From contig JASBSB010000005.1 of assembly GCA_030149205.1 (NCBI GenBank), positions 30,001 through 62,000 on the forward strand: a DNA stretch of 32,000 nucleotides, read 5' to 3'. The stretch comes from Candidatus Heimdallarchaeota archaeon (GTDB taxonomy: Archaea > Asgardarchaeota > Heimdallarchaeia > Heimdallarchaeales > Kariarchaeaceae). The translations under genes and the position numbers were made by a program. Position 1 is the first letter of the stretch. Each line of letters opens with the position of its first letter. This document shows, in pieces, positions 1-32,000 of the stretch. The notes below the pieces were generated by a model. That model was not told the DNA's origin. It made no database searches and saw only the letters and a list, made by a program, of their open reading frames with translations.

Positions 1-129
1 ATTATTGTAGCAATTAACAAAGACGAAGAGGCACCTATTTTCAAGGTTTCAGATTATGGCATTGTAGGTGACCTCTTTGTGGTAGTTCCTAAACTTATGG
101 AAAAAATAAAGGAAGTCAAAAATCAATAA
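1..129 (+). CDS. etfA: Electron transfer flavoprotein alpha subunit, C-terminal fragment (5' end outside window)
   Basis: Manual frame +1 translation [42 protein letters not shown] matches the conserved ETF-alpha/FixB C-terminus ([24 protein letters not shown]). Not in the ORF track. Confidence 0.93.
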
Positions 130-173
130 ATAATCTCTAAGAAACTAAAGTCTTCATCTGATATTTTACGGAA

Positions 174-181
174 TATATAAA
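174..181 (+). promoter_or_regulatory. Putative TATA box of the tRNA gene
   Basis: TATATAAA about 27-34 nt upstream of tRNA position 1 (208), typical archaeal spacing. Confidence 0.55.
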
Positions 182-207
182 AATTAGAAATTAATCTTAG
201 AATTATA

Positions 208-326
208 GAGGTAGTAGCTCAGCTTGGAAGAGCGCTGCCCTTCTAAAAATGTGGTTAAACCTCATTTGTAGCAAGGCAGATGTCGCGGGTTCGAAATCCA
301 ATAAGACGAAATTCCCGTCTACCTCG
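208..326 (+). tRNA. tRNA-Arg(TCT) with two introns (37/38: 246-273; 59/60: 296-312)
   Basis: Acceptor GAGGTAG(208-214)/CTACCTC(319-325), discriminator G326, D-stem GCTC/GAGC with A20, anticodon stem CTGCC(235-239)/GGCAG(275-279), T-stem GCGGG(285-289)/CCCGT(314-318). Both insertions fold as bulge-helix-bulge motifs. Splicing gives anticodon loop CT-TCT-AA and T-loop TTCGAAT. No encoded CCA. Confidence 0.9.
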
Positions 327-361
327 TAATTTATTATCAATTTTATTTTTATGTTTTAATT

Positions 362-1588
362 TCACCAAAGAGTTTTGACATTTACTGATGGTGCATCTTG
401 ATCCCAAGATGAACTAGTATTTCCAACCTCTTCACCCAAATCCAAAGCATATGGAGAATCCACCCCAGATAATATAACTGTTACTTCAAGCTTGTTCCCT
501 AAACTTTCGTCCTTGTCAGTTCCCCAAATAATTTCAGCACCCCTACCAATTTCTTGAGTAATCATTCTAACACTTCTCTTAATCTCATCCAAGCTTAGTG
601 ATTCTCCTCCTGTTATCTGAATCAAAGCAGCCTTAGCATCCGAGATTTGAATATCCAAAAGGTTTGAAGCAAGTGCCTCTGCTATGGCTTCTTCCACTCG
701 ATGTTCTCCTTCTCCTTCTCCTACTCCAATTACAGAACTACCACCCCTGGTAAGAATTTGTCTGATGTCTGCGAAATCTACATTCACATAAGCTTTGCTT
801 TTGATTAGGTTAACAATTCCTCTAACAGCTTTGATTAAGATCTCGTCAGCGACCTTAAATGCCAAATCTAAGGGGAGGTCTGAACTTAATTGTAATAATT
901 TCTCATTTGGAATTACTATAACTGTATCACATGATTTGTATAGCTCTCTTAACCCTTCCAATGCATTTTTGATCTTGTACTCTCCTTCCATCTCAAATGG
1001 TAATGTACAAACTCCAACAACCAAGGCACCTTGTTCTTTTGCTACACTTGCTATAACTGGAGCAGCACCAGTTCCTGTTCCACCTCCCATTCCTGCTTGC
1101 ACGAAAACTAGATCTGCACCAGACACCAATTCTTCAATCTCTGGGATTGATTCCTCTGCAGCTGCTCTGCCTATCACGGGGTCATTTCCTGCTCCAAGCC
1201 CCTCAGTTAGGTTTTTTCCAAGTATCAATTTCTTGTTACTATTGGTACTGTAGAGATGAAAAGCGTCAGTGTTCGCTGCAACTGACACCGCCCCCTTCAA
1301 GCCCTTTAGGTGCAATCTGTTAACAGCATTTGAACCTGCTCCACCCACCCCAAACACCAGTATCTTGTTTAGATTGTTGGTAATCAAGACTTTTATAATA
1401 TTGTCAACCTGGTCAGAGTTGTATTTGCTCTTTTTATCATTCAGCGGAATTTCATTAGATGATTTCTCTTGATGTTTCCTCTTTATACTGGAAATAAAGG
1501 ATGGTTCTTTGATTTTGGGTTCTTGTGACTGATAAACAGTCTCCAACTCATCCCACATATCAAGATGATCTTTAATGGGAGAACTCAT
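362..1588 (-). CDS. ftsZ: Cell division GTPase FtsZ with an N-terminal extension of about 60 aa
   Basis: GVGGAGSNAV, ANTD, GLGAG, tubulin signature GMGGGTGTGAAP, T7 loop NVDFAD. ATG at 1588 (MSSPIK) preferred over the track's TTG at 1627. Confidence 0.97.
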   Translation of the reverse strand: MSSPIKDHLDMWDELETVYQSQEPKIKEPSFISSIKRKHQEKSSNEIPLNDKKSKYNSDQVDNIIKVLITNNLNKILVFGVGGAGSNAVNRLHLKGLKGAVSVAANTDAFHLYSTNSNKKLILGKNLTEGLGAGNDPVIGRAAAEESIPEIEELVSGADLVFVQAGMGGGTGTGAAPVIASVAKEQGALVVGVCTLPFEMEGEYKIKNALEGLRELYKSCDTVIVIPNEKLLQLSSDLPLDLAFKVADEILIKAVRGIVNLIKSKAYVNVDFADIRQILTRGGSSVIGVGEGEGEHRVEEAIAEALASNLLDIQISDAKAALIQITGGESLSLDEIKRSVRMITQEIGRGAEIIWGTDKDESLGNKLEVTVILSGVDSPYALDLGEEVGNTSSSWDQDAPSVNVKTLW

Positions 1589-1768
1589 AGAAAAAAATCT
1601 AGTACTTAGAATTAATAAAGAAGTCAATATAGATGTGTTATGTCAGTAGTATCGAACCAAGGAGTATACTGAATTATTACAAATAAAAAGTATATTTTAG
1701 TAAGCTAATGGAATAGGGAGAAGCCTTTAATCAATATATTAAAATATGTTACTTACAGTATATCTACA

Positions 1769-2158
1769 TTGATAGATTTCAATATCGAAGATGCTGAAAG
1801 TGCCGAGAAGGATTTTACCCAAAATTTCTCTAGACTTCATCTTACAGATTTTCAAATGACAATTGTGGATAATATCACAGAGTTTCTTGATGATAAATTA
1901 GTTCTAAGTGTATTTGCTTTAAAGGGGTTCATTTATAGAGCAGTCAAGGTTTGGCAACAAACCATGGAAAAACCCGGTAACAGTATTGAGTCTTTTACTC
2001 CTAAGGAACGAATAGAGGCAGTTAGATCTATGTTCAAAACTTTGGAAACTCTCTTAAAACCAGCTTTAAAAAACTCAACAGATGATGAAGAATTAACAAG
2101 AATCATGACTGATGGCTTGAAATTTTACACTGATAAATTTGCATACCGTGAAGACTAG
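1769..2158 (+). CDS. Hypothetical small alpha-helical protein, divergent from ftsZ
   Basis: 129-aa ORF (TTG start) with natural composition filling the gap. Its stop interlocks with the plsC stop on the opposite strand (CTAG 2155-2158). No motif recognised. Confidence 0.7.
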   Translation: MIDFNIEDAESAEKDFTQNFSRLHLTDFQMTIVDNITEFLDDKLVLSVFALKGFIYRAVKVWQQTMEKPGNSIESFTPKERIEAVRSMFKTLETLLKPALKNSTDDEELTRIMTDGLKFYTDKFAYRED

Positions 2159-2898
2159 ATTCCTAACTGAGTATAATGGTTATATAAATCAATAATCTGT
2201 TCGTTGGGTACTTGATACCATCCAGTTAATAGTCTGATCTTCTTCATTATTTTATCTGTAACCAACCGTATAATTTCGAAATTCTCTTTGTCTGAATAAT
2301 ACTCTTCAAATGAGATAGGGGTTCCTATCTTCATAATCACCGGACGTCCTAATCTTGGCATCTTTGCACCATAAGGCCAGAGTCCATCAGTTCCAAATAA
2401 GCCTACAGGTACCACAGGGACCTCTGCATTAAGGGCCATTCGTGCGATCCCAGTTTTACCATCGAATCGTTTTCGACGGTTAAGAATTGCACCTTCAGGG
2501 AAGATGCCAACACATGCACCCTCCTTCAAAGCAGTGACTGCTGTATTTATGACACTATTTTTGTTCTTTTCCTTACGCTCAGGAACTGGAATTGTGCCAA
2601 TAAAATCATTGATCTTGCCAAATATAGGGTTAGACCATAAGGTTCTTTGTCTCCCAACAAATCGAACCCTGTGTGAATTAATCTCTAAACCCATAACAAA
2701 AGCATCCACAATTGATCCGTGATTTGCAGCGAGAATAAACCCTTGGTTCTTATCAATATTTGAAAGATTTTCAGTTCCATAGGTTTTAACGTTATAAGTA
2801 AGATGCAACAAAAATTTGAAAATACCCTTTACAGATTGATAGGCCCATTCTGCTGGTACATCATATCCTTTAGGTTTGGTTGTTATTTGGTTGTGCAT
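2155..2898 (-). CDS. plsC: Lysophospholipid acyltransferase (PlsC / 1-acyl-sn-glycerol-3-phosphate acyltransferase family)
   Basis: LPLAT blocks: NHGSIVD (HX4D), FVGR, FPEG, GIARMAL...VPVVPV. Confidence 0.92.
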   Translation of the reverse strand: MHNQITTKPKGYDVPAEWAYQSVKGIFKFLLHLTYNVKTYGTENLSNIDKNQGFILAANHGSIVDAFVMGLEINSHRVRFVGRQRTLWSNPIFGKINDFIGTIPVPERKEKNKNSVINTAVTALKEGACVGIFPEGAILNRRKRFDGKTGIARMALNAEVPVVPVGLFGTDGLWPYGAKMPRLGRPVIMKIGTPISFEEYYSDKENFEIIRLVTDKIMKKIRLLTGWYQVPNEQIIDLYNHYTQLGI

Positions 2899-3148
2899 TA
2901 ATTGCCTCCTCGTAAGCTTCTTCGTATGATAACAGAATAGGTTCCTTGGTCACAATCATAGTATAACCAACCCAAGCAATAACTCCGCCTACAGTTAATG
3001 AGAGAATAAGTAGCGGTACTATCAATCCTACATACTGAATTGTAAAGCCACTCTGATCCATGATTTTGGTTGCAATTAGAGCATAAATCTCAAATCCAAT
3101 TATTAAAATCCCTGAGATAAATATTAGTGACCCCTTGAATTTACTCAT
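2870..3148 (-). CDS. Small two-TM membrane protein, overlapping the plsC start
   Basis: Two hydrophobic segments then WVGYTMIVTKEP and an acidic tail. Resembles a small archaeal 2-TM family with a WIGYTxxTTPPP motif (recalled, not searched). Confidence 0.75.
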   Translation of the reverse strand: MSKFKGSLIFISGILIIGFEIYALIATKIMDQSGFTIQYVGLIVPLLILSLTVGGVIAWVGYTMIVTKEPILLSYEEAYEEAINAQPNNNQT

Positions 3149-3326
3149 ATTATCACAAAAATTATAGTATTATTTAAGAACATTTTTTGTTAAGGTTAGT
3201 AAATTGTAACCATTGACTTTATGGAAGAATTTAATCAGTTGTTCGGATTTTTATTTTTAGATGGTTTTTCGTATTCTACTTAATGCTTGAATGAAATGTT
3301 TAAGAAAATCTGAATGATAATTAATT

Positions 3327-3842
3327 ATGGCAGTTATCCATGAGGTCATTATTTGTCCAAATTGTGAGAAAGAGATAAACCCCAGTGAGGCGACACATGT
3401 TGTAAAAAGAGGTCAATCAAGATTTAATTGGTGGGTCACCCCAGTGAATCTATTTCTGATTTCTATTATGTTTCTGCTACTTGAACTAGGGACGAATTCC
3501 GGTTCTTTTACATCTTTCAAATGGAGCCCGTGGGTGGTTGCGGGTATTTGGATAATTTACTTTGGAGCACTCTTTCTTACACTCAGGATTGAAGATTCTT
3601 GGTTTTACGCTTCCTTAATCTTCGTGGGATTTTGTGTCTATCTTGCTCTTTTGGATCTTGAATTCCCATCCAAGCAACCTACTGTATTAGGTTTAACTTG
3701 GAGTTTTTACCCTATCGTAATCATTCTATTTCTGCTTGTACTTCTACCAGTCAATTCATATTTCGGACAAAAACGAAAACAATCAGTAGAGTTACTAAAA
3801 GAAGTTATAAAACTAGAGGAAGAACATGTCAAGGGGGCATAA
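3327..3842 (+). CDS. Membrane protein, about 4 TM helices, with a single N-terminal CPNC
   Basis: Four hydrophobic stretches, CxxC near the N-terminus, charged C-terminal helix. 3' end overlaps or abuts the next gene. Confidence 0.75.
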   Translation: MAVIHEVIICPNCEKEINPSEATHVVKRGQSRFNWWVTPVNLFLISIMFLLLELGTNSGSFTSFKWSPWVVAGIWIIYFGALFLTLRIEDSWFYASLIFVGFCVYLALLDLEFPSKQPTVLGLTWSFYPIVIILFLLVLLPVNSYFGQKRKQSVELLKEVIKLEEEHVKGA

Positions 3843-3843
3843 T

Positions 3844-4776
3844 ATGAAAGAATTTAATTTTATAGATATTGTTTCTGATCCCTCTCCAACTCTGCTTTCC
3901 ACTTTTTTTCACTCTTTAAGAAATTCGGTTTATGTAATTATTAGTGTTCTTCATTTTTTATTGTTGCCTCTCATGGCTACATATCAATCAATATGGCCTA
4001 AAGGTTATGATCGTACAGTCAAACCAGAGGCAGAGGAATTTTATTGGCACCCTGGTGGAGACCCAAAATCTGGTGTTTTAATGATACACGGTTTTGGGTC
4101 AACACCACAGATATTTAGAGAATATGGGAAACAATTTTTAGAGGATGGGTATATAGTTTATGGTATCAGAATTATCGGACACGGATCGAGCGAGGCACAT
4201 CTAGCAGACACATTACCAATCGATTGGTATCTTTCGGTTAGAGATAAATATAGAGAGTTACAGGCTCAGTGTGAAGAGGTTCACATCGTAGGACATTCAC
4301 TTGGCTCATTGAATGCATTGATACTTGCATCAATTTACCCTATAAAGTCACTGGTGTTACTTTCATGTCCTATAAAAATTCGAAGAACTCCATTATTTAG
4401 GGCACATTTTCTATTGAGACCATTATCTGTGGTGATTAAGTACTGGCCAGTTGGTCGAGAAAAACGCCGTAAACTTAAGGAGTTTGGAATTCATCAATAT
4501 CAAAAAAATCCACTTAAGGCTGTTGAAGGTTTGTTTGAAATTGCAGAAGTCACAAGAGAGAGACTCCCGAAAGTAACTTGCCCTGTTCTTGCTATGGTGG
4601 GTGATGATGATGAATATGTGGAGCTATCTACTCTAGATTTACTTGAGAGCAATTTAAGTGTATCCGAATTCTCAACTTGGGTTGCACCAAACGCAGGTCA
4701 TCTGATCATAGAAACTTCAGAGAAGACGATATTGGACAAAAAAATACATGATTGGGTTATAGATCATGATCAATAA
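3844..4776 (+). CDS. Alpha/beta hydrolase (carboxylesterase / monoacylglycerol-lipase-like) with N-terminal hydrophobic segment
   Basis: HGFGS oxyanion motif, GHSLG nucleophile elbow, Asp in GDDDEYV, His in AGHL. Start at ATG 3844 (after AAGGGGG) or ATG 3826. Confidence 0.9.
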   Translation: MKEFNFIDIVSDPSPTLLSTFFHSLRNSVYVIISVLHFLLLPLMATYQSIWPKGYDRTVKPEAEEFYWHPGGDPKSGVLMIHGFGSTPQIFREYGKQFLEDGYIVYGIRIIGHGSSEAHLADTLPIDWYLSVRDKYRELQAQCEEVHIVGHSLGSLNALILASIYPIKSLVLLSCPIKIRRTPLFRAHFLLRPLSVVIKYWPVGREKRRKLKEFGIHQYQKNPLKAVEGLFEIAEVTRERLPKVTCPVLAMVGDDDEYVELSTLDLLESNLSVSEFSTWVAPNAGHLIIETSEKTILDKKIHDWVIDHDQ

Positions 4777-4797
4777 AAATAAAATATCCTCCTAATG

Positions 4798-5676
4798 TTA
4801 GATAAGAAATTGTTCTATTTCTTTTGAAACTTGGTCTACCTTCTCATAATAAGGTAAATGTTTTGCCTCAGGAATTAATATACCTTTAGCGTTCAATTTA
4901 TTGACAACAAAATCGAAATATTCAGCTGGAACTATATCATCAAGCTCTCCCCAAAGAACTAATACAGGAATGTTCGCTTCATTTATATTGGTGCAAAGTG
5001 AATCAATAATCTCTAAGATCCAGTCAGGGACTCCAGACAATGATATGAATTTATCCAAGATGTATTGATATGTCCTTCTTGAATGTTTACTTTTTCTAAA
5101 ACTTAAGGCATCAGTGATTAGCTCTTGGTTTATCACTGAGCTATCGTGGAATAGATATTTGTAAGACCTTTGAATGCTATTTTCATCCACAAAAGAATTT
5201 ATTGTTAGATAAGCAAAAAACCTATTAACTATTGGAAATGATGCAACTCTATAAGCCCACCAAACTTTTTTCCCAAATCCAGCTGGTGCCGAAAGAATAA
5301 TTTTATCAAAAGAGTTTGGTATTAATTCAAACAAACCAAATGTCACTCCAGCACCAAATGAGGTCGCAAAAACATCAAACTTATCAAATGAATTGAGTTT
5401 CACCCACTCTGCCAAAGCCAGAGAAAAAATTTGGAATGAAAATTTAGGGGTATCGATGAACCTTGAACCACCAAATCCAAGCAAATCAACTGATATGAAT
5501 CTGTATTCTAAATTTTTCAATTTCCTCATTAATGGCTTGTAAATGTCCGCAAAACTGCCTAACCCTGGGATAAAGATTAAAATTTTCTTAAATTTTCTCT
5601 CCGTGGCTTCAATATGTCGTATTTTGGCCTTACGATTTTCAATTGAGATTTCAGTAAATCTCTCCTCAAATTCCAC
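4798..5676 (-). CDS. Alpha/beta fold hydrolase
   Basis: PGLGS, DLLGFGGS, nucleophile ATSFGAG, acid WGELDDIVP, His AKHLPYYE. GTG start. Confidence 0.9.
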   Translation of the reverse strand: MEFEERFTEISIENRKAKIRHIEATERKFKKILIFIPGLGSFADIYKPLMRKLKNLEYRFISVDLLGFGGSRFIDTPKFSFQIFSLALAEWVKLNSFDKFDVFATSFGAGVTFGLFELIPNSFDKIILSAPAGFGKKVWWAYRVASFPIVNRFFAYLTINSFVDENSIQRSYKYLFHDSSVINQELITDALSFRKSKHSRRTYQYILDKFISLSGVPDWILEIIDSLCTNINEANIPVLVLWGELDDIVPAEYFDFVVNKLNAKGILIPEAKHLPYYEKVDQVSKEIEQFLI

Positions 5677-5806
5677 ATCTGTCTTTTGTTGAAGAATTAA
5701 TAATCATTATTGGTAACTACTGTATTTTCGAGCTTGGTTAGATTTTTTTTTCAATTGTACAATTAAGAATGATAATCTTATTATTAGTCAATTAGTATTT
5801 TGAGGC

Positions 5807-6508
5807 ATGACAGTTAAACTGACTTGGTTAGGACACGCAACTTGTCAATTGGAATATGAAGATAAAGTAATACTTATTGATCCATGGTTGGATAACCCTA
5901 AATTTCCAGGAGATGAGTATAAACCAAAAAAAATAGATGTATTATGTATAACTCATGGACACAATGACCATTTTGGTAACGCAATTGAACTTGCTAAGAA
6001 ATTTAAACCAAAAATCCCAGTCATTCATGAAATGAGTGTCTATTTAAATTCCAAAGGCGTTGAGGCCATTGGAATGAATTTTGGTGGCACTTTTGAATAT
6101 GAAGGGATCAAATTTAGCTTGGTTCCGGCGAGTCATTCTGGTGGATATCAGGATGGAGAAAAAATGGTTAATATGGGTAACCCTGGGGGTTATGTTATAA
6201 CATTTCCGGATGGAAACTCTTTCTATCATGCAGGAGACACAGGAGTTACGAAAGAAATGAAAATTACAAGTGCTTTATTTTCTCCAAAAATAGGCTTATT
6301 TCCTATTGGAGGACATTACACCATGGATCCCCGTGGTGCAGCATATGCGGCAAAAATGATGGGGTTGACTCATGTTATTCCGATTCATTGGGGAACTTTT
6401 GTCCCACCTTTAAATGGAACCCCAGATGAGTTAAAAAGTTATATAAAAGAATTTGAATGCAATACTGATGTAATTGAGTTGAAACCAGGGCAATTTCATA
6501 CCTTTTAA
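5807..6508 (+). CDS. Metallo-beta-lactamase-fold metal-dependent hydrolase (UPF0173/UlaG-like)
   Basis: WLGHA, IDPWL, THGHNDH (HxHxDH), PASHS, YHAGDT, PIHWGTF. Confidence 0.93.
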   Translation: MTVKLTWLGHATCQLEYEDKVILIDPWLDNPKFPGDEYKPKKIDVLCITHGHNDHFGNAIELAKKFKPKIPVIHEMSVYLNSKGVEAIGMNFGGTFEYEGIKFSLVPASHSGGYQDGEKMVNMGNPGGYVITFPDGNSFYHAGDTGVTKEMKITSALFSPKIGLFPIGGHYTMDPRGAAYAAKMMGLTHVIPIHWGTFVPPLNGTPDELKSYIKEFECNTDVIELKPGQFHTF

Positions 6509-6662
6509 AGTTCTATTATTACTTGTTTTAGTTTCAAATTATTGATTTGAACTAAAGTGGATCTAAGAATATTGCAACTAATTCTTATTTTATGTTGGAT
6601 TAGGATTACAATACTAAGAAGTCAAAGAATAAGTTAATTACCCATATTAGGTCTCTAATTTT

Positions 6663-7451
6663 GTGGAAGACTTAAAGGAATACAAGCTTGATATAGAGGC
6701 AGCATTAAATTCTTGGACTAAGATACTCAGAGACCTTTCGGTTAATCTTGCCTATGCAAAAGGTTCTGCTATTAAGCCATGGGATAGTCCCATAGATTAC
6801 GTTCCTATACTCTCAGACATTGATATTCATATCAATTTATCTCCAATGAATAAGCTAGACATTGGTGATGCACTTAGAATTTCTGAATTATATGAAGAAA
6901 CCTTTAAACTGATTCGTCCCAATTACTCACATATTCCTCGACCACAAATAATGCTGTTATCTAGGCTACATCAAATAGAAACCTATGTACCTCCTGATTA
7001 CTCTTCTGTTAAGTTCCTTATAGGCACTTGCAATGATATAGAAGAGGAAAGGGTCTTGAGTGTTGAAAATTTAAGAGAAATAGATAAAAACACTTTACTG
7101 GCTGAAAAGAACTTTATTCAAGAGATTCCCATCAAACTGTTTGATAGAATTGGGTTGGATTATTGGCAATTCTTGAGACAAATTGTTTGGAGAATCGGAC
7201 CAACTCCGACAAGAGTGCTTTCACAATTTATGGACGATCCTTTTAAGCTTTGGTCACTAAATAGGTCAAGTATTCATAAACTTTTGTTGGATTATGATTT
7301 GGAACAGGTTGCAGATCCTTTTTATGATTTCTATTCTTTAGGTTGGGAGTTGTTTAATACCAATTTCACTGATAATTCAATCTATAGAAAAATCCTAAAA
7401 CAAGGTTATTTAGTTCTCAAAGAATCTTTTAGTTTGGTCGAATCGTTGTGA
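6663..7451 (+). CDS. Hypothetical protein with a pol-beta-superfamily nucleotidyltransferase-like N-terminal motif
   Basis: YAKGSA...LSDIDIHI fits hG[GS]-x(n)-DhD. C-terminal half looks helical. GTG start. Confidence 0.65.
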   Translation: MEDLKEYKLDIEAALNSWTKILRDLSVNLAYAKGSAIKPWDSPIDYVPILSDIDIHINLSPMNKLDIGDALRISELYEETFKLIRPNYSHIPRPQIMLLSRLHQIETYVPPDYSSVKFLIGTCNDIEEERVLSVENLREIDKNTLLAEKNFIQEIPIKLFDRIGLDYWQFLRQIVWRIGPTPTRVLSQFMDDPFKLWSLNRSSIHKLLLDYDLEQVADPFYDFYSLGWELFNTNFTDNSIYRKILKQGYLVLKESFSLVESL

Positions 7452-7530
7452 ATATAAGATTTAAAACTAATTGAATATTTGATTTTTAGATTTATTGAAA
7501 AGGATTATATTGACTGAATTATTGACATTT

Positions 7531-9147
7531 CTATCTTGGTACACCTTCATTAGACCATTTCTTCAATAAATTAATTAACTCCTTCTTTTTATCCAAAGGC
7601 TTCCCAACAAATGCGTAAACTTGACTCAATCCCAGGCTACCCAAGACCTCATACGCTTCATCCATATCACAAATTGAGCTTATTCTATTATGGAAATTTT
7701 TGTTTGTTGTTGATTCATTAATAAATTCAATGAATAAGGATAAGACCTTTTTTGTGTTATCATCAACAGTTGGCTTTGGTTTTGAAGTTTCTTTCGGTTT
7801 AGCTTTTTTAGCTTCTTCTTGTTTTTCTTCTTTCTTCTTTTCATTGATAGTTGATGAAGTTTCATTAGGAACAGCTTTTGCTTTTGTTACTGTCTCTTTT
7901 TCCATTTCTTTGGCATCTTTAGCTACATCTGTTTCAGAATTCACCATGGGTTCTGGGCTGTCATCTTTATTTTTTGCCTCCTGTCGCTTTCTTCTGTGTG
8001 CTAAATATTCTGAGGGTTTAATCCAACCCTCTGTTGAAACCTCTACTGTCTTTGTAGGTTCAGGATCCTGTGTAGGTGTGGATTGTTGTTCCTCAATTGA
8101 AGTTTCTTGCTGCTTTTCTTCTACCTTCTCTTCGATTTGTTTTTCTGATTCAGGTTTTGTTTTTTCAGGAATACCAGCAGAAGGAACCTTTTGAGGCGTT
8201 GGAGCAGAGGGTGATTCATCAAACGTTTTAACAGGTTTTTTGACCTTCTCTTTATCAGGTTCTACAGGTGTTGGTTGTGGACTTTCCTTGACCGTTTCTG
8301 TTGGTTTAGATTCAGGGATTTTCTGAGGGATTGGAGCAGAGGGTGATTCATCATACGTTCTAACCGGTTCTTTTACAATTTCTTTCACTGATACTTCTTT
8401 TTCTGTTTGTACCATTTGAGCAGATGGCTTGGTTTCGTGCTCTTTCTCCTGAACATTTGTTACATTAGATGTTTGAGTTAAAGGAGTTGTTTTTGTCCCC
8501 CTTAATTCCTCCTGTTCTGTGTTAAACTGGTTAACAAATTCATTGACAAGAGTTTCAAAATCTTCCACATTAAACTCATAGTTCTCTGGATCAGAAACAG
8601 CTAGAGATAACTCATCAATCAGAGGAAGAAATAGTGTCATAAACTCTTCATATTCAACAGAAATCAACTTTAACCCATTAATTATTGTCGAGATAGCATC
8701 GCTAACTGTATTATGAATCTCGACAATCTGTTCCTCCGAGGGAAAGCCACCCTCTTGAACCATCATCATCAGTTGCTGTCTTAATGTTTCTACCTCGCTA
8801 TCTAAGACCTCTGATTTGCTGGCAAGAAACACCTTCTCCTCATCAATCTTCTTTACTTCCTGACCCAGCTCTGCTAGCCGACTGTTAGCCTCATTGAACT
8901 TCTCTTTTAAAGCCTCATTTTCACTTATGCGAAGATTTAGCTCTTTTGTGAGGTGTTCATTTTTCTTTTTTTCAGTCTCTACTTTTTCCTCAGTTTTTTC
9001 TTTGATCTTATCAAAGGCTTTTATTCTTCGCATGACAAGTTGGGGACTCATGTTTTCTTGCTTAATGAAATTAACTATGAAGATGATGTCTGCAGGATCA
9101 ATATTGTTCTCTCTGAATACTTCTTCCAGATTCGAAGAGTTGCTCAT
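7531..9147 (-). CDS. Coiled-coil plus long intrinsically disordered protein with a small C-terminal helical domain
   Basis: Heptad-rich aa ~45-130, P/E/K/T/S-rich low-complexity aa ~215-455, compact C-terminal ~75 aa. Confidence 0.88.
   Translation of the reverse strand: MSNSSNLEEVFRENNIDPADIIFIVNFIKQENMSPQLVMRRIKAFDKIKEKTEEKVETEKKKNEHLTKELNLRISENEALKEKFNEANSRLAELGQEVKKIDEEKVFLASKSEVLDSEVETLRQQLMMMVQEGGFPSEEQIVEIHNTVSDAISTIINGLKLISVEYEEFMTLFLPLIDELSLAVSDPENYEFNVEDFETLVNEFVNQFNTEQEELRGTKTTPLTQTSNVTNVQEKEHETKPSAQMVQTEKEVSVKEIVKEPVRTYDESPSAPIPQKIPESKPTETVKESPQPTPVEPDKEKVKKPVKTFDESPSAPTPQKVPSAGIPEKTKPESEKQIEEKVEEKQQETSIEEQQSTPTQDPEPTKTVEVSTEGWIKPSEYLAHRRKRQEAKNKDDSPEPMVNSETDVAKDAKEMEKETVTKAKAVPNETSSTINEKKKEEKQEEAKKAKPKETSKPKPTVDDNTKKVLSLFIEFINESTTNKNFHNRISSICDMDEAYEVLGSLGLSQVYAFVGKPLDKKKELINLLKKWSNEGVPR
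8199..8353. repeat. Intragenic direct repeat: exact 23-mer TTGGAGCAGAGGGTGATTCATCA at 8199-8221 and 8331-8353 (132-nt period)
   Basis: Encodes KEPVRTYDESPSAPIPQKIP and KKPVKTFDESPSAPTPQKVP on the minus strand. Confidence 0.92.
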
Positions 9148-9192
9148 TAGTATACCGATTAAGAATAATTAATTTTAGTATTCTGTTAGATA

Positions 9193-9579
9193 ATGATAAA
9201 AAGCAAAAAAATTCACTTTTCTTTGTTTATAAAACTACATCTCATTAAAAATTTCATGTTGTTTGAGCAACAAGGTTCGCTAACAATTTTTGAACTTTGG
9301 AAGAGAATATTGAGTATCAACGAAATTTATTTTCGATTTTCAAGTGGAACCAAGGTTCATATTGAAACTCCAAAAAAGAAGGTGTTAGCAACCCACATGA
9401 CTCATCGCATTCCCCTTGAATTACTAAATAGTTATTTATTTGAAGCTCTGGTTTTCAGCTTCAGAGACTATAACCCGAAAAAATTTTATAAAGTAAATTT
9501 ACATCCATATCAATATCTTTTACATTCCAAGATACAAAATAAGATATTCTCTTTAGAATATGTAAAATTAACACACTAA
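9193..9579 (+). CDS. Possible hypothetical protein (start uncertain, perhaps the second ATG, MLFEQQ)
   Basis: 128 open codons in very AT-rich DNA with no long antisense gene to explain them, but F/I/K/Y/N-biased composition and no motif. Confidence 0.4.
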   Translation: MIKSKKIHFSLFIKLHLIKNFMLFEQQGSLTIFELWKRILSINEIYFRFSSGTKVHIETPKKKVLATHMTHRIPLELLNSYLFEALVFSFRDYNPKKFYKVNLHPYQYLLHSKIQNKIFSLEYVKLTH

Positions 9580-9634
9580 ACTTAATTTTTTCCTTTTCAA
9601 ATATCTTGATGATTTTATATTAGACGAAATAACT

Positions 9635-11083
9635 ATGGTTGTGCAGGTTCAGGTCTTTAAAGAACAACTCGTTGAAAAATACAGACCGAAATCAAAGTCA
9701 GACCTAATCGGTAATGAAGAGGCGGTGAAGAAAGTTTTTGATTTTCTATCAAATTGGAAACCTGGTGACAAATTAAAGTCCCTGCTACTTGTGGGTCCAC
9801 CAGGGACTGGAAAGACATCATCAGTTTACGCAATAGCAAATGATCTTGGATATGATGTTGTAGAGTTCAATGCTTCAGACACACGTAGAAAAAATGAAAT
9901 TAATGAAACCGTTTTACCCATATCAAAGTTTGGTTCTATTGATGGTGAGGTTAAGAGGGTCATCTTACTAGATGAAATAGATGGGCTATCAGGACAGAAA
10001 GATAGGGGGGCAGTCCCAGCGATCAAAAAATTAATTTCTGATTCTAATTATCCAGTCTTATTATGTGCTAATGATCCAGAAAGCAGATATGTTGAAGCTT
10101 TAGCTAAATCAGCTCCTTTGGTCGTATTCACCCGTCCAGATGAATTCACAATCTTTGATTTATTAGAATCTATAGTTGAAAAAGAAAAATTGAAGGTTGA
10201 TGAAATTACCTTACAAATTATTTCGGAAATGTCAGCGGGCGATATTCGTGCTGCATTGAATGAATTAGAAGCTGCAGCAGTTGGTAAAGATAGAGGATAT
10301 ATACCAGCCAAAAGGGATAAAATGAGGATATTACTGGATTACTTTAACAATTTCTTCCAGTCAAAAACTCCTGAAGAAGCAAAAAAAGCCTGGGAAGGAG
10401 CTCCGAGTGATTATGCGCTTATTTTGAACTTTCTGGTAGACCTGACATCATCTCAATGTAAAAATAAACATGAAATTGCTAACGCTTATAGAGTTCTCGC
10501 CTACGCAGATTTGATCTTTACGCGAATAATTTGGACTCAAAATTGGGGACTCCTACGATTCTTTTTTGATATGATTGGTCCCGAATTAAGAAGATCAATA
10601 GAGGTAAGAAGAACCCCCAGAATCAAAAGATTAAATAATCTTCCGAATTCATATTTTGCCAGAGGAAGGAGTAAAACTGTAAACAAGCTTGCCTGGGAAT
10701 TATCAGAAGAGGTTGCCCATAAATTACACCTTGGAAAAAACACCTTTGTTTTTCGTGAATTTCCATATTTCTTGAAAATTATGAAAGGAAAAACTGGAGC
10801 TAATGTGTTAGCTTCATTAGATGTAAGCGAAGAGTTAGTTCAGAAGATTGTCAGAACAACTGGCTCAAATGAAATTCTAAAATTCATTGAGGAATCTCGG
10901 AGAGATATTGGTCTTACAAGGGTAAAAGACCAAAACGAAAGTATTAAGCCTGAAGAAGATGTGGTTCAAGGTTTATTGGATCGTTTTTTAATAGATGAAA
11001 CAAAACCCTCAGAAATTGAATCGACCTCAAAGAAAAAACAGGAAGATGTAAAAGACCAACAAACCCTTGACAGCTTTTTCTGA
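9635..11083 (+). CDS. rfcL: Replication factor C large subunit
   Basis: EKYRP, Walker A GPPGTGKTS, NASD, Walker B LLDEIDG, GDIR, C-terminal canonical PIP box QQTLDSFF. Confidence 0.96.
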   Translation: MVVQVQVFKEQLVEKYRPKSKSDLIGNEEAVKKVFDFLSNWKPGDKLKSLLLVGPPGTGKTSSVYAIANDLGYDVVEFNASDTRRKNEINETVLPISKFGSIDGEVKRVILLDEIDGLSGQKDRGAVPAIKKLISDSNYPVLLCANDPESRYVEALAKSAPLVVFTRPDEFTIFDLLESIVEKEKLKVDEITLQIISEMSAGDIRAALNELEAAAVGKDRGYIPAKRDKMRILLDYFNNFFQSKTPEEAKKAWEGAPSDYALILNFLVDLTSSQCKNKHEIANAYRVLAYADLIFTRIIWTQNWGLLRFFFDMIGPELRRSIEVRRTPRIKRLNNLPNSYFARGRSKTVNKLAWELSEEVAHKLHLGKNTFVFREFPYFLKIMKGKTGANVLASLDVSEELVQKIVRTTGSNEILKFIEESRRDIGLTRVKDQNESIKPEEDVVQGLLDRFLIDETKPSEIESTSKKKQEDVKDQQTLDSFF

Positions 11084-11090
11084 TGCAATT

Positions 11091-11900
11091 ATGACAATTC
11101 TAAAACTAATGACATTAAATCAGACAATTTCAAAAGGTCAATCAATCCTTGACTTTATGATTTATCAATCACAGCTTGTATACGATAAAACAAAAGAATT
11201 AAACCCGGACATGATTGTTTTTCCTGAATACTCATTTGGTAGAGATTTATTAAAAAGCAGTGATCTGGAAAATCTGATAAACCTGTATGTGGAACCTCAT
11301 CCAACATTGGTTCTAGGTACAGGAGTTCATCAAGCTAAAGACAAGTATAGAAATACTGCAATTGTTCTCTCGAAATCAAATGAAATTCATCTTATTCAAA
11401 AATCACATTTGATGTCGCATGAAAGGGATAAAGGTCTAATTGCAAAGGATTGGAATAATCTAAGCCAGAATATTGTTGAATTTTCAAATGGGTTAAAAGC
11501 TGGAATCGTTATCTGTGCAGACCTTTGGAATTCTGAATTTATAGGTATGTTGGTTGCAAAGGGTATAGATATTCTCTTGGTTCCAACTATGTCTGTTACA
11601 CTTGACAACCATGATATGTATGCTAGATATCAATGGTATTCATTAGCTTTAGTTAGGTCTAGAGAATTTGTAATTCCTATCGTAGTATCAGATCAGCTAT
11701 CCAGACCCAGGGTAACAACAGGGTTTGCCAGCTGTATCGTAGATCCTTCAGTTAAAAATTCCAAAATTAAATCTCTTGAGGATTTTTTGATTCTTCCTGA
11801 CAAAGCTGGAGTTGCTTATGGTGAGATTGATTTAAGTAAAATAAATGAGTACAGAAAGTACCGACAGAATGAGGGTTTGTACAAGGAGCGATTAGACTAA
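11091..11900 (+). CDS. Carbon-nitrogen hydrolase (nitrilase superfamily)
   Basis: Catalytic triad E (VFPEY), K (IQKSHL), C (ICADLW). ATG 11091 preferred over TTG 11067. Confidence 0.9.
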   Translation: MTILKLMTLNQTISKGQSILDFMIYQSQLVYDKTKELNPDMIVFPEYSFGRDLLKSSDLENLINLYVEPHPTLVLGTGVHQAKDKYRNTAIVLSKSNEIHLIQKSHLMSHERDKGLIAKDWNNLSQNIVEFSNGLKAGIVICADLWNSEFIGMLVAKGIDILLVPTMSVTLDNHDMYARYQWYSLALVRSREFVIPIVVSDQLSRPRVTTGFASCIVDPSVKNSKIKSLEDFLILPDKAGVAYGEIDLSKINEYRKYRQNEGLYKERLD

Positions 11901-12047
11901 AGACCTTCAAAATTAAATTACAGTGCAAATTTCCAATTATCACTATGTATAATTAAATTAAATTAAATTTTAAATTTAAAAATTTGACATGGAGTATACT
12001 TTAAATTTATAAAAATAACTATATTGGTATTCATAGAAGGCTTCATC

Positions 12048-12860
12048 ATGATTGAATTAGAAGTAGTCAATAACTTTGAAAATCAGAGAAGAGATAATTG
12101 GTGGTTTGCCCCTGCCTTAATGGCAAGCTATCTTATCATCTTTGGGATATATACCTTTTGGGTGATTTTATTTCTTCCTCGAGACCAAGCATTTTTGCAT
12201 TGGAATACTAGTGCTTCGGGAACAAATTATCTGAGCCCCTTTTATTCTCCAGATATTGAGGTGTTTGGGATAAAACCCCCAACAATCAATATTTTTGGAT
12301 TTTTGTGGGCAGTCTCCCCAGCAATTTTTGTGATCTGGGGACCCGTTGGATTTAGAGCCACCTGTTATTATGGTAGAAAAGTTTACTACAGGAGTTTCTT
12401 TATGTCTCCTCCTGCATGTGCAGTTGATGGTTTGAAAACAAGAAAAGGAAAATATCACGGAGAGGAATGGTCTGTCTTTAAGGTAGTACATTTTCACAGG
12501 TACTTCTTCTATTTAGCTGTTATCTTAGTAATTTTCCATTGGATTGAAACATTTCAAGCATTCCAATTTAGAAATTCTGGAGGTGGATTGAGCTATGGAA
12601 TTGGTTTAGGGACATTGTTGAGCTTAACTGATGCCATACTTCTTACGCTTTATACTATGACTTGCCACTCATTCAGAAATCTGCTTGGTGGTACAAACAC
12701 ACCAGGCTCTTTCAGATATTGGCTCTGGAATAAAATATCTAAAATCAATAAGTACCATGGAAACTTCTTCTGGTATTCCATTGTTACAATACTGGTTGTT
12801 GATGTGTATTTTAGATTTGTTGCATGGGGAACAATTGTTGATCCAAGGTGGTTATTCTAA
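12048..12860 (+). CDS. Succinate dehydrogenase membrane subunit, mycobacterial Sdh1 (Rv0249c-like) type
   Basis: RRDNWW, YLSPFYSP, GFRATCYYGRKVYYRSFFMSPPACAV, HRYFFY, CHSFRNLLGG; several TM helices; first gene of the sdh operon. ATG 12048. Confidence 0.85.
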   Translation: MIELEVVNNFENQRRDNWWFAPALMASYLIIFGIYTFWVILFLPRDQAFLHWNTSASGTNYLSPFYSPDIEVFGIKPPTINIFGFLWAVSPAIFVIWGPVGFRATCYYGRKVYYRSFFMSPPACAVDGLKTRKGKYHGEEWSVFKVVHFHRYFFYLAVILVIFHWIETFQAFQFRNSGGGLSYGIGLGTLLSLTDAILLTLYTMTCHSFRNLLGGTNTPGSFRYWLWNKISKINKYHGNFFWYSIVTILVVDVYFRFVAWGTIVDPRWLF

Positions 12861-14692
12861 TGAAAATAGATGTAAATGAAGAATTTAAAAACATTAAGAG
12901 GTATGAAACTGACGTACTAGTTATAGGAGCTGGAGGTGCCGGATTAAGGGCTGCAATCTCTGTTGCTGAGGCAGGATTGCATGGAATTATTGTCTCAAAA
13001 TCTCTATTAGGAAAGGCCCACACAGTCATGGCAGAAGGTGGTGCTGCGGCTTCTTTGGGGAACGTAGATCCAAGAGACAATTGGATGGTACATTTCAGAG
13101 ACACAATGAAAGGTGGAAAATACCATAACAATTGGAAAATGGCTGAAGTTTTTGCAAAGGATGCTCCTGAGAGAATCAGAGAATTAGAGCTTTATGGAGC
13201 TGTATTTGATAGAACCGAACAAGGGAAAATCAAACAAAGAAACTTTGGAGGACACAAATTCCCACGTCTTGCCCATGTTGGAGACAGGACTGGATTAGAA
13301 TTGATAAGGACATTACAAGATAAAGTTGTCCATTTTGAAAATATTGATATCCATATGGAAACTGCAATTTCTAAACTACTTGTCGAGAATGGAGAGGTCA
13401 CAGGAGCTTTTGGATACGACAGACAATCTGGAGACCTTCTTTTATTTGAGGCAAAATCAGTAATTTTAGCAACAGGGGGTTTTGGAAAGACCTTTAGGAT
13501 AACCTCTAACAGCTGGGAGCTGACTGGTGATGGTGAAGCTATGTTGTATAATGAAGGTGGAGAGCTTACAGACATGGAATTTATTCAATTCCATCCTACT
13601 GGGATGGTTTATCCCAACTCTGTTAAAGGAACTCTTGTTACAGAAGGTGTAAGAGGAGAAGGTGGTATCCTGAGAAACTCAGAAGGTAAAAGATTTATGT
13701 TTAACTATGTACCAGAGATGTTTAAGGATGATTATGCCACCACTGAAGAGGAGGCGGATAAATGGATTACTGGTGACCCTAATGCCCGCAGGCCACCTGA
13801 ACTTCTCACTCGTGATGTAGTCTCAAAGGCCATCCGCTCAGAAGTTAAAGCAGGGAGAGGTTCTCCCCATGGTGGTGCGTTTCTTGATATTGCATCAAGA
13901 AGGACCCCTGAAGAAATTAAAAAAGCTCTTCCAAGTATGTATCACCAGTTCAAAAAGCTTGCAAAATTAGATATCACAAAAGAACCCATGGAAGTGGGGC
14001 CAACAGCACATTATGCTATGGGAGGCATAAAGGTTGATGGTGTTACTCAAGAAACAAATATTAAAGGTATTTTTGCAGCAGGAGAGGTTGGTGCTGGTCT
14101 TCATGGTGCAAACAGATTAGGAGGTAACTCATTAACTGATTTGCTTGTATTTGGGAAAATCGCCGGTGACTATGCCGCGAAACGAGCAAAAGAAACAACA
14201 CTGAAAAAACCATCAGAACAAAAGATTAAAGAAGCAATAGAAGTGACTTTAGAGCCGTTTAAGGATGGTAATGACATCAATCCTTATGAAATTCATGCTG
14301 AATTAAGAGAGAAGATGGAGGAATATGCAGGGATTGTTCGAGATGAACAAGGAATGAAAAAAGGGTTAGACGTTCTCTATGAGTTTCTTGAAAGGTCAAA
14401 ACACGTAAAAGCCTCAGGAGACTCCAGAATGTACAACTCCTCATGGCATCAGTCATTAGATGTCAAACACATGGTTATTACCGGAATTATTCTAACTACT
14501 GCTGCCTTACAAAGAAAAGAAAGTAGAGGAGCACATACAAGAGAAGATTTTCCGAAACCTGTAGATGACCTAATAAAGGTACTATATGTCATTTCAAAGG
14601 GACCTGATGGTAAACCTATTGTGAAAGAAGAACTTTATGATGACCTTCCAGCTGACCTTCAAAAAGCAATGGAAGAAGGAGAGGATGCATAA
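12860..14692 (+). CDS. sdhA: Succinate dehydrogenase / fumarate reductase flavoprotein subunit
   Basis: GAGGAG FAD motif, covalent-FAD His in KAHTVMAEGG, QFHPTG, TEGVRGEGG, LTRDVV, HYAMGG, HGANRLGGNSL, ESRGAH. TAATG coupling to the upstream gene. Confidence 0.96.
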   Translation: MKIDVNEEFKNIKRYETDVLVIGAGGAGLRAAISVAEAGLHGIIVSKSLLGKAHTVMAEGGAAASLGNVDPRDNWMVHFRDTMKGGKYHNNWKMAEVFAKDAPERIRELELYGAVFDRTEQGKIKQRNFGGHKFPRLAHVGDRTGLELIRTLQDKVVHFENIDIHMETAISKLLVENGEVTGAFGYDRQSGDLLLFEAKSVILATGGFGKTFRITSNSWELTGDGEAMLYNEGGELTDMEFIQFHPTGMVYPNSVKGTLVTEGVRGEGGILRNSEGKRFMFNYVPEMFKDDYATTEEEADKWITGDPNARRPPELLTRDVVSKAIRSEVKAGRGSPHGGAFLDIASRRTPEEIKKALPSMYHQFKKLAKLDITKEPMEVGPTAHYAMGGIKVDGVTQETNIKGIFAAGEVGAGLHGANRLGGNSLTDLLVFGKIAGDYAAKRAKETTLKKPSEQKIKEAIEVTLEPFKDGNDINPYEIHAELREKMEEYAGIVRDEQGMKKGLDVLYEFLERSKHVKASGDSRMYNSSWHQSLDVKHMVITGIILTTAALQRKESRGAHTREDFPKPVDDLIKVLYVISKGPDGKPIVKEELYDDLPADLQKAMEEGEDA

Positions 14693-15471
14693 TGCCTGAG
14701 AAAATAGATATTTATTCTGGTGCTACACTTGATAGCAAAATTGATCTTAGCATCCAAAGGGGAAGCAAGAATTCAGAAGTTAAAATGGAGAAGTATACAG
14801 TTGAATATGATAAAACTGAGGTAGTATTAGACCTCGTTCATCGTGTTCAAGCAGAATTTGCCCCTGATTTAGCAGTTCGATGGAACTGTAAAGCCGGGAA
14901 ATGTGGTTCTTGTTCAGCAGAAGTTAATGGTAGTCCCAAATTAATGTGCATGACAAAAATGTCAGATTATACTAATGCTAAATCCATGGAAATAAGACCT
15001 ATGAGAACATTTCCATTAATTAAAGACCTTGTAACTGATGTTTCATGGAACTTTGAGAAAAATAAGCAAATCAAACCATTCAAACCCCCTACTGGTGTAA
15101 AAGAGCTGACTATGTATCAACAGCATGTAGACCGAATCCAAGAGTATAGGAAGTGTATCGAATGTTTCCTTTGCCAGGATACCTGTCATGTATTGAGAAC
15201 ACATGAAGAGTTTAATCAGTATGCAGGCCCAAGGTTTATGATTCGATTGGCAACTCTAGAATTTCATCCTGAAGATCAGGAAGATAGAATTGGAGAAATA
15301 AAGAACACATTTGGTGTCAATATGTGTAATATAACTAAATGTTGCCAAGAGGTATGTCCTGAAGAAATTCACATCACAGACAATGGTATAATTCCATTAA
15401 AAGAACGAGTTGCAGATAACTTCTATGATCCTCTGATGATGGCAGTCTCATGGATTAAAAGACTCCTATAG
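14692..15471 (+). CDS. sdhB: Succinate dehydrogenase / fumarate reductase iron-sulfur subunit
   Basis: CKAGKCGSC...C (2Fe-2S), CIECFLCQDTC and CNITKCCQEVCP. TAATG coupling to sdhA. Confidence 0.95.
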   Translation: MPEKIDIYSGATLDSKIDLSIQRGSKNSEVKMEKYTVEYDKTEVVLDLVHRVQAEFAPDLAVRWNCKAGKCGSCSAEVNGSPKLMCMTKMSDYTNAKSMEIRPMRTFPLIKDLVTDVSWNFEKNKQIKPFKPPTGVKELTMYQQHVDRIQEYRKCIECFLCQDTCHVLRTHEEFNQYAGPRFMIRLATLEFHPEDQEDRIGEIKNTFGVNMCNITKCCQEVCPEEIHITDNGIIPLKERVADNFYDPLMMAVSWIKRLL

Positions 15472-15503
15472 ATTAATAACAGAATAATTTAATTAATAAC
15501 ACA

Positions 15504-16010
15504 TTACATTTCTTGATTATTTGAAGACATTTCTTTAGCTTTAGACCGATCAAAATAATAAATTTTTGGATCTCCTTCTTCATTTATAAGACCATTTTTT
15601 TCAACCTCTTTTTCAAAGATTTGTGCTCTATGAAAAATCTCATCTTCTATAGTAAGTCTGTTGTTTATCGTTTCAACCAAAATATAATTTTCATTATTAT
15701 AGGTTCTTGGTCTTCCCATTACCTCTATAATTTCTCCCTCATTTACTTTCTCTATTTCCTCTAATTCTCCCCATGCCTTTAACCTAATCACAGCAGTCCC
15801 ATCATCAAGATCTAAACTTGCGTATCTCTTCTCCTTATTTCCCTCTGAAACAAATTTACTTTTCACAACTCCTAAACAATTGATTCTCGAAATTTGTGTG
15901 TTATTAACATAAAATCTTACCTCACCATCAGGTAATTCTGTTGGGGTCATGGATTTAAATTGTGCCAATGAAAGCTGTAAAGCTGGCTTCCTTTTAAATT
16001 TATTAGTCAA
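15504..16010 (-). CDS. Single OB-fold protein, RPA2/RPA32-like
   Basis: ISRINCLGVV...LDLDDGTAVIRLKAW...EVMGRPRTYNNENYI pattern typical of the RPA2/Stn1-type OB fold. TTG start. Confidence 0.8.
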   Translation of the reverse strand: MTNKFKRKPALQLSLAQFKSMTPTELPDGEVRFYVNNTQISRINCLGVVKSKFVSEGNKEKRYASLDLDDGTAVIRLKAWGELEEIEKVNEGEIIEVMGRPRTYNNENYILVETINNRLTIEDEIFHRAQIFEKEVEKNGLINEEGDPKIYYFDRSKAKEMSSNNQEM

Positions 16011-16094
16011 TATAACTCAATTATGATAATTAAGAAAACCTTTGTGATTATTAAATAGATGAATTAAATAAAATTTTCAATTTATTGTGGTCAT

Positions 16095-18140
16095 TTATAC
16101 TGTTAAGAGTAGGTTCATCTCAGCCATATTCTTTGAGATCACTTTTTCTAACTTATCGATATCTTCAGTGTACTGAGAATTTAACCTCATATAAACTGTT
16201 TTTGGAATTTCCTTTTTGAGATACTTTGCCTCGTTTTTCTCCATAGAAGTTCTTACATCTAGCTGGTTGAAATGTGCGTCCATAACCTTGTTTACCAGAT
16301 TCTTATACTTTGGACCTATAGGTTGAGATGCTCTAACCGCAGCATTTAGTTGCTCGTTTAAGTTCTTTAATTTCTTATTCAATGATTTCATCGTGGCATT
16401 GTATTCTCGCTTTTTCATTTTGCCCTTTTTAACAGACTGTTTAATAAAATCAATTCTATCAGTGGTAGCTTTAACCTCTATAAAGACATTGTAGAAATTC
16501 TCAAGTTCTTTAACTGGAATTTTCTCACGAGAGACGTCAATAACTGTTTCTTCAACTAACCCTTCGGTTTGACTAAATTCATTCCATTTCTTATTTAATT
16601 GATATAATCCAATATATGCTAAAATTAGCACTAAAAATATAAAGAATAAATTAAGTATTGGTAGTAACAATGCCACTCTATTGTATCCAAATGTGATTTG
16701 AAAATCTCGGTTGTCAAATTGAGAGACATTGTATCCACGAATAACAAAATCAACATTTCTGAAAAGACTTAAAGGTGGACGAGCAGTCTTCACATCTACT
16801 TGGAAAACAGCTTGCTGTGAGACTGGATCAAATGTTGTGGAGAACAAGGTCGCAGATGTGGGGAGCTTATAGGTGGAAGTAAATCTTTCAACTGTGGCAT
16901 TAAACAATGATGATAGGCTGGTGTTTAACGTTAATCCAGAAGAACTGGTTGTTATTACTTTATTTGAGTCGAATTGATAGAAGACTGAAAAGGTGTAAGA
17001 ATCTCCTCCGAATAATTGATCTCTAAAAACGACTGATAATGAATTAAACCCAGATATAGCCGAAGCTTTCAGGTCAGGGTATCCTGTACTGGCATTTCTT
17101 GCACCAAGATTTAAACTTCCCAATTTATCACTGACTTGAGTTACTACAGCATTGTTGGGGATAAAAAGTGTGGTACCCTTAACACCATAAAGCTTCTTAT
17201 AACCACCTGTTCTATTTGGATCTAAAGGAGCCCCAATATGTTTTATCGTAATTAACTCAGCTACATACACCTTTCCAAAAGGGTCAATTCTTACGGTTCT
17301 ATCAATACTTGGGTAAGTGATAGGTGTCGTCGTTCCCTGCTTAGGTTGTGTTGGGCTTGTGCTATCAAAAATCACAAGAGCATAATCAATCCCAGAAACT
17401 AATTTATGTGTGGCATTAATCTTAACATAGTCTAAATTACGCCATACTAGATTTGATGCTGTATACTGGTATTGACCAACCGAATCTGAAGAGAATTTAT
17501 CATTTTGACCTTCTAACCTAATTCCTGCTTCTGCACTGACATTTAAATTGAAAAAGAGTGGTCTAACTGGTAATTTAATAGTCCCTCTCTGTTCACCATT
17601 ATAGGCTGACCAAGTAAAGAAATCTGGGGTTCCCAATGTTGCATGAATATAAACTTTTGAGTTATTAATATCTGCTGGCTTAGTTCCATTCATTACTGGA
17701 ATGAAATAAGTGGTAAGCTCAGAGCCCTGAAGAACATATGGGGTTCTTGTGTTGTTTGCATTAAGGATGCCTACATCACTTCCATATTGTACATAGAACT
17801 TTGCTAGATCTACATGCTTTTGATAGAATGTAGGAATGGTATAGTTAAAGTAACTGATTTTTGTCTTATTATCGTGAATGGTTAAAGACATCGCGTCTTC
17901 AACTAGTGTTCGAGCGGAAACTTTGATTGTTATGGTTCTGTTCACAAATGCAGAAGCATTAAGATTTGGATTTGCAGGAGGTTGGGTTATGAACCCGTTT
18001 GTTTTTACCTCAGTTGAATTTACAGCATTTGTAGTACTGTTTGATGGCAATGTATTATCATGTCCAAATATCCCTGGAGCGGGAGCAACAACTGTAGTTG
18101 CAAAGATTAGCAATATAAGCCAAAACTTAAGTGATTTCAA
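16095..18140 (-). CDS. Ribophorin I (OST1/RPN1)-like oligosaccharyltransferase accessory subunit
   Basis: Signal peptide; large beta-rich ectodomain with IDRTVRIDPFGKVYVAELITIKH and FRDQLFGGDSYTF (cf. RPN1 R.PLFGGW..F); one TM helix near aa 490-515; cytoplasmic coiled-coil tail. TTG start after GAGG. Confidence 0.82.
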   Translation of the reverse strand: MKSLKFWLILLIFATTVVAPAPGIFGHDNTLPSNSTTNAVNSTEVKTNGFITQPPANPNLNASAFVNRTITIKVSARTLVEDAMSLTIHDNKTKISYFNYTIPTFYQKHVDLAKFYVQYGSDVGILNANNTRTPYVLQGSELTTYFIPVMNGTKPADINNSKVYIHATLGTPDFFTWSAYNGEQRGTIKLPVRPLFFNLNVSAEAGIRLEGQNDKFSSDSVGQYQYTASNLVWRNLDYVKINATHKLVSGIDYALVIFDSTSPTQPKQGTTTPITYPSIDRTVRIDPFGKVYVAELITIKHIGAPLDPNRTGGYKKLYGVKGTTLFIPNNAVVTQVSDKLGSLNLGARNASTGYPDLKASAISGFNSLSVVFRDQLFGGDSYTFSVFYQFDSNKVITTSSSGLTLNTSLSSLFNATVERFTSTYKLPTSATLFSTTFDPVSQQAVFQVDVKTARPPLSLFRNVDFVIRGYNVSQFDNRDFQITFGYNRVALLLPILNLFFIFLVLILAYIGLYQLNKKWNEFSQTEGLVEETVIDVSREKIPVKELENFYNVFIEVKATTDRIDFIKQSVKKGKMKKREYNATMKSLNKKLKNLNEQLNAAVRASQPIGPKYKNLVNKVMDAHFNQLDVRTSMEKNEAKYLKKEIPKTVYMRLNSQYTEDIDKLEKVISKNMAEMNLLLTV

Positions 18141-18250
18141 TCAAAATTCCTCGCTTGATAAGTTGTTTCATATTTAGGGAATTAAATAGTTTGTGAGATT
18201 GACAATGAAAACGCGTTGTCTGATTTGAATTGAAAATGAAAATGACCAGA

Positions 18251-18814
18251 TTAAGAAACATGAATGGAATTGATCCGTTCACAATATTCACATTGGATTT
18301 CATGTGTTCCAACTGGTAAATCAGAGTCTGCAATTTTTCTCGCACAGAAACAAACCCATCCCTTCAATCTTGCTGGATTTCCTGCAACCAGAGCATGAGG
18401 TTGAACATCCCGAGTAACCACAGAACCAGCTGCAATGAGACAATTTTCTTTTAAGATAGTTCCACATATTATAGTCGCATTTGCCCCTATACTTACCCCA
18501 TCTTCAACTGTGGTTGAAACTATCTGCCAATCTCCAACCGCTCTTGGGTACAGATCGTTTGTAAAGGCAACATGTGGGCCTATAAACACATCATTTCCAA
18601 CAGTAACCCCATGATATACTGAAACTAGGTTCTGGATCTTTACATTGTTTCCTATCCTGACTCCTTCGTCTATATAGGAGCTTTTACCAACGATCACATT
18701 TTTACCAAGAATTGCCTTTGATCGTACATGTGCATAGTGCCAGACCTTGGTTCCTTGTCCAAGTTCTGCTCCATCATCAACAGTAGCTGTAGGATGAACA
18801 TAAATCTCATTCAT
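18251..18814 (-). CDS. Hexapeptide-repeat sugar N-acetyltransferase (WbpD/WlbB-like) with C-terminal Cys cluster
   Basis: Left-handed beta-helix repeats, KVWHYAHV, FTNDLYPRA, GANATI, AGNPAR, then WVCFC...CEYC. Confidence 0.88.
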   Translation of the reverse strand: MNEIYVHPTATVDDGAELGQGTKVWHYAHVRSKAILGKNVIVGKSSYIDEGVRIGNNVKIQNLVSVYHGVTVGNDVFIGPHVAFTNDLYPRAVGDWQIVSTTVEDGVSIGANATIICGTILKENCLIAAGSVVTRDVQPHALVAGNPARLKGWVCFCARKIADSDLPVGTHEIQCEYCERINSIHVS

Positions 18815-18953
18815 AGAATACCTGCAAATATCTAACTTTAATTAGTTAATTGTTTTGTATGGACAAATATCATTTCTGACACAAATTTCAGTATTATCTA
18901 CCTCTGTGCGCTATAAGAATTAAATATGGTGAAAATTTATTGAGCAAGGGAGA

Positions 18954-20045
18954 ATGACAACAGAAAAAATCATACGATTGGGTGAACTGGCAGAAAGAAT
19001 CGCACTCAAGGTACAATCGCTTGGAGAAAATCTATCTGAAAGTCTAAATTCAATTAATGTTGAATGGAATAAATTACCTGAACCAGATAAGGAAAACATC
19101 GTTTTTTGTCCTGTGGATGGGGGTTCTCGAACCAAACAACTTAGTGGAAGCACCATTATCTATGCTCAAGCTGCAGGTCGACCCATGGGAACAGAAAAAA
19201 CAAAGGGGATCGATTGGCAGATTGAACAGGACGCAGAAATATTAACATCAGGGACTAAGCTTGCTGAAGATTTGGCAGGACAGGTAAGATTAAGGTTGGA
19301 GGTGACAGTGGCTGCGAATCTTATTGAGAAACACAGTCCAGATATTCTTTTGTTAGATGGTACATTGAATTCCTTATTTTTAATAGGAATGCCTTCGAGA
19401 CTTAACACTTTTATCCAAGAAGATTCGGATGATGAAAATTTAGAAAGTGATTTATCCGTCTACAGACGTGAACTTATAGCGTATGGTGATGTTCTCCGAG
19501 AATTCATGGATTTAGTGAATGAAAATTCAACCACTGTATTATCACTCTCAAAGGATAGTTACTCCAAACTTTATATTCCGGATCTGTATTCAGATGAAGC
19601 ATTGACAGATACAGTTTTGTTAAGGCTAAAAAGTCAAGGTGAACCAGGATACACAAATTCCAAGATCAGTACACCTTCAGACCTTCTCAAAGGAAACAAG
19701 CAATTGCTGAGACTTTGGCAAAAATCCAATCCAAAGTTGAAATTCTCACCTAAAGAAATTGAATATTCGTCATTTTATACAAATTTTATTAAAAATGGGA
19801 TTCCCTTTAGGACTGATATTTTTAATTCTCAATTCCAAGCTGAAGAATCAATAATATCCAAACTTTTACAAATTACAAATGGACAGGATTGGTTAATACC
19901 CCCAAGATTAGCACATGAGGCAGCAGTGGTTAGAAATGAAATCTTAGATCACTTTTATCATCAAGTGTTTGTAAGGGCGGAAAAACAAAATCCAAAAATT
20001 GCGCACTATGTTTTAACACCCTCAAGGAGAGAGAGAACACAATAG
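18954..20045 (+). CDS. nurA: DNA double-strand break repair nuclease NurA
   Basis: PVDGGS, LLLDGTL, SLSKDS, and C-terminal PPRLAHEAAVV are NurA RNase H-fold motifs. herA-mre11-rad50 lie downstream in the same orientation. Confidence 0.87.
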   Translation: MTTEKIIRLGELAERIALKVQSLGENLSESLNSINVEWNKLPEPDKENIVFCPVDGGSRTKQLSGSTIIYAQAAGRPMGTEKTKGIDWQIEQDAEILTSGTKLAEDLAGQVRLRLEVTVAANLIEKHSPDILLLDGTLNSLFLIGMPSRLNTFIQEDSDDENLESDLSVYRRELIAYGDVLREFMDLVNENSTTVLSLSKDSYSKLYIPDLYSDEALTDTVLLRLKSQGEPGYTNSKISTPSDLLKGNKQLLRLWQKSNPKLKFSPKEIEYSSFYTNFIKNGIPFRTDIFNSQFQAEESIISKLLQITNGQDWLIPPRLAHEAAVVRNEILDHFYHQVFVRAEKQNPKIAHYVLTPSRRERTQ

Positions 20046-20102
20046 ATAATATTGGCAAATCCAATGTGGTAATACATAAAATTACATAAAGTATAAGGTT
20101 TT

Positions 20103-20537
20103 ATTAAAAGTATTAGTCAAGTAAATTTAAATTCCCTGTTTCGTGTACAATGTCTGCTGCTTCTAAGGGAAGGGCCAAAAAGCGGATATGACCTCGCAAA
20201 ACTCTTAAAGGAAATGACAGGCGATAAACCAAGCACAGGGAAGATTTATCCCTTTCTTCATGAACTTAAGGAAAAAGGATATGCTATTGAGATAGATGAG
20301 GTCGAGGATAACAGAGGAACAACTAAATATCATTTGTCCAAAGAAGGTATAGAACTTATTGATGATGTCCTTTCCAGAATGGGTAATCTAATCGAAGCAA
20401 GATTGGAGCAGCTCCTTGAATCTTGTTACCATTGTGGGATCAAATTATATGGACCAAAAGTTTATGGAAAGGGTAAGGAAGGCAAAAAACAGGCTTTCTG
20501 CTGTACTCATTGTCGAGACTCGTATTTGGAACATTAA
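20103..20537 (+). CDS. PadR-family wHTH regulator fused to a C-terminal TRASH/YHS-like metal-binding domain; true start upstream of the annotated ATG 20214
   Basis: Frame is open from 20097 and reads ...SLFRVQCLLLLREGPKSGYDLAKLLKEMTGDKPSTGKIYPFLHELKEKGY (PadR helices). C-terminus CYHC...FCCTHC. Start placed tentatively at ATT 20103. Confidence 0.82.
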   Translation: MKSISQVNLNSLFRVQCLLLLREGPKSGYDLAKLLKEMTGDKPSTGKIYPFLHELKEKGYAIEIDEVEDNRGTTKYHLSKEGIELIDDVLSRMGNLIEARLEQLLESCYHCGIKLYGPKVYGKGKEGKKQAFCCTHCRDSYLEH

Positions 20538-20540
20538 GGG

Positions 20541-20562
20541 TTTATTTTTTATTTAAAAAAAA
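20541..20562. terminator. Putative bidirectional T-tract terminator between convergent padR and copA
   Basis: TTTATTTTTTATTT followed by an A8 run (a T-tract on the minus strand). Confidence 0.45.
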
Positions 20563-20601
20563 TTTCTCACAATTCATTTAACTTGAAAAAGTATAACTAT
20601 T

Positions 20602-23211
20602 TTAGGCGGTGATAGGAGTAGCAGACAAATTAAGGTCTATTTTAGGGACTTTGTAGCGCTTTAGAAGTAAACTGCTGGTAACGACAGAAACTGATGAAAA
20701 TGCCATTGCGAGTCCCGCGAATTCAGGAGGTAAGGTAAATACAATATTTGAAGCTGCATAGATTATAGGTACAAACACACCAGCTGCAAGTGGAATTCCA
20801 AGTACATTGTAAATAAAAGCCCATCCAAAATTTATTTTTATACGTCTGAATGTTGTTTTTGAGAGGTCTATTGCCTTAACCACATCTCTGAGATCGTTTT
20901 TAATCAAAACCAAATCTGCAGTTTCAATTGCTACATCAGTTCCCGCTCCAATTGCGATTCCTATGTCTGCTTGTGCAAGAGCAGGGGCATCATTTATGCC
21001 ATCACCAACCATTCCAACTTTCTTACCCTTCACTTGTAGCTCTTTTACCTTCTCTGCCTTCTCTTGCGGTAATACAGAAGCTAAAACGTTTGTAATGCCC
21101 ACTTGTTTGGCTATATAATTTGCAGTTCTTTGGTTGTCTCCTGTTATCATCCAAACCTCAATACCCATTTCTTGAAGTTTTTGAACTGCAACTTTTGAGG
21201 TTGGTTTTATTGTATCGGCAACGGCGAACAATCCAACTACTTCATCATTGACAACTCCTAACATAACTGTTTTACCCTGTCCTTCTAACTCCTGAACTTT
21301 TGAACGAGTGTTTTCAGGTATTGCTTTACCTTCTTCCTTAAGCAAGTCTGGTTTACCCAAGAGAACTTTATTGCCGTTTACAGTCCCTGTAACTCCTTTA
21401 CCAAGAACAGCCTGAAAATCTGTAGGTTCACTCAAATTAGCATTAGATTCTTTGGCATAATTCACAATAGCTTTACCAAGAGGATGTTCAGAACCTAACT
21501 CAACAGATGCCAATAATGACAAAGTGTTTTCGTCATTCTTGAAATTTACAAATTCAGTTACCTTGGGTTTTCCCTCTGTGATTGTCCCGGTCTTATCTAG
21601 AACTACTGCATTTAAAGAATGTGCACCTTCTAATGCTTCTCCACCTTTGATTAATATCCCATTTTTAGCCCCTAAACCTGTCCCAACCATTATTGCAGTA
21701 GGTGTGGCTAATCCTAATGCACAAGGGCATGAAATAACAACCACTGAGATTGCAAGAAGGAATGAGAAAAGAAATGGAGAAGAACCTGGAGGCACCCATG
21801 AAAGTGGTACTACGTTAAGCTGAAATAAGCTAAACCAAACGAAAAAGGTTAGGATTGCAATACTCACAACAACCGGCACAAAAACAGAGGATATTTTATC
21901 TGCTAGTGCTTGAACAGGTGCTTTTGACAATTGGGCGTCCTCAATAAGCTTTACAATCTGTGAGAGTGTGGTGTCTTTTCCAACCTTTTCTGCTTTTACA
22001 TAAATAACTCCAGATTGATTTATTGTGGAACCAGTAACAACTTCACCTTTAGTCTTAATAACTGGGATTGGTTCTCCAGTTATCATAGATTCATCTACAG
22101 AGGAACTTCCATCAACAACACTTCCATCAACAGGTATCTTTTCACCAGGATAAACTTTTAAGATATCACCAACTTCCACAAGTTCTGCTTCAATCTTTTT
22201 CTCTTCAATGATCTCACCATTTTCATTATAGGTCAATAGGTTTGCTGTGGTTGCTTGTTGATCCAATAAATCTTTAATGGCTGTTGAAGTCTTACCCTTA
22301 GCATTAGCTTCAAGATACTTTCCAAAAATGATGAATGTTATCAGATAAGCAGCTGTGTCAAAAAACACATCACTGTAAAATTGAGGGACGAAAAAGTGAT
22401 AGATCATCACAAACAGACTGTAGAAATAAGCAGCGGATGTACCAATCATCACTAATACATCCATTGTTGCACTTCTATGCCTGAGAACAGCAAAGGATTT
22501 CGTGTAGAAACTTTTACCAACCCAAAATTGAACTGGCGTTACGAATAGAAATAATAAGAAATCTTTAAGGAAAACATTTGGAAATATTTCAATGTGGTAA
22601 AATTGTGTGATTGCTGAAATCTGAAACATAAATGGTATCATATAAAGGAAAAAAATTGGGAGCGTGAATACTAGACTTGCTATTAATTTATGTCTCCAGT
22701 ATTGTATTTCTTCCTTTTTAGACAGTTTATCCAGTGTTACCCCACCTTGGGATAACTTGGCTTTGTAACCTACATCCTCAACTAAATTAATAAGATCTCT
22801 GGCTCCTAGTTTTAAGGGGTCATACTCAATTAAGCCTTTTTCGGTACTCAAATTCACCCTAATTGACTTTACACCATCCTGAGAACCCACGTAATTCTCT
22901 ATAGTGTTAACACAGCTAGCACAGGTCATCCCACTGATATCTAACTCCGCAACACCATCTTCATTGAACTTTTTCTCGATCTCTGCACCAAATCCCACAT
23001 CTTTGATTAATTCCGCAATCTGGTCTTCAGTGTACTTGGATCTATCAAATTCTACTTGCGCTTGTTCTGTTGTTAAATTAACTTTAACAGACTTCACACC
23101 TTCCTGAGATCCTACATAGTTCTCTATAGTGTTGACACAGCTTGCACAGGTCATTCCAGAGACGTTGATCATCAGAGGTGGTTCTTTGACTTTTTGCACA
23201 TCTTCTGACAT
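20602..23211 (-). CDS. copA: Cu(I)-exporting P1B-1 ATPase with two N-terminal HMA domains
   Basis: Two [42 protein letters not shown] and MAFSS. Confidence 0.97.
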
Positions 23212-23227
23212 TTGTATCTAAGTAATG

Positions 23228-23242
23228 TATCAACAATTGATA
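23228..23242. promoter_or_regulatory. Putative operator TATCA-N5-TGATA in the copA promoter
   Basis: TATCAAcaaTTGATA lies between the minus-strand TATA (TTTATATA, 23248-23241, preceded by purine-rich ACAAAAG) and the copA ATG at 23211. Confidence 0.6.
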
Positions 23243-23293
23243 TATAAATTCTTTTGTTATGAACCTTTCCAAAATTTTGATGTTTAAGTATAC

Positions 23294-23509
23294 CTAGTTT
23301 AAAACTTTGTATCCGAGTTGAGAGATTGCTTCCTTTAGTTTTTCTACATTCCCTTTTGATGCATCTGTGAGTGTGAAGTCACCTTTTGCAGCTTCCCATT
23401 CTACATCCGCTTTTTCAACAAAATCAAATTTTGATGTCCTTGCTTTAATTCCATTGGAACACCCATTGCAGGTCATTCCCTCTATTTCTAATGTTATTGT
23501 TTTAGACAT
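23294..23509 (-). CDS. copZ: Copper chaperone (HMA domain)
   Basis: 71 aa, IEGMTCNGC, ferredoxin-like HMA pattern, upstream of copA, AGGTGA RBS. Confidence 0.93.
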   Translation of the reverse strand: MSKTITLEIEGMTCNGCSNGIKARTSKFDFVEKADVEWEAAKGDFTLTDASKGNVEKLKEAISQLGYKVLN

Positions 23510-23510
23510 A

Positions 23511-23527
23511 ATATCACCTGATGATAT
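23511..23527. promoter_or_regulatory. Putative operator ATATCA-N5-TGATAT at the copZ 5' end
   Basis: ATATCAcctgaTGATAT, same core and spacing as the copA site. Overlaps the copZ RBS and probable TSS region. Confidence 0.5.
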
Positions 23528-23750
23528 GTTAAATATTGATATATTAGAAATATTATAAAGGTATAGATAATAGTACTATTCCGCCTATTAATGAATGAGA
23601 GATTAGTTTCAATACACTGACTCTCCTAAATGTTTTTAGCAATATGAAACTTTCATAGGTTAGTCTTACAATGATTTTATCTGTGAATATTTGGAGTGGT
23701 AAATCTTTAAATAGAAAAACAAGATTGAGTCATTATGGAGGGAACACATA

Positions 23751-25364
23751 TTGAGTTCTAATTTAACTATTAATAATAATCAGTCAATCGGTGCAGTCAT
23801 TGGAGAAACAACCTCTCATGACTTAGAATTTATTGTTGATGTTGATCAAAATGAGATTCGACCTGTTGAGGTCGGTGAATATGTTGGAATATCATATGGA
23901 AACAATCGATATGCCATCGGATTGGTTACAGAAATTACTCGTGTAAACAATGAAATCATCAGTAGTTTCGCAAATTCTCCTTCATCAGTTTCTCGTATGA
24001 ATGAGCTATCCATGTACCCTGGTTCACAAAGAATTGTTGCCTCTGTCTCAGTTCAGGGAATCTTAAATGAAAATGGTCAGTTGATAAGACCGAGATACCC
24101 ACCAGCCCCGGGAGCGGAGGTCATTCGAGATCCAACTGAGATACTGGATGTTGTATTTGCAGGTGGTGGAGTTAAAGTCGGAAACTTAGTTGCAAATCCT
24201 GAAGTAGAAGTTAGCCTTGATATAAACAAGTTAATTTCAAGACATTTTTCGGTTCTTGCTGTTACAGGTGCAGGAAAGAGTTATACGGTAAGTGTCATAC
24301 TTGATGAAATTATGAAGAATATGCCTTTTGCTAGTATAGTTATTCTAGACCCACACCAAGATTACTTTTATTTAAGAGAAAACACAGAATATGGAAACAA
24401 AGTTCAGATATTTACACCTAGTGGAGACGGTAATAGCAGTAGAATCAAATTTAAAATCTCAAATTTCGATAATACTAAAATTATGGATATAATTGGATTG
24501 AGAGAAAATGCCAGCCGACAAAGAAGTTTCCTTTCAAATGTTTTGACAGAAATGAGAAATGCAAATGAAAACTGGGATCTTAGTGATGTCAGAGAAGAGA
24601 TAAACACTCAGCTAAACAACCCAGAAATCAGTGCCCAAACTAAGAGTCTTGGATATTCTGTTTTAAATTACCTCAACTGGGTTGTAGGGGAAGACTTTTT
24701 GGATGCATTGGTTGAGACACCACTGACAAGCCCAAATGAACCTTGCCTTACCAAGAAGGGTCAAATGACAATAATAGGTACAGGTCTACTTGATAATCGA
24801 GCAAAAGGTTTCTTGGTTGAAGAAGTATTGAAAAAAATCTTTACTGGGGCAGTAAATTATCGAAGAGGGACAAACCCTGAAAATGCCTTGGAGGGACCAA
24901 TATTAGTAATTCTAGAAGAGGCACATCAGTTTATTCCTGGGTTCAATGAAAAATCGTCCTGTAGAGGTATTATTAAACAGATAGCAGGTGAAGGTAGAAA
25001 ATTTGGGGTTGGTTTAGGAATCATTAGTCAGAGACCTGGGAAGGTCGATGAAAATGTGCTTTCACAATGTAACACACAAATTACCCTGAAAATTACGAAC
25101 CCCAAGGATCAAAATGCAATAGGATCTGCAAGTGAAAGCATTACACAGGACCTTCTTAACGATCTTCCCGGTCTTAACACTGGAGAGGCAATTATCAATG
25201 GTTCAGCTATTACATCTCCTGCTTTTGTTAAAATAAGGCAACTTGACCTTACCCCTGGGGGAGATGACATTGATATAGAATCAGAATGGGTAACCCCAAA
25301 TGAAAATGAAGATGTTGTTACAAGCTCTGTGGATCCAGAGCCTGATTACGAGGGAATGGTATGA
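23751..25364 (+). CDS. herA: HerA bipolar DNA helicase/translocase (HAS barrel + ATPase)
   Basis: N-terminal HAS barrel, Walker A AVTGAGKS, Walker B ILEEAH, EGRKFGVGLGIISQRP, LSQCNTQ. TTG start after GGAG. Confidence 0.94.
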   Translation: MSSNLTINNNQSIGAVIGETTSHDLEFIVDVDQNEIRPVEVGEYVGISYGNNRYAIGLVTEITRVNNEIISSFANSPSSVSRMNELSMYPGSQRIVASVSVQGILNENGQLIRPRYPPAPGAEVIRDPTEILDVVFAGGGVKVGNLVANPEVEVSLDINKLISRHFSVLAVTGAGKSYTVSVILDEIMKNMPFASIVILDPHQDYFYLRENTEYGNKVQIFTPSGDGNSSRIKFKISNFDNTKIMDIIGLRENASRQRSFLSNVLTEMRNANENWDLSDVREEINTQLNNPEISAQTKSLGYSVLNYLNWVVGEDFLDALVETPLTSPNEPCLTKKGQMTIIGTGLLDNRAKGFLVEEVLKKIFTGAVNYRRGTNPENALEGPILVILEEAHQFIPGFNEKSSCRGIIKQIAGEGRKFGVGLGIISQRPGKVDENVLSQCNTQITLKITNPKDQNAIGSASESITQDLLNDLPGLNTGEAIINGSAITSPAFVKIRQLDLTPGGDDIDIESEWVTPNENEDVVTSSVDPEPDYEGMV

Positions 25365-26788
25365 CAACTTTTGTTCATACATCTGATTGGCACCTTGGCT
25401 TTTTTCAATATAACAAAAATCTTAGACATGATGACTTCTTTGCAGCAGCAAATAGAATCGTTGATAAAATAATAAAAATTGAGCCAGATTTTGTGCTTCA
25501 CACAGGGGATCTTTTTCATCATAAATCTCCTACACCTGGGAGTGTTCTACAGGCATTAAAGTTGCTTAACAAACTAACAAAGAAAAAAATACCAGTATTC
25601 ATCATCCGGGGTAACCATGATGCGTACACGACAAGGAACCTTCAGTACGGTGGAACTGCTTTACAGCTACTTAATGAGGCAACTGGATTGAACTATATCA
25701 ATGATGATGTAATGAACTTCAATGATGTGGATATCATTGGAGTCGGTCATTACTTCTCCGGAAGGGCTAATGAAACATTACAACGTATAAATCAAGAAAA
25801 GAGACCCTTTGATGATCGTTCAAACTTTAAAATATTAGCGATTCATAATTTTATAGAAGGACAAATTTCAGACACTTCAGAGGTAAGTTTGAGTCTGATT
25901 CAGGATCTAGCACCTGATTACGTTGCAGCTGGTCATTTTCATATCCCTTGGAAGCGAGAAAAATTAAATATATTTGTCCCAGGAAGCTCTGAATCTACAT
26001 CCGCTAATGATTGGAACAGAGAGGATAACCTGAATGGAAATATTACACTATATTCTTCATTTTACGAGGTAAAATTGGAAAATCATAATGGTTGGAGTAA
26101 GGAGGTGATTCAACATAGGATACCGGTTAGGCCAAAATTCAAGTTAGAGATTTCATCAGAGTCAATTGATCATCTGGAAATTAAATCTCAAATTTCAGAA
26201 GAAATCAATCAAGTAAAAAAATTTGCATTTTCTACAATTGTTGAAGAATTTAACTACAACTCTGATAAGAAACCAGTACGAACCGCATTTGAACAACCAT
26301 TAGTTCGAATAAGGCTAGATGCAAAAAATCTTCCACAGACCAACCAACATTTAATTAGCACACAAGAGTTAGAGTCAGAGTTAGGTTTGCTTAACCTTGA
26401 AATTTCATTTGATGATTCATTCGAATCTGATTTTCCAATAACTCAAGGTGAACATGTTGTTGTTGAAGATTTACTTCAAGAGTTAATCGAGGAAAGCGAA
26501 ATAGATGACAAACCTCACCTAACCCAATTAGTCCATCAAACTATAGATTATTTTGGTCAAAAGGCAAAAAGTACGACTCTTGGTCTGGACGACCTCAACC
26601 ATTTTCTGAGAATACAAGATGAAAGCTGGAAATTAGGATCTACCCCGAAAATTATGAAATACACAGAAGATGAGCCTCCGAAAGAGAATCTAAATGCTTC
26701 GTCTTCAAATCCAAATAAAAAAGCTTCAGCAGAATCATCCAAATCATCTCGAAAAAGAAACCAGCAATGGGAGGATCTCTTTGAATGA
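25361..26788 (+). CDS. mre11: Mre11 nuclease
   Basis: SDWH, GDLFH, GNHD, GHFH phosphoesterase motifs. ATGA overlap with herA. Confidence 0.93.
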   Translation: MTTFVHTSDWHLGFFQYNKNLRHDDFFAAANRIVDKIIKIEPDFVLHTGDLFHHKSPTPGSVLQALKLLNKLTKKKIPVFIIRGNHDAYTTRNLQYGGTALQLLNEATGLNYINDDVMNFNDVDIIGVGHYFSGRANETLQRINQEKRPFDDRSNFKILAIHNFIEGQISDTSEVSLSLIQDLAPDYVAAGHFHIPWKREKLNIFVPGSSESTSANDWNREDNLNGNITLYSSFYEVKLENHNGWSKEVIQHRIPVRPKFKLEISSESIDHLEIKSQISEEINQVKKFAFSTIVEEFNYNSDKKPVRTAFEQPLVRIRLDAKNLPQTNQHLISTQELESELGLLNLEISFDDSFESDFPITQGEHVVVEDLLQELIEESEIDDKPHLTQLVHQTIDYFGQKAKSTTLGLDDLNHFLRIQDESWKLGSTPKIMKYTEDEPPKENLNASSSNPNKKASAESSKSSRKRNQQWEDLFE

Positions 26789-29613
26789 AAACATTAAAAA
26801 TCAACAGCTTACGCCTGAAGTCAATTCGATGCTATAATGATGATATTCTAAAATTTGATTCCGGTAAAAATATTATTACCGGGGCTAATGGGTCAGGAAA
26901 ATCAACCATCATTAACTCAATTGGTCTGGCTCTATTTGGTCAAAACTATCTCACAAACTTTGATTTGAACTATAATGATTTTATTACAAATGGAAAAGAT
27001 AAAGGTAGAATTATCTTAGATTTTTCTACAGATAAGGGGAATTTTCAATCAGAATTTTTGATTCAAAGAAAAGGGAGTAACAAATGGGTACTTTATGAAA
27101 TATTAGAGGACGAAAAGAGAAAGGAAGTCACAAAGTTGGTCTCAGAGACCAAAAACTATGTCCTAAACCTTTTTGACGGAATGCTTGATGCAACTACCTT
27201 TAAAAATGCAATATGCAGCCCACAAGGACAAATATCCAAGATAATGGATGCAACAGATTCTGAAAGGGCTGGAGAGATCTACAAAGTATTAAATGTTGAA
27301 AAATATAAAGACGTTGCAAACCTAACTAGAAAGTTGCTTAGGTTAATTGATGAAAAACAAGAGAAGACAACCAGTTATTTAGAAGGATTAGGGGATGTCG
27401 ATGCAGGTGTTTCACAATTTGAAAACAAACTAAAAGAAGAAGAGAAGAGTCTTAAGAGTTTAACAATAAACTTACAGGAGAATTTGAAAAATCATGAAGG
27501 ATTGGCAACCAATCTTATAGCTATACAATCAAAAATAACAAAGAAAAATGAGTTATCTACTCAAATTCGCAGTATTCAAGAGCAAATAGAAGACTCAAAA
27601 AAGGTAAAAACACAGGCTCAAAAATCCTTAAAAGATAAATTTGCAGGTCTTAATCAAACGAACTTGAATGAAATTGAGGTCAAACGAGATATTACCAAAT
27701 TGAACTCTGAAAAGAAGATTATTGATGCAGAATTAATTAATGTAATCGAGAAGGAGAAAGAATTCAAATTACTTACAGAAAACTCCAAGAGGTTAGAATC
27801 AAGGTTTAATGAGCTTAAGACTGATCAAAGAAGCGTTACAACAAAGTTAAATAAGTTGAAATCTGATATTTCCTCTCTTATTGATAGTAAAGATGTAACA
27901 TTAGAAAACTTGCAAAATTTCACTAAGGCTGAGTCTGATTTTTTGAATACTAAGATAAAAGAAGAAAAAGAGTATATTCAAAGCATTCAAAGCAAAAGCG
28001 AATCAAAAACAAAGAAACTGACTCAAAAGGAAGGATTAGAGAATAAAATTGCTAAATCAGAAAATGAATTTAAGAGAGAATTCGATTTAGATCCATCAAA
28101 CACAGATACAGAAATTCAAAACAAAGAAAAATTGCTTAAAGAAATCGACAAAAAAACAGAGGAAGTCAATTTATCATTAGAGGAGATATCAATTAAAAGA
28201 GGGGAGCTGAATAATAAGATAAAACAAACAAATGATGTTCTTAAACTACTAAAACACACTCATGAAACAGAAAAGACATGTCCAACCTGTAGACAAAGCT
28301 TACAGGGTGTTGACCTTAAGTCATTGACGAATATCCACCAAAAAGAGTTAGAAAGTGCAAATAAAGCAATTAAAGATATACTAACAAGTGAGAACAAACT
28401 GAAATTGGAATATAGAAAATTAGAGGAACAACAAAAGAAAATTTCAAAGGAACATCTGAAACTACAGAATTTCGCAAAGATATTCATGGAACTGAGAGAA
28501 GATAACACTCGGATCACTGAACTTACCGAATCTATCTCAATTATAGATGATGAACTATCTAAACTAAATAACGAGCATCAAAGCATTCAAACACTATTAG
28601 AAGACTCTATGAGGAAGGTTGATCTGGCTAAAGGCTATTCAAAGGATCTGCAGAATTCACTAAAAGAAGACAATAAGTTAACAAAAGATCTAAAAATGAT
28701 TGAGGAAGAGCTTTCTGAAAATTCTAAAAAAATTGCTCAAATTGATTTTAATAGACTTCAAAAAGAAAAAGCTCAACTTGAAACAAAACAAGAAAAGTTA
28801 ACTTCTAGTATTGACAAACTTCAGGAACTATTGCCATTATTTGTCAGAATACAAACTCTTACAGCGTCTATAGACTCCAATCAGGCAATCATTCTCAACA
28901 AAAGAATGAATTTAGATGAGATCTTAAAGGAACTCCCTTCAGATTCTGAGATTGAAAAACTAATTTTAGAGGAAAGGGAACTTGACAACACAATCAGTGG
29001 ATTAAAAGAGAGAATAAAAATATTGAGCAATGAGATTTTACCTGAGTTAAAGGCTAACTTGAACTCTTATCTAGAACTAAGAAAGGATAGGGATGATAAA
29101 GAAAGTCTTAGACAAAGATACATTCTTGCTCAAAAGGAATTTTCAGAGGTTTACAGGATAATGGACATTCTTCCTGAAAAGATAGTTTCAGCAGCTCTTG
29201 CGAGGGTATCAAACAATGCAACAAAAATTATCCAGAAACTTATGCCTGAAAAAGGCTTCAATCAAATTCAATTAAGCCCCAACGGTCAATTGATAGTGGT
29301 TAGACAAGGTGAAGAAATCAGGTACAATCAAATCTCAGGAGGTGAGAAAACAGCCCTCGCGATTGCCCTTCGAGCAGCACTCAGTCAGAGTGTAGTTCAG
29401 GTCAATTTTATGATACTCGATGAACCTACCCAACATTTGGATAAAAACCGGGTTGAAGAACTTATTGAAATAATGGACAAAGGAGATTTGCTGGGGAATA
29501 AAAACGGACAACTAATCCTTGTGACTCATGTTGATGAGTTCACAAGAATAGCTGATCAAAGCATAAAAATTGAGGTCGCAAACAGTGGCAAAAGAACCTT
29601 TGTGACCTCATGA
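26785..29613 (+). CDS. rad50: Rad50 ATPase
   Basis: Walker A GANGSGKS, Q-loop, long coiled coil with central CPTC zinc hook, ISGGE signature, LDEPT, VTH. ATGA overlap with mre11. Confidence 0.95.
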   Translation: MKTLKINSLRLKSIRCYNDDILKFDSGKNIITGANGSGKSTIINSIGLALFGQNYLTNFDLNYNDFITNGKDKGRIILDFSTDKGNFQSEFLIQRKGSNKWVLYEILEDEKRKEVTKLVSETKNYVLNLFDGMLDATTFKNAICSPQGQISKIMDATDSERAGEIYKVLNVEKYKDVANLTRKLLRLIDEKQEKTTSYLEGLGDVDAGVSQFENKLKEEEKSLKSLTINLQENLKNHEGLATNLIAIQSKITKKNELSTQIRSIQEQIEDSKKVKTQAQKSLKDKFAGLNQTNLNEIEVKRDITKLNSEKKIIDAELINVIEKEKEFKLLTENSKRLESRFNELKTDQRSVTTKLNKLKSDISSLIDSKDVTLENLQNFTKAESDFLNTKIKEEKEYIQSIQSKSESKTKKLTQKEGLENKIAKSENEFKREFDLDPSNTDTEIQNKEKLLKEIDKKTEEVNLSLEEISIKRGELNNKIKQTNDVLKLLKHTHETEKTCPTCRQSLQGVDLKSLTNIHQKELESANKAIKDILTSENKLKLEYRKLEEQQKKISKEHLKLQNFAKIFMELREDNTRITELTESISIIDDELSKLNNEHQSIQTLLEDSMRKVDLAKGYSKDLQNSLKEDNKLTKDLKMIEEELSENSKKIAQIDFNRLQKEKAQLETKQEKLTSSIDKLQELLPLFVRIQTLTASIDSNQAIILNKRMNLDEILKELPSDSEIEKLILEERELDNTISGLKERIKILSNEILPELKANLNSYLELRKDRDDKESLRQRYILAQKEFSEVYRIMDILPEKIVSAALARVSNNATKIIQKLMPEKGFNQIQLSPNGQLIVVRQGEEIRYNQISGGEKTALAIALRAALSQSVVQVNFMILDEPTQHLDKNRVEELIEIMDKGDLLGNKNGQLILVTHVDEFTRIADQSIKIEVANSGKRTFVTS

Positions 29614-31686
29614 AGCTCTAAATCCACCAGCAAAATCTCTATCAGGGCTTAGTAATGAGACACCCTTCTCATCCTCAACAGCAAGAACCATTCCCTCAGA
29701 TTTAATTCCTCCAAGTTTTCGAGGTTTTAAATTGTCAACAATCATTACAGTCCTGTTTTTCAGGTCTTCTGGATTGTAATATTTTGCAATTCCTGCAACT
29801 ATTGTTCGGTCTTTTCTCTCACCATCATCAACAGTTAGTACAAGCAATTTATCTGACTTGGGATGTTTCACGCAGTCTAAGACTTTTGCAGATTTGATCT
29901 TGACCTTATCAAAATCCTCTATTGTTATGAATTTGGATTCTTTAGTAGGTTTTTTAGACTTCTTGGGTTTTTCGGGTTGTTTGGACTCTTCATCACTGAC
30001 TACGACAGCTCCAAATTCTATCTCGTACTTCTTAACCTCTTTATCAGTAATTTTTTTGAAGAGGTGCCCTTGAAATTTCACAGTATTCCCTCGAATAGCT
30101 GTTCTGTCAATAATTCTCTCCCATTTATCATCAGTAATTGGATGTGCAATTCCAAGTGATAAATAGATTTTTTCAGCTGAAGAAGGGATAAAGGGATGAC
30201 TTAGCAGAGCAATAGATCTGAGGACATGAGCTAGATTAGATAAAATTTCACCTGCTCGCTTTTTGTCTGTCTTAATTACTTCCCATGGTTTTGTTTCTGT
30301 GAAGTATTTATTGACTCGAGCAACAAAGGTCTTAAGTGCTTTTAATGGTTTTTGGAACTCCACCTGTTCAAACGTCTCTTCATACTCTTTGACAGTATGC
30401 TCAAGGTCTTGCCACAGCTCCTCATCCTCTTTTTTATATGAATCAACAGTTGGAACTTTTCCATCAAAATTCCGTTCAATGAAGGTTACTGTTCTGTTGA
30501 CTAAATTCCCAAACTGATTATTCAAATCATTGTTTACTGCATCCTGAAAAAGTTTCCAGTTAAATTCTGTATTCTGTCTCTCAGGAGCAATCAATAGAAG
30601 ATAATACCTCCAATAATCTGCAGGGTAAAGCTCGAGTGCCTGATCTATGAACACACCTCGTTTTTGCGATGTAGAAAATTTCCCACCTGGATAGGTTAAC
30701 CATTGAAACCCCTTTACAAAAGTTGGGAGAATATATCCATCATCAGCCCCTATTATTGTACTTGGAAAAGTCACAGTATGGAATGGAACATTATCAATTC
30801 CCATAAATTCATAGTACCTTGTTTTAGGATTTTTCCAATATTCTAACCATAGGTTTTCATCGCCCTCTAACTTTGCCCATTTTTTCGTCATGGAGATATA
30901 ACCAATTGGAGCATCAAACCAGACATAGAAAACCAAATCTTCATAGCCTTGAAGGGGTACAGGGATACCCCACTTTAGGTTTCTTGTAATTGATCTGGGT
31001 CTTAAGCCTTCTCTAAGCCATTTTTGTGCTATTGAGAGAGTTGTAAGTGGCCATTGTTCCTGCTTGTTTACCCACTCCTCAACCTTTGGTTGAATTTTTG
31101 GTAAATCTATGTAGAGATGTTTTGTCTGTTTGATCACAAGATTGTTTGAATCTGAAATAACACTCTTCGGGTTTATTAGTTGGGTAGGATTAAGGAGTGT
31201 TGAACAATCTTCACATTGATCACCCCGTGCTCTTTCATACCCACAATGAGGACAGGTTCCAATGACATATCTATCAGGTAAGAATCTGTCATCATCAACA
31301 CTAAAGAGTTGTTCGTCCTCTTTTTCAAAAATATACCCATTTTCATAGAGTTTCAAAAACAATGATTGAGTGATCTCATGATTTTCAATATCGGAAGTTC
31401 TCCCAAAGTAATCAAAAGAGAGGTTGAAATCCTCATAATTCTTCTTCTGAACCTTATACATCTTTGTACAATAATCCTCTACAGACAGGCCAGCCTCTAA
31501 TGCTGCTATCTCCGCTGGTGTTCCATGATCATCTGTTCCACAGATGGCAACAACATCCCTTCCTCTAAGCCTGAGGTATCTTGCAAATACATCTGCAGGA
31601 AGGAGAGAACCAATTAAATTTCCAATGTGTTTGACTCCATTAATGTATGGTAATGCACTGGTTACGATATATTTTTCATTAGACAT
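29608..31686 (-). CDS. metG: Methionyl-tRNA synthetase with C-terminal tRNA-binding (Trbp111/EMAPII-like) domain
   Basis: LPYINGVKHIGN (HIGH), CGTDDHG, zinc knuckle CPHC...GDQCEDC, YVWFDA, KFSTS, C-terminal OB domain. AAAGGTGAT RBS upstream. Confidence 0.97.
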   Translation of the reverse strand: MSNEKYIVTSALPYINGVKHIGNLIGSLLPADVFARYLRLRGRDVVAICGTDDHGTPAEIAALEAGLSVEDYCTKMYKVQKKNYEDFNLSFDYFGRTSDIENHEITQSLFLKLYENGYIFEKEDEQLFSVDDDRFLPDRYVIGTCPHCGYERARGDQCEDCSTLLNPTQLINPKSVISDSNNLVIKQTKHLYIDLPKIQPKVEEWVNKQEQWPLTTLSIAQKWLREGLRPRSITRNLKWGIPVPLQGYEDLVFYVWFDAPIGYISMTKKWAKLEGDENLWLEYWKNPKTRYYEFMGIDNVPFHTVTFPSTIIGADDGYILPTFVKGFQWLTYPGGKFSTSQKRGVFIDQALELYPADYWRYYLLLIAPERQNTEFNWKLFQDAVNNDLNNQFGNLVNRTVTFIERNFDGKVPTVDSYKKEDEELWQDLEHTVKEYEETFEQVEFQKPLKALKTFVARVNKYFTETKPWEVIKTDKKRAGEILSNLAHVLRSIALLSHPFIPSSAEKIYLSLGIAHPITDDKWERIIDRTAIRGNTVKFQGHLFKKITDKEVKKYEIEFGAVVVSDEESKQPEKPKKSKKPTKESKFITIEDFDKVKIKSAKVLDCVKHPKSDKLLVLTVDDGERKDRTIVAGIAKYYNPEDLKNRTVMIVDNLKPRKLGGIKSEGMVLAVEDEKGVSLLSPDRDFAGGFRAS

Positions 31687-32000
31687 GCGAAATCACCTTT
31701 GATAAGTTCAGTACCCACTTATTTATTAAATATAGAATTTTATAAAAGACGGGATGTGGTGTTACACTTACGAGGTTTAAGCTAACAAGAAGATTTTGTT
31801 CGGAAATCCATTTCGCAATACCCCATGTAATTTACCACAATTTCAATTCAACAGGGTTTACAAAAAGGTTTCTCTACAACAATGCTCAATATCCTTAAAT
31901 GGTGTATAATTGTGGAAAAATTATAGAAAATACCTCTTTCCTACAAAAATTCACTTCGTTTTCTATTTATGGAAGTCAAAGAACTTATATAGCTAAATTA

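Follow-up and report, generated by a model that had tools for sequence, protein, structure and literature searches.

A PadR-TRASH fusion protein encoded beside copA and copZ as a candidate copper-responsive repressor in Asgard archaea

To our knowledge, copper sensing in archaea has been described only for the Lrp-TRASH regulators CopR and CopT of a few cultured species, and PadR is not among the handful of structural families to which established metal sensors belong. The locus analysed here, located in a 32-kb stretch of DNA (referred to as the window) from a Candidatus Heimdallarchaeota archaeon, raises the question of whether copper export can be controlled by a regulator of a different construction. 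A plus-strand gene convergent to the minus-strand genes copA and copZ (Table 1) encodes a protein which, according to a preliminary description of this DNA, joins a PadR-type winged helix-turn-helix (wHTH) to a C-terminal cysteine domain and faces a copper-export locus; both the fusion and its orientation are confirmed by the analyses below. The product of copA carries the CPC, YN and MxxSS residues, readable in its translation.

Table 1. Features of the regulator and cop genes, in window coordinates
Feature	Position	Strand	Basis or remarks
PadR-TRASH regulator gene	20103-20537	+	144 aa from ATT 20103, 141 aa from conserved ATT 20112
Conserved ATT codon, probable non-canonical start	20112-20114	+	comparison of genus orthologues
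PadR wHTH, aa 18-82	20154-20348	+	Pfam, AF2 model, Foldseek; helix 4 continues to ~aa 104
TRASH-type Cys module, C108 to C137	20424-20513	+	invariant cysteines, TRASH-clan HMM matches, eL24/TRASH-like predicted fold
copA, Cu(I)-type P1B-1 ATPase with two N-terminal HMA domains	20602-23211	-	TIGR01511, 628 bits
Predicted operator at copA, ATATCA-N5-TGATAC	23227-23243	-	overlaps 3' end of TATA box TTTATATA (23241-23248); spans ~-25 to -9
copZ, HMA metallochaperone, GMTCxxC motif	23294-23509	-	HMA match
Predicted operator O2 at copZ, ATATCA-N5-TGATAT, perfect palindrome	23511-23527	-	covers ribosome-binding site just before ATG
Predicted operator O1 at copZ, one mismatch	23526-23542	-	17 nt downstream of TATA box TTTATAAT (23552-23559), over expected transcription start

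Reading frame and domains of the regulator

The frame of the regulator follows an in-frame stop at 20094-20096 and runs without interruption from 20097 up to the stop codon at 20535-20537. Inspection of the frame from this upstream stop revealed no ATG, GTG or TTG before 20214, which explains why gene callers truncate the protein: the mechanically predicted product, P0001, comprises 107 aa from ATG 20214 and lacks helices 1 and 2. Across the genus, the ATT at 20112 is retained in all 4 species, 3 of which have no canonical start codon upstream of the conserved N-terminus, and the same position is occupied by isoleucine in a fifth sequence (P0002) and aligns with the ATG of the L007 and L008 genes. 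Over the 34 codons following this ATT, 9 to 19 codons per species pair differ synonymously only and 6 to 14 change the amino acid, and this predominance of synonymous change indicates that the stretch is translated. Judged from this comparison, the conserved ATT is likely to be the start codon. Other candidates were rejected: CTG 20136 is not conserved, and a start at an out-of-frame upstream ATG followed by a frameshift can be discarded because the only nearby ATG reaches a stop after 2 codons. Automatic annotation in this genus, lacking a canonical start to call, thus shortens the regulator and masks its PadR domain.

Residues 18-82 of the 144-aa product match the Pfam PadR family (PF03551) with a score of 40.1 bits (cut-off 27) and E = 3.7e-10, and all 61 relatives included in the comparison match it too. 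The AF2 model (pLDDT 94) consists of helices at residues 12-22, 28-39 and 45-57, a wing at 61-78 and a final helix at 80-104, and Foldseek searches with it retrieved LmrR and the subfamily 2 (PadR-s2) structures 3elk, 6abt and 5zi8, the latter 3 with TM-scores to the target of 0.66-0.80. All three conserved motifs of PadR-s2 proteins, YGYE(I/L), EGTxYPxLxRLE and RKYYxLTxxG (PMC3506622), are readable in the regulator, as SGYDL, TGKIYPFLHELKE and RGTTKYHLSKEG, respectively. The N-terminal domain thus belongs to PadR subfamily 2, whose core of ~110 aa comprises the winged helix and just one helix C-terminal to it. No Lrp/AsnC model was matched among the Pfam hits up to E = 1, and the earlier statement that the HTH differs from that of CopR and CopT, which is of the Lrp/AsnC type (PMC7830388), is upheld by Pfam, PDB profiles and Foldseek alike.

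The PDB profile matches span only profile positions ~6-100, and the cysteine-rich module follows directly on helix 4. Its motif, C108-x2-C111-x21-C133-C134-x-H136-C137, is invariant in 15 orthologues, as is His110; among the 61 diverse relatives, C108, C111, C134 and C137 are invariant, C133 is nearly so, H136 is conserved in ~90% of the family and many proteins carry His-rich tails. The TRASH consensus was reportedly given by Ettema et al. in 2003 as C-x2-C-x19-22-C-x3-C, which the regulator fits as C108-x2-C111-x21-C133-x3-C137. Against the models of the Pfam TRASH clan (YHS, Arc_trans_TRASH, TRASH_HVO_1752_C, zf-FCS, ATPase-cat_bd and L24e), the window protein reached at best E-values of 0.0046 (ATPase-cat_bd) and 0.006 (zf-FCS), and it falls short of the curated cut-off of each model. 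Within the family, PF24273 is matched by 33 of the 61 members at E < 0.01 (best E = 1.7e-7), other members match Ta0938, zf-FCS, ATPase-cat_bd, Arc_trans_TRASH or YHS, and one relative exceeds the cut-off (27.5 bits vs 27). For a model of the domain only (pLDDT 88), the top 50 Foldseek rows were all eL24/RLP24 proteins, with TM-scores to the query of 0.60-0.71, an rmsd of ~2 Å over 40 residues and E-values of only ~0.01-0.06, and VIA-align returned eL24 (Z 5.1), NosL (Z 4.0) and the MYM TRASH domain 2das (Z 3.6); these modest scores reflect the small size of the domain (45 aa). The motif, the family-wide HMM matches and the predicted eL24-like fold together place the module in the TRASH clan, in line with its original assignment.

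Distribution of the fusion and its linkage to copper genes

The PadR-TRASH architecture was found in more than 1,100 protein clusters, the source names of which also include Bathyarchaeota and Methanomethylicaceae, and full-length copies are present in ~125 of 400 Asgard genomes. PadR-TRASH is therefore a large and widespread archaeal family, neither rare nor peculiar to this genome. A search for the architecture and its linkage to P1B ATPases, suggested with the preliminary description, tied the homologues to copper ATPase genes: of 9 family loci, 6 have copA or copZ no more than 5 kb away, with four arrangements represented. Among 40 loci sampled from 12 Asgard families, 33 have one of these genes within 8 kb, usually transcribed divergently from the regulator gene or joined to it in an operon; the sample covers Asgard loci only, and its 40 members are kin rather than independent. 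For a genome of 3.3 Mb with three copper ATPases, a linkage of ~1.5% would be expected by chance. One refuting condition given with the preliminary description, homologues unassociated with metal-transport genes, is thus contradicted by the sampled loci. Searches of the available literature library retrieved no paper on PadR-TRASH proteins or joining PadR to a TRASH domain, none on metal-binding PadR proteins in Asgard archaea and none linking the PadR protein Rv3488 to cadmium, which agrees with the previous statement that no characterised example was known. A copper-induced PadR protein has been observed in the Halobacterium proteome, with no phenotype upon deletion (PMC6978704).

A shared palindrome in cop promoters and elsewhere in the genome

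Having a PadR-s2 winged helix, the regulator is expected to bind a 17-bp palindrome as a dimer. The candidate operator previously noticed in both cop promoters was confirmed in the sequence, and could be refined to the 17-bp palindrome ATRTCA-N5-TGAYAT. With up to one mismatch, it occurs 4 times in the window, against 0.67 expected, and 3 of the 4 matches lie in the two cop promoters; the fourth (10229-10245) has no cop gene in its vicinity and was taken as a chance match, given the expected number per window. The palindrome is conserved in the cop promoters of relatives (L002, L003, L006, L007 and L009). PadR operators are inverted repeats of ATGT and ACAT separated by 8-10 nt (PMC3506622), and three of these relatives (L002, L007 and L009) carry ATGTCA-N5-TGACAT, that is, ATGT-N9-ACAT, of which the window has the ATATCA variant; by sequence, the candidate operator thus has the form of a PadR site. 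In other clades, the related palindromes ATATATC-N6-GATATAT or TATATAC-N6-GTATATA are found beside the TATA box, and the palindrome of many relatives is not placed downstream of the TATA box but abuts it or closely precedes it.

Genome-wide, 86 sites match with up to one mismatch, ~19 of them intergenic, and O2 is among only 9 perfect sites in 3.3 Mb. Seven of the intergenic sites are located directly upstream of copZ (two sites), copA, a gene for a His-rich CopB-like ATPase, a cupredoxin-HMA-ATPase gene and its upstream gene, and a gene for a 73-aa YHS protein, so that both other copper ATPases of the genome, encoded away from the cop locus of the window, are preceded by the palindrome. Roughly twelve further intergenic matches adjoin genes without obvious link to copper, such as those for a globin, UvrB and a thiolase. 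The genome has only one PadR-TRASH gene that we could find, and no Arc_trans_TRASH regulator was found in it. Upstream of the regulator gene itself, no operator was detected with up to 2 mismatches, and autoregulation in the genus was rejected on this ground. Another palindrome in that region, ATTGG-N5-CCAAT (~20052-20066), was dropped, since it is not conserved in L001-L003.

Proposed mechanism and relation to known copper sensors

We consider it likely that the protein is a repressor released by Cu(I), a counterpart of CopY and of the Lrp-TRASH protein CopR that is built on a PadR-s2 scaffold. A dimer of the regulator would bind the palindrome and, since this site separates the TATA box from the transcription start in the copA promoter and covers the start region in that of copZ, would block initiation. 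Elsewhere in the genome, the same site would serve the two other copper ATPase genes and the YHS-protein gene. The invariant cysteines located directly after dimerisation helix 4 would bind Cu(I), for which CopZ or the YHS protein may be the donor and which may take the place of a resting Zn(II), as in CopY; this would shift the geometry of the two recognition helices, releasing the DNA and derepressing copper export. In this genus, the regulator is apparently produced constantly and in small amounts, its transcript presumably beginning at or close to the conserved AUU codon.

The same protein and sites could instead constitute a copper-dependent activator or dual regulator, which stays bound and changes shape with copper, like CopR of Pyrococcus. 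CopR, the only well-studied archaeal TRASH regulator, indeed stays on DNA and activates (PMC7830388), and the position of the palindrome upstream of or abutting the TATA box in many relatives would suit such a role. However, the sites in the window occupy classic repressor positions, the one at copA between the TATA box and the start and those at copZ on the ribosome-binding site and the start region, and characterised PadR proteins work by ligand-induced release (PMC3506622); we thus regard activation as unlikely. Slightly less probable still is that the cysteine module forms a structural zinc site, serving folding, dimerisation or DNA contact, in a protein which senses a signal other than copper, for instance, thiol or oxidative stress, or represses constitutively. 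The four invariant cysteines have a zinc-ribbon or treble-clef-like geometry, Cys4 sites of this shape can be purely structural, and the nearest folds are the zinc-binding eL24 and the FCS/MYM fingers. Yet the fusion tracks copper pumps across 12 Asgard families, its predicted regulon consists of copper genes, and the conservation extends beyond the four cysteines to the nearly invariant fifth one, to H136 and, in the close orthologues, to His110, with many relatives carrying His-rich tails like those of the Thermococcales CopR.

The lack of an ATG, GTG or TTG between the upstream stop and the conserved N-terminus, along with the truncated gene calls, could also signify a decaying pseudogene without a start codon, leaving the cop genes unregulated or under another factor. 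This is the least plausible of the alternatives and, in our view, very improbable: the ATT is shared by all 4 species of the genus, with isoleucine at the same position in P0002, the codon changes are mostly synonymous, and the frame contains neither stops nor frameshifts, with the PadR motifs, cysteines and operators all intact.

How, then, does the putative Cu(I)-released repressor relate to known copper sensors? The CopR/CopT proteins considered here, namely, Pyrococcus furiosus PF0739, Thermococcus onnurineus CopR, Saccharolobus solfataricus CopR/CopT and Halobacterium VNG1179C, resemble the PadR-TRASH family in the C-terminal TRASH domain, the adjoining genes for copA and a metallochaperone (mostly divergent in the PadR-TRASH family), the His-rich tails present in relatives and the predicted control of copper export. 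Their DNA-binding part is an Lrp/AsnC-type HTH with an octamer-forming core (PMC7830388), whereas that of the present regulator is a PadR-s2 winged helix. The two are independent assemblies of domains.

CopY of Enterococcus hirae and streptococci is likewise a winged-helix repressor of small size, has its cysteine cluster at the C-terminus and controls an operon of the copZ-copA type. CopZ delivers Cu(I) to CopY, where it replaces Zn(II), whereupon the DNA is released, and we consider this mechanism the most likely one for the present regulator. CopY is, however, bacterial and combines a BlaI/MecI-type winged helix with CxCx4CxC, as opposed to the PadR scaffold and TRASH fold found here; the CxCx4CxC motif is absent from the regulator sequence, and Penicillinase_R is matched, weakly, by only one of the 61 relatives. 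With the PadR-s2 proteins LmrR, BcPadR1/2, Ta0346, RosR and Rv3488, the regulator shares the fold, the three motifs, the single C-terminal dimerisation helix and the kind of operator, ATGT-N8-10-ACAT. Unlike the regulator, these known members have helix 4 as their last element; drugs, phenolics or stress are the signals to which they respond, and none of the solved PadR-s2 structures contains a TRASH module.

Taken together, the evidence leads us to favour, if only by a modest degree, a broader reading in which PadR-TRASH proteins are the main Cu(I) sensors of many Asgard and other uncultured archaea. They would represent a new structural class of metalloregulators, in which a TRASH site attached to a PadR scaffold serves to sense the metal, possibly by an exchange of zinc for copper fed by CopZ or YHS chaperones. 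In the present genome, the regulon would be compact and computable, comprising all three copper pumps and two chaperones, and in the genus the level of the regulator would be set by the conserved AUU start, its transcript being probably leaderless. With the protein, the candidate operator and the predicted regulon now defined, the hypothesis is testable with recombinant protein alone. If true, PadR-TRASH would be the second kind of TRASH sensor in archaea, assembled independently of the first and common in Asgard archaea, where gene regulation is almost unexplored.

The copper locus and its PadR protein with a cysteine module

The window (C12:30001-62000) belongs to a 3.3-Mb genome, 93.5% complete, and its closest protein matches carry the names Heimdallarchaeota or Kariarchaeaceae. 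The copA product scores 628 bits against the copper P1B ATPase model TIGR01511, contains two HMA domains and displays the Cu(I)-pump residues CPC, YN and MxxSS, and copZ encodes an HMA protein of 71 aa. In the stretch 18954-26788, the regulator, copA and copZ form a copper module flanked by nurA on one side and herA-mre11 on the other, so that the nurA-herA-mre11-rad50 cluster usual in archaea is interrupted; these pieces are arranged differently in 2 same-genus loci (L002 and L003), and no copA lies near the regulator in a third (L001). The Ribophorin I-like product (match E = 6.7e-7, above the cut-off) is a 681-aa membrane protein with many N-glycosylation sequons; a 675-aa ORF that accompanies the regulator in L001-L004 matches it in length.

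Genes of the copper locus and candidate operator sites (window coordinates unless a contig or fetched region of the same genome, G000, is named)
Feature	Position	Strand	Mismatches	Context
Ribophorin I-like gene	16095-18140	minus		first in local gene order
Hexapeptide transferase gene				between Ribophorin I-like gene and nurA
nurA	18954-20045	plus
PadR-TRASH regulator	20103-20537	plus		after nurA
copA	20602-23211	minus
copZ	23294-23509	minus
herA, mre11		plus		after copZ
copA site, ATATCA-N5-TGATAC	23243-23227		1	copA directly downstream; overlaps last three bases of TATA box
copZ site 1, ATATCA-N5-TAACAT	23542-23526		1	copZ directly downstream; 17 nt past TATA box
copZ site 2, ATATCA-N5-TGATAT	23527-23511		0	copZ directly downstream; two-base overlap with site 1; ends one base before ATG
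Site	C1:114149		1	CopB-like ATPase downstream; abuts ATG
Site	C7:437064		1	cupredoxin-HMA ATPase 31 nt downstream
Site	C7:438532		0	FAD oxidoreductase downstream, heading gene pair with cupredoxin-HMA ATPase
Site	C8:74403		0	YHS protein downstream
Cupredoxin-HMA ATPase	L094 (C7:434001-441500), 532-3033	minus
CopB-like ATPase	L096 (C1:112001-118000), 2166-4271	plus
YHS protein	L093 (C8:73001-77000), 1413-1634	plus
283-aa protein	L095 (C8:304001-309500), 1275-2126	minus		two adjacent operator-like sites upstream, one perfect

The preliminary description of a PadR-type winged helix-turn-helix joined to a C-terminal cysteine module, convergent on copA-copZ, was borne out. The Pfam PadR model matches residues 18-82 (E = 3.7e-10; 40 bits, cut-off 27), and a profile built from 61 relatives matches 70 solved PadR structures (best Ta0346, 2e-14), with all matches ending near profile position 100 and none of the 70 containing the C-terminal module. 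The AlphaFold model (pLDDT 94) comprises three helices, a wing and a long helix (80-104), a predicted order that is the subfamily-2 PadR (PadR-s2) layout, and then two small hairpins and a helix. Its Foldseek matches are the PadR-s2 proteins 3elk, 6abt, 5zi8, LmrR and RosR, and all three PadR-s2 sequence motifs set out in PMC3506622 were found in the regulator.

The cysteine motif C108-x2-C111-x21-C133-C134-x-H136-C137 is unchanged in 15 of 15 orthologues; across the 61 more diverse relatives, C108, C111, C134 and C137 never vary, and C133 is almost invariant. The window protein itself matches TRASH-clan models below threshold (ATPase-cat_bd, E = 0.0046; zf-FCS, E = 0.006), while relatives match PF24273 TRASH_HVO_1752_C (33 of 61, best E = 1.7e-7), Ta0938 (17), zf-FCS (12), ATPase-cat_bd (11) and Arc_trans_TRASH (6). 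When the 45-aa domain was modelled alone (pLDDT 88), the top Foldseek rows were all the N-terminal domain of eL24/RLP24 (TM 0.60-0.71, rmsd about 2 Å), and VIA-align returned eL24 (Z 5.1), the copper chaperone NosL (Z 4.0) and a MYM TRASH domain (Z 3.6), scores kept modest by the very small size of the domain but all pointing in one direction. We take the module to be TRASH-type with a putative metal site. Many relatives (L053-L055, L065, L067 and other loci) carry His-rich C-terminal tails recalling that of Thermococcales CopR; the window regulator ends after a single His.

Candidate operators and predicted regulon

On its coding strand, the copA promoter reads TTTATATA then TCAATTGTTGATAC, and the copZ promoter carries TTTATAAT followed by two candidate sites. 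The earlier proposal of an operator visible in both cop promoters held up: at ≤1 mismatch, the 17-bp palindrome ATRTCA-N5-TGAYAT occurs 4 times in the window against 0.67 expected, and 3 of these are the cop promoter sites. Orthologous cop promoters contain ATGTCA-N5-TGACAT or close variants (two copies in L007, the locus of a more distant orthologue), which reads as ATGT-N9-ACAT, the form of the canonical PadR operator, in which ATGT and ACAT are spaced by 8-10 nt (PMC3506622). Other clades of the family have the related palindromes ATATATC-N6-GATATAT or TATATAC-N6-GTATATA beside a TATA box upstream of the regulator; upstream of the window regulator, the operator is absent even at 2 mismatches.

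Genome-wide, there are 9 perfect sites and 86 with ≤1 mismatch, about 19 of them intergenic. All three copper-type ATPases and both small metal-binding proteins of the genome carry a candidate site; other intergenic sites adjoin genes for a globin, UvrB, a thiolase, a NifX-like protein, a small zinc-ribbon membrane protein and an unannotated secreted protein. A single PadR-TRASH gene is present in the genome, where no Arc_trans_TRASH regulator was found. The second copper ATPase has two N-terminal cupredoxin-like domains and an HMA domain and is preceded by the FAD-dependent oxidoreductase, with sites upstream of both genes; the third P1B ATPase has a His-rich, CopB-like N-terminus and no HMA domain. 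The CopM-like YHS protein (73 aa; Pfam E = 5e-15), the annotated start of which is overlapped by its perfect site, neighbours DinB/MST-like and AHSA1-like genes. The 283-aa protein, without a Pfam match, has an apparent signal peptide (cleavage site guessed), a His just past the hydrophobic N-terminal segment and a C-terminal membrane anchor; its Atlas look-alikes are hypothetical proteins of Asgard archaea and Nitrososphaerota, and it is possibly an extracellular, copper-related regulon member.

Spread of the family and linkage to copper genes

Close orthologues were found in Heimdall MAGs only. An HMM run against 1.84 billion representatives recovered the two-part architecture in about 75 further 50%-identity clusters, and a profile search of a 5.8-billion set yielded 1,101 clusters at E ≤ 1e-10, with source names including Bathyarchaeota, Methanomethylicaceae, Heimdallarchaeota and Hodarchaeales. 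Full-length copies (E < 1e-38) are present in about 125 of 400 Asgard genomes and 12 of 33 families, as counted from the table. Databases name family members just "PadR family" or "helix-turn-helix" regulators, and no paper pairing "TRASH domain" with "PadR" was found in the searchable literature.

The suggested linkage to P1B ATPases is likewise upheld. Across nine family-level loci, which are convergent, divergent, co-directional or 4 kb apart, the regulator has copA or copZ no more than 5 kb away in 6. Among 40 loci from 12 Asgard families, picked on match score rather than context and covering 8 kb on either side, 33 contain a CopA-type ATPase or CopZ, against a chance linkage of about 1.5% (from three copper ATPases per 3.3 Mb). 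Most are divergent (gaps of 180-670 bp) or same-strand (20-150 bp), the convergent layout of the window being the exception. Being related by descent, these loci do not count as independent cases; even so, the diversity of their arrangements speaks for a functional link and against synteny simply retained from an ancestor.

Start codon and mode of action

The open frame of the regulator runs from 20097 and is closed by the stop codon at 20535-20537 (144 aa from an ATT at 20103); ahead of the conserved N-terminus, back to the in-frame stop at 20094-20096, none of the codons ATG, GTG and TTG occurs. A further ATT, at 20112, is kept by each of the genus's four species (the window, L001, L002 and L003); a fifth sequence, P0002, has Ile there, the more distant orthologues L007 and L008 have their ATG at this position, and L002 alone carries an additional ATG, 5 codons further upstream. 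In the 34 codons that follow, species pairs differ at 9-19 codons by synonymous changes only and at 6-14 by amino-acid-changing ones; these codons must then be translated and under selection, and that the regulator is a pseudogene is highly improbable. The automatic gene call, which missed the start region (20097-20213), gave the 107-aa P0001, for which no Pfam domain is recorded. The ATT is preceded, 26-28 nt upstream, by a conserved TAAAAAGT-like box, which would place the transcription start at about that codon, and from this we infer a leaderless, AUU-initiated message; box and start codon together suggest low constitutive expression.

The candidate operators occupy the TATA-to-start interval at copA and, at copZ, cover the start together with the ribosome-binding site, predicted positions that are those of a repressor. 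Together with the release of characterised PadR proteins by their ligands (see also PMC3506622), this favours a repressor released by Cu(I), which the regulator probably is. A DNA-bound activator, for which Pyrococcus CopR is a precedent (PMC7830388), is an unlikely alternative reading of these sites, and it is doubtful that the cysteines form a structural zinc site in a protein answering to a signal other than copper.

For the Cu(I)-released repressor, the TRASH cysteines come directly after helix 4. This helix forms the dimer interface of PadR-s2 proteins, and a metal bound at this point might thereby alter how far apart the recognition helices stand. A CopY-like exchange of Zn for Cu supplied by CopZ would be plausible. 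The regulator would work similarly to archaeal CopR/CopT and to bacterial CopY yet belongs to neither group, CopR being of the Lrp/AsnC type (PMC7830388) and CopY of the BlaI type with another cysteine motif. Comparative evidence supports the initial idea of a separate assembly of a metal sensor, on a PadR scaffold rather than the Lrp/AsnC scaffold of CopR. The sequence data support a probable TRASH copper regulator, of which the window's version is particular in its convergent layout, lack of apparent autoregulation, 17-bp operator variant, predicted genome-wide regulon and conserved ATT start.
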